A DNA stretch of 64,000 nucleotides. Source: Paludibacteraceae bacterium. Its GTDB lineage: Bacteria > Bacteroidota > Bacteroidia > Bacteroidales > Paludibacteraceae. A model generated the notes under the pieces. The model was not told the origin of the DNA, did no database searches, and saw only the letters and a list, made by a program, of their open reading frames with translations. Made by a program: the position numbers and the translations under genes. Below are positions 1 through 64,000 of this stretch, in pieces (positions within the stretch are counted from its first letter, which is position 1; the number at the start of each line of letters is the position of its first letter). The stretch lies in assembly GCA_017632345.1 (NCBI GenBank), contig JAGBRL010000100.1, positions 4,850 through 68,849 on the forward strand, read 5' to 3'.

Positions 1-201
1 TGCAAGGGGCTGGACATCTATTTGGAGCGTGAAGTGAAGTGTGAGATTCTTCATTTGGAAGAGCCTCGCGCCATAAAATACAAAGGGGTGAAGATGCAGA
101 GTTTCGACGTGGAGTTCAGGACAAACGTCTCCTTGCCCGACTTTTGCGGCCTTGGCAAAGGCACCAGCCTTGGCATGGGAATGGTGAAAATGATGAAGTG
201 A
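1..201 (+). CDS. cas6: Cas6-like CRISPR endoribonuclease, C-terminal fragment (5' end outside window)
   Basis: Frame 1 is open from nt 1 to TGA 199-201 (..EFRTNVSLPDFCGLGKGTSLGMGMVKMMK*). The glycine-rich G-x-G-x5-G-x-G tail is the C-terminal loop typical of Cas6 RAMPs. It lies directly 5' of cas10. It is absent from the ORF track because it has no start in the window. Confidence 0.6.
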   Translation, partial: CKGLDIYLEREVKCEILHLEEPRAIKYKGVKMQSFDVEFRTNVSLPDFCGLGKGTSLGMGMVKMMK

Positions 202-218
202 AATGTAAAAAATATAAT

Positions 219-2801
219 ATGAAAGATAGAGTTAGAGAACATATTTATTTAGCAGCGCTGCTGCACGATATCGGCAAGTTTTATCAGAGGGCGGATAAGT
301 CGTTTTCGGATAAAACGAATGAACTGTCGGACTCTGTAAAGAATATAGCAGGGCTTATTTGTCCATTGAATAATGAGGGTAGATTTGGATATCAGCATAC
401 AGTATGGACGCTTCAATTTTTGACGGAAATAGAAGCGACACTTAAGAAGATACCGGACTTTTCTCAGAACCTGTTTGATGGAGAGAAAAATCAGGATACA
501 ATTTTTCAGTTGGCATCATTCCACCATAAGCCAAGTACGGAATTGCAAGCTTTGATTTCGCTTGCAGATTGGTGGAGTGCCGGTGTTGATAGAAGAGTAA
601 AACTGGAGGAAGAGAATGGTGATATAGACGCTATTAAGTGGGGAAAGAATCGTTATAAGCAGATACCGCTTTATTCGGTGTTTAATGGCATTAATGAAGG
701 AAAGGGTAAGTCTGCATTTGGGCTACGTTCGTTGTCAATAGAAAAAGACGGATTTTTTCCGAATGATGTAAATTGTCCGCAAGATGGTATTTCGCAAGAA
801 AAGTATGAAAATCTTTGGATGGGATTTAAGAAAGAGTTTGATAAACTGCCAACAGATACATTTGACGGCTTTGCAGAGAGTTTGTTGAATCTGTTGAAGA
901 AATATACTTGGTGCATTCCATCTAATACAACAGATATGTCTAATGTGAGTCTATTTGACCACTTAAAGACAACAGCTGCGTTTGCAGATTGCTTGTATAT
1001 GTATAAGCAAGAAAAACCAGATGATTTTATATATCAAAATCAGCGTTTGACTTTAAAAGAAGGAGTCCAGCCGGTGTTGTTGTTAGGTGGTGATTTGTCC
1101 GGTATCCAGAAGTTCATCTATAACATTGCATCGCGCAAGGCTGCCGTTAGTTTGAAAGGACGTTCGTTCTATCTGCAATTGTTGATAGACTCTATAATTC
1201 AGAGAATTATCCAACATCCAGACATTAAAGCAACACTTGGTCATGTGGTGTATTCTTCTGGAGGTAAGTTTTATATGCTGTTACCTAATACAGAGAAAGT
1301 TAAGTCTGCTATTAAGGGGTTGAAAAGAAGTATAGAACAAGAACTTTGGAAGCAACATCATGGACAGCTTGTGGTAAATATGGATTATGTTCCGTTTGCA
1401 TACAATGTAGGTGGAAAAGGAATCGATTTTGAGAATCAAAAGAATCAAGAAATAGGTTTGTTATGGAAAGCACTTGCTGAGAATTTGACATCACAGAAGA
1501 ATCAGAAGTTTAAGAATGTACTTTTGAGTGAAGATTTCTTTAAAGTTCAGGAAGTCGGGGGTGATGTAAAAGTTTGTGCGGTGACAGGTATTGAATCTAG
1601 TATTGATAAATGTGTACCTATTGACCCTAAAGAAAAAGAAGAAGAAAGAACTTATGTTTTAAAGAAAGTCAAAGAACAAGCAGATTTAGGGAAGACCCTG
1701 AAAGATGCAGATTATATTGTTACGTACCGTTCTGATGATACAAACAAGTATATAAAGAATAAGGTAAAGATTGATATTCATAGTGCTGGTATTCATAATT
1801 ATTTGTTTGATCAATTAGAACTAACGGTTGATGATGCAGATTTTAGGAATATTACTTCTGCAGACACTTGTAGAGTGAAACGAATTAATAACACAGATTT
1901 TCTTGCAGCTCCGCTAAAAGGCAATGGTTGCAGTTATGGTTTTCAGTTCTATGGAGGTAATAAGCAAGCGCAGAAAGATGGTAGAGATAAAACTTTTGAA
2001 GAGTTGGCGGACGGAAGTTATTTAGGCGTTTTGCGTATGGATGTTGATAATCTTGGTTCGATATTTATCAAAGGACTTCCTGATAAGGATAAAAGTTTCT
2101 CAGCATATTCAACGCTCTCGTTTATGTTAGATTACTTTTTTAGTGGTTATCTGAATACTATACGTGAAAAGTACGAGGAGGATGTAAACATATTATATTC
2201 CGGAGGTGATGATGTCTTTGCTGTAGGTCGTTGGGATAAATTGATTGAATTTGCGGCTGATATTCGTAAGGACTTTGCAAAGTTTGTAGGAAGAGAAGAT
2301 ATATCTATTTCCGGAGGTATTGCAATAGTCGGGGATAAATTTCCTATAGCAAAAGCCGCAGAGTTGGCAGGAGACGCAGAGCATAATGCCAAAAGTAATA
2401 GCGAAGCGAAGAATGCTTTCAATATGTTTGGTGAGACAATTTCATGGAAAGATGACTTTGGATATGTGGAGAGATATAAGAAAGAATTTGTAGATCTAAT
2501 AAAAAATGAAAATCTTTCAAAAGGTATCTTGCATAAGATTAAAACATATGCATTGATGATAAAAGATAATAAAGAGAAAGAAAAACGAGGCGATAGGAAG
2601 AATATGAGTTATTTGTGGCACACTTCATATTATTTGTCTCGCTATATGGAAAGTCATAAGAAGAATCAGAGTGTATATGATTTTTGTAAGAATTTGAGAG
2701 ATAAAGAATTGTTGGATACTCGTAAATATGAGTTGATGGCAGTAGCAGCCCGTTGGGCAGAATTAGAGTTAAAAGAAAATAATGTAGAACAAAATAAATA
2801 G
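219..2801 (+). CDS. cas10: Cas10/Csm1, type III-A large subunit (HD nuclease plus GGDD cyclase palm)
   Basis: I chose ATG 219 (MKDRVREH..) because the ORF-track start at 144 overlaps the cas6 tail. Motifs: HD motif LAALLHDIGKF (His-Asp = nt 264-269), palm-1 loop GGDLSGIQKFIY, cyclase motif YSGGDDVFAVG (GGDD = nt 2202-2213). Confidence 0.93.
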   Translation: MKDRVREHIYLAALLHDIGKFYQRADKSFSDKTNELSDSVKNIAGLICPLNNEGRFGYQHTVWTLQFLTEIEATLKKIPDFSQNLFDGEKNQDTIFQLASFHHKPSTELQALISLADWWSAGVDRRVKLEEENGDIDAIKWGKNRYKQIPLYSVFNGINEGKGKSAFGLRSLSIEKDGFFPNDVNCPQDGISQEKYENLWMGFKKEFDKLPTDTFDGFAESLLNLLKKYTWCIPSNTTDMSNVSLFDHLKTTAAFADCLYMYKQEKPDDFIYQNQRLTLKEGVQPVLLLGGDLSGIQKFIYNIASRKAAVSLKGRSFYLQLLIDSIIQRIIQHPDIKATLGHVVYSSGGKFYMLLPNTEKVKSAIKGLKRSIEQELWKQHHGQLVVNMDYVPFAYNVGGKGIDFENQKNQEIGLLWKALAENLTSQKNQKFKNVLLSEDFFKVQEVGGDVKVCAVTGIESSIDKCVPIDPKEKEEERTYVLKKVKEQADLGKTLKDADYIVTYRSDDTNKYIKNKVKIDIHSAGIHNYLFDQLELTVDDADFRNITSADTCRVKRINNTDFLAAPLKGNGCSYGFQFYGGNKQAQKDGRDKTFEELADGSYLGVLRMDVDNLGSIFIKGLPDKDKSFSAYSTLSFMLDYFFSGYLNTIREKYEEDVNILYSGGDDVFAVGRWDKLIEFAADIRKDFAKFVGREDISISGGIAIVGDKFPIAKAAELAGDAEHNAKSNSEAKNAFNMFGETISWKDDFGYVERYKKEFVDLIKNENLSKGILHKIKTYALMIKDNKEKEKRGDRKNMSYLWHTSYYLSRYMESHKKNQSVYDFCKNLRDKELLDTRKYELMAVAARWAELELKENNVEQNK

Positions 2802-2808
2802 TTAAGTT

Positions 2809-3255
2809 ATGGCATGGGATAGAAATGATTTAATTCCGCAGACTGAGATTACCGAAAAGGTAACTCAAAGAACCGTAGATTTTGCAAAACGTTTTGGTGC
2901 GTATTTAGGTAAAGATGATAGACGTCCATCTACGGATAGGAATGGTAGAAATATAGAAATTAAAGAATCAAAGTTGACAACAAGTCAGCTTCGTAAATTC
3001 TTTGGAGAAGTGAAAAGACAACAAATGTCAGGATATGACGAAACGGATTTTGTCCTTCTTAAGCCAAAGTTAGCTTATGCTGTGGGACGTGCAAAGGATG
3101 CAAATGCAAAAATTAATGATTTTTACTTTGTGATTTCTAAAGCGATAGACAATGTGAGTTCTGAATTGCACTTTAAGAATTTTATAAAAGTATTTGAAGC
3201 TATTGTAGCTTATCATAAAGCAGCAGAAGAGAGTAAATTAAATGATAACAATTAA
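2809..3255 (+). CDS. csm2: Csm2, type III-A small subunit
   Basis: 148 aa, all-helical looking. It has TTSQLRKFFGEV and a C-terminal FEAIVAYHK, as in Csm2/Cas11 small subunits. Its position between cas10 and csm3 fits. Confidence 0.8.
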   Translation: MAWDRNDLIPQTEITEKVTQRTVDFAKRFGAYLGKDDRRPSTDRNGRNIEIKESKLTTSQLRKFFGEVKRQQMSGYDETDFVLLKPKLAYAVGRAKDANAKINDFYFVISKAIDNVSSELHFKNFIKVFEAIVAYHKAAEESKLNDNN

Positions 3256-3266
3256 TTGTATAGGAA

Positions 3267-3914
3267 ATGAAACAGTTAGTAAAGAAAATAAAGATAAATA
3301 CCACTATAGAATTATTGACAGGTTTACATATTGGTGGTAGCAGTGATAATGTTGAAATTGGAGGTATTGATAACCCTGTTATCAAGATTGCAACAAAGGA
3401 CAATCAGCCATATATTCCTGGAAGTTCTTTGAAGGGAAAGATGCGTTGTTTGTTGGAGCAAATTGCAGGTGCGGCAAAAGTGGGTGGTAACTCAGATGTA
3501 AATAATTTGTTTGGATTCTCGCAGAGTAATCAACCATCTAAACTAATAGTTCGCGATGCAATGTTGCAAGAAAAATCAGCTAGCGAATTGAGAGCGTGTT
3601 ACAATTTGGATATGCCATATACAGAGGGTAAGTGGGAGAATGTGATAGATAGAGTGAAAGGTACAGCTGAACATCCTCGTCAAATGGAGCGTATTCCAGC
3701 AGGTGTCTTTTTTGATGTAGAGTTCGTTGTCAATGTATGGGATGATGACAAAGAGAAAGATTTGTTAGACCTATTACAAAAAGGAATCAACGCACTTGAA
3801 AACGATTATTTGGGTGGTAGTGGTTCTCGTGGTTATGGTCAAATCAAGTTTGATGACTTGAAGTATTCGCACGCAGATGAAACCACAGAATGGAAAATGG
3901 TAGAAGGTAAATAG
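3267..3914 (+). CDS. csm3: Csm3 (Cas7-family RAMP, backbone / target-RNA cleaving subunit)
   Basis: TGLHIGGS..IGGIDNPVIK contains the catalytic-position Asp35 (nt 3369-3371). Also present: the GSSLKGKMR RAMP motif and a G-rich loop GGSGSRGYG near the C-terminus. Confidence 0.9.
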   Translation: MKQLVKKIKINTTIELLTGLHIGGSSDNVEIGGIDNPVIKIATKDNQPYIPGSSLKGKMRCLLEQIAGAAKVGGNSDVNNLFGFSQSNQPSKLIVRDAMLQEKSASELRACYNLDMPYTEGKWENVIDRVKGTAEHPRQMERIPAGVFFDVEFVVNVWDDDKEKDLLDLLQKGINALENDYLGGSGSRGYGQIKFDDLKYSHADETTEWKMVEGK

Positions 3915-3921
3915 TTTGAAT

Positions 3922-4923
3922 ATGGCAAAACGTAAATTTACAATATACAAACTTCATTTCACCTCGCCGTTGCACATTGGTGATGCAAGGGACGATTATA
4001 GTGTCAGTTTGAAAACAATTGCTTCTGACACTATGTATGCGGCTCTCACTTCGTGTTTGGCTAAGTTAGGGGAGTCTATACCGCCTGAGGGTGATTTGGG
4101 GTGTGTTATCAGCAGCCTTTTCCCGTTTTATCAAAAGGATGAGGCAAGTGATGCTGTGCTCTTCTTTCCAAAGCCATTGAAACAAACATTACCTACACTC
4201 AACGATTTAGCTAAGGCAAAGAGCGTGAAGAAAGTTTCATGGTTGGACAAAAACTATTTTGAGAAGGTGTTAAATGGGGAAACTTTGTTTAAAGATGGTG
4301 CTGATGTAGATAATGTAAAAGGTGATTTTTTGACCGTAGATAAAGTTTTTGATAAGGATTTTATCTCTTCTCAGGTTTTTCCAAGAGTTACCGTTTCAAG
4401 AGATGCAAGTGAAGATGCGGTTCCTTTTTACATGGATAGAGTCTTTTTCAAAGATTATTCCGGACTCTATTTTATAGCGGAGGGAGATGTTTCTTTAATA
4501 AAAAAGGCATTGGCGTTGTTGCAATCAGAAGGTATTGGGACAGATCGAAATGTAGGTAACGGTTTTTTTGAGTATGAGGAAAAAGATGTGGAATTGAATC
4601 TTCCAGACAAGGCTGATTTTGCATTGGCGTTGTCTAATTATATTCCAAATAACAAAGAAGAGTTGACGGATTTGATTGATAATGATAATGTTGCATACGA
4701 TTTTGTGCGTCGTGGTGGTTGGATAACTACGCCTCCTCACAATACAATTCGTAAGAATGCGGTCTATTCTTTTTCAGCATCATCTGTCTTTAAAAAGGAT
4801 ATGTCGGGTGTTTGTGAGTTGGGGAAGATTGTAGATTTAAGTCCTACTTTGGATTTTGAACCAAAGGTTAATCATCCGATTTGGCGTTGTGGAAAAGCAT
4901 TGTTCATTCCTATAAAGTTGTAA
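3922..4923 (+). CDS. csm4: Csm4 (Cas5-family RAMP)
   Basis: MAKRKFTIYKLHFTSPLHIGD.. N-terminus and a GIGTDRNVGNGFF glycine loop. The ORF track starts at a TTG at 3916. I prefer ATG 3922, but either is possible. Confidence 0.85.
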   Translation: MAKRKFTIYKLHFTSPLHIGDARDDYSVSLKTIASDTMYAALTSCLAKLGESIPPEGDLGCVISSLFPFYQKDEASDAVLFFPKPLKQTLPTLNDLAKAKSVKKVSWLDKNYFEKVLNGETLFKDGADVDNVKGDFLTVDKVFDKDFISSQVFPRVTVSRDASEDAVPFYMDRVFFKDYSGLYFIAEGDVSLIKKALALLQSEGIGTDRNVGNGFFEYEEKDVELNLPDKADFALALSNYIPNNKEELTDLIDNDNVAYDFVRRGGWITTPPHNTIRKNAVYSFSASSVFKKDMSGVCELGKIVDLSPTLDFEPKVNHPIWRCGKALFIPIKL

Positions 4924-4927
4924 GATT

Positions 4928-6634
4928 ATGGAAACAATAAATAAGAAATATGACTTAAAGATAGAAGTGCTTACGCCTCTGTCTATTGGTGCAGGAGCGG
5001 AAAAGGATTGGGTTAGAGGAGTGGATTTTGTTGTGAATAAAGGAAAAATATACAAACTCAATCTAAAGAAAATAGTCAGAGAGGGTGTGAATATAGACCG
5101 GTTGACATCTTTCTTTGCTTCTAAAAATGAACAAGGAATCATTAACTTAATAACAGAACCCAAATTAGAGAAAGTTTCTGATTTTGTGATGCCTTTGCCG
5201 GCAGATTCTCCTAACGATATAAAGGCATTTGTAAAGAATCAGTTGACAGGGAAGCCTATCTTGGCAGGAAGTTCTTTGAAGGGGGCTATCCGTTCCATCT
5301 TATTTGATTATTTGCGAGATAGGGAGCATGATGAAAAACAGGTATTTGGAAGTTCTGTAAAAGGAGATGAGTTTATGCGTTTCATCAAAATCTCTGATGC
5401 AGAATTTGATGGTACCTCTCTTGTAAATACCAAGATATTCAATTTGCAAAAGAAAGGAAATTGGATAGGAGGATGGAAGCATGGAGGGCGAGATACTGGC
5501 GATACTTTTAGCCCCAAAGGTTTTAATACAATATATGAGTGTTTGAAACCAATGCAGTGTGGTTTTGCAAGTATAATGTTGTCATTGAGTCAGTTTGATA
5601 AAATTGATAACCATTCATACCAGCAAGAGAAAAGAGGTATATTAAACAATGATTTGTTTAAGGTTATAAATAACCATACAAAAGAATATTTGAAGAAAGA
5701 AAAAGCTTTTTTTGAGGAGTATTCTGCAGATAAAACCAATTTAATAGTTGATTCAATAAACAATTTGTTGAATCTTATACCTTCTGACAATTCCTATTGT
5801 ATTTTGAAAATGTCCGCTGGCTCAGGTTTTCATTCTATTACAGGAGATTGGCAGTTTGAAGATTATTCTATTGATTCAATAACTTTAAAACGTAATGGAG
5901 GTACCGATAAAAGTTTTGGATATAATATCGATGGTAAAAAATCTAAATCTGCAAAATCTCGTAAAATAGCAGTCTATGGTGAACACTTTGATTTAATGGG
6001 TTTTGTGAAACTCACAGCGATAAGCGAAGAAGAAAAAGAGAAAGAACGGTTAGAACGAGAGGCTTTAGCTCGTGAGCAGGCAGAAAATGAAAGGAAACAG
6101 AGAGAAGAGCAAGAGCGATTAGAGAATGAACTAAAGAAAAAGGAGGAAGAGTTTGCTAGTTTTTATAAACTTGCGGAAGAGGCATATTCTGCAGAACAAT
6201 GGTCGGAAGTTTTGCAACATATTGAGAGTGCAGTACGTATTTTCTCTGATAGGTCATCACGCTTTGATTCTTTAAAGAGTATTGCGAATGAATATATAAA
6301 GTTGCAAGAACAACAAAAGGCTATAGACGAGGTAAAGCAAAAAGAGGATGAAGAGCGTAAAATTGCTAATAAGGTATCTCTTGCTGAAAAAATTGCAGGT
6401 ATGAACAAAATTCCAACATTGTGTGGAAATGTTAAGCAATGGATGAAATATAATAATTTAGGGGAACTTACAGAAGATGACAAAGTTGTATTAAAGAGTA
6501 AATTATTAGATTTAGGTAAGTCTTTGAAAGAGAAAGAGTTTAAAAAGCAGATGAATTCTTCTATAAAAGATTTGACTTTGATTCTTGGTCAAGACCTTGC
6601 TCAGCAATGGTTTGATGAAATTGTTAAAGGATAA
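4928..6634 (+). CDS. csm5: Csm5 RAMP fused to a ~200-aa charged/helical C-terminal extension
   Basis: The N-terminal 365 aa have RAMP features (LTPLSIGAG, LAGSSLKGAIRS, MSAGSGFHSITG). From Ser366 (nt 6023) onward comes EEEKEKERLEREALAREQAENERKQREEQERLENELKKKEEE and then a further helical region. This part is not found in canonical Csm5. Confidence 0.8.
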   Translation: METINKKYDLKIEVLTPLSIGAGAEKDWVRGVDFVVNKGKIYKLNLKKIVREGVNIDRLTSFFASKNEQGIINLITEPKLEKVSDFVMPLPADSPNDIKAFVKNQLTGKPILAGSSLKGAIRSILFDYLRDREHDEKQVFGSSVKGDEFMRFIKISDAEFDGTSLVNTKIFNLQKKGNWIGGWKHGGRDTGDTFSPKGFNTIYECLKPMQCGFASIMLSLSQFDKIDNHSYQQEKRGILNNDLFKVINNHTKEYLKKEKAFFEEYSADKTNLIVDSINNLLNLIPSDNSYCILKMSAGSGFHSITGDWQFEDYSIDSITLKRNGGTDKSFGYNIDGKKSKSAKSRKIAVYGEHFDLMGFVKLTAISEEEKEKERLEREALAREQAENERKQREEQERLENELKKKEEEFASFYKLAEEAYSAEQWSEVLQHIESAVRIFSDRSSRFDSLKSIANEYIKLQEQQKAIDEVKQKEDEERKIANKVSLAEKIAGMNKIPTLCGNVKQWMKYNNLGELTEDDKVVLKSKLLDLGKSLKEKEFKKQMNSSIKDLTLILGQDLAQQWFDEIVKG

Positions 6635-6641
6635 AACAATC

Positions 6642-6673
6642 CCCCTGCCACTCCGGCAGGGGTTCTTTTTTTT
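6642..6673 (+). terminator. Intrinsic terminator of the csm operon
   Basis: CCCCTGCC (6642-6649) / GGCAGGGG (6655-6662), a 5-nt loop, then TTCTTTTTTTTTG, 8 nt after the csm5 stop. Confidence 0.8.
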
Positions 6674-6818
6674 GATTTCTTTACAAGACTTCATAAGTTA
6701 TACAGTCCTTTTATAACAAAAATCTTTGGACTATACCGTCTGTTTGTTACAAGAATTGCTAAATTATACCGTCATTTTATTACAATATTTTTATAATTAT
6801 ACCGTCATTTCATTACAA
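6665..6818 (+). repeat. Five direct repeats at an exact 33-nt period (22-nt core TTATACCGTCATTTTATTACAA, 11-nt unrelated linkers)
   Basis: Unit starts are 6665 (half-degenerate, only ATTTCTTTACAA kept), 6698, 6731, 6764 and 6797. The cores are TTATACAGTCCTTTTATAACAA, CTATACCGTCTGTTTGTTACAA, TTATACCGTCATTTTATTACAA and TTATACCGTCATTTCATTACAA. The last core ends 12 nt before ATG 6831. Confidence 0.85.
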
Positions 6819-6830
6819 AAAACATAGCGT

Positions 6831-8171
6831 ATGATAAGGAGATTGGCAATACATAAATTAAGAGAATGGAGATATTCTGAAGATCGGAAACCTCTGATAA
6901 TAAGGGGTGTTCGTCAGGTTGGAAAGACAACCTTGGTGAAAGAGTTTGCCAAGGAGTTTGATGTTTTTTTGCATCTTAACCTCGAGCGTAGTAAAGATTC
7001 CGAGCTATTTGAACAGACAGATGATGTGGCTCAATTGCTTCAATCTATCTATTTTCATAAAAAGCAGGAGAAAAAAGATGGTTCTGTACTTCTTTTCATA
7101 GATGAGATACAAAATTCAAAAAAGGCGGTTGCTATGTTGCGTTATTTCTATGAAGAAGCTCCGGAGATTCATGTAATTGTGGCAGGTTCTTTGTTAGAGA
7201 CGGTGATGGATGTCCGTAAAATCTCATTTCCGGTGGGACGAGTAGAGTTTATGTCATTGCGTCCGTGTTCTTTTTTGGAGTTTTTAGGCGGATTGGGCGA
7301 AGATTTTGACAAAGAACTTGTAGAGAATTTCAGCGTTGAGTCTGTTGTTCATGACCGTGTGATGCGGCTTTTTCGAGAGTATGTTTTGGTGGGTGGAATG
7401 CCGGCGGTGATTGTGCAGTATGCTAAAAAGAGAGACATCTTGTCGTGTGCGAGCGTGTTTAACTCATTGTTGCAAGCCTACAAAGATGATGTGGAGAAAT
7501 ATACAAGCAGCAAAACAATGGTGAAGGTGATACGCACGATAATGGACTATGGTTGGCAGAGTGCGGCAGAGACTATCTCGTTTGAAGGATTTGGCGGAAC
7601 CAGCTATCGGTCGAGAGAGATGAGCGAGGCTTTTCAAATCATCGCTAAAGCTATGTTGACAGAGTTGGTCTATCCAACATCAGATACCCAAGTTCCGATA
7701 TTGCCCAACTTTAAGAAACGTCCTAAGTTGTTGTGGGTGGATACAGGTATTGTCAATTATGCATCCAAAGTGCAGAACGATGTTTTTTCTGCAAAAGATA
7801 TATGTGACGTGTGGCGAGGCAGGATAGCGGAACATATAGTGGCTCAAGAACTTGTGGCGTATGACAATGATATATCTCTTCGTCATAACTATTGGCGCAG
7901 AGACAAGGAGGGGTCTGATGCAGAGGTTGATTTTCTTTATCAGTTCAAGAGCTTAGTGGTTCCGATAGAGGTGAAGTCCGGGCATATTGCCAAACTTAAA
8001 TCGTTGCATCTTTTTATGGAAAAAGCTCCGCACGCCATAGCAATCAGAGTTTGGTCTAATCCTTATTCTGTTGATAATGTGACAACTTCGGGAGGAAAGC
8101 AATTTAAGTTGTTCAACGTTCCGTTTTATTATGTTGGGCAAATAGAGAGGATATTAGAGAAGGAGTTGTGA
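6831..8171 (+). CDS. AAA+ ATPase of the COG1373 type (AAA_14 + DUF4143) with a C-terminal PD-(D/E)xK-like nuclease core
   Basis: Walker A GVRQVGKTT and Walker B LLFIDEIQ. The C-terminal AEVDFLYQFKSLVVPIEVKSG gives a D..ExK arrangement. Confidence 0.8.
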   Translation: MIRRLAIHKLREWRYSEDRKPLIIRGVRQVGKTTLVKEFAKEFDVFLHLNLERSKDSELFEQTDDVAQLLQSIYFHKKQEKKDGSVLLFIDEIQNSKKAVAMLRYFYEEAPEIHVIVAGSLLETVMDVRKISFPVGRVEFMSLRPCSFLEFLGGLGEDFDKELVENFSVESVVHDRVMRLFREYVLVGGMPAVIVQYAKKRDILSCASVFNSLLQAYKDDVEKYTSSKTMVKVIRTIMDYGWQSAAETISFEGFGGTSYRSREMSEAFQIIAKAMLTELVYPTSDTQVPILPNFKKRPKLLWVDTGIVNYASKVQNDVFSAKDICDVWRGRIAEHIVAQELVAYDNDISLRHNYWRRDKEGSDAEVDFLYQFKSLVVPIEVKSGHIAKLKSLHLFMEKAPHAIAIRVWSNPYSVDNVTTSGGKQFKLFNVPFYYVGQIERILEKEL

Positions 8172-8470
8172 TGAAAAGTGTATATTGTTGTGATTGTGTT
8201 GAATGTTAGTTAGTTGTGAAATTGAGAAGAACTAGTATTCTTTCTGGCAATGCTTTTCGCTTGGTTGTGTGTGAAAATATTCGCTTTTTTTTGATAATTC
8301 ACATAAAAAGATTAAATTTGAAAGAGCATCATTATTCATATTTAGGTGCAATGAATTTGAAAATATGTTGTACTTTAGTGAAATAGGTGTAGAAAAGAAG
8401 TTTAACTTGAAAACTAATAATTCGCGATATATCTGTGTAAGGTATAGTGTGTGCAAAAAAGAAGAAAAGT

Positions 8471-8764
8471 ATGGAATTGTTTGATTCGTTTTTAGATCTG
8501 GTAGATAAGTATGCAGGATTTGTCGTTGTGATAAAAGCATTGGCAAATCTGTCAATCTTTTATGTTTCTTATATAAACATTCGGAAATTGTTTTGGAAGA
8601 AGGTGGAGCTAAGTTGTGGTTCTTTCAAAATAAGACAAAAACATTTTACGGTTCAGAATGTGACCAATGTTGTAAGTCTGAAATATTATGACGGCGGTCT
8701 TGTTCCGAACGAAGTCCGCAAGGAGATTCTGAAAGTGACCTGCCCGAAGATAAAGGAGGTGTAG
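8471..8764 (+). CDS. Hypothetical small protein with one hydrophobic helix (weak call)
   Basis: This is the only ORF of any size in the AT-rich 8172-8900 junction. I use ATG 8471 (MELFDSFLDLVDKYAGFVVVIKALANLSIFYVSYINI..); the ORF track starts at GTG 8447. I recognise no family. Confidence 0.3.
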   Translation: MELFDSFLDLVDKYAGFVVVIKALANLSIFYVSYINIRKLFWKKVELSCGSFKIRQKHFTVQNVTNVVSLKYYDGGLVPNEVRKEILKVTCPKIKEV

Positions 8765-8903
8765 AGGATATTTTAAGGTTGCTTCTATAAAGGCGGTCAT
8801 TTTGGATTGCCAGACGACAAATCCCTGCAGATGTAGCTGGGAAGCGAATTGTACAGTGTAAACACGAAATAGGCTGGCGAATGCAGCGTCGGGCGAGATG
8901 TTT

Positions 8904-10034
8904 TCAGTCCACCCACATGAGTTCCGACATTATGCCGTCGGAGACGAATATGCCGTCTTCTGTTAGGCGGATGTTGCCGTTCTTGTCTTCTAATGTGCCG
9001 TTTTTGAGGAATGGGGCGGCGCTTTTTAGGCAGAAGTCGCGCATTTTTTCTCCGAACTTGGTCAGGAGGCTGTTTAGCGAGATGCCTTTTGCGGTGCGCA
9101 GCGATGTCATCACAAACTCGTTGTATCTGTCCGCTTCTGTCAAAACCTCTGTTTCGCACGGGAACACGCCTCTGGAGAGCGTCTCTATGTAGCCTCTCGT
9201 ATCTGCAACGTTCCAATGCCTTGAGTCGCCGTCGAAGGAGTGCGCGGCAGGTCCAATACCGAGGTATTTCGTGCCGTTCCAGTAAGAGGAGTTGTGCTTT
9301 GCCTCCAGTCCAGGTTTGGCAAAGTTAGAAATCTCGTAGTGTTCATATCCGGCGGCAAGAAGCGTCTGTCTCAACGTCCGGAACATCTCCACGCTCAGCT
9401 CCTCATTAACCGGAGCGATTTTTCCTTTCTGAGCCTGCAGGTATAGCACCGTTCCCTCTTCATAAGTAAGATGATAAGAAGATATATGCGGAACATCAAG
9501 AGCCACAGCCTTTTGCAGATTTTCCGACCAGCCCTCCAGTGTTTGCGAAGGCAGTCCGTATATAAGGTCTATGCTGATGTTCTCAAATCCTGCATCCTGA
9601 CACCTCTTCACCGCATCGATGGCGTCCTGCGCAGAGTGTTTTCTGTTTATAGCAGCAAGTTCCGTGTCCGAAAAGCTCTGTATGCCGATGCTTAGCCTGT
9701 TTATCGGCGTGCCTTTCAGACACTTCAGGAAGCTGTCCGAAAGGTTTTCCGGGTTAGCTTCCAGCGTGACTTCCGTTGTATCGAGGTCGAAGAGAGCCGC
9801 TGCGCGGTCTGTCAGTCTTGCAATTTCTCCGCAGGTCAGCAACGAGGGCGTTCCGCCGCCAAAATAGACCGTTTTCACCACCTCGTCTTGCAAGAAATCT
9901 TTTCGCAGAGCAAGTTCGTGCTCCACGGCGTCCAGATAAGCGTCGCGCAACGAATCGATATTGACCCGCGAGTAGAAATCGCAATAATAGCACTTGCTTT
10001 TGCAGAAAGGTACGTGAAAATATAGCCCAGCCAT
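8904..10034 (-). CDS. hemW: Radical SAM heme chaperone HemW / oxygen-independent coproporphyrinogen oxidase-like protein
   Basis: HVPFCKSKCYYCDF is a CxxxCxxC radical-SAM motif. The protein is ~376 aa with HemN-like C-terminal region. ATG 10034 overlaps the TGA of the upstream lipoprotein gene by 1 nt (TGATG). The GTG at 10037 is an alternative start. Confidence 0.85.
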   Translation of the reverse strand: MAGLYFHVPFCKSKCYYCDFYSRVNIDSLRDAYLDAVEHELALRKDFLQDEVVKTVYFGGGTPSLLTCGEIARLTDRAAALFDLDTTEVTLEANPENLSDSFLKCLKGTPINRLSIGIQSFSDTELAAINRKHSAQDAIDAVKRCQDAGFENISIDLIYGLPSQTLEGWSENLQKAVALDVPHISSYHLTYEEGTVLYLQAQKGKIAPVNEELSVEMFRTLRQTLLAAGYEHYEISNFAKPGLEAKHNSSYWNGTKYLGIGPAAHSFDGDSRHWNVADTRGYIETLSRGVFPCETEVLTEADRYNEFVMTSLRTAKGISLNSLLTKFGEKMRDFCLKSAAPFLKNGTLEDKNGNIRLTEDGIFVSDGIMSELMWVD

Positions 10035-10627
10035 CACTCTGTAACGTTTTTGTCTGACAAAGAAGCTTCAATCTCTCTGTAAAAAGGGATGTCGTTACGT
10101 TTGAAACGCATCTGGCACTGAGCGTCGTCCACCGCTTTTTTCACAGTGCTCATGTAGCCGTCTATAGAGCCGTCTTTCTCCAGCAGTTCCAAAGTCTCGT
10201 CCTTTTGCAGATAAAGCACAAGTTCGTCGTTCTCTAATTTCACGTAAAGATAAGGCGCGTAATAGCCCAAAAACTCTTCGTCTTCCAAATGCAAGATATA
10301 GCCATCTAACGTGTAATTGCTTTGCCTGACGTACGGCGGCACGTCGTCCGAGTCAACTCTGACTCTGAACACAACACCGTCAGCGAAGTATAGATTAGAA
10401 CGAGCCGATTTCTCGTTCAGTTTATTGTTAAGTTCGTCTCTGTAAGTTTCCAGAATCATTGAGTAAAAAGAGTTTTCAGCATCTATTATCGCATTTGTGC
10501 TGTGAATGCCCCAGCCACCCTGCAAGTCGCTTTCGCTCACCTCAGTTTTTTCGATTCCGGGCACGTCCTCGTTGCTGCAAGATGTCACAAGAAAAACTGT
10601 CATTATAAGAGTAAACCAAATCCTCAT
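10034..10627 (-). CDS. Hypothetical lipoprotein
   Basis: MRIWFTLIMTVFLVTSCSNED is a signal peptide plus lipobox Cys. I chose ATG 10627. The longer ORF-track start at 10684 adds a non-signal-like leader. Confidence 0.6.
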   Translation of the reverse strand: MRIWFTLIMTVFLVTSCSNEDVPGIEKTEVSESDLQGGWGIHSTNAIIDAENSFYSMILETYRDELNNKLNEKSARSNLYFADGVVFRVRVDSDDVPPYVRQSNYTLDGYILHLEDEEFLGYYAPYLYVKLENDELVLYLQKDETLELLEKDGSIDGYMSTVKKAVDDAQCQMRFKRNDIPFYREIEASLSDKNVTE

Positions 10628-10697
10628 AACCGTAAAAATTAAATTCCGCGTAAAAATACAATTTAAAGTTAAAAAACGGAGCAAAAATTAAGGTGAG

Positions 10698-10859
10698 TTC
10701 TATAAATTTGTTGTTCCTCTGCCTGGAAAGCAGCACAAAGCGTAGCGATGGTAACCCGTGACGAAGTCTCGGGCGAGAGAGGTGTAATGAAAACCAGTCT
10801 GGAAGGCAGCGCCAAAATTCTTTGCAGTATTACGTCTTAAGAAATCGTAATTTATAGAA
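10698..10859. repeat. Copy A of a conserved hairpin-rich intergenic element (paralog at 34038-34199)
   Basis: It is bracketed by TTCTATAAATT (10698-10708) and AATTTATAGAA (10849-10859). The core GTTCCTCTGCCTGGAAAGCAGCACAAAGCGTAGCGATGGTAACCCGTGACGAAGTCTCGGGC matches copy B at 58 of 62 positions by my count. Confidence 0.7.
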
Positions 10860-10957
10860 ATCTAAGCTAAGGGGCGTGTCAGTCTGAAAAAAGAAAGCGC
10901 GAACCGCATAAAATGCAGTTCACGCCAAATTCACAAATAATCAAAACAATCAATTCA

Positions 10958-12071
10958 TTACTCTTCTCCGCCGAACTCCATCAGATACGCCTTAATGAAC
11001 GCGTCAATGTCTCCGTCCATAACAGCTTGGACGTTAGAAGTCTGGTAGTCCGTTCTATGGTCTTTCACACGTCTGTCGTCAAACACGTAACTTCTGATTT
11101 GCGAACCCCATTCGATTTTTTTCTTGCCAGCCTCAATCTTAGCGCTTGCAGCTCTTCGCTTGGCAAGTTCCTTTTCGTATAGCTGAGACTTCAAGAGACG
11201 CATAGCGTTATCTTTGTTGCCGAACTGCGAACGGCTTTCGGTGTTTTCGATCACAATCTCTTCAGTTTCACCAGTGTCCTCGTCTTTGTACAAGTAATGC
11301 AGACGCACCCCTGTTTCCACCTTGTTCACGTTCTGACCGCCAGCGCCGCTTGAGCGGAAAGTGTCCCATGACAAGTTAGCCGGATTGACCTCCACTTCGA
11401 TAGAGTCGTCCACCAGCGGCACCACAAACACCGAGGTGAAAGATGTCATACGTTTTCCCTGCGCGTTGAACGGAGATACGCGCACAAGTCTGTGCACGCC
11501 GTTTTCGCTCTTCAGGTATCCGTAGGCCATATCGCCTTCAATCTGCAGCGTAACGGTCTTTATGCCCGCTTCGTCGCCCTCTTGAAAGTTAGTCAGCTCG
11601 CATTTGTAACCCTGACGTTCGGCCCAGCGCTGATACATACGGTAAAGCATGCTAGCCCAGTCCTGAGCCTCTGTTCCGCCGGCGCCAGCCACGATTTTGA
11701 GAACAGCGCCCATCTTGTCTTCCTCTTTGCGGAGCATGTTCTTCATCTCAAGGTCTTCTGTGCTGGTGAGAGCCTTTTCGTAAACAGCGTCAACCTCGTC
11801 TTCGGTCATCGCCCCCTCTTTGCAGAAGTCAAAAGCGAGTTCCAGCTCGTTGCACACATCCTCCACCTCATTGTAAAGTTCGACCCATTTCTTCAGGTCC
11901 TTCACCTTCTTCATCTGAGCCTCCGCGCGCTTCTGGTCCTCCCAAAATCCGGGGTCCTGAGTTCTTAGTTCTTCTTCTTCAATTTGTACAATCTTTGCAT
12001 CGATGTCAAAGATACCTCCTCAACGCAGACTTGCGTTCCAACAAATTCTTCAGTTGGTCTATCGTTATCAT
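10958..12071 (-). CDS. prfB: Peptide chain release factor 2, requires programmed +1 frameshift
   Basis: ATG 12071 gives MITIDQLKNLLERKSALRRYL, then an in-frame TGA (12008-12006). The +1 frame continues DIDAKIVQIEEEELRTQDPGFWEDQKRAEAQMKKVKDL.. into ORF 10958-11914, which contains SGAGGQNVNKVETG (GGQ motif). Confidence 0.93.
12005..12020 (-). other. RF2 recoding site AGGAGG TAT CTT TGA C (SD-like element plus slippery CUU-UGA-C)
   Basis: Read directly on the minus strand. AGGAGG is at 12020-12015, CTT at 12011-12009, TGA at 12008-12006 and C at 12005. Confidence 0.9.
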
Positions 12072-12116
12072 ATTATAAAATAAATTATTAATTATACTTT
12101 AGGTAACTTCTCTAAA

Positions 12117-13925
12117 TCACGAATACATCTCCTCTATCTCTTTGGCGTAGTGTTCGTTTATCACTTTGCGCTTCAGTTTGAGCGTAGGAGTCAGTTCGCC
12201 GCTGTCGATAGTGAAAGGGGCTTTCAGCAGAGTTATCTTCTTCACCTGCTCATATCCGGCAAGGTCGGTCTGAAGCGCCTTTACTCTGCCTTCGTAGAAC
12301 TTTATGATCTTGTCGTTGCTCAACAAATCTTTAAGCGAGTCGAACTTTATCTTTGCGTTCGTCGCGTACTCTTTAAGCGAGTCGTAAGCAGGGACAATCA
12401 AAGCCGACACAAACTTGCGCTGGTCGCCAATGGCGGCAACCTGGTCTATGTACTTGTCAACCACAAGTTTGTTCTCTATCTGTTGCGGAGCGATATATTT
12501 TCCGTTAGATGTTTTGAAAAGTTCCTTTATTCTTTCCGTGATATAGAGTCTGCCATTTTCGTCAATGCGTCCGGCGTCGCCTGTTCTGAACCATCCGTCG
12601 ATGAAGGCCTCTTTGTTAGCCTCCGGCTTGTTGTAATATCCGGACGTGATTGTTTTGCCTCTGAGCAATATTTCATCGTTTTCGCCAATCTTTACTTCGA
12701 CCTCCGGCATGATGTCGCCAACAGACTGGACCGTGTAGTCTCTGTTATGAGGGTTGAAGCAAGACACCGTTGCCGTGGACTCTGTAAGACCGTAGCCTGC
12801 AACAAGGTTTATGCCCACGCTGTGCAAGAAGATGTTCATCTCGTCAACAACCTGAGAGCCGGCGCAAGGGAATATGTTGCCGTTTTCTATGCCGATTGCC
12901 TTTTTTAAGATTTTGAACAATGTGGCAGACCAAAACTTATACTGCAGTTTAAGCAAGGCCGGAGCCTCCAGATTGTTTGCCCGATAGTCTATGTTATAAC
13001 GCTTGCCGACAGCGATAGCCCTATGCGCAAGTTTCTGCAGGAACGGCGAGAAACTGTCTATCTTATCGTTCACGCCAGCGTAAACCTTCTCCCAGAATCG
13101 AGGGACGGCGCACATTGCGGTAGGCCTTACCTCCTTCAGCGTCTTCTGAATGTCGGCAGGATTATGGTTCACGTAAATAGTCATACCCTTGTGCAGACAA
13201 TAGTATGTCCATGCGCGTTCGAACACGTGGCTCAGCGGCAGGAAGCACAGCGACACGTCCTTGTCCGACACAGTCACAAGGCGTTCGTCGTGAATCTTCA
13301 TAGCCTGCACATAATTATGATTGTAAAGCATCACCCCTTTGGGTTCGCCGGTTGTTCCGGATGTGTATATGAGAGTGGCAAGGTCGTCGCCATCCATACG
13401 AGCCTGACGGTCTGCAAGTTCTGTCTCGGCAGACTTGGACTCTTCTCCATGAAGGAGGAAGTTTGAGTAAGATATAGATGAGTCCACGCCTCTCAAATCG
13501 ACAGACGGGTCTATCGTGATGATTCTCTTCAAAAACTTAGATGTTTTCAGAACCTCGACAGCCTTGTCGTACTGATACTGCTCTCCAACGAACAGCACAC
13601 CGATCTCTGCGTCGTTCACAATATACTCTATCTGAGAGACAGACGATGTTGCGTACATAGGCACAGCAGTTGCCTTGATGTTCTGAAGCGCAAGGTCAAC
13701 AGTAATAATCTCATGCATGTTCTGTGAAAAGATGGCAACTTTTTCCTTCTCCTTCACACCAATCTCGATGAGTGCCTTGGCCGCCAGCTTTACCTGTTCC
13801 GCCAGTTTGTTCCACGATATGCCGTCCCAGTTTCCTGAAACGTTGTTTTTGTATTTAAGGACAATGCGTTCTCCGTACTTTTTAGCGTTCAGAAACACCA
13901 TTTGCCCCATATTGTTATATTCCAT
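12117..13925 (-). CDS. AMP-dependent synthetase / long-chain-fatty-acid--CoA ligase
   Basis: LIYTSGTTGEPKGVML (AMP-binding motif I) and GWFRTGDAGRIDENGRLYITERIKELFKTSNGKYIAP. Confidence 0.85.
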   Translation of the reverse strand: MEYNNMGQMVFLNAKKYGERIVLKYKNNVSGNWDGISWNKLAEQVKLAAKALIEIGVKEKEKVAIFSQNMHEIITVDLALQNIKATAVPMYATSSVSQIEYIVNDAEIGVLFVGEQYQYDKAVEVLKTSKFLKRIITIDPSVDLRGVDSSISYSNFLLHGEESKSAETELADRQARMDGDDLATLIYTSGTTGEPKGVMLYNHNYVQAMKIHDERLVTVSDKDVSLCFLPLSHVFERAWTYYCLHKGMTIYVNHNPADIQKTLKEVRPTAMCAVPRFWEKVYAGVNDKIDSFSPFLQKLAHRAIAVGKRYNIDYRANNLEAPALLKLQYKFWSATLFKILKKAIGIENGNIFPCAGSQVVDEMNIFLHSVGINLVAGYGLTESTATVSCFNPHNRDYTVQSVGDIMPEVEVKIGENDEILLRGKTITSGYYNKPEANKEAFIDGWFRTGDAGRIDENGRLYITERIKELFKTSNGKYIAPQQIENKLVVDKYIDQVAAIGDQRKFVSALIVPAYDSLKEYATNAKIKFDSLKDLLSNDKIIKFYEGRVKALQTDLAGYEQVKKITLLKAPFTIDSGELTPTLKLKRKVINEHYAKEIEEMYS

Positions 13926-13945
13926 AAAAATATATTTGCATCCCT

Positions 13946-14752
13946 TTACGTGAACTGAACAGCAGTCTTGCCGTTGTTGATCTCGGGATTATTGTTTCCA
14001 GCCGAAATGTAGAAGTCTCCGTTCTCTTTCACTCTTTTGAACGCCACTTTTGACGCCACTTGCTGAGACTCCTTCTTTGTGTAGCCTACGCCTTCGCCGG
14101 CCTTGACTCCGTTCACAATGACCTGAGTTTGGAAAATAGGATTGTTGTCCTTGTCCATACTCTCCTCTATGAGGTCAAAAACAAGGCTTGCCTTGTTCTT
14201 TTGGCTCCACTCTATAAGTCTTGATTTGAAGTTGATTTCCTGACGAGCCATCTTATTGATGTTCAAGTGCTTGGCGATAACGGCGTCAGCAATAAATTCT
14301 TTGCATTTTTCATAGCCCCTGTCAAGGTAAACTGCTCCGACAAGCGCTTCGAGCGCATTGCCATATACGTTGATGTTATGGGAGTTGCTTTTGTGAGACA
14401 CAGAAACGTGCTTGTCCAGACCCATCTCCAGCGCAACCCTGTTCAAAGTTTCTCTCTGAACAATTTTTGCCCTCAGATTAGTGAGGAAGCCCTCTTTCTC
14501 CTTCTTGTACTTATAGTACAGAATATCCGCAACAACGGCGGCAAGCATGGCGTCTCCCAGAAACTCCAGCCTTTCGTTGTTGAGTTTACGTCCGTTCTCG
14601 TCCTTTGCAGCCGTTGATCTGTGTTTCAGGGCAAGTTCGTAGTAAAACAAGTCCTTGGGATAAAACCCCAATATGTCACGCAACAAAAGATAAGGCTCTT
14701 GACGACGACGCGTCATGAAGAGCCTTACCTTTGATATCAGATTTTTAATCAC
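13946..14752 (-). CDS. rnc: Ribonuclease III
   Basis: ERLEFLGDAML signature, plus a C-terminal dsRNA-binding region (GVGYTKKESQQVASKVA). Confidence 0.9.
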   Translation of the reverse strand: MIKNLISKVRLFMTRRRQEPYLLLRDILGFYPKDLFYYELALKHRSTAAKDENGRKLNNERLEFLGDAMLAAVVADILYYKYKKEKEGFLTNLRAKIVQRETLNRVALEMGLDKHVSVSHKSNSHNINVYGNALEALVGAVYLDRGYEKCKEFIADAVIAKHLNINKMARQEINFKSRLIEWSQKNKASLVFDLIEESMDKDNNPIFQTQVIVNGVKAGEGVGYTKKESQQVASKVAFKRVKENGDFYISAGNNNPEINNGKTAVQFT

Positions 14753-14832
14753 TATCTTAGAATCCTTTTTTTATATCTAAAATAATATATTATTCCAACA
14801 AATCGTAAAAAAGAACCGTCAAAAAACGCTTT

Positions 14833-16095
14833 TTATTTTGCAAATTTCTTGACAATAATAGAAGAATTGTGACCGCCAAAGCCAAATGTGTTAGACAACG
14901 CCGCACGCACAACCCTCTGCTGAGGCTTGTTGAACGTAAAGTTCAGGTTAGCGTCCACATCCGGATCTTCGTCGCCCTCTGCATGATTGATAGTCGGAGG
15001 GATAACATCGTTCTTCACAGCCAACACGCTCGCGATAGCCTCGATAGCGCCAGTAGCGCCAAGGAGGTGACCGGTCATAGACTTAGTTGAGCTGATGTTC
15101 AATTTGTACGCATGCTCGCCAAAGACTTCCTTGATTGCCTTAACTTCAGAAGGGTCTCCCACCGGAGTAGAAGTGCCGTGCACGTTGATATAGTCGATTT
15201 CGTCGGCGTTCATCTCAGCGTCCTTCAGAGCGTTTCTCATAACCAGCGTAGCCCCCAGCCCTTCAGGGTGAGTCGCAGTCATGTGATAAGCGTCTGCCGA
15301 AGCTCCGCAGCCAACAACCTCTGCATATATCTTTGCGCCACGCTTCAAAGCGTGCTCAAGCTCTTCAAGCACCAAACTTCCGGAACCCTCGCCCATGACA
15401 AATCCGTCGCGAGACTTGCTGAACGGACGCGAAGCGTGTTCAGGGTCGTCGTTACGAGTAGAAAGGGCGTGCATAGAATTGAAGCCGCCGACACCGCCAG
15501 CAGTGATAGCAGCCTCCGCGCCGCCAGCCACGATAGCGTCTGCCTTGCCCAAACGGATAAGGTCGAACGCCACGCTGATTGCGTGCGTAGAAGAGGCACA
15601 AGCCGACACAGTACCGAAGTTAGGACCGCGGAAACCGTACATCATAGAGATGTGGCCTGCTGCTATGTCTCCAATCATCTTAGGGATGAAGAAAGGGTTG
15701 AATCTAGGAATGCGCTCTTCAGACGCATAGAAACCGCCAACTTCCTGCTCGAAAGTGGCGATACCACCTATACCGGCAGCGAAAATGACACCTACACGGT
15801 CCTTATCCACTGCCTCCATATCGAAACCAGCGTCCTCCACGCTCTCTTTTGCCGCCGCAATGGCGAACTGAGCGTAACGGTCGTATTTGCGAACTTCCTT
15901 CTTCTCGAAATACTTCAAAGGGTCGAAGTTCTTGACCTCGCAGGCAAACTGGGTCTTAAATTTCGAAGCGTCGAAAAGAGTAATAGGCCCAGCCCCGCTT
16001 ACTCCTTTCAGCAATGAGTCCCAATACTCGGAAACACTGTTGCCAATAGGCGTAACCGCGCCCAGACCTGTTACTACTACTCGTTTTAATTCCAT
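14833..16095 (-). CDS. fabF: Beta-ketoacyl-ACP synthase II
   Basis: Active-site Cys in SACASSTHAI, plus HGTSTPVGD and NTFGFGGHNSS. It lies immediately downstream of acpP. Confidence 0.93.
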   Translation of the reverse strand: MELKRVVVTGLGAVTPIGNSVSEYWDSLLKGVSGAGPITLFDASKFKTQFACEVKNFDPLKYFEKKEVRKYDRYAQFAIAAAKESVEDAGFDMEAVDKDRVGVIFAAGIGGIATFEQEVGGFYASEERIPRFNPFFIPKMIGDIAAGHISMMYGFRGPNFGTVSACASSTHAISVAFDLIRLGKADAIVAGGAEAAITAGGVGGFNSMHALSTRNDDPEHASRPFSKSRDGFVMGEGSGSLVLEELEHALKRGAKIYAEVVGCGASADAYHMTATHPEGLGATLVMRNALKDAEMNADEIDYINVHGTSTPVGDPSEVKAIKEVFGEHAYKLNISSTKSMTGHLLGATGAIEAIASVLAVKNDVIPPTINHAEGDEDPDVDANLNFTFNKPQQRVVRAALSNTFGFGGHNSSIIVKKFAK

Positions 16096-16121
16096 ACTTT
16101 ACAAAAAGTAAAAAACTAAAT

Positions 16122-16364
16122 TTATTCTGCTTTCGCCAATGACTCAATGTGAGCGATAGCGTCACCTACTGTTGAAATCTTTTCTGCTTCATCGTCTGGA
16201 ATTGTTACTCCGAATTCCTTTTCGAATTCCATAATTAATTCAACAGTGTCAAGAGAGTCTGCTCCCAAATCGTTTGTGAAACTTGCTTCTGGTGTTACTT
16301 CTGTTTCTTCTACACCTAGCTTGTCAACAATGATAGCTTTTACTCTTGATGCAACTTCTGACAT
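16122..16364 (-). CDS. acpP: Acyl carrier protein
   Basis: 80 aa with the [16 protein letters not shown] phosphopantetheine-attachment motif. Confidence 0.95.
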
Positions 16365-16551
16365 AATCTTAATTTTTTAGTTAATAAATAAAATACTATT
16401 TTTGCGATGCAAAGTAAGAAAATTAAATTGAGATAAAATAACTTTTATCAATATATTTTTAAAAAAATTGCACACTTTTTTTGAAAATGAGCATTTTTTC
16501 AACTTTGTTAACTTACTTAATTTATTATATATCAATCAGATAATATTGAAA

Positions 16552-17118
16552 ATGAAAAATGTAGCAATTTTGGCTTCGGGGTCCGGAAGTAACGCAGAAA
16601 ATATTATAAAACACTTTTCTGGCAGCAAAGATGTGCACATTCCGTTTGTTTTGTGCAACAAAAAAGATGCCTTCGTTCATGAAAGAGCGAAGAGTTTGGG
16701 CGTGAAATCTATGACTTTTTCTAAAAATGAGTTGGAAAATGGTGAAATTTTGAATCTTTTGAAGCGTGAAAATATAGATTTTATTGTTCTTGCCGGATTT
16801 CTTCTGAAGATTCCTGCTGAGTGGGTCGAGGCTTTCCAGAACAGAATCGTGAATATTCATCCTGCGCTTTTGCCTAAGTTCGGCGGAAAAGGGATGTACG
16901 GCATGAGAGTGCACGAGGCGGTTGTGGCAAACGGCGAGAAGGAGAGCGGCATCACAATTCACTACGTGAACGAGGTTTACGACTCTGGAGCGATAATCTT
17001 CCAGGCTAAATGCGATGTTTTGCCGACAGACTCTCCGGAGGATGTGGCGAACAAAGTGCATGCTCTTGAGTATGAGCATTTCCCTCGCGTGATTGAGGAG
17101 GTCCTGAATAAGTTATGA
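16552..17118 (+). CDS. purN: Phosphoribosylglycinamide formyltransferase
   Basis: MKNVAILASGSGSNAENI and NIHPALLPKFGGKGMYG. I chose the ATG at 16552; the ORF-track start at 16468 adds an AT-rich leader. Confidence 0.88.
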   Translation: MKNVAILASGSGSNAENIIKHFSGSKDVHIPFVLCNKKDAFVHERAKSLGVKSMTFSKNELENGEILNLLKRENIDFIVLAGFLLKIPAEWVEAFQNRIVNIHPALLPKFGGKGMYGMRVHEAVVANGEKESGITIHYVNEVYDSGAIIFQAKCDVLPTDSPEDVANKVHALEYEHFPRVIEEVLNKL

Positions 17119-17173
17119 TACAAGAGAGGGGAGCGGTCAAAACTAATAAGGTTGCGATGCTCCCTCTTTCTCT

Positions 17174-17764
17174 TTATTGTTGAGCCAGCGTTATTGTTAC
17201 CTGCGTGTCTGAATAGTCTGCCAGTTCTTTCAGCAGACTGTCTATCTTGCTGTTCCACTCTTCTTGCTTATCTTTTTCCAGAGAGTGGTTTGTTTCCGTG
17301 TCATACTGCAGCTGCACAGCCTTGTCTCTTTTGATGTGCTCTTTGTATAGCTGTTCTGTTTTTGCAATCGCCTTTTTGAAGTCAGATTCTTTGATTTCGG
17401 ACAGTTCTTTGCGCAGCATTCGCGCGTGCGCCTCCGCCAGTTTAAGATGCGAAATCTCATGCTGCAGCAGATAGTCGCTCCTGTGTCCCTTCATCTTCTG
17501 CGAATTGTTTTTGTCCATGAAAGTCTTTACCTCGCAGGTAATCACATTCCCGTCTCCGTTGATGGAGAAGTCAAACACATAAGCCATGCGCGCGTTGTCG
17601 GGCAGCTCGCCGCCTCTGAAATCGTTCCAAGACAAAGTCAGAGTGTCGCTCCAAAGCTCATGGCCGGACTTGTCCGGACTGGAGGCGCACGTGCTCAAAG
17701 TAAAGCTTAAAAATAATGAGGACAATATCGCCGCTATATTTTTATTTATTGATTGTATATTCAT
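17174..17764 (-). CDS. Putative lipoprotein with HExxH motif (DUF922-like predicted Zn peptidase)
   Basis: Signal/lipobox ..FLSFTLSTCASSP, and LLQHEISHLKLAE containing HExxH. Confidence 0.55.
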   Translation of the reverse strand: MNIQSINKNIAAILSSLFLSFTLSTCASSPDKSGHELWSDTLTLSWNDFRGGELPDNARMAYVFDFSINGDGNVITCEVKTFMDKNNSQKMKGHRSDYLLQHEISHLKLAEAHARMLRKELSEIKESDFKKAIAKTEQLYKEHIKRDKAVQLQYDTETNHSLEKDKQEEWNSKIDSLLKELADYSDTQVTITLAQQ

Positions 17765-17982
17765 AAGTTTATTGTTTTTTGATTAATACGGATAGCAGTT
17801 CTTACGTGCTGTTGCAAAAATAGGGAAATCTGGACTTGAAACAAAATTTATCATAGTTATGTCACTGTTCAGCCACGTTTTTTTTATTTGAATTTTTCTT
17901 GAGGCGTAATACTCAGAAAAGAACTTTGGAGCAGTTTGTAAGACTGGTTCTCGCCATGCCGTTTTTTGTCAGAGACTTTGAT

Positions 17983-18282
17983 TCACAAAAGCATCTCATA
18001 CGCCAGCCAGCAGTGGGCTGCGAAGAAAATCGGGACGAGGATGCGGAATTTGTTTTTGCGCGTTTTGTGGTGCATCAGATACATGCCTGCGAGCGCTCCC
18101 AAAGAGCCAAACAGCGCCGCCATGGTCAGGAGCCGCTTCTCTGGCACTCTCCGCTCGTCTTTTTTCGCTCTTCGCTTGTCTGACGCATACGTTGCAAAGA
18201 CTGCAATGTTCCATATTAATAAAATAATACCTGCGATAATCATAAGCTCATTCATGAAAAAGTGAGCCGCTGCAAATGTCAA
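17983..18282 (-). CDS. DUF1294 family small membrane protein
   Basis: DKRRAKKDERRVPEKRLLTMAALFGSLGALAGMYLMHHKTRKNKF, as in DUF1294 proteins. The start is uncertain (18282, 18255 or 18243). Confidence 0.65.
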   Translation of the reverse strand: MTFAAAHFFMNELMIIAGIILLIWNIAVFATYASDKRRAKKDERRVPEKRLLTMAALFGSLGALAGMYLMHHKTRKNKFRILVPIFFAAHCWLAYEMLL

Positions 18283-18373
18283 ACATCTGCAGCGGTCTTT
18301 GTGTTTTGTTATCTATGAGTCAGTTAGACAGCAATTTTCATAAATTCAAAATGAATTTGTTGAAACCTGCGTT

Positions 18374-19495
18374 TTACAAACATTTTTTCAGTCTTGTCAG
18401 GAACTCTTTCGCATCGTCCATTGTCAGGCACAAAGGCGGAAGCAGACGAATTGTGTTAAGTCCGGCAACGCCAGTAAAGACTTTCTGCTCAAAAAGCAAT
18501 TTGGTTCTGATCTCCTTGATAGGGTTTTCAAACTCAAGCCCAATCATAAGACCTGTGCCGCGCACCTCTTTAATTCCGTCAAACTTCTTCAGCTCCGCAA
18601 TCAGGAAGTCACCAACCTTTGCTGCATTCTCCACTAGATTCTCCTCCGCCATGATGTCGAGCACCGCAATAGCTGCCGCGCAACCAAGATGGTTGCCGCC
18701 AAATGTTGTTCCGAGCTGTCCATATACAGGAGTGAATTCTGGGCTGATAAGCACGCCCGACATAGGGAATCCGTTCGCTATCCCTTTAGCCACAGTAATG
18801 ACGTCAGCCTTGATGCCGAAGTGCTGGTGAGCGAAGAACTTGCCGCTACGTCCGTAACCAGACTGAATTTCGTCAAGTATAAGCACGGTTTTTGTTTCTG
18901 TGCACACTTCTCGCAAATCCTTCATAAACTGAGCGTTCGGCATCTGAATGCCGCCAATGCCCTGAATACCCTCTATTATGACAGAAGAGAAGTCGCCCTT
19001 TCTAAGTTCAGAGCGCACAGCTTCAATGTCGTTCAGCTCAACAAAGACAACCTCAAGCCCTTCGTTTACAGGCGCTACATACTTTGGTATGTCAGTGACC
19101 TTGACCGCCGCAGATGTTCGTCCGTGAAACGACTTTTTGAAAGAGAGCACCTTTTTACGTCCGTTATGGAAAGAAGCGAGTTTCAGAGCGTTTTCGTTAG
19201 CCTCCGCTCCTGAATTGACCAGAAACAGAGAGTAATCATCGTAGCCGCAAGCCTTGCCAAGTTTCTCTGCCAAATCACGCTGAAGAGTGTTTATGACAGA
19301 ATTAGAATAAAAGCCAAGTTTTGCCACCTGCTCGCTGATAGCCTTCACATATTTCGGATGAGCGTGTCCGACAGAAATAACTGCATGTCCCCCGTAAAGG
19401 TCAAGATACTCGCTCCCTTTGTCATCGTAAACATGACATCCGTCCCCTTTGACTATGTTAATGTCAAACAACGGATATACATCAAATAAATTCAT
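18374..19495 (-). CDS. argD: Acetyl/succinyl-ornithine aminotransferase (class III PLP aminotransferase)
   Basis: DEIQSGYGRSGKFFAHQH and ITVAKGIANG (PLP Lys). It sits in the arg operon. Confidence 0.88.
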   Translation of the reverse strand: MNLFDVYPLFDINIVKGDGCHVYDDKGSEYLDLYGGHAVISVGHAHPKYVKAISEQVAKLGFYSNSVINTLQRDLAEKLGKACGYDDYSLFLVNSGAEANENALKLASFHNGRKKVLSFKKSFHGRTSAAVKVTDIPKYVAPVNEGLEVVFVELNDIEAVRSELRKGDFSSVIIEGIQGIGGIQMPNAQFMKDLREVCTETKTVLILDEIQSGYGRSGKFFAHQHFGIKADVITVAKGIANGFPMSGVLISPEFTPVYGQLGTTFGGNHLGCAAAIAVLDIMAEENLVENAAKVGDFLIAELKKFDGIKEVRGTGLMIGLEFENPIKEIRTKLLFEQKVFTGVAGLNTIRLLPPLCLTMDDAKEFLTRLKKCL

Positions 19496-19519
19496 TATAA
19501 ATCCAATTTAATTTAAAAA

Positions 19520-19849
19520 TTACGCCGGCTCGCCCTCTTCCTCGTCTTTCTCGTCAATCACATCGCTTGTGCCGTTCTTCAAATCCATCGCAGAGAAATA
19601 GATGTTGTATAAAGAGACAAACACAATGATGGCCGGCAAAATATAATTGCCCTTTACTCTATTAATGAAAGGGACAATCCAGTCCAGCACGCTATCTCCG
19701 TTATTTTCCTGATATGCTGACAAATATTCATAAAGAAAGTAAGCGCCAATAATCATAGCCACTCCCACAAAGATTCCAGTTAAAGGGCTTTCTCCATGAA
19801 AGCGCATGAAATCTTTCTTGTTTTTAAAATTCCGCGTTCTCATAATCAA
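19520..19849 (-). CDS. Hypothetical two-helix membrane protein with acidic tail, embedded in arg operon
   Basis: It has two hydrophobic segments (LTGIFVGVAMIIGAYFLY, ILPAIIVFVSLYNIYF) and ends DEKDEEEGEPA. It lies on the same strand, between argC and argD. Confidence 0.45.
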   Translation of the reverse strand: MIMRTRNFKNKKDFMRFHGESPLTGIFVGVAMIIGAYFLYEYLSAYQENNGDSVLDWIVPFINRVKGNYILPAIIVFVSLYNIYFSAMDLKNGTSDVIDEKDEEEGEPA

Positions 19850-20028
19850 TCCTCCTTTAAAATTTTAAGTTATTTTAACAAATATAATTTTTTTTTTGTA
19901 AAAAAACACGACTTTGTGTAAATTTCTAAGAAAATCTGCTCTTTTTATCAGAAATAAGAAATATAGAATACTTTTTTCTTGCAAAACACAACATGCGGTG
20001 CTTTGAGAGGCAATTTCTACAAATTATC

Positions 20029-20991
20029 TTAAAAAGCGACAGACTTCAGATTCAGCCCGCATTTTTCGTCAAGCCCGAACATGATGTTCATATTATGCAC
20101 AGCCTGTCCGGAAGCTCCCTTCAGCAAGTTGTCCACCATAGAGATGATAAACAATTTGTTTCCATGCTTTTCGAGATGCACAATTCCCTTGTTTGTATTC
20201 ACGACCTGCTTCAAGTCCGGGTTTTTGTCCATGACGAAAGTGAAGGCCGCGTCTTTATAAAAATCTTCGTAAATCTTCTTAGCCTCTTCAAGCTCAAGGT
20301 CGCACTCTGTATAAGTCGATACAAAGATTCCGCGAGAGAAGTTTCCGCGAACCGGAATGAAGTTTATGTCATGGCTGAAGCCTGGCTGCAGCTGACGCAT
20401 AGACTGGCCGATTTCCTTGAGATGCTGGTGCTGGAACGCCTTGTAAACAGAAATGTTTCCGTTTCTCCAGCTGAAATGAGACGTTGCTCCCGGTTTCACG
20501 CCGGCGCCTGTAGAGCCTGTGATTGCGTTCACGTGCACGTCAGACTTCAGCAGCCCGTTAGCCGCAAGCGGCAGCAGTCCAAGCTGAATGGCAGTGGCGA
20601 AGCATCCGGGGTTCGCGATTTTGTTCGCCTTTTTAATGCGTTCCATATTAAGCTCAGGCAAGCCGTAAACAAACCCGTCGCTTTCGTCACGGTAGTCCGT
20701 CGAAAGGTCTATGATCTTTACAGAAGCCGGCACATCGTGCGACTCCATGAACTTGCGGCTGTCGCCGTGTCCTGAACATATAAACAGGGCGTCAATCTTG
20801 TCAAGCGGAAGTTCTTCGGTGAAAACCATTTCAGTCTCTCCGAAAAGCCCTTCATGCACGTCATAAAGTTTGTTGCCAGCGTTACTTGTGCTGTTCACAA
20901 ACACAATCTCCACCTGCGGGTGGTTAAGCAAAATTCTCAGGGCCTCTCCGGCAGTGTAGCCGGCACCCCCAACGATACCTACTTTTATCAT
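20029..20991 (-). CDS. argC: N-acyl-gamma-glutamyl-phosphate reductase
   Basis: GGAGYTAGE NAD-binding N-terminus and catalytic Cys in ANPGCFATA. Confidence 0.9.
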   Translation of the reverse strand: MIKVGIVGGAGYTAGEALRILLNHPQVEIVFVNSTSNAGNKLYDVHEGLFGETEMVFTEELPLDKIDALFICSGHGDSRKFMESHDVPASVKIIDLSTDYRDESDGFVYGLPELNMERIKKANKIANPGCFATAIQLGLLPLAANGLLKSDVHVNAITGSTGAGVKPGATSHFSWRNGNISVYKAFQHQHLKEIGQSMRQLQPGFSHDINFIPVRGNFSRGIFVSTYTECDLELEEAKKIYEDFYKDAAFTFVMDKNPDLKQVVNTNKGIVHLEKHGNKLFIISMVDNLLKGASGQAVHNMNIMFGLDEKCGLNLKSVAF

Positions 20992-21183
20992 TGCTGTATT
21001 TCTTTATCAATGAATAGAGACGCCACGTAAATGACGTCTCCAGTTTCATAAATTTAATATTCAGGCAACTTCTCCAAATTACGACTTTCACTTTTTTGTC
21101 ATAAATTCCGTGCCGGATGCTTTCAAAATCATCTCGACCCAGTTTATAGATGTTGCTTTCAAAAAATATAAACGATCAGAAGA

Positions 21184-22383
21184 TTATTTTCCGTTGCGCT
21201 TCTGCACATTGTAATAAATCTTCATAGGATTGCCCAGAATCTTAGTGAAGCCCTTCACGTCGTCGGCAGTCCAAGCCTTGTTCACCTCGCCGTATTCGCC
21301 GAAGTCAGTCTTCATCAAGTCGAACGAGCTTTCCACGCCAACAAGAGTGTAGCTGTAAGGACGAAGTTTGATGATTACACGTCCAGTCACATTTTCCTGA
21401 GAGTTTTCAAGGAACTTTTCGATGTCGCGCATAACAGGTTCAAGATACTGAGCCTCGTGCAAGAACATACCGTACCAAGTTCCTAGCTGGTCTTTCCAGT
21501 ACTGCTGCCACTTAGTCAAAGTGTGCTTTTCAAGCATTTTGTGAGCGTTGATGATAAGCAATGCTCCGGCAGCCTCGAAACCAACACGTCCTTTGATACC
21601 GATGATAGTGTCGCCGATGTGCATGTCGCGTCCGATTCCGAAAGCCGAGCCAAGCTCTTCCACCTTGTTTATAGCAGCAATTTTATCTGTGTATTCCACT
21701 CCGTTAACCGCAGCGATTTCGCCTTTGACAAAGTCGATAGTCATGATTTCCTCTTCAGTCTTCTTCACCTGCTTAGGATAAGCGTGTTCAGGAAGAGTCT
21801 GTTCCGACTTAAGCGTCTCCTTGCCACCGATAGAAGTGCCCCAAAGCCCTGCGTTTATAGAATATTCAAGCTTAGTGAAGTCAGCCACGAAGCCGTGTTC
21901 TCTCAAATAGTTGATTTCATATTCACGAGTAAGCACCATGTCGCGAGTAGGCGTAAGCACCTTGATGTCCTGAGCAAGCACGTCAAAAGTAAGGTCGAAA
22001 CGCACCTGGTCGTTTCCGGCGCCGGTAGAGCCGTGAGCCACATAGTCCGCTCCGATCTGCTTTGCATACTCGATAGTGGCGATAGCCTGGAAAATACGTT
22101 CCGAACTAACCGAGATAGGATAAGTTCCGTTACGCAACACATTTCCGAACACCATATAACGGATGCTCTTTTCGTAATACTCCTTAGTGACATCCAAAGT
22201 GGCATGAGACTTAGCCCCTAATTTGTAGGCTCTCTCCTCAATTGCCTTAAGCTCCTCTTCGCTGAACCCTCCGGTGTTAGCGATAGCCGTATGAACTTCG
22301 TAACCCTTTTCCTTAGCGAGATACATAGCGCAGAAAGATGTATCCAAACCGCCGCTGAACGCCAATAATACTTTTTCTTTCAT
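21184..22383 (-). CDS. argG: Argininosuccinate synthase
   Basis: AFSGGLDTS ATP-binding motif and HGSTGAGNDQVRF. Confidence 0.93.
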   Translation of the reverse strand: MKEKVLLAFSGGLDTSFCAMYLAKEKGYEVHTAIANTGGFSEEELKAIEERAYKLGAKSHATLDVTKEYYEKSIRYMVFGNVLRNGTYPISVSSERIFQAIATIEYAKQIGADYVAHGSTGAGNDQVRFDLTFDVLAQDIKVLTPTRDMVLTREYEINYLREHGFVADFTKLEYSINAGLWGTSIGGKETLKSEQTLPEHAYPKQVKKTEEEIMTIDFVKGEIAAVNGVEYTDKIAAINKVEELGSAFGIGRDMHIGDTIIGIKGRVGFEAAGALLIINAHKMLEKHTLTKWQQYWKDQLGTWYGMFLHEAQYLEPVMRDIEKFLENSQENVTGRVIIKLRPYSYTLVGVESSFDLMKTDFGEYGEVNKAWTADDVKGFTKILGNPMKIYYNVQKRNGK

Positions 22384-22439
22384 CTTGAATATATGTTTTT
22401 GTCGCTGCGCAATATCGCAGCAAAATCTGTTTTAAAAAT

Positions 22440-23081
22440 TTAAGAGAACAAATCCTTTAATTTAGCCCAGAAGCTTTTGCTTTCTTTCTTTTCAGCCTTT
22501 GCATCCGAGTTTTGGCCCAACCTTGCCTTCTCTTCGTCCTTGCCATGTACAGCCGGGTCGTAAAGCATTGCAGTGCAGATGCAGTAACGGCGCTTAGTTC
22601 TGGTAAGCACGTCAAAGTTCACGCAGCCTTCGCATCCCTTCCAGAACGAGTCGTCGTCCGTAAGGTCGGCGAAAGTCACCGGCACATAACCAAGTTCCGT
22701 GTTGATTTTCATCACGGCAGCTCCGGAGGTCAGTCCGAACAGCTTAGCGTCAGGGAATTTCTTTCTGGATAGTTCGAACGAGAACTTTTTGATTTTGCGA
22801 GCAAGCCCATGTCCGCGGAACTGTTCCGGAACGATAAGCCCGGAGTTAGCGACGTACTGCTTGTTTCCCCACGACTCTATGTAGCAGAATCCGGCGAACT
22901 GGTCGCCAGCCAAAGCAATGATAGCCTTGCCCTCAAGCATCTTCTGCTTAACATATTCAGGCGAGCGCTTAGCGATCCCTGTTCCTCTTACCTTGGCCGC
23001 CTTCTCAATGGTGTCCAAAATAGTATCGACGTAGCCCAAATGCGACTCGTCGGCAACCATAATTTTAATCTCTTGGTCCAT
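22440..23081 (-). CDS. GNAT N-acyltransferase with Cys-rich C-terminal tail (arg-operon associated)
   Basis: It has a GNAT core (QFRGHGLARKIKKFS, acyl-CoA-binding Q/RxxGxG/A-type loop). The tail WKGCEGCVNFDVLTRTKRRYCICTAM carries 5 Cys. It lies between argR and argG. Confidence 0.7.
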   Translation of the reverse strand: MDQEIKIMVADESHLGYVDTILDTIEKAAKVRGTGIAKRSPEYVKQKMLEGKAIIALAGDQFAGFCYIESWGNKQYVANSGLIVPEQFRGHGLARKIKKFSFELSRKKFPDAKLFGLTSGAAVMKINTELGYVPVTFADLTDDDSFWKGCEGCVNFDVLTRTKRRYCICTAMLYDPAVHGKDEEKARLGQNSDAKAEKKESKSFWAKLKDLFS

Positions 23082-23151
23082 TATATCTTAATATATACTT
23101 TTTTTATTGTTAAAGGCCTTTTTTTGAAAGCCTATATATAATCCAAAATAA

Positions 23152-23619
23152 TTACAACACTTCTAACGAAGGAATAAAAGCAGAGAGCGAGTTCAGCACC
23201 TCTTCTCTCGAAATCGACTCTCCGATGACGCAAAAGACTGTGTCGTCGCCGGCTACCGTGCCTATGATCACGTCATTGGCATGCTGGTCTATCTCGAAAG
23301 CGATGCTGCTGGCGTACCCCGGACGAGTATGCAGCACTACTATGTTGCCAGAGAATATTACCGTGGCATTGGCTCCGGGCGTAAAGAACGCCGACCTGCC
23401 GTCGGACACCTGCACCTCTGTGGGCAGATGGTAAACGTACTGACCCGAAACGTCTGGAGCTTTCGCCACCTTCATCTGCTTCAAATCACGCGACAGCGTC
23501 GCCTGAGTTACAGCAAAACCCCTTTCGAGCAGCAGGCCTAGCAACTCCTCCTGGCTATGAACCGATTTAGAGCCGATAATCTCCCTTATGGCTGTGAATC
23601 TTTCCGTTTTATTTCTCAC
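23152..23619 (-). CDS. argR: Arginine repressor
   Basis: Winged-helix N-terminus SQEELLGLLLERGFAVTQATLSRDLKQMKV, and a C-terminal GTVAGDDTVF oligomerisation/arginine-binding motif. Confidence 0.9.
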   Translation of the reverse strand: MRNKTERFTAIREIIGSKSVHSQEELLGLLLERGFAVTQATLSRDLKQMKVAKAPDVSGQYVYHLPTEVQVSDGRSAFFTPGANATVIFSGNIVVLHTRPGYASSIAFEIDQHANDVIIGTVAGDDTVFCVIGESISREEVLNSLSAFIPSLEVL

Positions 23620-23661
23620 GACAAATTAAATCAAATTATTTTAAGAAAATGCTTTTTTTCA

Positions 23662-23712
23662 AGAATATTTATTCACATTTTTCACAATATGAAATCCGAG
23701 AATAAATATTCA
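23662..23712. promoter_or_regulatory. Two ARG-box-like palindromes upstream of argR
   Basis: AGAATATTTATTCA (23662-23675) and AGAATAAATATTCA (23699-23712). Each is one mismatch from the TGAAT-N4-ATTCA core. They lie 43-93 nt upstream of the argR ATG. The 37-nt spacing is not the canonical 21 nt. Confidence 0.35.
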
Positions 23713-24130
23713 AATTTCGCTGCAAATTTATACGTCTTTTTGCAAAAAACATAACTTTTTTGCATATTTTTTCCATGAATGATAGAGAATCTCTGTTTTT
23801 TTATCTTCAATTTATGCACAACGAATGTATTTGGGCGGCGTGCGAATGTGTTTTTTTTGTATTTTCCAGTGTGTTCTGCGCATTTTTTTTGCTTTTTTTC
23901 TGCTGAAAAACGAACTATTCTCGTAAATAAAAACTATATTTGCTTATCGACGATAGAAATTAGAAAATATTAACAGGCTTTTTGAAGGGTTGATTTTGCA
24001 GAGAAAAATTTGCTGCGGTATTTTGTGTGGCTCGTAATTTATAGGCTTTGTCCTTGTTCGGATTACTTATGGTTTGCTTATTTTCTGATTGATGTCACGT
24101 ATATGTATCACTTGTCTAAATTCAATGCTT

Positions 24131-26653
24131 ATGAAAAATTTTGTGCTAAGTCTGCTTCTTGTCGCCTTTGCTCAATTTGCAAGTGCGAAACCGAGAAGCG
24201 CTGCCGAGTCCGAAATCTTGGCAAGGTCTTTCTTTACTGGACAAAACGGAGAAAAATTGCGTTCCTCTTCCGATGTGCGTCTGTTATATTCTGCGTCTCA
24301 GATCTCTGGTCGCAGGCAGGGAGGCAACGAGGCGTTCTTTATATTCGGAGGCGGGCAGAACGGTTTTGTTGTGATCTCCGGCGATGATAAGCTGCCGCCT
24401 GTGCTTGCCTTTTCTGACGAAGGCGATCTTGAGAACGGCGAGATTCCAGATGCTCTGAAGAGTATTCTGACCAACTTTTCTGTTAATTTCGAAAATACGA
24501 AGATTTTTAATGCGAAGAGAGAAGGCCAGGCATTGCGAAGTTCATCTTCGGCGGCTCCGTTGCTTGGAAGCATAATGTACGGGCAGGTGGGCGCGTTTAA
24601 TGAGAAGATGCCCGAATACAACGGAAAGAAGGCGGCTGCCGGATGCGTGGCGGTCGTAATGGCTCAAATCATGAAGTATTATGAATATCCGGAACGCGGG
24701 ACGGGCGAATTGTCTTATAAGACGAACACGCGCGAGATTGACGTCAACGTGACTTTGGGCGAAGCGTATGACTGGGGCAATATGCTGGATTTTTACGAAG
24801 GTGTTGCTTGTACCGATGCGCAGAAAGAGGCGGTATCTACTCTTATGCTTCACTGCGGAGCGGCTGTCAGCATGAACTATTTTTCTGACGACGACGGAGC
24901 GAGCGGGGCGCGCTTCTCTGACCTGCCAGCCGCTCTCCTGAATAATTTCGGTTATGACAAGAACCTTTATCTCACGTCGAGGGATTTGTACACTCTTGAA
25001 GAGTGGACTGAGATGCTGAGGGATGAGATTGACAACGGCAGACCTGTGGCGTACAGCGGCTCTACTGTGAAGGATGGCGGACATGCTTTTATAATTGACG
25101 GATATGCTCCGGACAATTTCTTTCACGTGAACTGGGGGTGGAGCGGCACGTACAACGGGTTCTACTCTATAGATTTGCTGGACTATAAGCCTTATTATGA
25201 CGGAAGCGGCACTTCCTCTTCTTATGCTTACGGAAATTTTGCGCTTCTTGGCATTCAGCCGCCTAATGAGAACAGCGAGTTCAGACACTCTTTGTATGTG
25301 GACAGCCCAATATCTACGGGTGATATTGCGTCGGTGTCCCGTTTCGGCCTCTTTGACCTGAAAAAGGTGCTGCTTTCCAATATAGGCTGTGATTTTGACG
25401 GGTTTGCGTCTGTTGTTCTTTGCGATGAGAATGATGATATAGTGGCTCACCTGATTAATGCGGCTCCTCTCAAGGTGGAGTCCGGAAAGTCGGCTGGCTT
25501 TTCTATCGGAGGTCTTTATTTGTCAAGTTCTGTTAAAAACGGAAAATACAAAGTCTCCGTCGCTTTCAGTTTTGACGGCGAAAACTGGAGCCTGCCTCAT
25601 CGGTCTAAACAGAACAAGCAGCTGTTGATGGAGGTGACGTCTTCGGCGATAAACTTCAGTTATCAGGAGCCTGAAATATCTTTTGAAGATGCTTCTGTCG
25701 CTGTTCTTCATAATTTGTATGAAGACAATCAGGCTGATTTCTTATTGACTCTCACAAACTCGTCGGACGAGGAGTATATTTACACAGTCGGGCTGAAACT
25801 CAAGTCTAAAAATAGCGACCACGTGCAGTTCTTGCTGCGCAACGGCCATATGCAGGCCGGCTCTTCTGCAGAGTTCCGTGTGTCAGAAAAAATTAAGCTC
25901 CCTGCTGGCGAATATGAGGCTGTTCCTGTATATTCTATCGACTTAGAAAACTATTTTGAGATTGACAGCGCTAATACAATAGATGTGACAATACTTCCGC
26001 AGGATTCGGACAGTATTGAATTTCTCTTGTTGGAAGAACTTTCTGTGAAACAAGACACTCTATATCAGGGCGATACGCTCTCCATCTCTGCGGCTCTGCA
26101 AAATATTGGCGCTCCTTATAACGGATATGTGTCTGTCCATCTGTTCAAAAGCAGTACGGAGCAAAAAGGCGATTCCGTCGTAAATCGTTACAAGCATTCG
26201 GGACAGCTAGACAATTACTTGTTCTGGGACAAACAGATGGCTTACTTGTTTAATTGGGGCTCGATAGTTGCTGATACTGGAAGTTATAAGGCTTACATAT
26301 ATTATTTTGACGAGTCTGAAAATTCGTATAAACATATAGACTCCACCGTCAGTGTAAGTTTTGTGGTTTTGCCAAACGAACTTTCCGGAATGGTTGAGAC
26401 GGAACGCTGCATGGAGAGTCTTGACAGAATTTCGCTGTCGTCGGACGGACACGTTCTGACCGGGCTTCTGCCGGAAGGCCTCAGCGTGAAAGACGCTCGG
26501 CTGCTCTCTGTCAGCGGAACGGTTGCGCAGCCTCGCACAAATATCTGTGGCAACAGATTTGAGCTGTATATAGGTAGCCTGACAAGAGGTGTTTATATAT
26601 TAAGGATAGAGACTGAGGATAATCAAGTCTTTTATAAAAAGGTAATTTTATAA
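24131..26653 (+). CDS. C10-family (streptopain-like) cysteine peptidase with N-terminal inhibitor-like propeptide and T9SS C-terminal sorting domain
   Basis: Signal peptide MKNFVLSLLLVAFAQFASA. Catalytic Cys context AAGCVAVVMAQIMKYYEYP and His context GGHAFIIDGY. The C-terminus ..GVYILRIETEDNQVFYKKVIL resembles a T9SS CTD. Confidence 0.8.
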   Translation: MKNFVLSLLLVAFAQFASAKPRSAAESEILARSFFTGQNGEKLRSSSDVRLLYSASQISGRRQGGNEAFFIFGGGQNGFVVISGDDKLPPVLAFSDEGDLENGEIPDALKSILTNFSVNFENTKIFNAKREGQALRSSSSAAPLLGSIMYGQVGAFNEKMPEYNGKKAAAGCVAVVMAQIMKYYEYPERGTGELSYKTNTREIDVNVTLGEAYDWGNMLDFYEGVACTDAQKEAVSTLMLHCGAAVSMNYFSDDDGASGARFSDLPAALLNNFGYDKNLYLTSRDLYTLEEWTEMLRDEIDNGRPVAYSGSTVKDGGHAFIIDGYAPDNFFHVNWGWSGTYNGFYSIDLLDYKPYYDGSGTSSSYAYGNFALLGIQPPNENSEFRHSLYVDSPISTGDIASVSRFGLFDLKKVLLSNIGCDFDGFASVVLCDENDDIVAHLINAAPLKVESGKSAGFSIGGLYLSSSVKNGKYKVSVAFSFDGENWSLPHRSKQNKQLLMEVTSSAINFSYQEPEISFEDASVAVLHNLYEDNQADFLLTLTNSSDEEYIYTVGLKLKSKNSDHVQFLLRNGHMQAGSSAEFRVSEKIKLPAGEYEAVPVYSIDLENYFEIDSANTIDVTILPQDSDSIEFLLLEELSVKQDTLYQGDTLSISAALQNIGAPYNGYVSVHLFKSSTEQKGDSVVNRYKHSGQLDNYLFWDKQMAYLFNWGSIVADTGSYKAYIYYFDESENSYKHIDSTVSVSFVVLPNELSGMVETERCMESLDRISLSSDGHVLTGLLPEGLSVKDARLLSVSGTVAQPRTNICGNRFELYIGSLTRGVYILRIETEDNQVFYKKVIL

Positions 26654-26829
26654 CGAATCCTGTGAAATAGGTGTGTGATGATTTTGAAGAACATTCTGTT
26701 TATATCTGCGAAGGAGCGGCGCTTGTGTCGCTCCTTCGCAGGTATTGGCAAGACGTGCAAATATCTGAATTACGATTTATGAGGCTGATTTTATAGGTGT
26801 TGTTTAAACTATCTTTGATTTTTTCTTTC

Positions 26830-26837
26830 TAATTTTG
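26830..26837 (+). promoter_or_regulatory. Bacteroidetes-type -7 box TAATTTTG upstream of dacB
   Basis: Matches TAnnTTTG, 18 nt before ATG 26855. Confidence 0.4.
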
Positions 26838-26854
26838 CAGATATTTTTTTTTGA

Positions 26855-28279
26855 ATGATGAAAGTTAAGTTTAAGGCGGTCGCAATGATGGCGACCATGA
26901 TTTTCTGCAGCGCCTCGGCTCAGTTGAAAACTCCATTGCAGGCGTTTTTGGAGCATTCGGACGTTGAGGCTGCGGGAGTGAGCATATATATCAAGGACGT
27001 TATGAACGACAGCGTGCTTGTTGACCATAATTCTAAAACGAATCTTATTCCGGCTTCGGTCACTAAGGTTGTGACTACGGCGGCGGCTTTGGAGATTCTC
27101 TCAGACACGTTCAGATTCGAGACCAAGGTGCTTTACGACGGCTCTTTGTCGGCAGACTCTGTGCTGCGCGGCAACCTTTATGTGGTGGGCGGCGGCGACC
27201 CGTCGCTGGAGTCCGAATACGCCAAAGGCCGCAGTTTTCTGAAAGGCACGGTGGAGGCGGTTAAGAAGTTGGGCGTCAAAAAGATAACAGGTGCAGTCAT
27301 TGCCGATGCGTCACTTTACGCGCAGGGCGGCACTCCGATTCAGTGGCTCGTGGAGGATGTTGGAACCTATTACGCTCCGGTGCCTTCGGCTCTGTCTTTC
27401 TGCGATAATGTGTTTAACCTTGTATATAAAGGCAGTGCAGGGGCAAGTCCGCAGCTGGTTTCTGTTTATCCGCCAACAAATTTGCTTAATATTCAGAATG
27501 ACATGAACTCAGGCGGCGACACATGGTGGCGAGCGTACAGCAAGCCGTACTCGTGGGATGTGCAGCTGCGCGGAAACCTGCCTGTAGGCAAGAACTCTGG
27601 CATCCGCATAGAGATTCCGGAGCCGGAGCTGCTGGTGGCAGACTCGCTCAGGGCTATGCTCGAAAAGAGCGGAGTAAAGGTTGCGTTACCGTCAAAAACA
27701 ACACGTTGGGATACGATAAAAGTGCCGGAAGGTGCAAGGCTCGTCTTTACACATCAGTCTGATATGCTGAAAAATCTGATAAAAAAGACCAATTACAGGA
27801 GCATCAATCTTTATGCGGAAAATATATTCCTGAGACTGGCTCTGCAGAGAGCGGAGGTTGCAACGTTCCAGACGGCTTCCGATGTTGTTGCGCAGTTCTG
27901 GAAGTCGAAAGGACTGAATGTGAAGCACACCTATCAGGCTGACGGGTCGGGTCTCTCTATGAAGAACGCCATCAGTTCCAAATTTTTGGTAGATGTGCTG
28001 ACGTATATGAGGCGCGGCAGCGTTTATTCGCAGCAGTTTACAGAGTCGTTGCCGCAGGCTGGGGTGAACGGAACGGTTAAGTCTCTCTTTGCAAACACGC
28101 CGCTTGCAGGAAAGGTTTATGCGAAAAGCGGAAGCATGGAGCGTGTGCAGAATTACTGCGGCTACGTGTTCCATAACAACAGAGTTTACGCCTTCAGTGT
28201 GATGCTGAACAATTTTGATGGAGGCAGATATGCGCTCAGGCAGAAGCTTGCGACGCTTTTCAACGAAATTTTCAAATAG
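26855..28279 (+). CDS. dacB: D-alanyl-D-alanine carboxypeptidase/endopeptidase (PBP4 family)
   Basis: Signal peptide, SxxK motif in PASVTKVVTTAAAL, and KSGS (KTG-type box) near the C-terminus. Confidence 0.85.
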   Translation: MMKVKFKAVAMMATMIFCSASAQLKTPLQAFLEHSDVEAAGVSIYIKDVMNDSVLVDHNSKTNLIPASVTKVVTTAAALEILSDTFRFETKVLYDGSLSADSVLRGNLYVVGGGDPSLESEYAKGRSFLKGTVEAVKKLGVKKITGAVIADASLYAQGGTPIQWLVEDVGTYYAPVPSALSFCDNVFNLVYKGSAGASPQLVSVYPPTNLLNIQNDMNSGGDTWWRAYSKPYSWDVQLRGNLPVGKNSGIRIEIPEPELLVADSLRAMLEKSGVKVALPSKTTRWDTIKVPEGARLVFTHQSDMLKNLIKKTNYRSINLYAENIFLRLALQRAEVATFQTASDVVAQFWKSKGLNVKHTYQADGSGLSMKNAISSKFLVDVLTYMRRGSVYSQQFTESLPQAGVNGTVKSLFANTPLAGKVYAKSGSMERVQNYCGYVFHNNRVYAFSVMLNNFDGGRYALRQKLATLFNEIFK

Positions 28280-28363
28280 GACATATTTAGGCAAAAATTG
28301 CAAAACGTAATTTGCAGAAGTTGCCTTTATCGAAAGACAATTTAATTTATTAAAAAATATTTT

Positions 28364-29719
28364 ATGAAAACAGACTCTAAATCTGCGAATAGTGAAGTGA
28401 AGAATCTTTTTATCGAAACCTACGGCTGCCAGATGAACGTGGCAGACAGTGAGGTTGTGGCGGCTATTATGCAAACCATCGGTTATGAGGTGACGGACTG
28501 CATAGGCAACGCCGACGCTATCTTGGTGAACACCTGCTCAATACGTGATAATGCGGAGCAGAAAATTGTGTCGCGTTTGCAGCACTTCAACGCAATGAAA
28601 AAGAAGCGCAAGGGGTTGATTGTTGGCATATTGGGCTGTATGGCAGAGCGTGCTAAGCAGGAACTGCTGGAGAATCAGGCGGTTGACCTTGTGGCAGGGC
28701 CGGACGCTTACCTCGATTTGCCTAACTTGATTGCGGCGGCAGAGGCGGGACAGAAAGCCATGAACGTGGAACTTTCTACGACAGAGACATATAAAGAGGT
28801 CATTCCGTCCAGAATTGGCGGCAACAGAATCTCTGGCTTCGTCTCAATAATGCGAGGCTGCAACAACTTCTGTTCTTACTGCATTGTGCCTTACACAAGA
28901 GGAAGAGAACGCAGCCGCGAAGTGAAGAGTATCCTGAACGAAATTCAGGACCTTTGCGAACGTAATTTCAAGGAGATTACACTGTTGGGGCAGAATGTCA
29001 ACTCGTACGCGTTTGAAGAGGAGAGCGGCGAGGTGATTAATTTTGCTAAGTTATTGAAAATCATTGCGGAACGTTTTCCGACTATGCGTATTCGCTTCTC
29101 TACATCGCACCCTAAAGACATGAGCGACGAGACTCTTGAGACGATTGCTGCGTACAAAAACATCTGCAATCACATACATCTGCCGGTTCAGTCGGGCAGC
29201 AGCAGAATATTGAAGTTGATGAACCGCAAATATACGCGCGAGTGGTATTTGGAACGAATTGCGGCAATCAGAAGAATCATTCCGGACTGCGGAATTTCTA
29301 CAGATATGTTCTGCGGATTTCATAGCGAGACGGAAGAGGACCACAAGGAGACTCTTTCTTTGATGAGAGAGGTTGTCTTTGATTCTGCTTTCATGTTCAA
29401 ATACTCTGAACGTCCGGGAACGTTTGCATCTAAAAATCTCCCTGACGATATATCGGAAGAGGTTAAGATAGAGCGACTTAACGAGATTATAGCATTGCAG
29501 ACGGAACTGTCTGCTGAAAGCAACCGCAAGGATATTGGCAAAACTTTTGAAGTTCTTGTGGAGGGCTTTTCAAAACGTTCTAAAGAGCAGCTGTTCGGAC
29601 GCACGCAGCAGAACAAAGTCGTGGTGTTCGACAGAGGCGAATGCAAGATTGGCGACCTCGTGAACGTGAAGGTGACATCGGTCACTGCAGCCACTTTATT
29701 AGGAGAATTGGTGAAATAA
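28364..29719 (+). CDS. miaB: tRNA-2-methylthio-N6-dimethylallyladenosine synthase
   Basis: N-terminal ETYGCQMNVADSE, radical-SAM GCNNFCSYCIVP, and a C-terminal TRAM-like region. Confidence 0.92.
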   Translation: MKTDSKSANSEVKNLFIETYGCQMNVADSEVVAAIMQTIGYEVTDCIGNADAILVNTCSIRDNAEQKIVSRLQHFNAMKKKRKGLIVGILGCMAERAKQELLENQAVDLVAGPDAYLDLPNLIAAAEAGQKAMNVELSTTETYKEVIPSRIGGNRISGFVSIMRGCNNFCSYCIVPYTRGRERSREVKSILNEIQDLCERNFKEITLLGQNVNSYAFEEESGEVINFAKLLKIIAERFPTMRIRFSTSHPKDMSDETLETIAAYKNICNHIHLPVQSGSSRILKLMNRKYTREWYLERIAAIRRIIPDCGISTDMFCGFHSETEEDHKETLSLMREVVFDSAFMFKYSERPGTFASKNLPDDISEEVKIERLNEIIALQTELSAESNRKDIGKTFEVLVEGFSKRSKEQLFGRTQQNKVVVFDRGECKIGDLVNVKVTSVTAATLLGELVK

Positions 29720-29726
29720 TTTTGAT

Positions 29727-31685
29727 ATGAGCAAGATCATAGACTTTTTTCAGAGAGAGATAAAGGGGCAGCCTGCCTTTGCCTTTGCGTGCAACTTTTT
29801 GCTGGCGATGACGACGTTCTCGTTGAGCAGGCTCTTCTTCTTCTTTGTGAACAGCGATTACTTCACAGATGTGACATTCTCCCATCTGATGAATATGATG
29901 GCGGGCGGACTGCGTTTCGACCTCACTGCGCTGCTATACACAAACAGCCTCTATATGGTGATGCAGATTCTGCCGTTCCGTTTCAGGTTCGGAGAGATTT
30001 ATCAGAAGGTGGCAAAATGGCTCTACATCATACCTAACGCTCTCTGCATTGTGATGAATTGCGGCGACACTGCTTTCTTTAGCTTTACAAACCGCAGAAC
30101 GACTTGCACCATATTCTCCGAGTTTAAAAATGAAGACAATCTGCTGGGCGTCTTCGCCAACGGTGTTGTTGATTATTGGTACATCACTATATTTGCAGTG
30201 GCGGTCATTTATCTTTTGTACAGATTGTATCAGTCGCCAAGCAAGGCGGACGGCTGCACGCTGAAGAGCTGGAGGTATTACGCCGGGCACGCGCTTGTGC
30301 TGGCTTTCTTTGTCTATTTCACCATCATAGGCATACGTGGCGGGTTTGGGGCTTACACGCGACCTATCACGCTCAGCAACGCAAACGAGTACGTGAACAA
30401 AGGCAACGAGGCGGCTATCGTGCTGAATACGCCTTTCTGCATCTACAGAACGATAGGGAAGAAGGTTTACAAGGATCCTAAGTATTTTAATTCGATAGAG
30501 GAGGCTGCTGCCGTGTGCTCGCCGATACGTCAGTTTCAGAAGAGCGGGGAGATGAACAAGATGAATGTTGTTGTGATGATTCTGGAGAGCTTCGGCAAGG
30601 AGAATTTCGGTTTCTTCAACAAGCACTTGGACGGTGGAACGTACAAAGGTTACACTCCTTTCCTCGACTCGCTTATGGGCGAGGGACTGACTTTCAAATA
30701 TTCATACAGCAACGGACGAAAGTCTATTGACGGAATGCCTTCTGTATTGTCGAGCATACCTATGTTCATAGAGCCGTTCATCCTCACGCCTTACAGCACA
30801 AATAGTATCAGCAGTATTGCAGACGTGCTGCGCGAAGAGGGGTATTACACTGCCTTTTTCCACTCTGCGCCCAATGGTTCTATGGGTTTTCAGGCTTATG
30901 CCAAAGCGGCGGGCTTTCAGGACTATTTCGGCATGACGGAGTATGGAAACGACAAAGATTTTGACGGCACTTGGGGCATCTGGGACGAAGAGTTCCTTCA
31001 GTTCTACGCAAGGAAGATGAACGAGTTCCGCAAACCGTTTGCTACTTCAATATTTACGGTTTCGTCGCACCATCCGTTTAATGTTCCGGAACGATATAAA
31101 GACAAGTTCCCGAAGGGTGACCGTCCGATACATCAGTGCATCGGCTACTCGGACAATGCTCTGCGCCTCTTCTTCAAAACTATGTCGCAATACGACTGGT
31201 TCGAAAATACGCTCTTTGTGATAACTGCGGACCATACGAACCAAATCTCTCACGAGGAGTACCATACAGACGCGAATATCTACGCGGTGCCGGTGCTCTT
31301 CTATCATCCAGGCAGCAATCTGAAGGGCTGCAGAGAGGATGTTTTGGCTCAGCAGATAGATATCATGCCGAGCGTGCTGAGCTATCTTAACTACGGCAAA
31401 CCGTTCTTCTCTTTCGGCAATGATGTGATTTGCGGAGCGGACAAGGATAAGTATGTGATTAATTACAGCAATCAGATTTATCAGCTTTATCAGGGCGACT
31501 GGCTGCTTCAGTTTGACGGAGTGAAGACAAAGGCCCTTTACAGATTTAAAGAGGATGTTATGCTGAAGAACAATCTGAAGGACAGCAATCCGGATGTGGT
31601 GAAAAAGATGGAGACGATAGTAAAGGCAAATATTCAGCAATATATACACAGAATGTTGAACGATGAACTTACAGCGAAGCCTTGA
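29727..31685 (+). CDS. LTA synthase / sulfatase-family membrane phosphotransferase
   Basis: Five or so N-terminal TM helices, then a sulfatase-fold domain (VVMILESFGKE, SSHHPF). Confidence 0.75.
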   Translation: MSKIIDFFQREIKGQPAFAFACNFLLAMTTFSLSRLFFFFVNSDYFTDVTFSHLMNMMAGGLRFDLTALLYTNSLYMVMQILPFRFRFGEIYQKVAKWLYIIPNALCIVMNCGDTAFFSFTNRRTTCTIFSEFKNEDNLLGVFANGVVDYWYITIFAVAVIYLLYRLYQSPSKADGCTLKSWRYYAGHALVLAFFVYFTIIGIRGGFGAYTRPITLSNANEYVNKGNEAAIVLNTPFCIYRTIGKKVYKDPKYFNSIEEAAAVCSPIRQFQKSGEMNKMNVVVMILESFGKENFGFFNKHLDGGTYKGYTPFLDSLMGEGLTFKYSYSNGRKSIDGMPSVLSSIPMFIEPFILTPYSTNSISSIADVLREEGYYTAFFHSAPNGSMGFQAYAKAAGFQDYFGMTEYGNDKDFDGTWGIWDEEFLQFYARKMNEFRKPFATSIFTVSSHHPFNVPERYKDKFPKGDRPIHQCIGYSDNALRLFFKTMSQYDWFENTLFVITADHTNQISHEEYHTDANIYAVPVLFYHPGSNLKGCREDVLAQQIDIMPSVLSYLNYGKPFFSFGNDVICGADKDKYVINYSNQIYQLYQGDWLLQFDGVKTKALYRFKEDVMLKNNLKDSNPDVVKKMETIVKANIQQYIHRMLNDELTAKP

Positions 31686-31783
31686 TGCGAAGCAGGTTTG
31701 TTATAGCAGCATGAAGCTTTATGATGTTCGCAAACGCAAGGTGTATGAGCTGATGGCGCTTTGCTCAATTCAAACAATTGTGC

Positions 31784-31791
31784 TATATTTG
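31784..31791 (+). promoter_or_regulatory. -7 box TATATTTG upstream of the Rpn-family gene
   Basis: Matches TAnnTTTG, 27 nt before ATG 31818. Confidence 0.4.
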
Positions 31792-31817
31792 CAGTGTAGT
31801 AACACAACAAAATATTA

Positions 31818-32783
31818 ATGTTTATGTGCATACCTGGTACAGCGCTTAGTCGCTACATAAATTTCTACACAGATTTCGCCTTCAAGAAGTTTTTCGGAAC
31901 GGAGGCGAACAAGGATTTGTTAATCAGTTTTTTGAATGCGTTGCTGGGCTTCGAGGGCGGCAAGGAGATTGTTGACCTTACTCATCTCAACACTGAGCAG
32001 CTCGGGAAGAACTTCAGCGAAAGGCGCGCTATTTATGATGTCTATTGTCAGACAAAGGACGGCGACCGTTTCATAGTTGAGATGCAAAATGCGAAGCAGG
32101 ACAATTTCAGGGACCGCTCTCTGTATTACTCCTCTTTCGCCATTCAGGAGCAGGGCAAAAAGGGGTCGAAGGTGGAGTCGTGGGACTACAGACTGTCGCC
32201 CGTATATGTTGTCGGAATCCTTAATTTTGTGATGGATGGTTCTGAAGATTTGGCAGACCGCGTGATTTCCAAGGTCAAACTTAAGGACGAGCAGAACAGG
32301 GACTTTAGTGACAAGCTGAATTTCATATTCCTTGAAATGCCAAAGTTCCGAAAGGAGGAGAATGAACTGGATACTTTTATAGACAAATGGCTTTACGTCA
32401 TCAAAAACCTTTATCGTCTGCAAGACAAGCCTGCCGCATTGACAGAAGGGATTTTTAACAAACTTTTTGAGGTGGCGGAGATTGCTGCGTTTTCGAAAAA
32501 CGAACGTTATGACTATGAGGAGAATTTAAAGAATTTCCTCGACTGGTTCAATGTGATGAGAACGGCTAAGAATGAGGGGCGAGAAGAGGGACGAGAAGAG
32601 GGGCGTGCTGAAGGGCGTGCCGAAGGCGAAGCGATAGGTGTGCAGAAAGGTGAACAGGCCTTGCTTGTTAGACTTATTTTAGCAAAAAAAGAGAAGGGAA
32701 AAACATCAGAAGAGATTGCGGAAATGCTGGAGGTTGACATAAAGGTCGTTGAAGATGTATTACGCGGAAAGCACCAAATTTGA
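31818..32783 (+). CDS. Rpn-family recombination-promoting nuclease / PD-(D/E)xK putative transposase
   Basis: The N-terminus RYINFYTDFAFKKFFGTEANKDLLISFLNALL is typical of PDDEXK_2/Rpn proteins. DVYCQ..FIVEMQ supplies the D..ExQ/K core. There is a low-complexity EGREEGREEGRAEGRAEG stretch. Confidence 0.75.
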   Translation: MFMCIPGTALSRYINFYTDFAFKKFFGTEANKDLLISFLNALLGFEGGKEIVDLTHLNTEQLGKNFSERRAIYDVYCQTKDGDRFIVEMQNAKQDNFRDRSLYYSSFAIQEQGKKGSKVESWDYRLSPVYVVGILNFVMDGSEDLADRVISKVKLKDEQNRDFSDKLNFIFLEMPKFRKEENELDTFIDKWLYVIKNLYRLQDKPAALTEGIFNKLFEVAEIAAFSKNERYDYEENLKNFLDWFNVMRTAKNEGREEGREEGRAEGRAEGEAIGVQKGEQALLVRLILAKKEKGKTSEEIAEMLEVDIKVVEDVLRGKHQI

Positions 32784-32807
32784 CAATGCGCGTTTTTTTT
32801 AACATAT

Positions 32808-32850
32808 AGGAGGAGAGTGTCAGTTGAAATCACTCTCCTCCTGTTTTATT
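32808..32850 (+). terminator. Intrinsic terminator after the Rpn-family gene
   Basis: AGGAGGAGAGTG (32808-32819) / CACTCTCCTCCT (32831-32842), followed by GTTTTATT. Confidence 0.7.
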
Positions 32851-33000
32851 CTCTAAGATAGTAAGCCACGTTGTTTAAACGCACTAACTCCGCACGACGG
32901 TTGTCGTGCGGAGAGTGCGGTAAACTTTTTAAATAGCAGTTCTATTGCGTTGTTCTATTAGATAGAGAATAAAATTTAAATATGATGTTAGTATTAATTC

Positions 33001-33696
33001 CTATAGTTCAAACGAAGCGTGGATAGAGACCTTTGGCGCAGGTGCTTCAATAACTACAGCCGGTGCAGGCGCTTCCACGATAACTGGTTCGTTCACAACC
33101 ATATATCCGTTGTGATGAGGAGCGAACCACATGCCTTCTCCGTGAAAATATGCCACGTTTCCAACTACAACTCTTTCACAATGGAAAGGAAGTGCATGAA
33201 CGTATGTGTTCACGGGAATTGTCACAACTTCATAACCATAAGTCGGATGAGGTCTGTAATACACGCCGTTGTGGTGATAATAGCACACATTGTTGATGTA
33301 GAACGGACGAGCCGAGTGATGGATATGTCTGTGATACCTCGGACGTGGCGGCACATGGCGATGCACATGATGGTGAGCCGGCTTGTGCACATGGTGATGT
33401 GCTGGTTTATGCACATGATGGTGCTTTGGTGCCGGTTTGTGAGCATGATGGTGCTTCGGAGCAGGCTTGTGATGGTGCTTCGGAGCCGGAGCAGGCTTGT
33501 GAGCGTGATGCTTCGGAGCCGGAGCTGCCTTATGTTCTTTGCGAGCCTGACGTTCGCCGCCACGGTTGCTTCTTACTTCGCTTCGCGTATTTTGCTGTCC
33601 GCGAGAGCGGTTGTCTCTTTGCGCTTCTGCACTCATTCCGAATGAGAAGATAAATGCAATCAGTATTGCAAGTATTTTATTTATTGATGTTTTCAT
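33001..33696 (-). CDS. Secreted histidine-rich repeat protein (function unknown)
   Basis: Signal peptide MKTSINKILAILIAFIFSFGMSAEA. Tandem HKPAPKHHH(A/V) units follow, then a Tyr/His-rich C-terminal domain. Confidence 0.7.
   Translation of the reverse strand: MKTSINKILAILIAFIFSFGMSAEAQRDNRSRGQQNTRSEVRSNRGGERQARKEHKAAPAPKHHAHKPAPAPKHHHKPAPKHHHAHKPAPKHHHVHKPAHHHVHKPAHHHVHRHVPPRPRYHRHIHHSARPFYINNVCYYHHNGVYYRPHPTYGYEVVTIPVNTYVHALPFHCERVVVGNVAYFHGEGMWFAPHHNGYMVVNEPVIVEAPAPAVVIEAPAPKVSIHASFEL
33316..33534 (-). repeat. In-frame tandem repeats encoding (H)KPAP(AP)KHHH(A/V)H units
   Basis: Residues 55-127 of the protein contain 28 His by my count. The DNA shows repeated GTGCACATGGTGATG / GTGCTTCGGAGC-type units. 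Confidence 0.8.
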
Positions 33697-33749
33697 GACC
33701 GTACAATTTTAATTGTTAATAAAACTTGTGTCGTTCTGTTTAATGTAGT

Positions 33750-33764
33750 TCAAATACCGTGCCA
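33750..33764 (-). promoter_or_regulatory. Sigma-54-like -24/-12 element TGGCAC-GGTAT-TTGA upstream of the His-rich gene
   Basis: The minus strand reads cTTTGGCACGGTATTTGAAc. The -24 part is perfect (TGGCACG). The -12 part is TTGA instead of TTGC. It lies about 54 nt upstream of ATG 33696. Confidence 0.3.
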
Positions 33765-33951
33765 AAGTGTGTTAAAAGTTTGTGATTTCGTAGAATAAAA
33801 TATTTTGTATTTTGGTAATTGATTGTTAATCAGTAAAATAAACAAGAAATAAAAATGTCAAATTGAAAAAATATAGAATTGTGATGTTGAAATAGGAGAG
33901 AGTTTTTATAAGTTTTGCGACTCAGATTATAAAATAAGTCAATGGTAGTGC

Positions 33952-34232
33952 AATATTGTCCTAAATAATTTTACAGTAAAGCCAACCTCTACGGGCGTTA
34001 TGAATAAGTGAATGTGAGCAAGATAAGTAACGGTGGTTTTTGTAAATTCATCGTTCCTCTGCCTGGAAGGCAGTACAAAGCGTAGCGACGGCAACCCGTG
34101 ACGAAGTCTCGGGCAAAGACTGATGCAACGAAAACCTGCCTGGAAGGCAGTACAAAAATACTTTGCTGTATAATGTCTTTAAATGAAAGAACCGTGATTC
34201 CCTTTTTTACAAAATATTTAGGACAATATTGA
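33952..34232. repeat. Copy B of the hairpin-rich element (core 34038-34199) enclosed by a perfect 17-bp inverted repeat
   Basis: CAATATTGTCCTAAATA (33952-33968) and TATTTAGGACAATATTG (34216-34232) flank 247 nt. Inside are two CTGCCTGGAAGGCAG hairpins and CCCGTGACGAAGTCTCGGG. Confidence 0.75.
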
Positions 34233-34434
34233 TGGTTGTGTGCGCTTTTTTGCCTTTCAGGAGATGGCATGAGATATGAAGAGTGGCAGCAAAAGGCATG
34301 GATTTTTCATCAGATATTTTTTTGAAGCACTAAATGCAATAGCCGGAAGTGGTGTTCGGGCGGATCTTCTTGTTTAAAAATGCTTTGGTTGCCCCCAAAA
34401 AACACTGTTTTAACTTTTTTTAACAAGGATAAAG

Positions 34435-34465
34435 TTTGGTGTTTTTTTATAAATTATTATCTTTG
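34435..34465 (+). promoter_or_regulatory. Canonical Bacteroidetes promoter (-33 TTTG, 19-nt spacer, -7 TATCTTTG) with no ORF downstream
   Basis: TTTG at 34435-34438 and TATCTTTG at 34458-34465. Confidence 0.5.
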
Positions 34466-34469
34466 CGTC

Positions 34470-34556
34470 AGCTCGTGAGAGTCATAAAAAACTTTTCATT
34501 TTAATAATTTTAATAATTGACCAAAAAGAGGCGTTCCAAAAGAGCGCCTCTTTAAA
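34470..34556 (+). ncRNA. Candidate small RNA (~85 nt) between the promoter at 34435-34465 and the hairpin at 34525-34553
   Basis: There is no ATG in the interval. It ends at the AAAGAGGCG/CGCCTCTTT hairpin. The U-tract on this strand is interrupted (TTTAAAGTTTTT), so the 3' end is uncertain. Confidence 0.3.
34525..34556. terminator. Bidirectional hairpin terminator
   Basis: AAAGAGGCG (34525-34533) / CGCCTCTTT (34545-34553). On the minus strand a T5 run follows directly. Confidence 0.55.
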
Positions 34557-34943
34557 GTTTTTAGGAGCTTTTATTTCAGGTGATTTTTCGGAATGCTACT
34601 GTAAACTTGCAGGTTGAGGGTTTTGTCTGGCGATTCTGAATGAGGGCTCTCTTGTTTGTTTTGTTCATATTTGAGCAGCTGCACGATTTTGTATAGATTG
34701 CTTCTGTATATTAGGCGAGATGGATTCAAGAGCGTTCAAAACGATTTCCGGAGCTTGAAGGTGTCAAAACGTGGATGCGGAAGTTCTCTTAATTTATAGC
34801 AGTTGCTTATAGAATAAGCATAGAAAAGACAGACGGGTTGAAAATATAGTGTTAAAAATGTTTTTTTTTCTGCTTTTCGGCATAAAATTCGCATTTTTTT
34901 CAAAAAATAACGGGCAATGCTTGCATAGTTAGTAAATAAGCAC

Positions 34944-34951
34944 TATCTTTG
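34944..34951 (+). promoter_or_regulatory. -7 box TATCTTTG upstream of tRNA-fMet
   Basis: Matches TAnnTTTG, 40 nt before the tRNA 5' end. Confidence 0.45.
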
Positions 34952-34990
34952 CAACGCAATTGAGAACGAAAGGTCTCAGATTGAATACAT

Positions 34991-35063
<73 letters not shown>

Positions 35064-35069
35064 CTATTG

Positions 35070-35097
35070 AGGACGCAGTACGCTGCGTCCTTTTTTG
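35070..35097 (+). terminator. Intrinsic terminator after tRNA-fMet
   Basis: AGGACGCAG / CTGCGTCCT with a TACG loop, then TTTTTT. Confidence 0.8.
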
Positions 35098-35183
35098 TGC
35101 GGTTAGGTTTGCAATTTGTAAGATGAAAGATTTGAAGAGTCCGGGGTGGATGCAGGATTCAGCTGTATTTTAGTATTGAGGTT

Positions 35184-35206
35184 CAATATTGACCTAAATA
35201 ATTTTA
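35184..35206 (+). repeat. Third copy of the CAATATTG(T/A)CCTAAATAATTTTA motif
   Basis: CAATATTGACCTAAATAATTTTAG versus CAATATTGTCCTAAATAATTTTAC at 33952 (22 of 24 identical). It is direct relative to 33952 and inverted relative to 34216-34232. Confidence 0.7.
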
Positions 35207-35362
35207 GAGCAAAATAAAAAAGACTGAGGTGTAGTTTTATTGCTAAATAATACTTCTATTTTGACCTGTAGGTAACAATTTATTATTGCGTATCCGAGAA
35301 ACGAATTAGAATAGAAAAGGCACCAGTTTTCACTGATGCCTTCTTTCCTTCTAAGAAACAGA

Positions 35363-35632
35363 TTAGCGTCTTAGACCCAATTCCTTAACGATAGCACGGT
35401 ATCTTTCGATATCTCTATCCTTCAAGTAGTCGAGCATGCGACGACGCTTACCTACCAACGCCTTTAGAGAGCGTGATGTGTTATAGTCCTTCTTATTTGA
35501 CTTCAAGTGTTCAGTCAAATGAGAGATACGGTATGAAAATAGCGCTATCTGAGATTCTGCTGACCCAGTATCGGTATTAGACTTTCCGTATTTCCCGAAG
35601 AGTTCTGCTTTCTTTTCTGATGTTAAATACAT
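35363..35632 (-). CDS. rpsO: 30S ribosomal protein S15
   Basis: MYLTSEKKAELFGKYGKSNTDTGSAESQIALFSYRISHLTEHLK..., 89 aa from ATG 35632. Confidence 0.95.
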   Translation of the reverse strand: MYLTSEKKAELFGKYGKSNTDTGSAESQIALFSYRISHLTEHLKSNKKDYNTSRSLKALVGKRRRMLDYLKDRDIERYRAIVKELGLRR

Positions 35633-35713
35633 AATCAAAAAATATTATTGTTAAAAATCGGTTGCAAAGATAATCAAAATTTCTATATGCAAAACTTTTT
35701 GTCATCAGTTTTT

Positions 35714-37027
35714 TTAGAAATTATACTTTATCAGGGCGCAAAGTCTGTGGTTTGCCACGTTATGAGTGTTTTCCACTGTTCCGTCAGACATAGTTTCGCC
35801 GTATGCAACGCTTGTCATTTCGTATTCAAGACCCAAGTTGAAGTGCTTCAGATTGTAGCAGTAAGACGGAGCGATTCTGAACATCTGGTCGATGTTTTTG
35901 TAACCGCGCACGTAAGATGTAAGCAAATCTTCTGTTGCTCCCAAGTTCTTAGAATATCCGAAGAATACGTTAACCTTGTGCTTCTTTCCGTAAGACAAGT
36001 TTAGCCACGAAGTCATGTTGTTCAGCGTTTCGTACTCGTTAGAGCCGTCTGGGTTGACCTCAGTCACGCCGTAGCCGCTCATCATGTGCAGGTGCGAAGT
36101 GTTCTGTCCGTAAAGAGCCTTCAGCTTAAGAGCGAACAGGTCCTTTTTGTACTGCATGTAGAACATAGGAGACACGCCAGTAACGTACTCTTCCACCTTC
36201 ATTGGAGTATCGCCTCCTGTAGATGTGCGCGGACGCAGACGCTGAATGTCCGCTCCAACTTCGAAGAACCAGCTTCTGTCTTTGTTGTACCAGTCTATTC
36301 CGGCGAATATTTCAGGCAGCACCGCGTTAGTCTGGTAGTTAGCCGAAGTTCCGTCAGGTCCTGCCGATGTGTATTGCAACTGATAAAGCGCAGCAAGGTT
36401 GAAGTCAAAGCCCTTAGCCTTCAGTTTGTAGCTTATCTGAGGCGTGCGGCTGAACGGCTGGAAAGGCGAGCCGGTAGCAAGCCCAAGCACGTCCGGGAGG
36501 TTTGCGCTGCACATAGGGTGCCATGTCTGTCCGCAAAGCACCTCGTGTTTGCCCCAGTCTAATTTAAGGAATGCGTGGCGGATGCGGAGCATCGTTGTGC
36601 TTCCTGAATATCCGTTGAAATCTGCTTCAATCTTTGCAGATGTCGCTGCTCCGAGAGCCTCCGGGCCGGTCATGGACAAGCCAAGGCGAGTGGTGATGGC
36701 AAGCAGACGAGAACTTGCAACTTCGTTCACATCTTCTCCGTTAATGTCAATGTTTTCGTCCATCGGAATTTGGCAGAACTGTCCGCCAGAAGAAGACAAT
36801 GTTTTGCGCGTGTCAAAATAGAGGTAGTTTCTGACAAACCCGTAATACTTTACCTGAACCTTGTCCTGAATATTTGCAAGTTTGTGTTCCGGAGCGTATT
36901 CGCTTGGGTTAGAACTTGCCAACGTGAGTTTCTGAGACTCCTGCGCGTTAGCCGATGTCGTGTCGGTCTGCGCTGCTGCGTTCAGCATTATAAAGGCCGA
37001 AACTGCAGTGAATAATACTTTTTTCAT
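35714..37027 (-). CDS. Outer-membrane porin-like beta-barrel protein
   Basis: Signal peptide MKKVLFTAVSAFIMLNAAAQ, alternating beta-strand pattern and a C-terminal ..LIKYNF. It is adjacent to two anion transporters. Confidence 0.6.
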   Translation of the reverse strand: MKKVLFTAVSAFIMLNAAAQTDTTSANAQESQKLTLASSNPSEYAPEHKLANIQDKVQVKYYGFVRNYLYFDTRKTLSSSGGQFCQIPMDENIDINGEDVNEVASSRLLAITTRLGLSMTGPEALGAATSAKIEADFNGYSGSTTMLRIRHAFLKLDWGKHEVLCGQTWHPMCSANLPDVLGLATGSPFQPFSRTPQISYKLKAKGFDFNLAALYQLQYTSAGPDGTSANYQTNAVLPEIFAGIDWYNKDRSWFFEVGADIQRLRPRTSTGGDTPMKVEEYVTGVSPMFYMQYKKDLFALKLKALYGQNTSHLHMMSGYGVTEVNPDGSNEYETLNNMTSWLNLSYGKKHKVNVFFGYSKNLGATEDLLTSYVRGYKNIDQMFRIAPSYCYNLKHFNLGLEYEMTSVAYGETMSDGTVENTHNVANHRLCALIKYNF

Positions 37028-37112
37028 TACCTTTTATAGACAATCAAATAGAGACGGCACGAAGCCGTCTCCATTGTGTTATTTAATATTTTTCATTAAT
37101 GTTCGACCGATA

Positions 37113-38576
37113 TTACAGCAATCCCATTTTACAAACAGTAATCAAAACTGCATATCCAAGAGCAAGGCCAAGCACTCCGGCGATTATACCGACAATAGCC
37201 ATGTCCTTCTGTTTGATGAATCCTTTTGCGTAAGCAAGCGCGTTCGGAGGTGTAGAGATTGGCAATGCCATTGCGAATGATGCAGAAAGAGCAAGACCAA
37301 CGATCAAGGCTGTAACGCCACCGAAAGGCAATAGTTCTTTCTCCATACCGCTACCTACAGCAATCAGGATAGGGATAAGCAACGCAGCTGTTGCCGAGTT
37401 TGACATGAAAGTTGACATGACAAGGCAAAGGATTCCAGAGCCGAGGATAACCAAAAGCGGAGACCAGGTGTCGAACGGTATAGCTTCAACCAAGTGTTTA
37501 GCAAGACCTGTCTTTTCAAGGCCGACGCCAAGAGCGAAACCACCGGCTACCAGCCAAAGAACGTCCCAGTCAACCTCTTTCAAATCTTTCTTAGTGAAGA
37601 TGCCGCATACGCTGAATACTGCGAACGGAATAAGAGCCACGATATTTGCGTTGATGCCGTGCAGTTTGTCAGTAACCCAGAGAAGGATTGTCACGATGAA
37701 TGTGATGTAAACGACGTAAGCCTTAGGGCTCTTTTCAAATTCGCCTTCGATTTCAATCACGATGTTCTTCTGTTCAAAAGGGAACATCTTCAGAAGCACA
37801 AACCACATGATGATCAATACAACCAGTACGAAAGGAATCATCACCATTGCCCAGTCGCCGAAACCTATGGAGATGTCCATCATATTTTCCAAGTTACCCT
37901 TTGCAATTGCATTCGGAGGAGTTCCGATAGGAGTACCGATACCGCCCACGTTAGCAGCTACCGGAATTGCAAGCGCCAAGCCGATGCGTCCTTTGCCCGA
38001 AGCAGGAAGAGTGGCAAGTACCGGAGACAAGATAGCGAGCATCATGGCTGCGGTTGCAGTGTTGCTCATAAACATAGAGAATATGGCAGTAACCAAGATG
38101 AAGCCGAGAAGAACATACTCAGAGCGAGTTCCGAACGGCTTTAGCATGAATTTAGCCAAAGCGGCGTCCAATTTATATTTTGTTGATGTGATGGCCAAGA
38201 CGAATCCTCCCATGAAGAGCATAACCGTAGGGTCTGCAAACGAAGCCATAAGAGCTTTGTTGCTGATCATAGTTCCAAAACCTTCGGCAGGCACGAACTT
38301 TTCAGCTCCGTTTTCTGTAACCCATTCGCCGATTTTCATAAAGTTAACCATGCTGTCTGACGTGGTGAGCAGCATCAGCACAAGAACAAGGACTGATGTG
38401 GTCCAGATAGGAATAGCCTCCGAGATCCACATGCAAGCTGCAAAAACAAACAGAGCGATAACCCTCTGCTCAATAACCGTCAGGCCTGGAATACCGAGGC
38501 ACTCTGTCGGCAAGGCCCATACTATCAAAGTCAGCAAGACCGAGATAGCCAACCCAATCAAATTTTTCGTTTCCAT
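37113..38576 (-). CDS. DASS/SLC13-family anion:sodium symporter
   Basis: Polytopic, with the two hairpin-tip SNT motifs FMSNTATAAMM and FMSNSATAALL. Confidence 0.8.
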   Translation of the reverse strand: METKNLIGLAISVLLTLIVWALPTECLGIPGLTVIEQRVIALFVFAACMWISEAIPIWTTSVLVLVLMLLTTSDSMVNFMKIGEWVTENGAEKFVPAEGFGTMISNKALMASFADPTVMLFMGGFVLAITSTKYKLDAALAKFMLKPFGTRSEYVLLGFILVTAIFSMFMSNTATAAMMLAILSPVLATLPASGKGRIGLALAIPVAANVGGIGTPIGTPPNAIAKGNLENMMDISIGFGDWAMVMIPFVLVVLIIMWFVLLKMFPFEQKNIVIEIEGEFEKSPKAYVVYITFIVTILLWVTDKLHGINANIVALIPFAVFSVCGIFTKKDLKEVDWDVLWLVAGGFALGVGLEKTGLAKHLVEAIPFDTWSPLLVILGSGILCLVMSTFMSNSATAALLIPILIAVGSGMEKELLPFGGVTALIVGLALSASFAMALPISTPPNALAYAKGFIKQKDMAIVGIIAGVLGLALGYAVLITVCKMGLL

Positions 38577-38626
38577 TGTGAGTTTTTATTCAGTTTTAAA
38601 TTTAAAAATTAGTAATATCGATGTCA

Positions 38627-40294
38627 TTAAAGCGTGGCGAGAATCAAGATCTGCGCAGTCAGTATTCGCAAGAACATAGTCAGCGGATAGACTGTAGCGT
38701 AGGACGTTGACTGAGCCTGAGCCGGAGCGATGGAGTTCGCATACTCCAAAGCGGGAGGGTCTGTCATCGCGCCCGATATGATTCCGCAAATCTTCAGATA
38801 ATTGAACTTCATCAGCCTTGCTATTATTGCCACAGTCATTACCGGCACGAAGGTGATGAGTGCTCCGTAGAGCATCCATACAGAGCCGCCGTTGCTCACT
38901 GTACTTGCAAAGTTTGTGCCAGACGACAATCCCACGCACGCAAGGAAGAGCGTTATGCCCAGCTCCCTCATCATGCTGTTGGCGCCCGGGGTCATGTAGA
39001 AGTCCATCTTGCCTATTCTGCCCTTGTAGCCAAGCAATATCGCCACAATCAGCGGACCGCCAGCCAAGCCAAGCTTTGCAGGAGCCGGAAGTCCAGGGAT
39101 AGCAATCGGAATGCTGCCGAGAACAACCCCTAAGAATATGCCAAAAAAGATTGGGATTGTGTTAGGTATTGAGAGCTCTTTAACAGAGTTACCTATTTCG
39201 TTGCGAATTTCAGGCAGAAGAGCGCGTTTGCCGACGATGCGCACTGTGTCTCCAAGTTCAAGCGTGGTGTTCAGGGTAGGCAGAATCTCCATTCCGGCGC
39301 GGAATATACGAGTGATGTTTGCCTCGTATCGTCGGTAGATGCCAATCTGCTCGATGGTCTTGCCGGCGATTTTGCGGTTTGTCACCAATACGTTGAACAT
39401 TGCCAGCGCCCCTGTAATCTCCCTTTTGTTGCCAATCTCTACCGGACCCACTTTAAGCTGCAGGTTATCTATAAGATGGCTTGCCGAAACACCGTATATA
39501 ACGTCTCCTTCAATAAGAATCTCCTTGTCCATCGGAGCGATGAACTGTCCTTCTCTGTATATTCTGGAGATGGCCAATTCCTTGTCAACCAATTCTTTAA
39601 GGTATTCAATTTCTTTGCCGAACAAGTTTGGATTTGTGACTGTGATGGTTACGCTTTCAAGCTGTTTGACGGAGCCTGAGCTTAGCTGATTCACGTAGTC
39701 CTCAGCCTCTTTGTCAATTTTGATTCTGAAGATAACCCGGATAAGCAGCATTGCCAAAATCAGCCCGATAACCCCGAACGGATAAGCCACCGCATAAGCC
39801 ATTCCGGCTGTGGCGATGTCGTCCGGACTGCCAGCCAAAGCTTGCTGAGCGGCACCCAGCCCGGGCGTGTTGGTGACTGCCCCGCAAAGCACGCCGGTAG
39901 CGACAGCAGGAGACAAGCCTCCAAAGAAGTGCAGTCCTAAAGCTATGATAAAGCCGAGCAGAACAATGCTCATAGCCATTATGTTCATCGAAAAACCTTC
40001 GCTGCGGAAAGAGCTGAAGAAACGAGGGCCCACGTCAACCCCGATTGCGTATATGAAGAGTATCAGGCCGAACTCTTTCACGAAGTGCAGAATCTCGCCG
40101 TTAAGCTGCGGCGAGCCGCCAGCAGCCTTCAGGTGCGCCAGTATAAGCCCCGCAAACAGCACTCCAGAGATGCCTAAGCGGACTCCTTTTATCTCTATCT
40201 TGCCAACCGCCACGCCTATTGCGGCAGTGAGGCATAAATAAACCAGAATGGAAGACATTCCGGAACCTATGAACAAATCTGTGATAAAGTCCAT
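38627..40294 (-). CDS. YidE/YbjL (AspT-type) putative transporter with central TrkA-C/RCK-C domains
   Basis: 555 aa. Duplicated membrane halves flank two soluble RCK_C-like segments (..GKEIEYLKELV.., ..GKTIEQIGIYRRYEANITRIFRAG..). Confidence 0.75.
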   Translation of the reverse strand: MDFITDLFIGSGMSSILVYLCLTAAIGVAVGKIEIKGVRLGISGVLFAGLILAHLKAAGGSPQLNGEILHFVKEFGLILFIYAIGVDVGPRFFSSFRSEGFSMNIMAMSIVLLGFIIALGLHFFGGLSPAVATGVLCGAVTNTPGLGAAQQALAGSPDDIATAGMAYAVAYPFGVIGLILAMLLIRVIFRIKIDKEAEDYVNQLSSGSVKQLESVTITVTNPNLFGKEIEYLKELVDKELAISRIYREGQFIAPMDKEILIEGDVIYGVSASHLIDNLQLKVGPVEIGNKREITGALAMFNVLVTNRKIAGKTIEQIGIYRRYEANITRIFRAGMEILPTLNTTLELGDTVRIVGKRALLPEIRNEIGNSVKELSIPNTIPIFFGIFLGVVLGSIPIAIPGLPAPAKLGLAGGPLIVAILLGYKGRIGKMDFYMTPGANSMMRELGITLFLACVGLSSGTNFASTVSNGGSVWMLYGALITFVPVMTVAIIARLMKFNYLKICGIISGAMTDPPALEYANSIAPAQAQSTSYATVYPLTMFLRILTAQILILATL

Positions 40295-40749
40295 AATAAT
40301 TTAAATTCTCTTTATGAATCTTAAACCCTTAAAATCAGTCTGAGAATTGATGTCTGTAAACTTGGCAAGCGTATCCGTTCGCCGTTTGCAAGGCAAAGGA
40401 GGGAGCTTTTTTGAGTCCCCCTTTCTCGACTCTTTGTAACATAAGTCAATGTCACAAATGTTTTGCAAAAGTATAAAAATTTTAAATCCGACACGTTTTT
40501 TATCTGCTTTTTTTGCATAAAAATTCAAAAAATGTTTTTCATAAGAGTTGTAGTAACTGATAATCAGGCGTTTGTATAATTTAAAACAGCACGAAATTTA
40601 ATTGTTTCAGCTTCATAGCCCCTCGCTTTATTATACCAATCTTGCAGTCAACTTTTATAAGTCATCCGAAAGTCTGTATTTCTAACTAAATGTAAGAACT
40701 GTCCTCGAGCAAATTGTAAATTGTTAATTGTTAATTGCAAACTTTCCCT

Positions 40750-40757
40750 TATCTTTG
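40750..40757 (+). promoter_or_regulatory. -7 box TATCTTTG upstream of sufS
   Basis: Matches TAnnTTTG, 26 nt before ATG 40783. Confidence 0.45.
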
Positions 40758-40782
40758 CACCATATATCAATTTAAGTTAATT

Positions 40783-42006
40783 ATGGGTTTCAATCCAGAA
40801 GACATACGCGCGGATTTTCCGATTCTTCAGACTAAAGTTTACGGAAAGCCGCTGGTTTATCTTGACAATGCGGCAACTACTCAGAAGCCGAAGAGCGTTG
40901 TTGACACAATATGCGGCAACTATTACGCTCAAAACGCAAACATACACAGAGGTGTGCATTTCCTTAGCCAAAGGGCCACGGAGGCGCACGAGGAGGCGAG
41001 GAAGACGGTGCAGAAGTTCCTGAACGCCAAAAGCGCAAGAGAGGTTATCTTCACGCGCGGCACGACAGAAGCTGTCAATCTCGTGGCGTCGTCGTTCGGA
41101 AAGGCTTTCTGCAAGGAGGGCGACGAGATTGTGGTGTCGCAGATGGAGCATCACTCTAATATTGTGCCGTGGCAGATTCTGCAGTCGGACCGTGGCGTCT
41201 CTCTGAAGGTCATTCCATTCGATGAAAAGGGCGTTTTGCAGGTGGATAAGCTGAACGATTTGCTGACGGAACGCACAAAGCTGGTGGCCGTGGCTCATGT
41301 TTCCAACACGCTCGGAACGGTCAATCCGGTGAAAGAGATTGTGCGTATGGCTCATGAACGTGGCATTCCGGTGCTGGTGGACGGCGCGCAATCCGTTCCG
41401 CATATGAAGGTTGACGTTCAAGATATTGACGCAGATTTTTACGTCTTCTCAGGACATAAAATTTACGGGCCGACGGGTATTGGCGCTCTTTACGGAAAAG
41501 AGGAGTGGCTCGACAAGCTGCCGCCTTACCAAGGGGGCGGAGAGATGATAAAAAACGTGTCGTTCGAGAAGACTACGTTCAATGAACTGCCTTTTAAGTT
41601 TGAGGCCGGAACGCCGGATTATATAGGTTCTACGGCTTTGGCAGAGGCTATAAGATACGTGGAGGCTATCGGGATGGACAATATTGCGCGGCACGAGCAG
41701 GCTTTGCTGAAGTATGCTACGGAGAAACTTAGCCAGATAGAGAATATCAGGTTTATTGGCGAGGCGGAGAACAAGAGCGGACTGGTCTCTTTCCTTGTGG
41801 GCGATATTCATCCGTATGACTTGGGAGCTATTCTTGACAAGCTGGGTATCGCGGTCCGGACCGGTCATCACTGTGCGGAGCCTGTTATGAAGGCGTTCGG
41901 AATTGAAGGCACGGTAAGGGCCTCTTTCGGCATTTACAATACGTTGGAGGAGATTGACATTCTGGCGGCAGGCGTGGAGCGGGCTGCCCGTATGTTCAGG
42001 AGGTAA
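40783..42006 (+). CDS. sufS: SufS-type cysteine desulfurase
   Basis: FPILQTKVYGKPLVYLDNAATTQKP, PLP Lys in FSGHKIYGPTGIG, and catalytic Cys in RTGHHCAEP. I chose ATG 40783. Confidence 0.9.
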   Translation: MGFNPEDIRADFPILQTKVYGKPLVYLDNAATTQKPKSVVDTICGNYYAQNANIHRGVHFLSQRATEAHEEARKTVQKFLNAKSAREVIFTRGTTEAVNLVASSFGKAFCKEGDEIVVSQMEHHSNIVPWQILQSDRGVSLKVIPFDEKGVLQVDKLNDLLTERTKLVAVAHVSNTLGTVNPVKEIVRMAHERGIPVLVDGAQSVPHMKVDVQDIDADFYVFSGHKIYGPTGIGALYGKEEWLDKLPPYQGGGEMIKNVSFEKTTFNELPFKFEAGTPDYIGSTALAEAIRYVEAIGMDNIARHEQALLKYATEKLSQIENIRFIGEAENKSGLVSFLVGDIHPYDLGAILDKLGIAVRTGHHCAEPVMKAFGIEGTVRASFGIYNTLEEIDILAAGVERAARMFRR

Positions 42007-42084
42007 TCTTGGCAAAGCGAGAACGAAAAGGGACTGAGAGTTGCAGAAGAGGCTTTGACTGTTGCGTAGTTCCTTGGTTTTTCC

Positions 42085-42092
42085 TACCTTTG
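42085..42092 (+). promoter_or_regulatory. -7 box TACCTTTG upstream of rpiB
   Basis: Matches TAnnTTTG, ~87 nt before ATG 42179. Confidence 0.35.
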
Positions 42093-42178
42093 CAGGGCGA
42101 AGTGTGGCAAAACGATTTCTGTAATGCTGCAGAATTTTATTTATCATTGCATGATTTGAACTTATAATCGTTAAATAA

Positions 42179-42616
42179 ATGAAAAATTTGACAATAGGCA
42201 TCTGCAACGACCATGCAGGTACAGAGCTGAAAAACTTTTTGATGGACGCTCTGAAAGACGAGGTGAAATTGTTCGTGAATTTCGGAACTGACTCTAACGA
42301 CAGTTGCGATTATCCGGACTTCGCTCATCCTATGGCAGAGGCGGTGGAGAGTGGCAAGTGCGATTTCGGAATCGCCATCTGCGGAACAGGGAACGGCATC
42401 ACTATGACGTGCAATAAGCACCAGAAAATCAGAGGAGCATTGTCGTGGGAGCCGGAGATTGCAAAACTTGCGCGCGAACACAACGACGCTAATGTAGTAG
42501 GTATTCCTGCAAGATTCATATCTAAAGAGAAGGCGCTAGAGATAGTGAAAGTCTTTCTTTCTACAAAGTTCGAAGGCGGCAGACACGAACGCAGAGTGGC
42601 GAAAATTGCTCTGTGA
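42179..42616 (+). CDS. rpiB: Ribose-5-phosphate isomerase B
   Basis: 145 aa in the RpiB/LacAB family, with ICGTGNGITMTCNK and ARFIS..A..IV..FL..KFEGGRHERRV. Confidence 0.9.
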   Translation: MKNLTIGICNDHAGTELKNFLMDALKDEVKLFVNFGTDSNDSCDYPDFAHPMAEAVESGKCDFGIAICGTGNGITMTCNKHQKIRGALSWEPEIAKLAREHNDANVVGIPARFISKEKALEIVKVFLSTKFEGGRHERRVAKIAL

Positions 42617-42631
42617 CAGGGAAATATCTCA

Positions 42632-42670
42632 AGTCCTGAAAGTCAAATGCGGCTTTCAGGACTTTTTTTG
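42632..42670 (+). terminator. Intrinsic terminator after rpiB
   Basis: AGTCCTGAAAG / CTTTCAGGACT followed by TTTTTTG. Confidence 0.85.
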
Positions 42671-43048
42671 TTTGTGTAATACAAATTCATGGATGCAGAC
42701 TTGTTATTTCTAAAGAAAAAGTTATATATTTGAAGACCTCGATTTCAGAGGTGGTTTTTATGGGCAACTTATACAAACTAGGTCGGGATGATCTTGGCTG
42801 ATGTCGCCTATAGAACGTCTAAATTTCATGCGTTAAGAGTGAGTGTGCTGTTGCAGTGCGTTTGTTTATAGATTTGCAGGATAGAGTTTTTTGTTGACCT
42901 TTTTTAGGGGATTTGTAGCTTTATTGTTCTATCGTTGCGTTTTTAGGCTGAAAATCACATACGGAAATTGCATGGAGTAGTGTTGTGTAATCTTTTTACA
43001 TCAAATTACAATAATTTTTTACGGACTAATTTTTTTAAATTTAATGCG

Positions 43049-45817
43049 ATGAAAAAAACAATTAAAAGTTTATTGTGTGCAGTTGCGCTCACCGGAATGG
43101 GGTGCTCTGCCTCTGCTCAAGGAAACTTTGATAGGCTTCCAGATTATTACAAAAATCTCACTCCGTGGGATAGTGCTTCGGTATGTGAGCGGAAAAGTGG
43201 TATATGGACACTTGAGAATGGAGAATATATTGATGGGGGATATTACTATGACCCTTATTCTATAATCCGTAAACCGGAGGAAAACAAGGTGTCCTTAATA
43301 GATAATAGTAGAGCCGATAAAAGAACTGTTTACACATGGGAATATAGTGTGGACAGAAAGTTAAAGTCTAAATTGAATGAGGATTTTTGGTTGAATGATT
43401 CGACGGGAGTTTTTGAATTGTGGAATAAAGAATTATACACATACGATGAAAACGGTAAGATGGAGAGTTCTGCCAAATTTGGGTTAAATTTTTTGACAGG
43501 AAATTTGGAACTGACATCTAAGACTCTGAATACATACGATGAAAACGGTAAATTACAGGCTGTAATTAATAATGAGGGTGGAGTTCAAGATACGACAGAG
43601 AAATATGAAAATGGCAAACTGATTTATAAGAGAGGGTTTGTAAAAACAGAAAGAAACGATACAACTGTTTTTTCTGGTCAGGGAGATGGTTATAGAATGG
43701 TATATGAGTATGATTCGAGGGGGAATGAGATTTTTTATAAACTTTCATATGAAGGGTACGAATACCAACGTAGAACAACTTATAGCGAAGCAGGGTTTAG
43801 ATTAGGGATTGAGATAGAATACAAAGATGAATATGAAGGAGAAAAGTACTATAATTTTACACATACGTTGACGGACAGTACGTTTAACGAAGCAGGTCAT
43901 GTTTTGGCTGTAAAAGAAACGCGTTTTGCAAAGGATTCTTCTGTTGAATTTGTTGAGTATAAAGATTGTACGTATAATAATGATTTGGGTCTTTTGACAA
44001 AATGTAAAGTCAAGAAAGTGAGGCCTTCAGAGAATGATTCTTCGTTAACGGAGATAAACTATACCTATAACGAAGCAGGCCTTCTAATTAGAGTAATTCA
44101 CAAAGACTGGGATTTTGAACGTAATGCTTTCAATTATTATAATAGCGAGGTTTATAATTATGAGTATAATTCTAAAAATCAGCTGATTCGGGAAAGCCAT
44201 TATATCCATGGGTCTGACAATTCTACAATTGATTATGCTTATGACCATAATGGCAACTTAACTATTGAGTTTTCTTTTGAAGATAGCGAAGGTCATTATG
44301 CCGGGTGGTATTTATTTTACGAATACGAGGGAGGAAAAAAGAAGGAATATGCTCCGTTTGACCCTGCTATGTATCCTACAGACAGTTATCCGGCAAACTC
44401 TCCGGTTGCAAAGCACGGTAAACTGCAGGTTTCTGGAAAAAATATGGTGGACGTGAACGGCAATATTGTGCAGCTGCGCGGTATTAGCACACATGGAATT
44501 TCATGGTTCCCGCAGTGCTATAATGAGTCGTCTGTTGATGCGTTGGTGGACGATTGGGGCATCAATGTTCTGCGTATTGCGTCTTATGCTGAAAATCAGG
44601 TGGCGAATAAAGACTGGGAGTGGCGCAAAGAGTTTATTGACACTTTGGTTAATGTGTGCGAGAAAAAGGGTATATATTGCATTATAGACTGGCATATATT
44701 AAGACAGGGCACAGGAGACCCATGGTTTTTAATTGATGAGGCTAAAGAGTTTTTTGAATATATGTCTAAGAAGTATGCAGGCAAGGCACATGTAATGTAT
44801 GAAATTTGCAATGAACCTAATACACAGGACAACGCAGTGTACTCAAGTTGGGCGAGAATCAAGTCGTATGCGCAGGAGATTATTGATGTTATTGTACAGA
44901 ATGACCCGAGTTCAATCATCATAGTGGGAACTCCTGAATGGAGTCAGCGAGTCTTGCCGGCAGCGTACAGTCCGCTGGATTATCCGAACGCTATGTATGC
45001 GCTACATTTCTATGCCGCATCTTCTTGGCACAAAGATGAACTTCGTGAGAAGGCAACAATGGCTGTAGAAAAAAACTTGCCGATTTTTGTGTCTGAGTTC
45101 GGAACTTGTGGAGATGGCGGCAGCGGCTCTCTTGATGTGCCGGAGACCATCAAATGGTTTAAATGGATGAATGACAATAACCTGAGCTGGGTGAACTGGA
45201 ACTTTGCTGACAAAGCAGAATCTTCATGTTTGCTGAAGCCTAATAGCTGTGAGGAGCAGAATTGGGACAATTATACTGAGTCTGGGCGCATCATAAAATG
45301 GGCTTTGTCTGACCCGGAACTGAACGGGGCTGATTCCGTGCTGCTGGTTGATGCGGCTTTGAAGAAAAACAAGTATCTGAGAATAAAAGATATTCGTTTT
45401 GATTATTTGGGCAGCTGTATTGCTGAAAATCCTAGTTTTGTAACAGATAACGACATTGATGGACTGGTTCATTGCGCGTACATAAAAGAGTGTCTCGCAG
45501 AGGAGCCGGAATTGGCGAAAGACGAGGCCAGGTTAGACTCTTGTGCTAAGGATAAGGCAACCGACGTGGCTTTGACAAACTCTTCGCTTCATGGTGTTTC
45601 TGTTTACCCTAATCCTGTTAAGGATAACTTGGTTGTTGATTATGACGGCGGCGTGTTTAGTGTTGTGCTGATAGATTTGTTAGGCTCTGAGGTTTTGAGA
45701 GAAGAGTGCGTTCAGGGGAAGAATGTGGTCAATGTGTCATCTCTTGCTCCGGGCTGTTACCTTGTTAAAGTGGAAAGCAACGGCAAGTTCCATTTCGAGA
45801 AGATGTCTAAAGAGTAA
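43049..45817 (+). CDS. Secreted YD-repeat region fused to a GH5 endoglucanase domain and a T9SS C-terminal sorting domain
   Basis: Signal peptide MKKTIKSLLCAVALTGMGCSASAQ. About 9 YD-type repeats (YTYDENGKM, NTYDENGKL, YEYDSRGNE, YTYNEAGLL, YEYNSKNQL, YAYDHNGNL..). GH5 motifs VMYEICNEPN (acid/base Glu) and IFVSEFGT (nucleophile Glu). A CTD begins at ..VSVYPNPVKDNLVV.. Confidence 0.8.
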   Translation: MKKTIKSLLCAVALTGMGCSASAQGNFDRLPDYYKNLTPWDSASVCERKSGIWTLENGEYIDGGYYYDPYSIIRKPEENKVSLIDNSRADKRTVYTWEYSVDRKLKSKLNEDFWLNDSTGVFELWNKELYTYDENGKMESSAKFGLNFLTGNLELTSKTLNTYDENGKLQAVINNEGGVQDTTEKYENGKLIYKRGFVKTERNDTTVFSGQGDGYRMVYEYDSRGNEIFYKLSYEGYEYQRRTTYSEAGFRLGIEIEYKDEYEGEKYYNFTHTLTDSTFNEAGHVLAVKETRFAKDSSVEFVEYKDCTYNNDLGLLTKCKVKKVRPSENDSSLTEINYTYNEAGLLIRVIHKDWDFERNAFNYYNSEVYNYEYNSKNQLIRESHYIHGSDNSTIDYAYDHNGNLTIEFSFEDSEGHYAGWYLFYEYEGGKKKEYAPFDPAMYPTDSYPANSPVAKHGKLQVSGKNMVDVNGNIVQLRGISTHGISWFPQCYNESSVDALVDDWGINVLRIASYAENQVANKDWEWRKEFIDTLVNVCEKKGIYCIIDWHILRQGTGDPWFLIDEAKEFFEYMSKKYAGKAHVMYEICNEPNTQDNAVYSSWARIKSYAQEIIDVIVQNDPSSIIIVGTPEWSQRVLPAAYSPLDYPNAMYALHFYAASSWHKDELREKATMAVEKNLPIFVSEFGTCGDGGSGSLDVPETIKWFKWMNDNNLSWVNWNFADKAESSCLLKPNSCEEQNWDNYTESGRIIKWALSDPELNGADSVLLVDAALKKNKYLRIKDIRFDYLGSCIAENPSFVTDNDIDGLVHCAYIKECLAEEPELAKDEARLDSCAKDKATDVALTNSSLHGVSVYPNPVKDNLVVDYDGGVFSVVLIDLLGSEVLREECVQGKNVVNVSSLAPGCYLVKVESNGKFHFEKMSKE

Positions 45818-45840
45818 AGGTTGTTTTCTCGCTTTAAAAG

Positions 45841-45873
45841 CAAGGCTCGAGCTGTTTTTATGCTCGAGCCTTG
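45841..45873. terminator. Bidirectional hairpin between convergent genes
   Basis: CAAGGCTCGAGC (45841-45852) / GCTCGAGCCTTG (45862-45873), a 12-bp perfect stem. Confidence 0.75.
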
Positions 45874-45877
45874 TGCT

Positions 45878-46636
45878 TTATTTGAATATTGAGGCATATT
45901 TCTGTTTGCGTTCTCGCCTTTTAGCTCTTTTCTTTCGGTCTTCGTTCTTGTATTTGTGAAACAGTTTCACACATTCGTCAACATCAAAGCCGCGGGCCAT
46001 GGCATAATGTTTTGCAAGCAGGTCAAAGTACTCGTCGTTCCCCTGCAGCCTGCAGAAGTTGTAGCAGCCCATGTCTTGCGTGACTTTGCAGAACTTCATT
46101 CGGTTGATGTCAATGAGCAGGAACTTGTATTCCCCGTCAATCTTTTCGTATAGTATGTTGCCGCCGGAATAGTCGGTGTGCAGCACCTCGCTTTCGTGCA
46201 GAGAGGCGGTGTATCTTGCGAATGTTTCTATCAGGTCGTATCTGCCTTCATTGGACTCGTCGGTGTTGGAAAAAGACCTGAAGTCGCCGCTGTAGTCTGA
46301 ATGTATGCTGACGAAGAACGATCTGCGCAGCAGTCCGCATTTGTATTCCTCTATCACAGCAATCGGCTCGGCCGTGTCGAAGCCTTTCTCTAAAAGCTGC
46401 AAGGCGTATTTGTATGACCTTTTTGCTTTTGACGGACGGAAAAAGCTGTAGGCTATACGGTTTATGAAAATAGGTATCTTGTAAGATTTCACATTTATCT
46501 TAAGACCATTCTTTTCGAAAATTTTAATCTCGTTTCGAAGTTTGTGAATGGATTCGCCCTCCTTCTCAAACGTGTCAGGAAGCGAATTTATGAAGTCAGA
46601 CAAAAAGTCGTACTTCGGATTTATTGTTATTTTCAT
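45878..46636 (-). CDS. Lipopolysaccharide kinase (Kdo/WaaP/InaA) family protein
   Basis: It has a protein-kinase-like catalytic region: VLHTDYSGGNILY .. FLLIDINRMKF. The size (252 aa) fits. Confidence 0.55.
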   Translation of the reverse strand: MKITINPKYDFLSDFINSLPDTFEKEGESIHKLRNEIKIFEKNGLKINVKSYKIPIFINRIAYSFFRPSKAKRSYKYALQLLEKGFDTAEPIAVIEEYKCGLLRRSFFVSIHSDYSGDFRSFSNTDESNEGRYDLIETFARYTASLHESEVLHTDYSGGNILYEKIDGEYKFLLIDINRMKFCKVTQDMGCYNFCRLQGNDEYFDLLAKHYAMARGFDVDECVKLFHKYKNEDRKKRAKRRERKQKYASIFK

Positions 46637-47003
46637 TTCTTTCTTTGTTTGAAATTCGTGCCAAAGTTACTTTTTTTTAGCATACGAATTTAAGAAAACC
46701 GTTCTTTTTTCTCTTTCAACTCATTAAATTTGACATTTGTCAATTTGTAAATTTAAGTCATCGACATAATAAATTTGATTCACAAAAAATCAAAAAAGCC
46801 CCATTTCATCGAATAAAATTGGCTTTTGGTAATTTTTAGAACATTATTTTCTTTAGATTGGGTGCAATGAGAACATAAAAACAAATGTTAATATTTGTTA
46901 AGCGTTATAAAAATGACTTACTTTGTATTGTTGAAAAACAAAAGAGGAAGAAACAAGAATTACAAACTAAAACCTCGTAAGAAAAAAATATTATCTATAT
47001 ATA

Positions 47004-47078
47004 ATGCGTATCGTCTCCCTCAACCTATTTAACGTAATTCTTGTCTTCCCGTTTGCTTCTTTTTTTCAAATAAAATAA
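47004..47078 (+). CDS. Speculative 24-codon hydrophobic mini-ORF (MRIVSLNLFNVILVFPFASFFQIK)
   Basis: ATG 47004 to TAA 47076-47078. The stop overlaps the first nucleotides of a strong terminator hairpin. There is no homology evidence. Confidence 0.15.
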   Translation: MRIVSLNLFNVILVFPFASFFQIK

Positions 47079-47120
47079 ACATTTCCAAGTGCAAACTTGA
47101 AAATGTTTTTTTATTTTTAG
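47077..47120 (+). terminator. Strong intrinsic terminator with no annotated upstream plus-strand gene
   Basis: AAACATTTCCAAGT (47077-47090), loop GCAA, ACTTGAAAATGTTT (47095-47108): 13 of 14 paired. It is followed by TTTTATTTTT. Confidence 0.7.
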
Positions 47121-47194
47121 ACAACACATGATATGGCTTGGCGGAATTCGGCTCGCGATTGTGTCAGTTGCTTTATTTATTATATGTTTTTACT

Positions 47195-47923
47195 ATGGAT
47201 GGTTTTATTAATCAGCAAATCAGAGAGACACTTTTAGAAAAGGCAGAGAGCGATTATAAAAAGTTTTCTGCATCATTGATTCCGGGCGTAAATAATATGT
47301 TAGGCATAAGGCTTCCGTTTTTACGTGATATGGCCAAGGTTTTAGTCAACGGAGACTGGCGCGCGTATTTGAAGGAGGCTGAATGCGACTATTTCGAAGA
47401 GGTTATGCTTCAGGGGATGGTTATTGGTTTTGCGAGCCGTAAGACGATAGAGAAAACGTGCGCTTCGGCTGCAGAGCCTGATTTGAGCGAGACGCTCTCT
47501 ATGGTGGAGCTGTTTGTGCCAAAGATAAGCAATTGGAGCTTGTGCGACAGTTTTTGTGCCGGATTGAAGTTTGTTGAGAGGAACAAGGCTGTTGTGTGGG
47601 ATTTTTTGCAAAAGTATCTGGAGTCGGACAAGGAGTTTGAACTGAGGTTTGGTGTGGTGCTTCTGCTGGACTATTATATAGACAGTGACTATATAGACCG
47701 TGTTCTTGACGTTTTGGGCAATGTCAGGCACGACGGCAGATATGTGAAGATGGCTGTGGCGTGGGCGTTTTCCGTGTGTGTTGTGAAGCAGAGAGAGAAG
47801 ACTCTGAAGTTTCTGCAGGAGAGGCGTATAGATAAGGAGACGCTGCAGATGACGAAGCAGAAGGTGTCTGACTCGTTCCGGGTTTCGGAAGCCGACAAGG
47901 CCATTGTGAGAGGTCTGGCTTGA
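47195..47923 (+). CDS. DNA alkylation repair protein (AlkD-like HEAT-repeat family)
   Basis: MDGFINQQIRETLLEKAESDYKKFSASLIPGVNNMLGIRLPFLRDMAK.. resembles the AlkD/DNA_alkylation family N-terminus. I chose ATG 47195. Confidence 0.6.
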   Translation: MDGFINQQIRETLLEKAESDYKKFSASLIPGVNNMLGIRLPFLRDMAKVLVNGDWRAYLKEAECDYFEEVMLQGMVIGFASRKTIEKTCASAAEPDLSETLSMVELFVPKISNWSLCDSFCAGLKFVERNKAVVWDFLQKYLESDKEFELRFGVVLLLDYYIDSDYIDRVLDVLGNVRHDGRYVKMAVAWAFSVCVVKQREKTLKFLQERRIDKETLQMTKQKVSDSFRVSEADKAIVRGLA

Positions 47924-47969
47924 TTTATAGCCGCAGAGAAGTTGCGTGCGGCATCTCTGCGGCATCTTT

Positions 47970-49601
47970 TTATCTCAGAAGTGTTACATGCCCTGTATAT
48001 ATTTTGTCAAACCCTTCGATGTCTATTATATACCAATAGTCGGATGACGGGAGCGGATTGCCGTTAAAGTCATTGCCGTCCCACCCGTTAGCGTTGTTGT
48101 ATTCCTCTATAATTCTGACAATCTTGCCGGAGCGGTCGTATAAGCTGACCGTAGGAGCCGGCACTTTGTCTATGTTTGTGATAAACCACGTGTCGTTAGA
48201 GCCATCGTTGTTAGGAGTCAAGAATATAGACGGAATAAGCTCATGGTATTCTGGAGTCAGAATCAAGGAGACCGTGCTGTCGCAGCCATTTTCGGCAGTT
48301 AGCTTAAAAGTGTAAGTGCCGGGTGTTTTTATCGTGGTGTCTTCGAACGTGAAAAATGAATCGACCGGTATTTTTTCGTGAACCTTGATGTTTGGAGATG
48401 ATAGCACAACAACATCGGTCTCGCCAGCCTTCACCTTTTGGTTGTTTACGTTCAAGTAGCAGGTGTAAGTTCCTGAATTTTGCGGCTTGGCGTTATTCAC
48501 GGTTGGATTTACAGATTTAGAGGAGAAGCCGGCAGGCCCTTCCCATACTAACGAGGAAATTTTTTCCGGCAGGTTTTCCGTAGTGATACGGACAGCCTCA
48601 CCTTCGCAGTACGGTCCTGTGTTGGACACCCTTATTTCGTTGTTTACAATGAGGTTAAGTCTTACGGTACTGTCGCAGCCTGAGCTTGCAGCAAGAGTAT
48701 CAAAGTAAACGCCCTGGGTGTATAGTCTTTGGCTTCCAAATTTGAAAGATTCTCCAAGATTGATTGTAACGGTCGTGTCCGTGTGCTTCTTTTGCTTCAC
48801 CTCTACGTCAACTGCAATCAAAGGTGACGTGTTGCCGTCATGCTCAACTTGTAAATAATAAGTGCCTGCGTTAGACAATTTTGCATTTGGGATTAGCGGC
48901 TCTTTTAGGTTAGACTGGAAGCCATCAGGGCCGGTCCAGTGATATTTAGACCCTTTAAGAGTTGTTCCTACAAAAAAACGTATGGCTTCGCCTTCGCAAA
49001 AAGGAGAAGGAGAAGATGCGTCAACAATAATGTCGCAATTTGTAGTTGCGCTGCCGCTCGATTTAACGAATCTGATGTCTCCGCTTATCAAGGTATAATT
49101 TGTTATTACAACAAGATACCATTCATCTCTTTTAGCATTTGAGATTTGGCAATATTCGACAGGTTGGGAGTAGTCGTAACTGCAGTCAACCATGTTTTCT
49201 CTCGGGTATTTTTTTGTGTTTCCCGGGTCGTGCAACAAATCCGGATTCTCTTTTATCTGCTTGAGGACATCAATTTTAGTCTTGCCTTTGAAAGGCCCCC
49301 AGCAGGCGAAGTCCACATCATGACCTGACGAATGGCTTATTTCAAGTTCAAGGTCGCCGTCCTCTTCAATTTTCATTATGAACCACGCAGGGGATAGGGC
49401 ATCAGACAGGCAGCCCACAGGCTCCATTTTCCCCTTTGTTTCTGCTTTATATGTTATGCCATTTTTATCCTCATTTACACAAAATGAAGTAACATCATTG
49501 TAAATATCTTCGATAGGGCATTTAGTGAAAGCTGCTGTCTCTTGAGATGCAGACAGAAATGCCAGAATCGCAAATGCGAACGTGCACATTTTAAAAAGCA
49601 T
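47970..49601 (-). CDS. T9SS type-B sorting domain protein with Ig-like repeats
   Basis: The C-terminus FLTPNNDGSNDTWFI..YDRSGKIV..WDGNDFNGNPLPSSDYWYIIDI is the gliding-motility CHU_C/type-B CTD. Repeated PFCEGEAIRF / PYCEGEAVRI Ig-like modules are present. Signal peptide begins at ATG 49601. Confidence 0.8.
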   Translation of the reverse strand: MLFKMCTFAFAILAFLSASQETAAFTKCPIEDIYNDVTSFCVNEDKNGITYKAETKGKMEPVGCLSDALSPAWFIMKIEEDGDLELEISHSSGHDVDFACWGPFKGKTKIDVLKQIKENPDLLHDPGNTKKYPRENMVDCSYDYSQPVEYCQISNAKRDEWYLVVITNYTLISGDIRFVKSSGSATTNCDIIVDASSPSPFCEGEAIRFFVGTTLKGSKYHWTGPDGFQSNLKEPLIPNAKLSNAGTYYLQVEHDGNTSPLIAVDVEVKQKKHTDTTVTINLGESFKFGSQRLYTQGVYFDTLAASSGCDSTVRLNLIVNNEIRVSNTGPYCEGEAVRITTENLPEKISSLVWEGPAGFSSKSVNPTVNNAKPQNSGTYTCYLNVNNQKVKAGETDVVVLSSPNIKVHEKIPVDSFFTFEDTTIKTPGTYTFKLTAENGCDSTVSLILTPEYHELIPSIFLTPNNDGSNDTWFITNIDKVPAPTVSLYDRSGKIVRIIEEYNNANGWDGNDFNGNPLPSSDYWYIIDIEGFDKIYTGHVTLLR

Positions 49602-49882
49602 AAGCAATAGTTTTTCAGTGAAACATAACAAAGAAACTTCAATCAACCTAAAAAAATAGGAGTGTTCTCTTACCTTCTCGAAACATCATACATAGATAGC
49701 ACCAACAAAACTGTCCTTCTTATTGCAGACAGCTCCCCTAAAATCTAACAAGTCAACTCCTAAGCATCAATATCCATGGTTCCTTTACAGCCGCAAGGTA
49801 ATTATATTTAAAACCGCGGCAAAAAAATAAGCTATGTTTGATAGCATAAAAAAAGAGGAACTTTGACATTCCTCTTCTCTTG

Positions 49883-49956
49883 CGGTATGGACGGGACTCG
49901 AACCCGCGACCCCATGCGTGACAGGCATGTATTCTAACCAGCTGAACTACCACACC
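49883..49956 (-). tRNA. tRNA-Asp (anticodon GTC)
   Basis: The minus strand reads GGTGTGGTAGTTCAGCTGGTTAGAATACATGCCTGTCACGCATGGGGTCGCGGGTTCGAGTCCCGTCCATACCG, which forms a cloverleaf with anticodon loop CTGTCAC. Confidence 0.92.
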
Positions 49957-50113
49957 TCCTTTTTAACTATCAGGCTTTATTTCCCGATTGCGTTGCAAAG
50001 GTACGCATTATTTTCAAATCTGCAAATATTTTGGCAAATATTTTTCAGATAAAATAACCGGTTTATTTGATAAATCTTTTTAAGATATTGATTATTAGTT
50101 TAATAAGTAAGAT

Positions 50114-52780
50114 TTATCTGCCGAAAAATTTTATCATATTTTTCAAATTTTCTGCAAAAATGTTGTTGCCTATCAGTTTTTCAAGCGTGATATGCATTCT
50201 GTATCTCCAATAATTATCCGGATTTCCTGGGTCATTTATGCGTTCGCTGGCGGTTTCTTCCCATCTTAGGTCGCCGTCTATTGCCATCCAGTCTTGCAAA
50301 GGCAATATAACCCACAGCGCTTTAGAGGCAAGATGACGCTCTGCAATTTGACGGCAAATCCATGGTTCGCAGAAGAAAGGCGCGGCGCCGTATTCGTTGA
50401 GCATGTTATTGAAGAACCTTTGGGTCTGTTCAACGTCTTCTTCCCACCATGCGCGTGTAGTGCTCATGTCATGGGTTGATGTTGTGCATACAGACATTCT
50501 TGGCACATCAGCAAGGTTGCCAAATTCGGCAAACTGCACTTTAGGCATTCTTTGGATTTCAAGGCTTAATATCTCAAGCTCTTCCATGACAGGGTGCACG
50601 CAATTTGGCACCATGCCCAAGTCTTCGCCGCATACGAGCATGTTTGTGGCAGAAACCAGAGGCGGGAGCTTTTTCATTGCCTCCTCGCGCCAGAACTCTT
50701 CGTTGCGCTGATAGAAGAAGTTGTCATAAATCTGGTTCATCTTGCATTTGTCTTCCTCGCTCAGGCTCTTGAACGCATAACTTTGCTGAACAGAAATGCG
50801 AGGGTGGTATTTCCCATCTTCTTTATAGTCTTCGACAAAAAGAACTTGGCAAGCGGCGGTGCTTAGCCCTTTTCTTATTAAGGAGCTTTTTTCATCGTCG
50901 CCCTTTATTGTTTCTTCTATCTTTCGTTGAGTGTCAACAGCGGCTTTCAAAGTGTACAGAGAGCCTTTTTTGTTGAAATATTTTTTTTGAGCCTCTTCTT
51001 TAAATTCGCCGAAGATGGAAGAAAGGGTCTCGTCGCTCAGATGAGGAACTGTCATTTTCTTTGCATCGAATTTCAGCCCGAAGCTTTCGATCTCTTTGAC
51101 GGACATAGGCAGCGCAGGCGCAAATTGACCGAGCAGTCCCCAAGTGCAAGAGGTCGGTATTCTGAATATTCTAAAGAATCCCAGAATATGGTCAATTCTG
51201 TAGGCGTCAAAATATTCCGCCATTTTTTTCAGACGTTTTGTCCACCATGAGTAGTCGTCCTGAGCCATCTTTTCCCAATTGTAAATAGGGAATCCCCAGT
51301 TTTGACCGTAAGCGGAGAAGTAGTCAGGCGGCGCGCCCGCTTGTCCGTTGCAGTCGAACAGTGACGGGTTGGACCAAACATCTACGCTGCATCTGTTCAC
51401 GCCGATAGGTATGTCTCCCTTGAGAGCCACGCCTCGTTCGTGAGCGTATTCGCAGACCGATTTCAGCTGTTTGTCAAGATGGTACTGCACAAATTGATAA
51501 ATGGCAACTTTCTGATACTCAGGATTCTTAGGGTTGCAATATTCAGCCACTCTTTTTTCGCTATATTTAGCGTCGTCGCCCCAGTCGTCGAAATTGGCCG
51601 TGCCGAACTTATCTCTTAAATAAGAGAAAACGGCGTATGCGTCGAGCCACTCTTTATTGTTATCGTGGAAAGTCTTGAAGTCAAGGCTGTTCAGTGTTTT
51701 CCCTTTATCCTTGGCAAATATGCTTCGTATTATCTCCCACTTGTGATTGTTCACAGCTTCGTAATCGACAAATTTTTGTGCGTTCAGCTCTTTCCTTAAT
51801 GCGCAGAACTTCTTTTTGTCTGGTATCTCTCCTATCTGTTCCAAGTCCAGATACATTGGATGCAGCGCGAACACCGAGATGCCGCTGTATGGATAAGAGT
51901 CTTTCCAAGACTTGAAGTTCGTAGTGTCGTTTATAGGTAGTGTCTGAATAATTTTTTGTCCGCTCATCACAGCCCAGTCCACGAGCAGTTTTATGTCTTC
52001 GAACTCGCCCACGCCAAAGCCTCTTTCCGAGCGCAGCGAGAATACCGGAACAGAGACACCCGCGCCCTTGAAGTCCGGTATAGAGAAGTCCGGAGTTCCG
52101 TCGTTCACTATGATAAAGTCTGCAGACTTGCTGTTTTGCGGCGCGATTACGCATCTGTTGTTCCCTTTTTCCCAGAAAGATATTTCGTTGCTCTTCTCGT
52201 CAATAAGCACATATTTATATTCTAGAGGGAAGAACATTTTGTTTGCGTCAAATACGGTGCTGAACTCGCCAAATTTCCAGCACTGCATATTCACCATATT
52301 TTCGTCAGTCCATCTGCCAAGCAGTCCGTCGTTACCGCTGATTACAAGTTTCTGCTCAGCCGGTATGTTAGGGGCGAACACGTTGAAGATGATAGGCACT
52401 TTTATCTTGTCCAGACATATTTCTGACTGCGGGTGGTTCATTATGCTTTCAGAGAAAGGCTTGGACATCATTGAGCGAGACGGCAACGGAGCCGGGTCGA
52501 ATCTGTCGTGCACATGAATGTTTTTGTATTTTAGTCCTGGCAGATAGAAGGCGCGCCTCAGGTCTGGCTCTTTGCTTATGACGGAGTCTCCGCTTTTTAT
52601 TATGTAAGAGTAGCGAAATTCGCGTTCTGATGTGTTCACAGAGAATGTCCATCCGCCGTTCTCATATTTCAGAGGAGTGGCATTTTCGCATGTGCTTCCG
52701 AGAGACGGAATATTGCCTATGACGAAGAGGTTCTCGCCCGGAACGGTGTCGCATTTAAGAGTAAAAGAGATTAACGCCAT
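50114..52780 (-). CDS. malQ: 4-alpha-glucanotransferase (GH77) with N-terminal starch-binding-like domains
   Basis: RIDHILGFFRIFRIP and LVCGEDLGMVP catalytic motifs. The 888-aa long form is typical of Bacteroidetes. Confidence 0.88.
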   Translation of the reverse strand: MALISFTLKCDTVPGENLFVIGNIPSLGSTCENATPLKYENGGWTFSVNTSEREFRYSYIIKSGDSVISKEPDLRRAFYLPGLKYKNIHVHDRFDPAPLPSRSMMSKPFSESIMNHPQSEICLDKIKVPIIFNVFAPNIPAEQKLVISGNDGLLGRWTDENMVNMQCWKFGEFSTVFDANKMFFPLEYKYVLIDEKSNEISFWEKGNNRCVIAPQNSKSADFIIVNDGTPDFSIPDFKGAGVSVPVFSLRSERGFGVGEFEDIKLLVDWAVMSGQKIIQTLPINDTTNFKSWKDSYPYSGISVFALHPMYLDLEQIGEIPDKKKFCALRKELNAQKFVDYEAVNNHKWEIIRSIFAKDKGKTLNSLDFKTFHDNNKEWLDAYAVFSYLRDKFGTANFDDWGDDAKYSEKRVAEYCNPKNPEYQKVAIYQFVQYHLDKQLKSVCEYAHERGVALKGDIPIGVNRCSVDVWSNPSLFDCNGQAGAPPDYFSAYGQNWGFPIYNWEKMAQDDYSWWTKRLKKMAEYFDAYRIDHILGFFRIFRIPTSCTWGLLGQFAPALPMSVKEIESFGLKFDAKKMTVPHLSDETLSSIFGEFKEEAQKKYFNKKGSLYTLKAAVDTQRKIEETIKGDDEKSSLIRKGLSTAACQVLFVEDYKEDGKYHPRISVQQSYAFKSLSEEDKCKMNQIYDNFFYQRNEEFWREEAMKKLPPLVSATNMLVCGEDLGMVPNCVHPVMEELEILSLEIQRMPKVQFAEFGNLADVPRMSVCTTSTHDMSTTRAWWEEDVEQTQRFFNNMLNEYGAAPFFCEPWICRQIAERHLASKALWVILPLQDWMAIDGDLRWEETASERINDPGNPDNYWRYRMHITLEKLIGNNIFAENLKNMIKFFGR

Positions 52781-52924
52781 AATATTAGATTTTAAGTGTG
52801 ATAACTGACATTTCCCAAATTTAATAAATTAGTTTTTCAAAAGAAAATATTTTGACGAATTTGTGTCTGTTTCTTTGCGATAGATGTTGGAGAGCATGTT
52901 TTGAAGAGCAGATAAGGGTGTGGT

Positions 52925-52957
52925 GCAAAAAAGGCGCCCCGTGCATGAGGCGCCTCA
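52925..52957 (-). terminator. Intrinsic terminator after the bamA-skp-skp operon
   Basis: The minus strand reads GAGGCGCC tcatgcacg GGGCGCCTT followed by TTTTTG. Confidence 0.7.
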
Positions 52958-52978
52958 AATGGTTATGGAATAAAAAGA

Positions 52979-53485
52979 TTATTTAACACCCATTTTTTTC
53001 TTTACAAGAGCTGTGATGTCGATAGCCGAGTCTGACTTGTAAAGCATAGTGTTTGTGTCGAACACATAAAGGAATCCGTTTTCAACGCACACGTCGCTGA
53101 TAGCTTTCTTTATCTTCTCTCTGATAGGGGCCTGAAGTTCCTCCTGTTTCTGCTGAAGCTGAAGCTGAGCAGTCTGATAGTAGTTCTGCATCTTCACCTG
53201 AAGCGTCTGAAGTTCCTCCATGCGGTTCTTCTTGATTGTTTCGTCCCATGTAGCCTCTCCCTGTTTGAATTCTGTAAGTTTACGAGTGTACTCTTCTTCC
53301 ATTCTCTTAACTTCACCTTCTAACTGTGCTCCGAGAGCCTTGAGAGATGTTTCAATTTCCGCTGTTTCCGGAAGCGACATAAACAAAGCCTGGACATCCA
53401 TGTGTCCCAATTTAATCTGTGTGTTCTGCGCAGAAGCCACAAAAGGCATCGCGCACAAAACTGCAATAGCAATTTTCTTAAACAT
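52979..53485 (-). CDS. OmpH/Skp family periplasmic chaperone
   Basis: Signal peptide plus a long coiled-coil region rich in Q/E/K. It lies downstream of bamA. Confidence 0.85.
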   Translation of the reverse strand: MFKKIAIAVLCAMPFVASAQNTQIKLGHMDVQALFMSLPETAEIETSLKALGAQLEGEVKRMEEEYTRKLTEFKQGEATWDETIKKNRMEELQTLQVKMQNYYQTAQLQLQQKQEELQAPIREKIKKAISDVCVENGFLYVFDTNTMLYKSDSAIDITALVKKKMGVK

Positions 53486-53523
53486 AATTATAAATTTTTA
53501 TTTTAGTTATATTCGTTTTATGA

Positions 53524-54039
53524 TTATTTGCTGTAACCTAATTTAGTCAAAACCTCGTCGCTTATATCTATTTTAGATGAGTAATAGATAATGTTCACTG
53601 CAGACGCCTTGTCAAGGATAAGCTGGTATCCTTTTGATTCAGACACGTCTTTGATAGCGACGTAAATCTCGTCCTGAATAGGTTTCATCAAGCTTTCTCT
53701 CTTTTTGATGAGTTCGCCTTGCGGACCGAAATATTTGCGCTTAAGTTCGTTAGCCTCTTTCTCTTTAGCGACAATTTCGTTCTCCTTCTTCACCTTCATC
53801 TCGTCTGACAAAAAGACAAGTTCTGTCTGATAGTTTTTATAAAGGACCTTAGCTTCCTCGTTTTTGGCTTCGACCTCTTTCTGCCATTTCTGAGAGATTT
53901 GCTTCAGCTGCTCGTTAGCAGACTCGTAGTTAGGAATATTCTTCAAGATATAATCCATATCGACAACTGCAAACTTTTGTGCAGAAGCCGCGCCGACGCT
54001 CAGTATCATTGTCAACGCAATAAATAAAATCTTCTTCAT
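53524..54039 (-). CDS. OmpH/Skp family periplasmic chaperone (second paralog)
   Basis: Signal peptide MKKILFIALTMILSVGAASAQKFAVVDMDYIL, an OmpH-like coiled coil. Confidence 0.85.
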   Translation of the reverse strand: MKKILFIALTMILSVGAASAQKFAVVDMDYILKNIPNYESANEQLKQISQKWQKEVEAKNEEAKVLYKNYQTELVFLSDEMKVKKENEIVAKEKEANELKRKYFGPQGELIKKRESLMKPIQDEIYVAIKDVSESKGYQLILDKASAVNIIYYSSKIDISDEVLTKLGYSK

Positions 54040-54197
54040 AACTGTATCTTAATTAAAAAATAATTACAAAAACTTGAGGTTTCCCTCTGATTTGAATACA
54101 ACAAAAATAAGACCAAACTTCCTTTTTTTTGTAAAAAAGATGCTAAAAAATCTTCCAAAAAGCGCAAAAAGTGCTTATTGTGGTCATATTCAGCAGA

Positions 54198-56924
54198 TTA
54201 GAACTCCTGCCCGATAATCAGGTGCAGGTTTCCGCCGCCTTTCTTGTTGTCCACATCACGGTCAAATCCGTAACCGTAGTCAACTCCGATGAGTCCGATC
54301 ATCGGCAAGAAGATACGGATACCGCCACCGACAGAGCGTTTCAGGTCGAAAGGATTGAACTCGTTAAATTCGTTCCATGAGTTACCTGCGTCTGCAAAAG
54401 CGAGCAGATATATGGTGGAAGTTGGCTGCAGCATAACCGGATACCTAAGCTCCATAGAGAGCTTTGTGTATATGTTACCTGCCTGTCTGCCTGAGATTGG
54501 GTCGCGAGGAGTCAGCGAGCCGTTTTCGTATCCGCGCAAAGAGACTGTTGTTGACGCGTATGTGCTGCTGTACCCGGACATTCCGTCACCGCCGACATAG
54601 TATCTTTCGAACGGAGAGCGTCGGTTCTCATTATAGTATCCGAGGAATCCGTACTCCGCACGAGTCATAAGCACGAGCTTCTGATTTGAAGATAGCGGAG
54701 TGAACATCTTCGCCTTGAATTCGGTCTTGTAATATTCAACCCATCTGAACAGGTCTTGCTGCATTGTCTTGTACTCGTCGTTAGAGATTGTGCCGTTCTT
54801 GTATTTAGCCACCAGCTCGTCAGTCTTGCTGTTGTCTGTGAACTTAGAGTAAGGCGGAGTGGCCTGCAGCATCAGCGAGAACGCGGAGCCTCTGCGTGTG
54901 TAGTAAGGGTTGTCGAGCGAGTTTCTGCTGAACGTCACAGCCGCGCTGAGGTTGTTTGCGTCTCCGGTCTGAAGTTCGAAATAAGACCAGTTGTTAAGCG
55001 AGTAGTGGCGGTACGCTAATTCTGCGTATATAGAGAAGTAGTCGTCCGGCCAAGAGAGTCTCGTACCTACCCCGACAGCCGCTCCGACAGTCACGATGTA
55101 CTCGTCCGGGTCTGCCTCGTATGCGTAATACGAATTGTTGTAGTAGTTGTTGTAATACGAATTGTCATAATAGCTGCTGTTCACGCCAGTCTGCTTAGAC
55201 CAATAGACAGATGTGGAGAAAGAGGTCGGACGTTTTCCGCCGAGCCAAGGCTCCATGAACGACAGGCTTGCCGCTGTATAATAACTTGCGTTTGTCTGGA
55301 AAGACAAAGAAAGCTGCTGTCCGTCGCCCTGAGGCAGCGGGCGGTAAGATTCGCCGTTAAAGATATTCTGTATGGAGAAGTTGGTGAACTTTAGTCCGAG
55401 CGACCCGATAACACCTGTTTGCCCCCATCCGAAAGACAGTTCAACCTGGTCGTTTCTCTTTTGCTCAAGGTTGTACACAATATCCACAGTTCCATCTTCC
55501 GGATTCGGTTTTGGCTGTATATCCATCTTTTCGGGGTCGAAGTGACCAGTCTGGGCAAGCTCTCTGGCCGAACGCTGCAAGTCAGACCTGCTGAAAAGCT
55601 GTCCGGGCTTAGTTCTTAGCTCACGACGGATAACGTGTTCATACACAGCGGTGTTCCCGTTGATTATCACTTCGTTAATAACAGCCTGGCGCCCTTCGTA
55701 TATGCGCATCTCCATATCAATAGAGTCTCCCTCTATATTAACTTCTACAGGGTCAACGTTAAAGAAGAGGTAGCCGTTGTCGAGGTACAAGCTGGACACG
55801 GCGTCTTCGTCCATCAGAAGCTTTTCCTGCAAAAGTTTCTGATTATAGACATCGCCCTTTTTGATGCCGAGGGCGGCGCTTAGGACTGGCGACGGGTAAA
55901 CCGTGTTGCCGACCCACGTGATATTTCTGAAGTAATATTTCTTACCTTCCTGCACTTTGAGGTATATGTCAACCTTGTTGTCTTTGTATGGCACAACGCT
56001 GTCTGAGACAAGTTCCGCGTCGCGGTATCCGAACTCGTTATACTTATCTATGAGCAGGTCTTTGTCGCTGTTATATTTCTCTCTGATGAATTTTTTAGAC
56101 TTGAAGAGATTCACAAGCTTTTTCTCTTTGGTCTCCTTCATCGCACGTTTAAGTTTTGACTCTTTAACACCTTCGTTTCCAGAGATATAGATACGGTGAA
56201 CTTTTATCTTCTCTTTTTTATCCACGTTGATGTCCACAATCACGTAGCCTGGCGATGCAGGGTCGTCTTTTGTGGAGATGGAGACCTCCGCCTTCTCAAA
56301 ACCTTTCTCTTCCAGTTTCTTTTTAAGCAGGCGTTTGGCTCTGTTCAGGATATTTGGCGAGATTTGGCTGCCCTTCACGATTCCTATGCCGCTCAGCACA
56401 TCCTCCTGCTCTTTTTTCTTCATGCCGTATATGTTGATTTCAGAGGCGCGCGGACGCTGTTTCATGGCGATTTCAAGCCAAATTTTGTCGCCTTCAATCT
56501 TTTTGGCAAAGATTTTCACGTCGCCGAAAAGCCCCTGCTTCCAGAAGCGTTTGATGGCAGCTGATATTTCGCTCCCCGGCACTTTTATTCGTTGCCCTTT
56601 ATGCAGGCCGGAGTAGTTGCGGATCACGTCTTTGTCGTACGAGTCTGCCCCGGTAATTTCAATATCTTGTATTGTGTATTCTCGTGGAGTCTGCGTGTAC
56701 TGAATAACCGCAGGCTCTTCTTTTTCGGGAGCTGCGTTCAAGTTCGTTTTGGCAGAGTCGGAGCCGACAGAGTCTGCCGTAGGAGCGTCTAGTTTGACTG
56801 CGGTCAAAGCTGAGTCCGTTGCAGCAGAATCCTTAGGTGCAGAAACGCTGAGCGAATCGGCCGACTGAGCCGACGCAAAGCTTAAAAAAACGTTAAAAAT
56901 CAGAAAGCTTAAAAAACGCTTCAT
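54198..56924 (-). CDS. bamA: Outer membrane protein assembly factor BamA
   Basis: 908 aa with N-terminal POTRA repeats, a C-terminal Omp85 barrel and a terminal ..LHLIIGQEF. Confidence 0.92.
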   Translation of the reverse strand: MKRFLSFLIFNVFLSFASAQSADSLSVSAPKDSAATDSALTAVKLDAPTADSVGSDSAKTNLNAAPEKEEPAVIQYTQTPREYTIQDIEITGADSYDKDVIRNYSGLHKGQRIKVPGSEISAAIKRFWKQGLFGDVKIFAKKIEGDKIWLEIAMKQRPRASEINIYGMKKKEQEDVLSGIGIVKGSQISPNILNRAKRLLKKKLEEKGFEKAEVSISTKDDPASPGYVIVDINVDKKEKIKVHRIYISGNEGVKESKLKRAMKETKEKKLVNLFKSKKFIREKYNSDKDLLIDKYNEFGYRDAELVSDSVVPYKDNKVDIYLKVQEGKKYYFRNITWVGNTVYPSPVLSAALGIKKGDVYNQKLLQEKLLMDEDAVSSLYLDNGYLFFNVDPVEVNIEGDSIDMEMRIYEGRQAVINEVIINGNTAVYEHVIRRELRTKPGQLFSRSDLQRSARELAQTGHFDPEKMDIQPKPNPEDGTVDIVYNLEQKRNDQVELSFGWGQTGVIGSLGLKFTNFSIQNIFNGESYRPLPQGDGQQLSLSFQTNASYYTAASLSFMEPWLGGKRPTSFSTSVYWSKQTGVNSSYYDNSYYNNYYNNSYYAYEADPDEYIVTVGAAVGVGTRLSWPDDYFSIYAELAYRHYSLNNWSYFELQTGDANNLSAAVTFSRNSLDNPYYTRRGSAFSLMLQATPPYSKFTDNSKTDELVAKYKNGTISNDEYKTMQQDLFRWVEYYKTEFKAKMFTPLSSNQKLVLMTRAEYGFLGYYNENRRSPFERYYVGGDGMSGYSSTYASTTVSLRGYENGSLTPRDPISGRQAGNIYTKLSMELRYPVMLQPTSTIYLLAFADAGNSWNEFNEFNPFDLKRSVGGGIRIFLPMIGLIGVDYGYGFDRDVDNKKGGGNLHLIIGQEF

Positions 56925-56944
56925 ATTAAATTAAAACAAAATAA

Positions 56945-57685
56945 TTATTTAGAAATCTGTTCGCTTGTTTTCCCGAAACGGCGTTCGCGACTTTGGTAGT
57001 CGAGAATAGCTTCGTAGAATTGCTGTTCCTTAAATTCGGGCCAACAGACATCAGTAAAATAAAGTTCGGAATAAGACAGCTGCCACATCAGGAAGTTGCT
57101 GATGCGCAGTTCGCCGCTTGTGCGAATGAGTAAATCAGGGTCCGGCATTCCGCCAGTCGCAAGCTTTGACGCGAAATACTCCTCGTTGATGCCGTCGAGG
57201 TCAACAGAGCCGTTTTTATAGTCGGCCGCAATTTTTTTCGCAGCCTCCAGAATCTCCCATCTGCTGGAGTAGCTTATAGCAAGCACAAGGGTCATGCCTG
57301 TAGAGCCGTTGGTCTTGTTGATAGCCTCCTGCATGTTAGTGCGGGTCTTTTCCGGCAAGCGGTCGTGGTCGCCGATTACGCACAGGCGCACGTTGTTGGC
57401 GAGGAGTTTCTCCATATTGGCGTTTATAGCCTCCACGAAGAGGTCCATCAGCGCGTTCACCTCGTCTTGCGGGCGGTTCCAGTTCTCTGTAGAGAAGGCG
57501 TAGAGAGTAAGGTACTCAATGCCCAGTTCCGCAGCCGCCTCCGTGATTCTGTCCACAGAGTCCACTCCGTTCTGATGCCCGTAAATTCTGTTTTTGCCCT
57601 GTTTTTTTGCCCATCGTCCGTTGCCGTCCATGATAACAGCGATATGGCGAGGCAAGAGCTCCTTATTTATCTTATCTTTAATCAT
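56945..57685 (-). CDS. uppS: Isoprenyl transferase (undecaprenyl diphosphate synthase)
   Basis: HIAVIMDGNGRWA and RTSGELRISNFLMWQ. I chose ATG 57685, because the longer ORF to 57739 would overlap the upstream gene. Confidence 0.9.
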   Translation of the reverse strand: MIKDKINKELLPRHIAVIMDGNGRWAKKQGKNRIYGHQNGVDSVDRITEAAAELGIEYLTLYAFSTENWNRPQDEVNALMDLFVEAINANMEKLLANNVRLCVIGDHDRLPEKTRTNMQEAINKTNGSTGMTLVLAISYSSRWEILEAAKKIAADYKNGSVDLDGINEEYFASKLATGGMPDPDLLIRTSGELRISNFLMWQLSYSELYFTDVCWPEFKEQQFYEAILDYQSRERRFGKTSEQISK

Positions 57686-57695
57686 GTTCAAAAAA

Positions 57696-58397
57696 TTATC
57701 TGTTCTCCATGCATTTGCCTCGCTCTCTGAAGATGTCAAACGTTAAGAATGCGAAGGCGAAAGAATACCAGTCGTTGTTTTTGAAAGAAGACTGTCCGGT
57801 GCCGTACGGATTTTCCAGAATCTCGTTATACACGTCCGTCACGTCGAAGTCGTCGCGGAAAAGCTTTCTCATAGACCATTCCACACCTATGTTAAGACGC
57901 TTTGTGAGTTTGTACTTATAGCCCACACCGAAAGTCAGGCTTGGCGAAAACTCGTTCCCGTTCCAGTCCTGATACATGGCAAGGCTCGGTCCGAGCAGCA
58001 CATAGGCTGTGTGGTAATAAACCTCCTTGTCCCACGAAGACAAACCGTATTTGAAGAAATTGAGTTCGACCTGTGCTCCTAGCTCAAAAAAGCTCCTTTC
58101 AAATTTTGCGTCCACATTGCCGGGCAGCTTGTTTTCCGGAAAGTTTCTGGTGTCTCCGGACACAGCCGCATGGGCAAAGTCAAACTTCACCATGAAGCGG
58201 TCGTTCATCTTTATTCGCAGCAGCGCGCCCACGGCCGGGTGATTTTCGACAAAAGGCTTTACAGAGTTTGCGTCTCCATTATAGTAAGAGACTCCGCCAA
58301 GCACTCCAAATTCGCCTATATATTGCGCGCTAGAAATTTGGCAGGCGAGCAACGTAACCAAAAGTGCAATATAATGTTTAAACTTTAAATTTCGCAT
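57696..58397 (-). CDS. Small outer-membrane beta-barrel protein (DUF6089-like)
   Basis: Signal peptide MRNLKFKHYIALLVTLLACQISSAQ, alternating aromatic beta-strand pattern, and a conserved position upstream of uppS-bamA. Confidence 0.55.
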   Translation of the reverse strand: MRNLKFKHYIALLVTLLACQISSAQYIGEFGVLGGVSYYNGDANSVKPFVENHPAVGALLRIKMNDRFMVKFDFAHAAVSGDTRNFPENKLPGNVDAKFERSFFELGAQVELNFFKYGLSSWDKEVYYHTAYVLLGPSLAMYQDWNGNEFSPSLTFGVGYKYKLTKRLNIGVEWSMRKLFRDDFDVTDVYNEILENPYGTGQSSFKNNDWYSFAFAFLTFDIFRERGKCMENR

Positions 58398-58757
58398 TAT
58401 GTTAATTATAAAAAGTACTTTATTGAGAACGAGAAAAAATTTCACTTATTTTGCCATTCTCGCTAAAATCTCACAAAAATACATAAATATCTTAGATTAT
58501 AGAAATAAAAAATGATACTGGAGTTGAAATTTAACAATAATTAAGAGATTTTTTGCAGTGTTGGCCGAACAAATCGGGGGCAGACATGTATTTTTGCGTT
58601 TTTGCACAGGTTGTGTTCAGTGTGTTTTACCTTAATATAATATGGAGAAGTTGACTTTGCCAAAGGAAAAGTTATTTGGAGAATTATTCCGAAAGAGTAT
58701 TTTTCGAATTTTGAAAAAAATATACGCAATCAAGGTTGAAGTTTTTTTGTAAATGTC

Positions 58758-58765
58758 TATATTTG
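58758..58765 (+). promoter_or_regulatory. -7 box TATATTTG upstream of dapB
   Basis: Matches TAnnTTTG, 29 nt before ATG 58794. Confidence 0.45.
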
Positions 58766-58793
58766 TAACTTGAAACAAAAAGTACATATAAAG

Positions 58794-59504
58794 ATGAAAA
58801 TAGCGTTGATAGGATACGGCAAGATGGGGAAGACCATCGAGCAGATTGCAAAAGATAGAGGTCACGAGATAGTGTCTATAATAGACATTGATAATTTGCA
58901 GGATTTTGAGTCGGAGGCGTTCAAGAGCGCTGATGTGGCGATTGAGTTCACTCGTCCGGATGTTGCGTTGGGCAATGTGCGCAAGTGCTTCGCGGCACGT
59001 GTGCCGGTGGTTGTTGGCACAACTGGCTGGAACCTGAACGATGTCAAGGAAGAGCTGGAGGCAAACGGCAACACTCTGTTCTGGGCGTCAAACTTCAGCC
59101 TTGGCGTGAACATTTTTGCGGCGGTGAACAGGTATCTTGCAAAGATAATGAACGGCTTCCCGGAATATAACGTGGAGATGGAGGAGGTGCACCATATACA
59201 TAAGCTGGATGCTCCGAGCGGAACAGCCATAACTCTTGCTGAAGATATTCTGAAGAATTTGGACCGTAAGCAGGCTTGGACAAAAGAGGCCGAAAATAGC
59301 GCGTCCGACTTGGCCATTAAGTCTATTCGCGAAGGTGAAGTTCCTGGCATTCATACGATTACGTACGATTCGCCGGTAGATTCTATAACTATTACGCATG
59401 ATGCGAAGAGCCGTGCCGGTTTCGCGCTTGGGGCTGTGGTCGCAGCTGAGTTCACTGCTGGAAAGAAGGGGCTGCTGGGCATGTGCGATATGCTTAAATT
59501 TTGA
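58794..59504 (+). CDS. dapB: 4-hydroxy-tetrahydrodipicolinate reductase
   Basis: MKIALIGYGKMGK and EEVHHIHKLDAPSGTA. Confidence 0.92.
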   Translation: MKIALIGYGKMGKTIEQIAKDRGHEIVSIIDIDNLQDFESEAFKSADVAIEFTRPDVALGNVRKCFAARVPVVVGTTGWNLNDVKEELEANGNTLFWASNFSLGVNIFAAVNRYLAKIMNGFPEYNVEMEEVHHIHKLDAPSGTAITLAEDILKNLDRKQAWTKEAENSASDLAIKSIREGEVPGIHTITYDSPVDSITITHDAKSRAGFALGAVVAAEFTAGKKGLLGMCDMLKF

Positions 59505-59559
59505 CAAAACTAATGATTCATAAAGGCGGGGCTGCTGCTCTGCCTCTAATTGATATAAT

Positions 59560-61074
59560 ATGACAAGTGAAGGTAAAAGAGGTTTGGCGCAGCGTTTCAA
59601 AGAGGCAAGCTTTAAGAAGAAGGTGAATTTCTTCGTCTTGGCTCTGTTGTGTCTGTTATTCGTTTTATGGTCTGGCAACCTTTGGGTTCTGCTGCTGATT
59701 CCGGTATTTGCGGAGATGTATCTGTTTGAATATGTGCAGTGGCGCAAGGTGCTGAAGTGGGACACGCTGAGGCTGTATATGCCGTGGAACGCGTGGAGAG
59801 ATTCTGAAAGCGGCTTGAAGAGGATGCTCGGACGTGCAAGCTACACTTGTGTGAAAACGATTGCGGAATGGACGGACGCTATTGTGTTCGCGCTGTTTGC
59901 TGTCTATTTTATCAATATCTATTTCTTTCAGAATTACCAGATTCCGACATCTTCGTTAGAGAAGTCTTTGCTGGTTGGCGACTACCTTTTCGTCAGCAAG
60001 CTTAGCTACGGCCCTCGCTCGCCGATGACGCCGCTCTCTTTCCCGCTCGCTCAGCACACGTTGCCGGTTCTTGAGTGCAAGTCGTACATCGAAAAGCCGC
60101 AGTGGGAGTATAATCGTCTGAAGGGCTTCGGAAATGTGAAACATAATGATATTGTGGTGTTTAACTTCCCGGCTGGAGACACGGTGGCGGAGAAGATGCA
60201 GAATGTGGACTATTATTCGCTTGTCGAGCGTTTCGGACGTGACCATGTGTGGAACAACCCGCATGTGTTCGGCAAGATTATCACACGCCCGGTGGACCGT
60301 CGCGAAAATTATGTGAAGCGCGCGGTGGCTTTGCCTGGCGATGTTCTGGAACTGAAAGATGGAGCGCTTTATCTGAACGGTGTCAAGCAGAATGACCCGG
60401 AAGGGCTGCAGTTCAACTATTTCGTGGAGACCACGTCGTTCTATGATGAAAAGATGTTTAGCACTCTCGGAATAAGCAAGGACGACCGTATGCTTATAAG
60501 TCAGGGTAACTCCAGCGCGGACTCGCTGCTTATGAATCTGGGCTACAGGAGGACTCCGGCTGGTCATTTCAATTTTGTTTATCATTTCCCTATGACAAAG
60601 AGCGCGCTGGCTAAGCTGAAGGCGATGGACAGAGGTCTCGTTAGCGTGATGATCGAGTCTGACTCAACTCTTGACTTGGGCAAGGTCTTCCCTTACAAAC
60701 TGGACAACGGTTGGACAAGGGACAATTTTGGGCCTATATGGATGCCTAAGAAGGGCGAGACGGTGGACCTTGATCTGAATAACATTGCGATTTATGAGCA
60801 GATTATCAGAAATTACGAACTTAACACTCTTGAGGTGAAGGACAGACAGATCTTCATTAACGGAGCGCCTGCCAGCTCTTACACGTTCAAAATGGACTAT
60901 TACTGGATGATGGGCGATAACCGACATAACTCGTCGGACTCAAGGTACTGGGGCTTTGTGCCTGAGGACCATATCGTGGGCAAACCTATATTTGTATGGA
61001 TGTCGATAGACAAGGACAAGTCCGGATTCTCTAGCGTTCGCACAGAAAGGATCTTCAAGAAAATTCATGACTAA
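59560..61074 (+). CDS. lepB: Signal peptidase I (long Bacteroidetes form)
   Basis: Ser box SSLEKSLLVGDYLFVSK, plus KRAVALPGD and GDNRHNSSDSRYWGFVPEDHIVGKP. Confidence 0.9.
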   Translation: MTSEGKRGLAQRFKEASFKKKVNFFVLALLCLLFVLWSGNLWVLLLIPVFAEMYLFEYVQWRKVLKWDTLRLYMPWNAWRDSESGLKRMLGRASYTCVKTIAEWTDAIVFALFAVYFINIYFFQNYQIPTSSLEKSLLVGDYLFVSKLSYGPRSPMTPLSFPLAQHTLPVLECKSYIEKPQWEYNRLKGFGNVKHNDIVVFNFPAGDTVAEKMQNVDYYSLVERFGRDHVWNNPHVFGKIITRPVDRRENYVKRAVALPGDVLELKDGALYLNGVKQNDPEGLQFNYFVETTSFYDEKMFSTLGISKDDRMLISQGNSSADSLLMNLGYRRTPAGHFNFVYHFPMTKSALAKLKAMDRGLVSVMIESDSTLDLGKVFPYKLDNGWTRDNFGPIWMPKKGETVDLDLNNIAIYEQIIRNYELNTLEVKDRQIFINGAPASSYTFKMDYYWMMGDNRHNSSDSRYWGFVPEDHIVGKPIFVWMSIDKDKSGFSSVRTERIFKKIHD

Positions 61075-61208
61075 GGGTCTTTTGGCATTCTATTTGTTAT
61101 ATTTTGATAAAGGCGGCTTCGCAAGGCGAGGTACTTTGAGGCTAATTTGAGGGTTGCCTGAATACGGGTCAGGGAGGCTGTCCGATATAACATTTAAATT
61201 TGTAGGTT

Positions 61209-62042
61209 ATGGGAAAGAAGTTTTTTTTATTTATAGCGTCTCTTGTCATGATGGCTCCGCTTTGCGCGGCAGAAAGGGCCGAGGATATTTTTCTTGACGA
61301 GATTGTATTCAAGGAGGGTGAACAGGCAAAGTTCAATCTTTACTATAATTGGGGATTCATATGGATTCATGCGGGCGATGTGGATTTTAAAGTCAGCAAG
61401 AAAAAGTATATGGAGAAGGACGTCTTTTCTCTTATGGTGGCAGGATACACTACGAATACGTTCGACAAAATGTACACCATCAGAGACACTTTTGAGTCTT
61501 ACATAGACCCGCTGTCTATGGTGCCTCTTTATTATAGAGAGTCGAAGCACGAAGACTCGTACACCGCCCAGATCAGGTATGTTTACCGACTTCAGGAGAA
61601 TGACAGCCTGAGCGTGGCCATCGACAGGAAAAAGCGATCGAAGCACATGGTTGACACGCTTCAGGTGTCTAAGCACACGTCGGACTTGATAGCAAGCTGC
61701 TATAAGATAAGAAACATAAATGTCAAAGGTCTGAAGAAAGACCAGGTTGTGCCGTTCTCTATGGTTTTTGACAATGAGACTTATGAACTTGGGCTTAAAT
61801 ACAAAGGCAAGGAGAACATAAAGCTCAGAAATGGAAAGAAATATAAGGCTCTGAAGTTTATGCCGACACTTATCACGGGCGACTTGTTTGAGAATGAGGA
61901 CGATATGGCTGTGTATGTCAGTGACGACGATAATCATATACCTCTTCTCATAGAGGCGAAAATTAAGGTCGGCTCTGTCAAGGCGATGCTGAACACGATA
62001 GAGAATCCGAAATATCCGCTATCTTCTTTGATAAAGAATTGA
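61209..62042 (+). CDS. DUF3108 domain protein (secreted)
   Basis: Signal peptide, then FNLYYNWGFIWIHAGDVDFKV as in DUF3108 proteins. Confidence 0.6.
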   Translation: MGKKFFLFIASLVMMAPLCAAERAEDIFLDEIVFKEGEQAKFNLYYNWGFIWIHAGDVDFKVSKKKYMEKDVFSLMVAGYTTNTFDKMYTIRDTFESYIDPLSMVPLYYRESKHEDSYTAQIRYVYRLQENDSLSVAIDRKKRSKHMVDTLQVSKHTSDLIASCYKIRNINVKGLKKDQVVPFSMVFDNETYELGLKYKGKENIKLRNGKKYKALKFMPTLITGDLFENEDDMAVYVSDDDNHIPLLIEAKIKVGSVKAMLNTIENPKYPLSSLIKN

Positions 62043-62080
62043 TTTGCGGAATGTTATTGTTGAGATAAATAGATTTTAAT

Positions 62081-63250
62081 ATGGCGAAGAAGATATTAGT
62101 TATAGATGATGAGCGCAGTATCAGGAATACTCTGAAAGATATTCTTGAGTTTGAGGGGTATGAGGTTACAATTGCAGAAGACGGAATCAAGGCTCTTGAG
62201 ATTATAAAGGGAGAGAAGTTCGACTTGACTTTGTGTGACATCAAGATGCCTCAGATGGACGGAATTGAAGTGCTTGAGAAACTGCAGGAGATTGAGAAGG
62301 ACCTGCCGGTTGTGATGATTTCTGGTCACGGAAATATAGACACAGCGGTGGAGTGCATCAAAAAAGGGGCGTTTGACTTTATTGAAAAGCCGATAGACCT
62401 GAACAGGCTGCTTGTGTGCGTGCGTAACGGTCTTGAACGCACGAACCTTGTTGCAGAGACAAAGGTCCTGAAGAAGAAGATTGAGAGCAAGTACCAGATG
62501 GTGGGAGAGTCTGCTCCTGTCAAACACTTGCGCGAGATTATAGAGCGTGTGGCTCCAACCGACGCGCGCGTCCTCATTACTGGCGAAAACGGTACCGGGA
62601 AAGAGGTGGTTGCCCGTCAGCTGTACGAACTGAGCAACAGGGCGTCTGCGCCGTTTGTGGAGGTGAACTGCGCCGCTATCCCGTCGGAACTGATTGAGAG
62701 CGAGCTGTTTGGGCATGAAAAGGGCTCGTTCACATCTGCAATCAAGCAGAGAATCGGAAAGTTTGAACAGGCCGACGGCGGCACAATATTCCTTGACGAA
62801 ATCGGAGACATGAGCATGTCTGCGCAGACCAAGGTGCTGCGCGTTTTGCAGGAAAACGAACTTACGCGAGTGGGCAGCGACAAAAGCATAAAGGTGAATG
62901 TGCGTGTCTTTGCCGCAACAAACAAGGACTTGAAGAAGGAAATCGAAAACGGTAACTTCCGCGAAGACTTGTTCCACCGTCTCAGCGTGATTCCTATCCA
63001 TATACCGCCGTTGCGCGAAAGGAAGGAGGATATTCCATTGCTGGTGAACTATTTCTGCGAGCAGATTTGTCAGGAACAAGGAGTTCCGACAAAGTCTTTT
63101 GACAGCAAAGCGATTGCAGAATTGCAGAATCATAGCTGGACAGGGAACATACGTGAGCTGCGCAATGTGGTGGAAAGGCTTATCATTCTGGGTTCGCAGG
63201 TGATTTCGGAAAACGAAGTCAAGATGTTTGCTTCGCCAGGGTTCTTGTAA
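62081..63250 (+). CDS. Sigma-54-dependent response regulator (REC + AAA+), no C-terminal HTH domain
   Basis: REC domain KILVIDDE..DIKMPQMDG. AAA+ domain with ITGENGTGKE (Walker A), IFLDEIGDM (Walker B) and ELFGHEKGSFTSA (GAFTGA variant GSFTSA). The protein ends ~20 aa after the AAA+ lid. Confidence 0.85.
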   Translation: MAKKILVIDDERSIRNTLKDILEFEGYEVTIAEDGIKALEIIKGEKFDLTLCDIKMPQMDGIEVLEKLQEIEKDLPVVMISGHGNIDTAVECIKKGAFDFIEKPIDLNRLLVCVRNGLERTNLVAETKVLKKKIESKYQMVGESAPVKHLREIIERVAPTDARVLITGENGTGKEVVARQLYELSNRASAPFVEVNCAAIPSELIESELFGHEKGSFTSAIKQRIGKFEQADGGTIFLDEIGDMSMSAQTKVLRVLQENELTRVGSDKSIKVNVRVFAATNKDLKKEIENGNFREDLFHRLSVIPIHIPPLRERKEDIPLLVNYFCEQICQEQGVPTKSFDSKAIAELQNHSWTGNIRELRNVVERLIILGSQVISENEVKMFASPGFL

Positions 63251-63424
63251 TTGGTTATGCTGAAACAGATTTAGGGCGGATTCGGATATTTCCCGAACTC
63301 GCCTCCTTGTGTCTTTGTTGCGGAAGTGACGAGATTTTAAGGAGTTAGAGGACAAAATGCTTTTTTCGTAGTTGAAGCAAGGCTGATTTTTTCAAAATTT
63401 CTTTGAAATGTTCGCCCTTTAATC

Positions 63425-63432
63425 TATATTTG
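63425..63432 (+). promoter_or_regulatory. -7 box TATATTTG upstream of the sdh/frd operon
   Basis: Matches TAnnTTTG, 57 nt before ATG 63489. Confidence 0.4.
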
Positions 63433-63488
63433 TGAGGATTTTTTGTAAAATATAAATAATTAAATATTCACTAAAACATTTTAATCTT

Positions 63489-64000
63489 ATGTGGTTAATT
63501 AACTCTTCGATTGGAAGAAAACTGATAATGAGTATATCAGGGCTTTTCCTTATTCTATTTTTGTTGTTTCACATGTCGATGAACCTTGTGGCTGTTTTCT
63601 CAGCAGAGGCTTATGACATGATTTGCGGCGCTTTGGGTGCGAACTGGTATGCTCTTGCCGGAACTGCTGTTCTTGCCGGAGGTTTTATCGTTCACGTTGT
63701 TTACGCAACTATCTTGACTCTCAAGAACCAGAAGGCTCGCGGTGAACAGGGTTACGCATACACTAACGCTCCTAAAGAAGTTAGTTTCGCGTCTCGTAAC
63801 ATGGGCGTGCTTGGCTCGATTGTGCTTTTGGGACTTTTGCTTCACATGGCAATGTTCTGGTACAAAATGCAGTTCGCTGAAATCATTGGATGTCATGACG
63901 TTGAGCTTGGAGACCAGATCGTTTCTCCAACAGCTGGAGCCGCTTTCATTCAGTACTACTTCGCTCAGCCTGTTGTGTGCATCATTTACTTGATCTGGTT
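63489..64000 (+). CDS. sdhC: Succinate dehydrogenase / fumarate reductase cytochrome b subunit (3' end outside window)
   Basis: My own translation from ATG 63489 is open to the window end: MWLINSSIGRKLIMSISGLFLILFLLFHMSMNLVAVFS..LGSIVLLGLLLHMAMFWYKMQF... It is polytopic with heme-ligand-type His residues. It is absent from the ORF track because there is no stop in the window. Confidence 0.75.
   Translation, partial: MWLINSSIGRKLIMSISGLFLILFLLFHMSMNLVAVFSAEAYDMICGALGANWYALAGTAVLAGGFIVHVVYATILTLKNQKARGEQGYAYTNAPKEVSFASRNMGVLGSIVLLGLLLHMAMFWYKMQFAEIIGCHDVELGDQIVSPTAGAAFIQYYFAQPVVCIIYLIW

Follow-up and report, generated by a model that had tools for sequence, protein, structure and literature searches.

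A portable C-terminal module on the capping subunits of Bacteroidota type III CRISPR systems, and its possible role as a docking arm

The csm5 gene of a type III CRISPR operon in a Paludibacteraceae bacterium encodes a protein that continues, in frame, for 203 residues beyond its RAMP part. This tail is a real, conserved, folded and portable fusion of type III capping subunits in Bacteroidota, in which a charged helical spacer is followed by a small C-terminal head. By analogy with better-known systems, it may be a portable accessory module that serves, at the crRNA 3’ end, as a tethered arm for docking, a tentative reading whose chance we put close to, though below, even. All positions refer to the window, the whole 64,000-nucleotide stretch of contig JAGBRL010000100.1 that was analysed.

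Results

The window contains, all on the + strand, cas10/csm1 (144..2801; TIGR02578 599.9 bits, cutoff 170; Pfam Csm1_B, Cas10 palm2 and HD), csm2 for the Cas11 small subunit (2809..3255; PF03750 E 2.9e-22; TIGR01870 63 bits), csm3 for the Cas7 backbone subunit (3267..3914; TIGR02582 211 bits, cutoff 90), csm4 for Cas5 (3916..4923; TIGR01903 198 bits, cutoff 55; Csm4_C) and csm5 (4928..6634). The scores against TIGR02578, TIGR01870, TIGR02582 and TIGR01903 all exceed their cutoffs, and both the HD motif ..LLHDIGK.. and the GGDD cyclase motif can be read in the Cas10 ORF. With these five genes sharing one operon, and with a Cas10 that carries GGDD as well as HD, the system belongs to type III. 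The order of the operon is cas6b-cas10-csm2-csm3-csm4-csm5, with csm5 as the last gene; upstream, the source contig carries cas6b and an array with 37 repeats or more, and the gene caller used on that contig places the start of cas10 25 codons later. The operon is closed by an intrinsic terminator hairpin 8 nt past the csm5 stop (CCCCTGCC-ACTCC-GGCAGGGG followed by a T run; 6642..6672, + strand). The next gene on this strand encodes an AAA_14/DUF4143 ATPase (6831..8171; Pfam AAA_14 and DUF4143), which matches the PADLOC candidate defence gene PDC-S01 (E 8e-178).

In the ORF listing of the window, csm5 is a single unbroken ORF of 568 aa and, as the initial annotation had stated, there is no stop or frame change between its two parts. 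That annotation had also placed the tail exactly, with the Ser366 codon beginning at nt 6023 and the stop codon at 6632-6634, and every peptide it quoted is present. The RAMP core, residues 1-365 (4928..6022, + strand), matches Pfam RAMPs (E 4e-13) and the PADLOC Csm5 model (E 2.6e-14). Judged by its RAMP fold signature, its place after csm4 and its full-length similarity to a bona fide Csm5, the gene is csm5, and the earlier assignment is borne out by its operon-final position and by these matches. The core is divergent, scoring 29.8 bits against the curated TIGR01899 model for Csm5, a Cas7 group 7 RAMP, below the cutoff of 38.3 and short of a full-model match, as model positions 2-135, the N-terminal part, are the only ones matched. 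The AlphaFold2 (AF2) model of the core is poor, with pLDDT <50 over 200 residues. Residues 9-362 are 24.7% identical (E 3e-14) to the Csm5 of locus L014, which itself reaches 97.6 bits against TIGR01899 with the model matched to 364/364. The L014 protein stops after ..DVLGFVKLKL, at the point equivalent to the end of our RAMP part (..HFDLMGFVKLTAI, that is ..LMGFVKLTAI), which confirms both the predicted boundary near residue 365 and the claim that canonical Csm5 has no such tail. Like the window’s gene, canonical csm5 (TIGR01899, e.g. that of Staphylococcus epidermidis) is the last gene of its csm operon, and its product shares the RAMP/Cas7-group fold signature and the RAMP end motif ..GFVKL..; at about 340-370 aa, however, it stops where the window’s tail starts. 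For anyone reconstituting Bacteroidales type III-A systems, this means a Csm5 whose length exceeds that of the textbook subunit by 200 residues.

The reading that a sequencing or assembly artefact joins csm5 to a downstream gene is already refuted, and we give it practically no chance. Logan contigs from four independent DNA runs cross position 6023, the junction, without a single difference or joint, which settles the earlier concern about an assembly join, and a metatranscriptome contig spans 5975-6131. Moreover, the same protein occurs, identical, on 3 contigs (ENA and Logan), and homologous full-length fusions are found in more than 120 clusters at 90% identity (45-93% identical, covering 100% of the query), as well as in 20 further loci.

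AF2 predicts the tail to be all helix (residues 367-568, pLDDT 85-94), which confirms the helical character first proposed for it. Its leading segment, residues 366-409 (6023..6154, + strand), consists for 73% of E/K/R/D/Q and contains 0 Gly/Pro; the charged segment has 40% E and 27% K/R, with 17 i/i+4 and 11 i/i+3 opposite-charge pairs per 45 residues, and is part of a continuous predicted helix from 367 to 421 (pLDDT about 78-94). It had been labelled a coiled coil (366-408), a label that does not hold, since in the best a/d register just 23% of positions are hydrophobic (31% with Ala counted). Because there is no heptad hydrophobic pattern, and 17 i/i+4 pairs fall within 45 residues, the segment looks like an ER/K single alpha-helix instead: it has the E and K/R content and the i/i+4 charges, and neither a hydrophobic seam nor helix breakers. 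Such features would be those of a monomeric spacer helix rather than of an interface.

Downstream lie a TPR-like hairpin (about residues 410-438) and a second long, partly charged helix (440-480; together 6155..6373, + strand), for which AF2 gives helices 425-438 and 440-480 with pLDDT about 90. The homolog alignment gives this stretch the consensus Y..L...A..L.....YEEAL.....A..L.P, and the 41-residue second helix has a moderate heptad character (a/d 42-50% hydrophobic). TPRs usually come in arrays of 3 or more. Pfam TPR models have no match in the window’s protein; the equivalent segment gives sub-threshold scores in two homologs, to a single TPR_2 motif in P0133 (E 0.005, 17.3 bits vs 27) and to ANAPC3 in P0127 (E 0.005). 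In the same Pfam scan, PRTRC system protein E (PF19556) has no match in the window’s tail, and its matches in three close homologs, at 26.2-26.3 bits against a cutoff of 26 and confined to the charged/TPR stretch, are probably compositional. Across homologs the spacer holds its composition, which is acidic (median pI 5.1), but neither its sequence nor its length, the leading charged stretch being variable with a median of 54 aa.

The head, residues 483-568 (6374..6631, + strand), is by alignment and AF2 a basic helical domain of six predicted helices, the first very short, and when modelled alone it reaches pLDDT 87.9 and pTM 0.77. Its length of about 85 aa stays within 81-89 aa among 111 homologs, and it is marked by the motif PLxEKI-x8-KxPTLxGNVKxWMKxN and a C-terminal G...A.QWF.EI, with invariant L485, W505 and G554 and conserved lysines near the invariant Trp (K503, K507, K525 and K534). 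Most heads are basic (median pI 9.0, net +3), some are acidic (minimum pI 5.5). In 69 distant homologs, identity to the window’s protein is 60% for the RAMP part, 28% for the spacer and 44% for the head; together with the free length of the spacer and the fixed length and L/W/G residues of the head, this indicates that the three parts evolve differently.

Structure prediction and homology searches of residues 366-568, as proposed at the outset, returned a confident helical fold but no match to a known family. Searching the tail against Pfam, NCBIfam and PHROGs gave nothing above threshold; for the head, the best sequence-profile match in the PDB had an E of 0.3, and the best Foldseek values were an E of 2.1 and a TM of 0.51 (the C-terminal domain of Rev1), which is not significant. 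The whole-protein model found just meaningless helical matches in Foldseek (rmsd about 24 Å), and the head alignment, used as a profile against a set of 5.8 billion proteins, returned nothing. That the head might be a tethered Cas11/Csm2 was rejected (hhalign probability 0.27%, E 0.22), and a Csm2 structure is absent among the listed top 50 Foldseek matches. With the head, the Cas repertoire gains a further, uncharacterised domain family.

The tail had been thought a possible oddity of one sequence. Instead, it is found clade-wide and on other RAMP families: the module sits C-terminally on at least 3 non-orthologous capping RAMP lineages, always beyond the end of the family model. These are the csm5-long clade, the TIGR01899-type Csm5 P0130, where the ER/K stretch is absent, and the TIGR03986 RAMPs of III-D-like loci (P0133, P0147, L008 and L009). 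P0130 and P0128 share, in their tails, a 48-aa block at 100% identity, and BLAST detects no similarity between their RAMP parts; recombinational exchange is therefore indicated. All recovered genomic loci (11/11) are from Bacteroidota, and hundreds of systems in gut and rumen Bacteroidota carry the module, among them loci with genes for the recently characterised effectors Cad1 and Card1. The viral contigs searched held no relative of the tail, and thus give no evidence for a phage decoy. In Porphyromonas cangingivalis, which has Cas6b and an intact csm operon, the tail has been lost and an in-frame decayed remnant lies past the csm5 stop, so at least one lineage can do without the module. As for a separate gene encoding the tail, the short matches P0122, P0123, P0126 and P0134 look like fragments, as they start inside ..MGFVKL.. 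or inside the C-terminal region of TIGR03986. A tail outside CRISPR loci was suggested by P0139, whose N-terminus matches phrog_1383 (a phage virion-protein family); being a singleton on a 1.3-kb contig, with 593 relatives that have no tail, it is treated as unverified or chimeric.

The gene after csm5 differs by locus (a PDC-S01 ATPase, a SLFN/AlbA_2-like gene, Cad1 or others), which argues that no dedicated partner is co-encoded. The PDC-S01 ATPase follows csm5-long in at least 8 loci, and in the window it is transcribed separately. As a dedicated partner the AAA_14/DUF4143 ATPase is unlikely, given the terminator in between, its match to the stand-alone PDC-S01 and its replacement by other genes in several loci. 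The sole partner-type gene common to the loci is a Cas6b-type cas6: wherever the region upstream of cas10 is present, it encodes a Cas6b ortholog (44-58% identical), and this includes a III-D-like locus with a Cas10 of 497 aa that has no HD and with no Csm2 match. This co-occurrence may merely mirror shared Bacteroidota ancestry. With regard to the early suspicion of a common low-complexity appendage without conserved partner, the tail is indeed common in the clade and has no dedicated partner gene, but it is not of low complexity, as the fixed length, invariant residues and confident fold of its head attest.

Discussion

What could such a tail do at the crRNA 3’ end? We propose that a stiff acidic ER/K helix, then a small three-helix knot of TPR-like character and another charged helix together would form a spacer of roughly 10 nm or more by helix-length arithmetic, an extended-arm geometry deduced solely from secondary structure. 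This spacer would hold the basic head at a distance from Csm5, which as the capping subunit would sit at the crRNA 3’ end, and the head might then bind a partner acting at that end of the complex. Such a partner would not be a dedicated accessory gene; we see candidates in host enzymes for RNA decay or crRNA trimming, on the model of Csm5 and PNPase/RNase R in S. epidermidis, or in the 3’ repeat remnant that Cas6b holds on intermediate crRNAs. The mechanics of spacer and head, the docking function and the identity of the partner are all things we infer, and since no homolog of known function can be detected for the head, ‘docking’ draws on architecture and analogy. In one Paludibacter MAG the module is found twice, on a III-A system (L007) and on a III-D-like system (L009), as would suit a partner common to the whole cell better than one tied to a subtype.

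To our knowledge, the way in which type III systems enlist non-Cas host factors is poorly understood, Csm5 of S. epidermidis with PNPase and RNase R being the single worked example. There, Csm5 uses a dedicated region (IDR2) to recruit and stimulate host PNPase, and it also binds RNase R (PMC9762709). The function is the one we propose for the window’s tail, but the recruiting region of S. epidermidis is internal and predicted to be disordered, while the tail is a C-terminal spacer with a folded domain. Additional domains at this position are known from elsewhere too: in type III-E Cas7-11 and III-D2 Cas7x3, the filament’s Cas7-family unit at the crRNA 3’ end (Cas7.4) carries an insertion (INS) and a C-terminal extension (PMC13294483), much as the window’s capping unit carries extra C-terminal domains. 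The tail-bearing TIGR03986 RAMPs do align to the Cas7.4 region of Cas7-11; the window’s tail, however, has no sequence or Foldseek similarity to solved type III structures, and an ER/K spacer with a PLxEKI...GNVKxWMK head has not been described for Cas7-11 or Cas7x3. Csx29, the TPR-CHAT partner of III-E, likewise places TPR repeats in a type III accessory context, but the tail has one TPR-like, sub-threshold motif only, is fused to the capping subunit and lacks a protease or other enzymatic domain.

ER/K single alpha-helices (SAHs) serve in known proteins as semi-rigid spacers between functional domains. The SAH linkers of myosin VI and X, caldesmon and others share with residues 366-409 the dense E and K/R, the i/i+4 charges and the absence of a hydrophobic seam and of Gly/Pro, which is analogy rather than homology, helicity being predicted here. 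Literature searches included, we know of no report of a SAH spacer in a Cas protein, and as far as we can tell this is the first one noted.

Docking is made more plausible by the anatomy of a spacer with a conserved folded head, by the portability of the module and by the S. epidermidis precedent. A further-reaching proposal, possible but on the doubtful side, is that the head represents a previously undescribed, Bacteroidota-specific adaptor domain family, a plug-in swapped by recombination among type III capping subunits, which would couple the effector complex to a shared cell machine, be it nucleases of the host for RNA decay or trimming, or a Cas6b that has not left the 3’ repeat of intermediate crRNAs. 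If so, guide loading, guide maturation or target clearance would need a tethered recruitment step that has not been seen in model systems. At the least, the module offers an experimental handle, being discrete, foldable and portable and located at the same position, on Csm5.

The basic charge of the head would fit direct RNA binding equally well. A basic head on a boom might capture RNA or DNA non-specifically, be it the target 5’ region, a nascent transcript or the unpaired crRNA 3’ end, and so raise the on-rate of targets at the crRNA 3’ end without any protein partner. A part in target RNA binding is known for capping subunits such as Cmr1, and the conserved lysines near the invariant Trp, an acidic spacer that would keep the head off the RNA-loaded body, and the lack of a co-encoded partner gene are all in line with this idea. 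We nevertheless think it unlikely, since Pfam, PDB-profile and Foldseek searches matched no known RNA- or DNA-binding domain, the charge is modest with some heads being acidic, and a helical bundle of 85 aa would be more usual in a protein-protein adaptor.

Less needs to be said for self-association or intramolecular regulation, in which the TPR-like hairpin and long helices would pair two complexes, or the arm would fold back along the ~15-nm complex so that its head touches Csm2/Cas10 and tunes activation. The single hairpin and the 41-residue helix could associate into a bundle between molecules, ER/K linkers are known to fix the effective concentration at which their two flanking domains interact, and the length of the arm is comparable to that of the complex. 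This reading is improbable: the head is unrelated to Csm2, and the module occurs on III-A as well as III-D-like complexes, which differ strongly in their Cas10 and small subunits. It is even retained in loci with a truncated Cas10 of ~505 aa, so that a conserved intramolecular target is not obvious. Finally, a neutral or decaying lineage-specific charged extension might be expected to show the fast-evolving spacer, the head less conserved than the RAMP core and the loss in Porphyromonas seen here, but we consider it very improbable for a tail that is full-length in more than 120 clusters, whose head keeps its length, invariant residues and confident independent fold, and which several RAMP lineages have either acquired independently or exchanged with one another.

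Operon context and the Csm5 fusion

The C-terminal tail of the window Csm5 (residues 366-568) is real, conserved and folded, a portable module of spacer and head on the subunit expected to cap the crRNA 3' end. The gene, csm5 (4928..6634, + strand), is a single uninterrupted frame of 568 aa in the ORF listing of the window and closes a compact operon, in which cas10 (144-2801, with HD and GGDD motifs), csm2 (2809-3255), csm3 (3267-3914) and csm4 (3916-4923) clear their NCBIfam cutoffs by a wide margin. In gene content, this is an ordinary type III-A module. Upstream on the 85-kb source contig lie a Cas6b-type cas6 and a CRISPR array with at least 37 copies of the repeat CTCAAAAAGTAAGTTCCAAAACAACAAGGATTAAGAC, whose end, ATTAAGAC, is a plausible 8-nt tag. 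This array (L001, the source contig, 1-2800) reaches the contig end upstream of the window, and its units 1-55 and 301-355, 100% identical over the spacer-derived bases shown, look like a duplicated spacer. Neither cas1 nor cas2 was found between the array and cas6b on the source contig; the related loci L015 and L017 carry cas1, a BT4734-like gene and cas2 downstream.

The window protein scores below the TIGR01899 family cutoff, and its RAMP and PADLOC matches, synteny and pairwise similarity support its assignment as a divergent Csm5. Its RAMP part ends at residue 365 (..LMGFVKLTAI). The 371-aa Csm5 of Porphyromonas cangingivalis, a bona fide member of the family that is matched by TIGR01899 at 97.6 bits up to the last model position, terminates at the equivalent point (..VLGFVKLKL*), precisely where the tail begins, in keeping with the initial annotation's remark that canonical Csm5 proteins lack such an extension. 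The coordinates it gave are exact (Ser366 begins with base 6023, and the final base of the stop codon is 6634), as are the peptides it quoted from this frame, which, as it stated, runs from RAMP to tail without a stop or frame change.

The chance that the fusion is an artefact, a concern also raised in that annotation, is negligible. Independently assembled contigs from four DNA runs, which are gut and faecal metagenomes of several studies, cross the junction at 6023 in full agreement with the window and free of joints, and one DNA run covers the whole 5600-6650 interval. The identical 568-aa protein is present on three contigs in ENA and Logan assemblies, over 120 protein clusters with 45-93% identity span 100% of its residues, and genome and metagenome scans revealed the same fusion in the same operon at twenty further loci. 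For related strains, bovine-gut metatranscriptome contigs, possibly reflecting DNA carry-over, cover both halves of Csm5, one of them spanning 5975-6131.

Anatomy of the tail

An AlphaFold2 model of the window Csm5, based on a 27-sequence alignment, resolved the RAMP core poorly and the tail confidently (residues 367-568, pLDDT 85-94), with helices throughout, as the initial annotation had anticipated. Long helices at 367-421 and 440-480, separated by a short one at 425-438, make up the predicted spacer and stalk, and six helices (485-489, 495-508, 516-532, 535-544, 546-553 and 555-567) form the predicted bundle of the head. Together with the homolog alignment, these helices divide the tail into three parts. 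The first, residues 366-409, contains 40% Glu, 27% Lys/Arg and no Gly or Pro, and homologs keep this composition with little conservation of sequence and with variable length. This segment had been labelled a coiled coil, a label that does not hold: even the best heptad register is only 23% hydrophobic at a/d, with 17 i/i+4 pairs of opposite charge. The sequence features match those of an ER/K single alpha-helix, a type of monomeric, semi-rigid spacer. In the second part, residues 410-482, a TPR-like helix-turn-helix leads into another long helix that is partly charged; two relatives have sub-threshold TPR matches at the equivalent segment. From helix lengths (~1.5 Å per residue) and TPR topology, the reach of the arm could be ~10 nm or more.

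The third part is the head (residues 483-568), a small helical domain that measures 81-89 aa in 111 homologs, keeps L485, W505 and G554 invariant and has, on its N-terminal side, the strong motif P-L-x-E-K-I-x8-K-x-P-T-L-x-G-N-V-K-x-W-M-K-x-N. Modelled alone, it reaches a pLDDT of 87.9 and a pTM of 0.77. Its median pI among homologs is 9.0, against 5.1 for the spacer. Compared with the window, 69 more distant homologs are 60% identical in the RAMP part, 44% in the head and 28% in the spacer.

The tail has no match in Pfam, NCBIfam or PHROGs, and a marginal PRTRC_E match over the charged/TPR stretch of three close homologs is probably compositional. A head profile found nothing among PDB sequences (best E 0.3), and Foldseek of the head against the PDB gave nothing with E <=0.001 (best 2.1), the highest TM being 0.51, for the Rev1 C-terminal domain. 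The whole-protein model retrieved only helical structure matches, which are meaningless. Kinship of the head with the Csm2 small subunit was rejected (hhalign probability 0.3%). Literature on Csm5 extensions, coiled coils and TIGR03986 yielded no description of the module.

Portability, exchange and loss

With the tail alone as query, phmmer searched 1.84 billion representatives exhaustively and returned 57 matches which, coiled-coil noise aside, are all RAMP proteins or fragments thereof. Beyond csm5-long, the Csm5 clade with the window's architecture, the tail is also found fused behind the complete family model of several further RAMP lineages. It occurs on TIGR03986-family type III RAMPs (P0133, 754 aa; P0147, 720 aa; the L009 protein, 785 aa), whose scores of 272-293 bits exceed the cutoff of 161, and on an L008 protein of similar length (770 aa). 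The L009 locus is III-D-like, with a 497-aa Cas10 without HD, a Csx10-like RAMP, TIGR04423, Card1-like effectors and an SLFN/AlbA_2-like gene; it belongs to a Paludibacter MAG whose III-A system (L007) carries the module as well.

P0130 is a TIGR01899-type Csm5 with a tail lacking the ER/K stretch. It shares a 100% identical 48-residue tail block (residues 412-459) with P0128 (residues 246-293), a csm5-long type protein; since the flanks are ~40% identical and the RAMP parts have no detectable BLAST similarity, this sequence pattern points to a recent recombination or gene conversion event involving the module. Loss is apparent too: in a P. cangingivalis MAG (L014, 9998-10105), LPTIFGNVKTWMKLNNIENLEKSD directly follows the normal csm5 stop in the same frame and, by its match to the head core motif, is a deletion remnant of the module.

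All eleven genomic loci recovered are from Bacteroidota (Paludibacter, Paludibacteraceae, other Bacteroidales, Flavobacteriaceae and Porphyromonas), and the tail was found in none of the viral contigs searched. In P0139 (L031 465-1247; 260 aa), the tail sits behind a TM helix and an N-terminal region matching phrog_1383 ('virion structural protein'), and it is absent from all 593 relatives (~180 aa each). Either a chimeric contig or a rare true fusion could explain P0139 which, as a singleton on a 1.3-kb contig, was given no weight. A subclade of III-A loci (L004 4758-6281, L018 6309-7823, L022 682-2205, L029 56-1561) has a 'mini' Cas10 of ~501-507 aa that aligns solely to residues ~311-880 of the window Cas10, the N-terminal ~310 residues including HD being missing; these loci have cas6b directly upstream and keep the Csm5 tail.

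Possible function and partners

So what might the module do? By analogy with Staphylococcus epidermidis Csm5, a published precedent that binds PNPase and RNase R (PMC9762709), the tail may be a docking arm, a reading to which we give slightly less than an even chance. The ER/K helix and stalk would act as a boom, presenting the head to a partner common to the type III systems of the cell. Host RNases of this kind are one candidate; the other obvious candidate would be the Cas6b-bound 3' repeat remnant of intermediate crRNAs, located at the same end. The basic head (median pI as above) is consistent with direct capture of RNA, which we consider unlikely, and self-association or fold-back regulation is more doubtful still. 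That the tail is a neutral appendage is very improbable.

The genes around csm5 were compared in search of such a partner. A strong intrinsic terminator lies 8 nt past csm5, and the next window gene (6831-8171) encodes an AAA_14/DUF4143 ATPase, a PADLOC single-gene defence candidate (PDC-S01, E 8e-178). Homologs (33-62% identical) follow csm5-long in at least eight independent loci, not in all: an SLFN/AlbA_2-like protein takes this place in L003, L017 and the III-D-like L009, and in L015 it is Cad1, followed by Card1, Csx20, cas1 and cas2. The gene after csm5 thus varies, and no dedicated accessory gene co-encoded in all loci was found among the csm5-neighbouring genes compared. The only protein family common to every tail-bearing locus at high identity is Cas6b (44-58% identical to the window's), encoded immediately before cas10 in each locus that includes this region, the III-D-like one among them. 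This association may simply be phylogenetic, since the tail-less Porphyromonas locus has Cas6b too.

The terminal Cas7 unit of III-E and III-D2 also carries extra domains (INS and a C-terminal extension; PMC13294483), to which the module shows no similarity. The Csm5 tail is a solid and experimentally tractable lead, without being a surprise at the level of principle.

Other features of the loci

In two csm5-long loci (L015 11750-15440, L017 11695-15923), Cad1 (CARF-adenosine deaminase), Card1-like nucleases and Csx20 (Pfam MJ1673) are encoded directly downstream; no cOA-responsive effector lies near the window's system, though its Cas10 has the GGDD motif. Between the csm5 terminator and the ATPase gene, 6675-6818 holds four tandem ~33-bp repeats (TTACAAGA..TTATACCGTC..), which may be regulator binding sites of the ATPase promoter; their core TTATACMGTC has three copies in the window, all of them there (0.13 expected). 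The cas operon and ATPase (1-8000) have 35-39% GC and a strongly positive GC skew, compared with 44-49% GC in the flanking housekeeping genes (hemN-like, prfB, RNase III, fabF), which suggests a horizontally acquired island. Elsewhere, 33001-33696 (-) encodes a secreted-looking 231-aa protein with His/Pro/Lys-rich repeats (..HKPAPAPKHHH..), which account for the tandem DNA repeats at 33361-33525, and the adjoining ORF 31818-32783 has, by eye only, the look of an Rpn/YhgA-type PD-(D/E)XK nuclease.

Follow-up and report, generated by a model that had tools for sequence, protein, structure and literature searches.

The window (the whole 64-kb stretch of DNA analysed here) carries a type III CRISPR-Cas locus, with cas6 and csm1-5, next to the gene for an AAA_14/DUF4143 ATPase, and neighbouring genes include hemW, prfB, a gene for an AMP-binding enzyme, rnc, fabF and acpP. 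Between the terminator of csm5 and the ATG of the ATPase gene there is an array, at 6665-6818, of 22-nt cores, four of them full and one truncated, spaced exactly 33 nt apart (unit starts 6665, 6698, 6731, 6764, and 6797), all of which are oriented towards the ATPase gene. This array forms part of the promoter region of the downstream ATPase-nuclease gene and not of the CRISPR operon, from which it is separated by the terminator. The features of the region are as follows:

6642..6674, + strand: csm-operon intrinsic terminator, a hairpin (6642-6662) followed by a T-run (terminator scan)
6665..6686, + strand: unit 1, truncated, with box 2 alone left as ATTTCTTTACAA (6675-6686)
6698..6719, + strand: unit 2, TTATACAGTCCTTTTATAACAA (sequence, 22-mer search, degenerate-consensus search)
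6731..6752, + strand: unit 3, CTATACCGTCTGTTTGTTACAA (sequence, degenerate-consensus search)
6764..6785, + strand: unit 4, TTATACCGTCATTTTATTACAA (sequence, 22-mer and consensus searches, information content)
6792..6799, + strand: TATAATTA, a degenerate match only to the -7 box (TAnnTTTG scan of the last 90 nt)
6797..6818, + strand: unit 5, TTATACCGTCATTTCATTACAA, ending 12 nt before the ATG at 6831
6831..8171, + strand: AAA_14 + DUF4143 ATPase (COG1373, PADLOC PDC-S01) with a C-terminal PD-(D/E)XK motif (Pfam, PADLOC, AF2 model)
8170..8186, + strand: relic of a single unit, TGAAAAGTGTATAT, from a second 33-nt array that differs from the first (comparison with loci L027 and L008)

Each 22-bp site is asymmetric and bipartite; about one helical turn separates the centre of box 1 from that of box 2, and the 33-bp spacing of the sites corresponds to about three helical turns. 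Unit 4 matches the consensus of its subfamily (box 1, ACCGTC; box 2, TTTRTTACAA). The 5' part of unit 1 has been replaced by the T-run of the terminator, which the remnant now abuts. Tandem Repeats Finder (TRF) recovered the array at 6681-6818 (period 33, 4.2 copies, score 127), and matches to the 22-mer with up to three mismatches were confined to it, with none in 100 shuffles. A search with the degenerate consensus on both strands of the 64 kb returned the four full sites and no others. These results bear out the initial annotation, which had described five direct 22-nt sites at a 33-nt phase, a first unit cut down at the terminator T-run, a last core ending 12 nt before the start codon and no further copy of the core in the window. 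Its placement of the array exactly where AT-rich cas DNA meets host-like G+C was not upheld, because the G+C content shifts gradually, from 0.34-0.40 up to position 7000 to 0.43 in the ATPase gene, 0.37 at 8-9 kb and 0.43-0.53 beyond.

The regular layout of repeats and linkers beside a type III system is what might be expected if the array acted as RNA, be it a non-coding RNA that contains repeats, a 5' leader or a CRISPR-like array in miniature, and the last unit would fall in the 5' UTR in the window's clade. This we consider very improbable, however, based on the fact that Rfam gave nothing at gathering thresholds (the matches of E = 0.09-0.8 are noise over the terminator only), the predicted fold is weaker than that of shuffled sequence (z = +1.5), and most relatives have their units upstream of the -7 box. 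The 11-nt linkers are of low complexity, unlike spacers, and the kinship of the 22-mer to the CRISPR repeat of the locus that had been considered at the outset was not found, the repeat, recovered from the upstream array in L001, being an unrelated 37-mer, CTCAAAAAGTAAGTTCCAAAACAACAAGGATTAAGAC. An ordinary CRISPR array was rejected for this reason and for the length (11 nt) and low information of the linkers, where unique spacers of about 30-40 nt would be expected.

The downstream gene encodes a protein of 446 aa with an N-terminal AAA_14 P-loop domain (PF13173, E = 1.7e-25) and a C-terminal DUF4143 domain (PF13635, E = 2.2e-17), a family that has been placed in the PD-(D/E)XK superfamily (PMC3424549). 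Among 46 homologues the Walker A (G31-K32-T33) and Walker B (D91-E92) residues are invariant, as are D367, E380, and K382 of the PD-(D/E)XK motif. The PADLOC profile PDLC04788 (PDC-S01) matched the protein over its full length (E = 8.1e-178). PADLOC classes PDC-S01 as a single-gene system, and it has been reported to rank fourth by frequency among prokaryotic defence candidates and first among single loci in rumen genomes. The AF2 model comprises an AAA+ domain, a helical lid, an alpha-alpha-alpha-beta-beta segment (residues 228-302) and a PD-(D/E)XK core. Its closest fold matches, to ORC4/5 (E = 4e-4) and clamp-loader subunits, are weak, with TM-scores of about 0.2. A model of the putative winged-helix domain on its own had a pLDDT of 56, and its fold matches, all with E > 1, were mostly to winged-helix regulators (MarR, ArsR, PadR, and TFE). 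Sequence searches of solved structures, with the single protein and with a profile, gave no match to the ATPase.

The motif TTATACCGTCnnTTTRTTACAA is present in 44 further loci, where 112 of 116 spacings between neighbouring units are exactly 33 nt. Information content over 133 units is 1-2.2 bits per position in the core and 0.05-0.5 bit in the linker; the linkers, initially described as unrelated to one another, are indeed only weakly conserved but are not strictly unrelated. The array lies 2-99 nt upstream of an ATPase gene of the same subfamily, on the same strand, in 26 of the 44 loci. Genes of the csm operon occur in just two of these 26 (L011 and L020, the two closest orthologous loci), and none of the 13 loci for which 1.2 kb or more of upstream sequence is available has them. 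For example, the segment corresponding to 6681-8189 of the window recurs in another metagenome-assembled genome (L008) with 94% identity behind dxs. L027 has the identical hairpin ahead of its array, there behind another RAMP gene. No other consistently linked gene was found among the loci examined. The array and the ATPase gene are one module, independent of the csm operon.

This independence bears on two ideas from the initial annotation. It had anticipated that arrays in front of COG1373 genes away from cas genes would indicate an operator; such arrays were found, and they disfavour a mobile element. Its suggestion that a phased operator or an iteron-like array controls the ATPase gene is therefore supported. 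Its other suggestion was a Tn7-like transposase or recombinase end of a mobile element with the csm operon as cargo, and the 22-bp length of the sites, the TTGTAA with which the core begins on the minus strand and the location at the edge of the cas genes do fit such an end, since Tn7-family ends are likewise built of several 22-bp (TnsB) sites in direct orientation. We consider it nearly untenable, as neither strand of the 64 kb has an inverted second end, only the CRISPR array and cas6 are seen upstream in L001, and no transposase, tnsA/B/C or other DDE/recombinase gene adjoins the locus, while the array accompanies the ATPase gene in loci without csm, and its units point to that gene and, in relatives, overlap its predicted promoter. 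For the window, the csm operon as transposon cargo is no longer suggested.

The number of units differs among close orthologues (3, 4.5, 5.5, and 11-12), and arrays overall have about 2-12 units, the longest (11-13) being in L008, L027, L039, and L044. At the site of unit 1, L027 and L008 have a leader of about 130 nt and about seven additional units, implying that the window and L011 carry a deletion. Some arrays are orphans that precede unrelated genes, namely those for C_GCAxxG/SIR2 (L004), HTH-SocA (L005) and inositol monophosphatase (L009). In one further orphan (L046) just the C-terminal tail of the ATPase remains, a clear case of gene decay.

The phased layout is also general in the AAA_14/DUF4143 family. 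We compiled 73 non-redundant homologues of the ATPase, chosen by protein similarity alone, from six bacterial phyla (Bacteroidota, Bacillota, Actinomycetota, Pseudomonadota, Fusobacteriota, and Chlamydiota), along with 81 control promoters of the same genomes. The best lag of self-similarity upstream of the gene was 31-35 or 63-68 nt for 59 of the 73 homologues and exactly 33 nt for 42 (binomial p = 2e-30), with a median array end 38 nt before the ATG; the remaining 14 (for example L072, L076, and L086) have no 33-nt signal. Strong arrays were detected in 44/73 homologue upstream regions vs. 5/81 controls (Fisher p = 1e-13). Of these five controls, four are themselves orphan arrays or lie in an intergenic region that an ATPase gene shares; the fifth (L016) has two units, resembles an orphan array and precedes an ispD-like ORF. 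The period occurs in about 1/81 control promoters. The repeated motif is specific to the subfamily, and even adjacent paralogues in L027 and L012 differ in it. Subfamily-specific phased arrays are exemplified in six phyla, and the whole family (PDC-S01) keeps the phased layout of 32-33 bp while the sequence of the repeat varies by subfamily. A half-site, AAAARTG, recurs in phased pairs in 17/73 arrays vs. 0/81 controls, which points to a single DNA-reading module that has been conserved, namely the protein of the family itself.

Each of the motifs includes a T- or A-run, and it might be that the arrays have no dedicated binder at all and are phased A/T-tracts that curve the DNA of the promoter, or pieces of promoter duplicated in tandem that tune or phase-vary expression. 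A spacing near three helical turns and the variable number of units among close orthologues fit this reading. We think this quite unlikely, because conservation peaks at bases outside the A-tract (A5-C-C-G-T-C10, up to 2.2 bits) that are specific to the subfamily, the combination of drifting linkers and held cores is the signature of base-specific recognition, and the period is missing from the control promoters.

The position of the arrays relative to the promoter is equally regular. The consensus of the Bacteroidetes -7 box is TAnnTTTG (PMC7366714). Unit starts lie 27-28 nt upstream of this box in 12 of 15 distinct box-bearing promoters, 29 nt in one and 17 nt in two. A true -7 box, TATATTTG or TATCTTTG, is present in L011, L027, L044, and L020, where it consists of a linker together with the initial 3 nt of an additional unit that the window does not have. 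In these orthologues, the window's clade, the additional unit starts 5 nt inside the box and overlaps the predicted transcription start; promoter-proximal units overlap the predicted core promoter in relatives. A unit at the about -33 region would fit repression or class-II-type activation alike. No TAnnTTTG was found in the last 90 nt before the ATG in the window, which suggests that its copy may be a decaying instance. A sigma-70 promoter scan was uninformative, the promoter being of the Bacteroidetes type.

We believe, with a probability of about 0.6, that the sites are cognate to the ATPase itself, which would bind them for autoregulation or assembly, and that the array is the cis-acting partner of the gene. 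That the ATPase is the binder we infer only from its linkage to the array, the specificity of the motifs for paralogues, and the co-variation of motif and protein. The ATPase would bind with one protomer or dimer per unit and assemble cooperatively along the promoter, thereby setting its own expression, and in the window's clade, with a unit over the predicted transcription start, repression would be the likelier direction. Unequal recombination may change the copy number (2-12 units) quickly. The window copy would have lost distal units together with the promoter-bearing proximal unit, and as a result its ATPase gene may be poorly expressed.

Motif similarity was best tracked by the identity of residues 201-305, which comprise the putative lid and winged helix (Spearman rho 0.35 overall, 0.23 in pairs with <50% identity, and a partial value of 0.21 given the AAA+ domain), compared to about 0.02-0.04 for the C-terminal domain. 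These correlations are inflated, because gene and promoter are inherited together. Moreover, when the group with ACCGTC was compared to that with the CYCCT variant, six of the seven distinguishing residues fell in the C-terminal nuclease region, so that the two mappings of specificity conflict.

Another reader of the sites, such as a transcription factor, a sigma/anti-sigma component or a nucleoid protein of the host, would mean that the ATPase does not bind them. The orphan arrays before unrelated genes (L004, L005, and L009) could then mark a regulon, and the DNA-binding domain of the ATPase is putative. We regard such a host factor as unlikely: since the motifs differ between adjacent paralogues and subfamilies while the period and half-site persist, a matching family of unlinked factors would be required, no neighbouring gene is conserved, and at least one orphan array (L046) is demonstrably a decayed ATPase locus.

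A further reading of the arrays is that they are working platforms and not just operators, with an oligomer of the nuclease loaded or parked on the 33-bp sites in a way that arms, restrains or releases a presumed defence protein. PDC-S01 proteins are defence candidates whose nuclease motif is intact, the arrays of 11-13 units exceed what an operator needs, the period is kept across six phyla, and the ATPase has a weak fold resemblance to ORC-type AAA+ proteins. However, most arrays have just 2-4 units at the promoter, for which simple autoregulation would suffice, and the defence role of PDC-S01 is itself only a candidate one; on balance we find this reading improbable. The more general proposal, that each PDC-S01/COG1373 paralogue may be a sequence-specific, DNA-templated AAA+ nuclease with a private 22-bp site, assembled at 33-bp intervals on the array of its own promoter, is one that we offer tentatively and consider doubtful. 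The array would then be integral to the machine, for loading, parking or self-restraint that couples dose to activity, beyond its part as an operator. If it were true that the arrays are such platforms, they would provide a mechanism-level handle on what ranks among the most abundant uncharacterised "defence" families of prokaryotes, or indicate that the family is something other than defence. Returning to binding by the ATPase for autoregulation or assembly, a point against it is that a nuclease that is catalytically intact and docks on the chromosome of its own host would need some safeguard.

Several known systems resemble the arrays in part. The iterons of plasmids such as pPS10, R6K, RK2, and F are several direct repeats of about 17-22 bp, spaced by whole helical turns beside the gene of their binder, with autoregulation. 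Like the units described here, the sites of Rep initiators are bipartite, asymmetric, lineage-specific in sequence and arranged as phased direct repeats; however, their period is 22 bp compared to 33 bp, the adjoining gene here encodes an AAA_14/DUF4143 ATPase-nuclease and not a Rep_3-type initiator, and the context is chromosomal (prfB, hemW, rnc, and fabF) with no sign of an origin. A plasmid iteron origin was rejected, as no Rep family was found (Pfam, NCBIfam) and the neighbours are housekeeping genes. In ParR-parC of plasmid R1 and the omega system of pSM19035, a repressor made from the adjacent operon binds rows of direct repeats that overlap its own promoter, cooperatively, as we propose for the ATPase, and the number of repeats varies, as it does here, although the binders are small ribbon-helix-helix dimers on 7-11-bp repeats, whereas the candidate binder of the 33-bp units is a 446-aa AAA+ nuclease.

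Repeated, oriented DNA is also read by AAA+ proteins, by Orc1/Cdc6 on origin recognition boxes and DnaA on DnaA boxes, as we propose for the ATPase. The likeness to Orc1/Cdc6 lies in a helical lid followed by a small domain, which in the ATPase is a putative winged helix, and the model's match to ORC4/5 is the weak one given above. The sites here differ in being at the gene's own promoter and not at an origin, and the ATPase in having a PD-(D/E)XK domain. Regulators of the STAND/AAA type (MalT with its boxes, SARP/AfsR with their repeats) form NTPase-driven oligomers on direct repeats, which are likewise phased and sit next to the core promoter, at a fixed spacing to a promoter element; they differ in belonging to another ATPase family, in controlling other operons and in having no nuclease domain. 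Tn7-family ends differ in having an inverted second end and tns genes, and their sites are not tied to an ATPase promoter.

In the literature on DUF4143, COG1373, AAA_14, and PDC-S01 we found no description of these repeats. The 33-bp-phased, paralogue-specific arrays predict that the PDC-S01 ATPase-nucleases are sequence-specific DNA binders, and as each array is an exact candidate DNA ligand for its protein, its binding, structure, and regulation are open to direct test. When viral contigs were scanned for single sites, there were 19 isolated matches, about the number that we estimate from the information content of the motif and a rough figure for the size of the collection, and no arrays; the scan thus gives no evidence for the motif as a mark of phage DNA.

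For annotation, the arrays provide a cis-signature of 2-12 direct repeats with a 32-33-nt period that end about 40 nt before the ATG, and this signature flags decayed loci as well. Among the paralogues there is a TTGAAAAGTGTA type. The relic unit at 8170..8186 of the window derives from a second 33-nt array that stands, in L027 and L008, before a second COG1373 paralogue, which has been lost in the window.

The array between csm5 and the ATPase gene was borne out, by the sequence and by TRF (period 33, 4.2 copies, score 127), as the initial annotation had described it: five 22-nt sites at an exact 33-nt phase (6665-6818), the first partial and overlapping a terminator T-run, the last ending 12 nt before ATG 6831.

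Starts 6698, 6731, 6764 and 6797: four complete 22-nt cores at exact 33-nt phase
Start 6665: truncated core in phase with the others, only 6675-6686 kept

An intrinsic terminator with its hairpin at 6642-6662 supplies the T-run in which the array begins. As had been supposed, the core has no further copy in the window: the consensus 22-mer (≤3 mismatches) had no match outside the array on either strand of the 64 kb, and matched none of 100 dinucleotide-preserving shuffles. Two descriptions required adjustment. Conservation does sit on the cores, but the linkers, said to be unrelated to one another, are better described as low in information; and the G+C shift from AT-rich cas to host-like DNA, said to coincide exactly with the array, is in fact gradual.

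A two-unit DNA pattern scanned on one-genome-per-species bacterial and archaeal contigs found eight loci, all Bacteroidia MAGs, and a related pattern found 36 on metagenomes. The array lies 2-99 nt upstream of a same-subfamily ATPase gene, on the same strand, in 26 of these 44 loci, and several of the remaining loci stop at a contig edge. Among 133 distinct units, neighbor spacing was exactly 33 nt in 112 of 116 cases. In the unit matrix, which is conditioned in part by the search patterns themselves, boxes 1 (A5-CCGTC-10, at ~2.2 bits per position) and 2 (T13-TTRTTACAA-22) hold most of the information, with 0.05-0.5 bit in the 11-nt linker. The 33-nt phase is thus constrained and the cores are under selection.

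The array and the ATPase gene form one module. The initial annotation had also considered a mobile-element end with the csm operon as cargo, to be abandoned if the same array preceded COG1373 genes away from cas genes. It does precede such genes: the Paludibacteraceae MAG locus L008 holds a copy of window 6681-8189, 94% identical, that follows dxs and a hypothetical gene. In the orthologous locus L027 the module stands behind a different RAMP gene and the same terminator hairpin. Only L011 and L020, the two closest orthologous loci, have csm genes beside the array; none of the 13 array loci having at least 1.2 kb of upstream sequence does. This independence from csm, the linkage to the ATPase gene and the lack of any copy outside the array in 64 kb contradict a transposon end.

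Unit counts in close orthologues range from three (L020) through 4.5 (window) and 5.5 (L011) to 11-12 (L008, L027 and L044). Orphan arrays were found in L004, L005, L009/L036, L010, L021, L033 and L046; since the last ~30 codons of the ATPase are still present beside the array in L046, at least some of these are decayed loci. Two orphan arrays lie upstream of defense- or toxin-antitoxin-like genes (L004 689-776, C_GCAxxG + SIR2; L005 5869-5989, HTH_3-SocA/Panacea antitoxin). In L008 (3990-5720, 12 units) the ATPase is frameshifted by a 1-nt deletion near codon 48, reflecting either a pseudogene or an assembly error, and IS-like ORFs (DUF4372, DDE_Tnp_1) lie downstream. In L033 two direct copies of a ~45-nt segment with one unit (…CAGGAAAAGGTTTAAAGnATTTAACCGTCnTTTTATTACAA), at 3610-3705 and 6385-6450, flank an 806-aa MG2/Plug-domain ORF, and in L015 and L042 units lie on both sides of the ATPase gene; recombination between arrays could account for these arrangements.

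More distant COG1373 paralogs in the fetched loci have other tandem repeats upstream with the same period, such as four copies of TTGAAAAGTGTAT before the second ATPase gene of L027 and three of ACAYTTTTTGGCACATA before that of L012. The motif is paralog-specific. A family sample was picked by protein similarity alone (three viral-contig scans and tblastn of plasmids, 17 annotated regions); it is bacterial and spans Bacteroidota, Bacillota, Actinomycetota, Pseudomonadota, Fusobacteriota and Chlamydiota, whereas roughly one in four PDC-S01 genes is archaeal. The strongest ungapped self-similarity fell at a lag of 31-35 or 63-68 nt in 59 of 73 non-redundant upstream regions (exactly 33 nt in 42, 32 nt in seven) against a chance expectation of 19% (binomial p = 2e-30, kinship being handled by k-mer de-duplication alone). 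When a score threshold was applied, 44 of the 73 passed, compared with 5 among 81 control promoters drawn from these loci and from the window (Fisher p = 1e-13); an initial test on a smaller set had given Mann-Whitney p = 1e-7, and these p-values are approximate because relatedness is ignored beyond the k-mer step. Of the five controls that passed, four are orphan arrays or share their intergenic region with an ATPase gene, and the fifth (L016) is a two-unit orphan-like array. Family arrays typically have 2-4 units, and the median distance from array end to ATG is 38 nt. Their motifs are subfamily-specific.

Array motifs in other subfamilies
Collinsella: CACATTTTCCGATGGAAAAACGTG
Agathobacter: AAAATGCGATTTTGTGGTAAA
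Acinetobacter and Vibrio: ACAYTTTTATGCGCATAAAARTGT, palindromic
Criblamydia: ATTTATCCnnnnTTTTCTCTAAAA

Many motifs share a half-site, an A-tract followed by RTG, and AAAARTG occurs in phased pairs in 17/73 arrays versus 0/81 controls. The conservation of half-site and period across six phyla implies one conserved reading module. Protein-free curvature or phase variation is a less likely explanation of the repeats. A role of the array as RNA is contradicted by Rfam searches and folding. G+C-rich prophage-like contigs (L061-L070) carry two perfect copies of a palindromic 33-nt unit (ATAAATGTGTAACGTCTACACATTTATGATAGG) ~75 nt upstream of the ATPase start, the array ending 8 nt before the start codon. 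A Segatella copri DSM 18205 plasmid (L072 1200-1500) encodes a homolog 48% identical to the window ATPase without a 33-nt array; in its place is a long imperfect inverted repeat of GGAGTTAAG-type units around a short palindrome.

The putative reader is the ATPase itself, because it is the only consistently linked gene, because adjacent paralogs differ in motif and because the shared half-site and period point to one conserved module. It would bind its own array with one protomer or dimer per 33-bp unit, a dimer being suggested by the palindromic units of some subfamilies, and binding would result in autoregulation. An unlinked factor might read the array instead, or the array might serve as a platform in ATPase function. 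The protein (446 aa, AAA_14 and DUF4143 domains) matches the candidate defense family PDC-S01 of PADLOC (E = 8e-178), and its Walker A, Walker B and nuclease motif (D367...E380-x-K382) are invariant in 46 homologs. The AlphaFold2 model (pLDDT 79, pTM 0.70) predicts an AAA+ core, a helical lid, a segment at ~228-302 (helix-helix-helix-strand-strand) and a PD-(D/E)XK-like alpha/beta core. PDB sequence searches gave no match, and Foldseek against the PDB gave only weak ones, the best to ORC4/5 and clamp-loader subunits (E ~4e-4, TM ~0.2); a low-confidence domain-only model (pLDDT 56) matched mostly winged-helix regulators, non-significantly. Two analyses disagree on the DNA-reading domain. In a comparison over 37 arrays, identity of residues 201-305 is the best correlate of motif similarity (rho 0.35 overall, 0.23 at <50% identity, partial correlation 0.21 given the AAA+ domain), and identity of the C-terminal domain shows no correlation with it, whereas most of the seven residues separating the ACCGTC group from its sister group (box 1 CYCCT) fall in the C-terminal region (R329T, R357V and others).

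In relatives, the units overlap the promoter. In Bacteroidetes promoters the -7 box reads TAnnTTTG, and TTTG at -33 is a weaker element (PMC7366714). Of the 15 distinct ACCGTC-subfamily promoters having TAnnTTTG, 12 have a unit whose start lies 27 or 28 nt upstream of it; the distance is 29 nt in one other and 17 nt in the remaining two. Judging from the box position, this unit would cover roughly the -33 region. In the window's clade and in L013 a further unit starts 5 nt inside the box (TATATTTGTACCGTC...), and therefore lies across the expected start site and into the 5' UTR. Where the start site is covered in this way, repression would be more likely than activation. The window has lost this promoter-bearing unit: a degenerate TATAATTA at 6792-6799 is all that remains, and the 90 nt before the ATG contain no TAnnTTTG. 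Also lost are the distal leader and units kept by L027 and L008. The window copy is thus a trimmed module, and expression of its ATPase gene is uncertain.

The arrangement would work much like iterons with Rep proteins or ParR- and omega-type repressors on tandem repeats, and recalls AAA+ initiators on repeated origin boxes. However, the locus has no Rep gene, is chromosomal with no evidence of an origin, and differs from all three in protein family and in its 33-bp period; the array is not a member of these families. Surveys rank PDC-S01, an ATPase fused to a PD-(D/E)XK domain and a candidate only, among the most abundant defense candidates; the literature searched yielded surveys only, and upstream repeats are absent from them. 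We rate the array as an instance of a conventional but so far undescribed type of cis-element, a variant of tandem operator or iteron-like arrays, whose value lies in a family-wide rule and a testable ligand for the ATPase.

Upstream of the array are csm1/cas10, csm2, csm3, csm4 and a long csm5. A public metagenome includes this contig too (L001), with a Cas6b-like gene before csm1-5 that is itself preceded by a CRISPR array; no cas1/cas2 or csm6/csx1 was seen in the available sequence.

L001 1-3371, upstream continuation of the window: CRISPR array, ~35 copies of 37-nt repeat CTCAAAAAGTAAGTTCCAAAACAACAAGGATTAAGAC

The 22-nt cores, when compared with this repeat, proved unrelated to it. The product of csm5 (4928-6634) is unusually long at 568 aa; weak matches to RAMP or Csm5 profiles are confined to its N-terminal half, and no family matches the C-terminal ~280 aa. 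Directly after the ATPase stop codon (8170-8186) a single unit (TGAAAAGTGTATAT) remains as the relic of another 33-nt array, 3-4 units of which precede a second COG1373 paralog in L027 and L008; the window has lost this paralog, and in L011 three such units still stand before a 97-aa ORF. Housekeeping genes follow (hemW, prfB, an AMP-binding enzyme gene, rnc, fabF and acpP). The listed prfB ORF (10958-11914) begins at model position 47 because of a classical programmed +1 frameshift site, AGGAGG TAT CTT TGA C (12005-12020, minus strand). At 33361-33525, tandem repeats of 24-, 30- and 33-nt period overlap one another (TRF scores 84-106) inside an ORF-scan coding call (33001-33696, minus strand).
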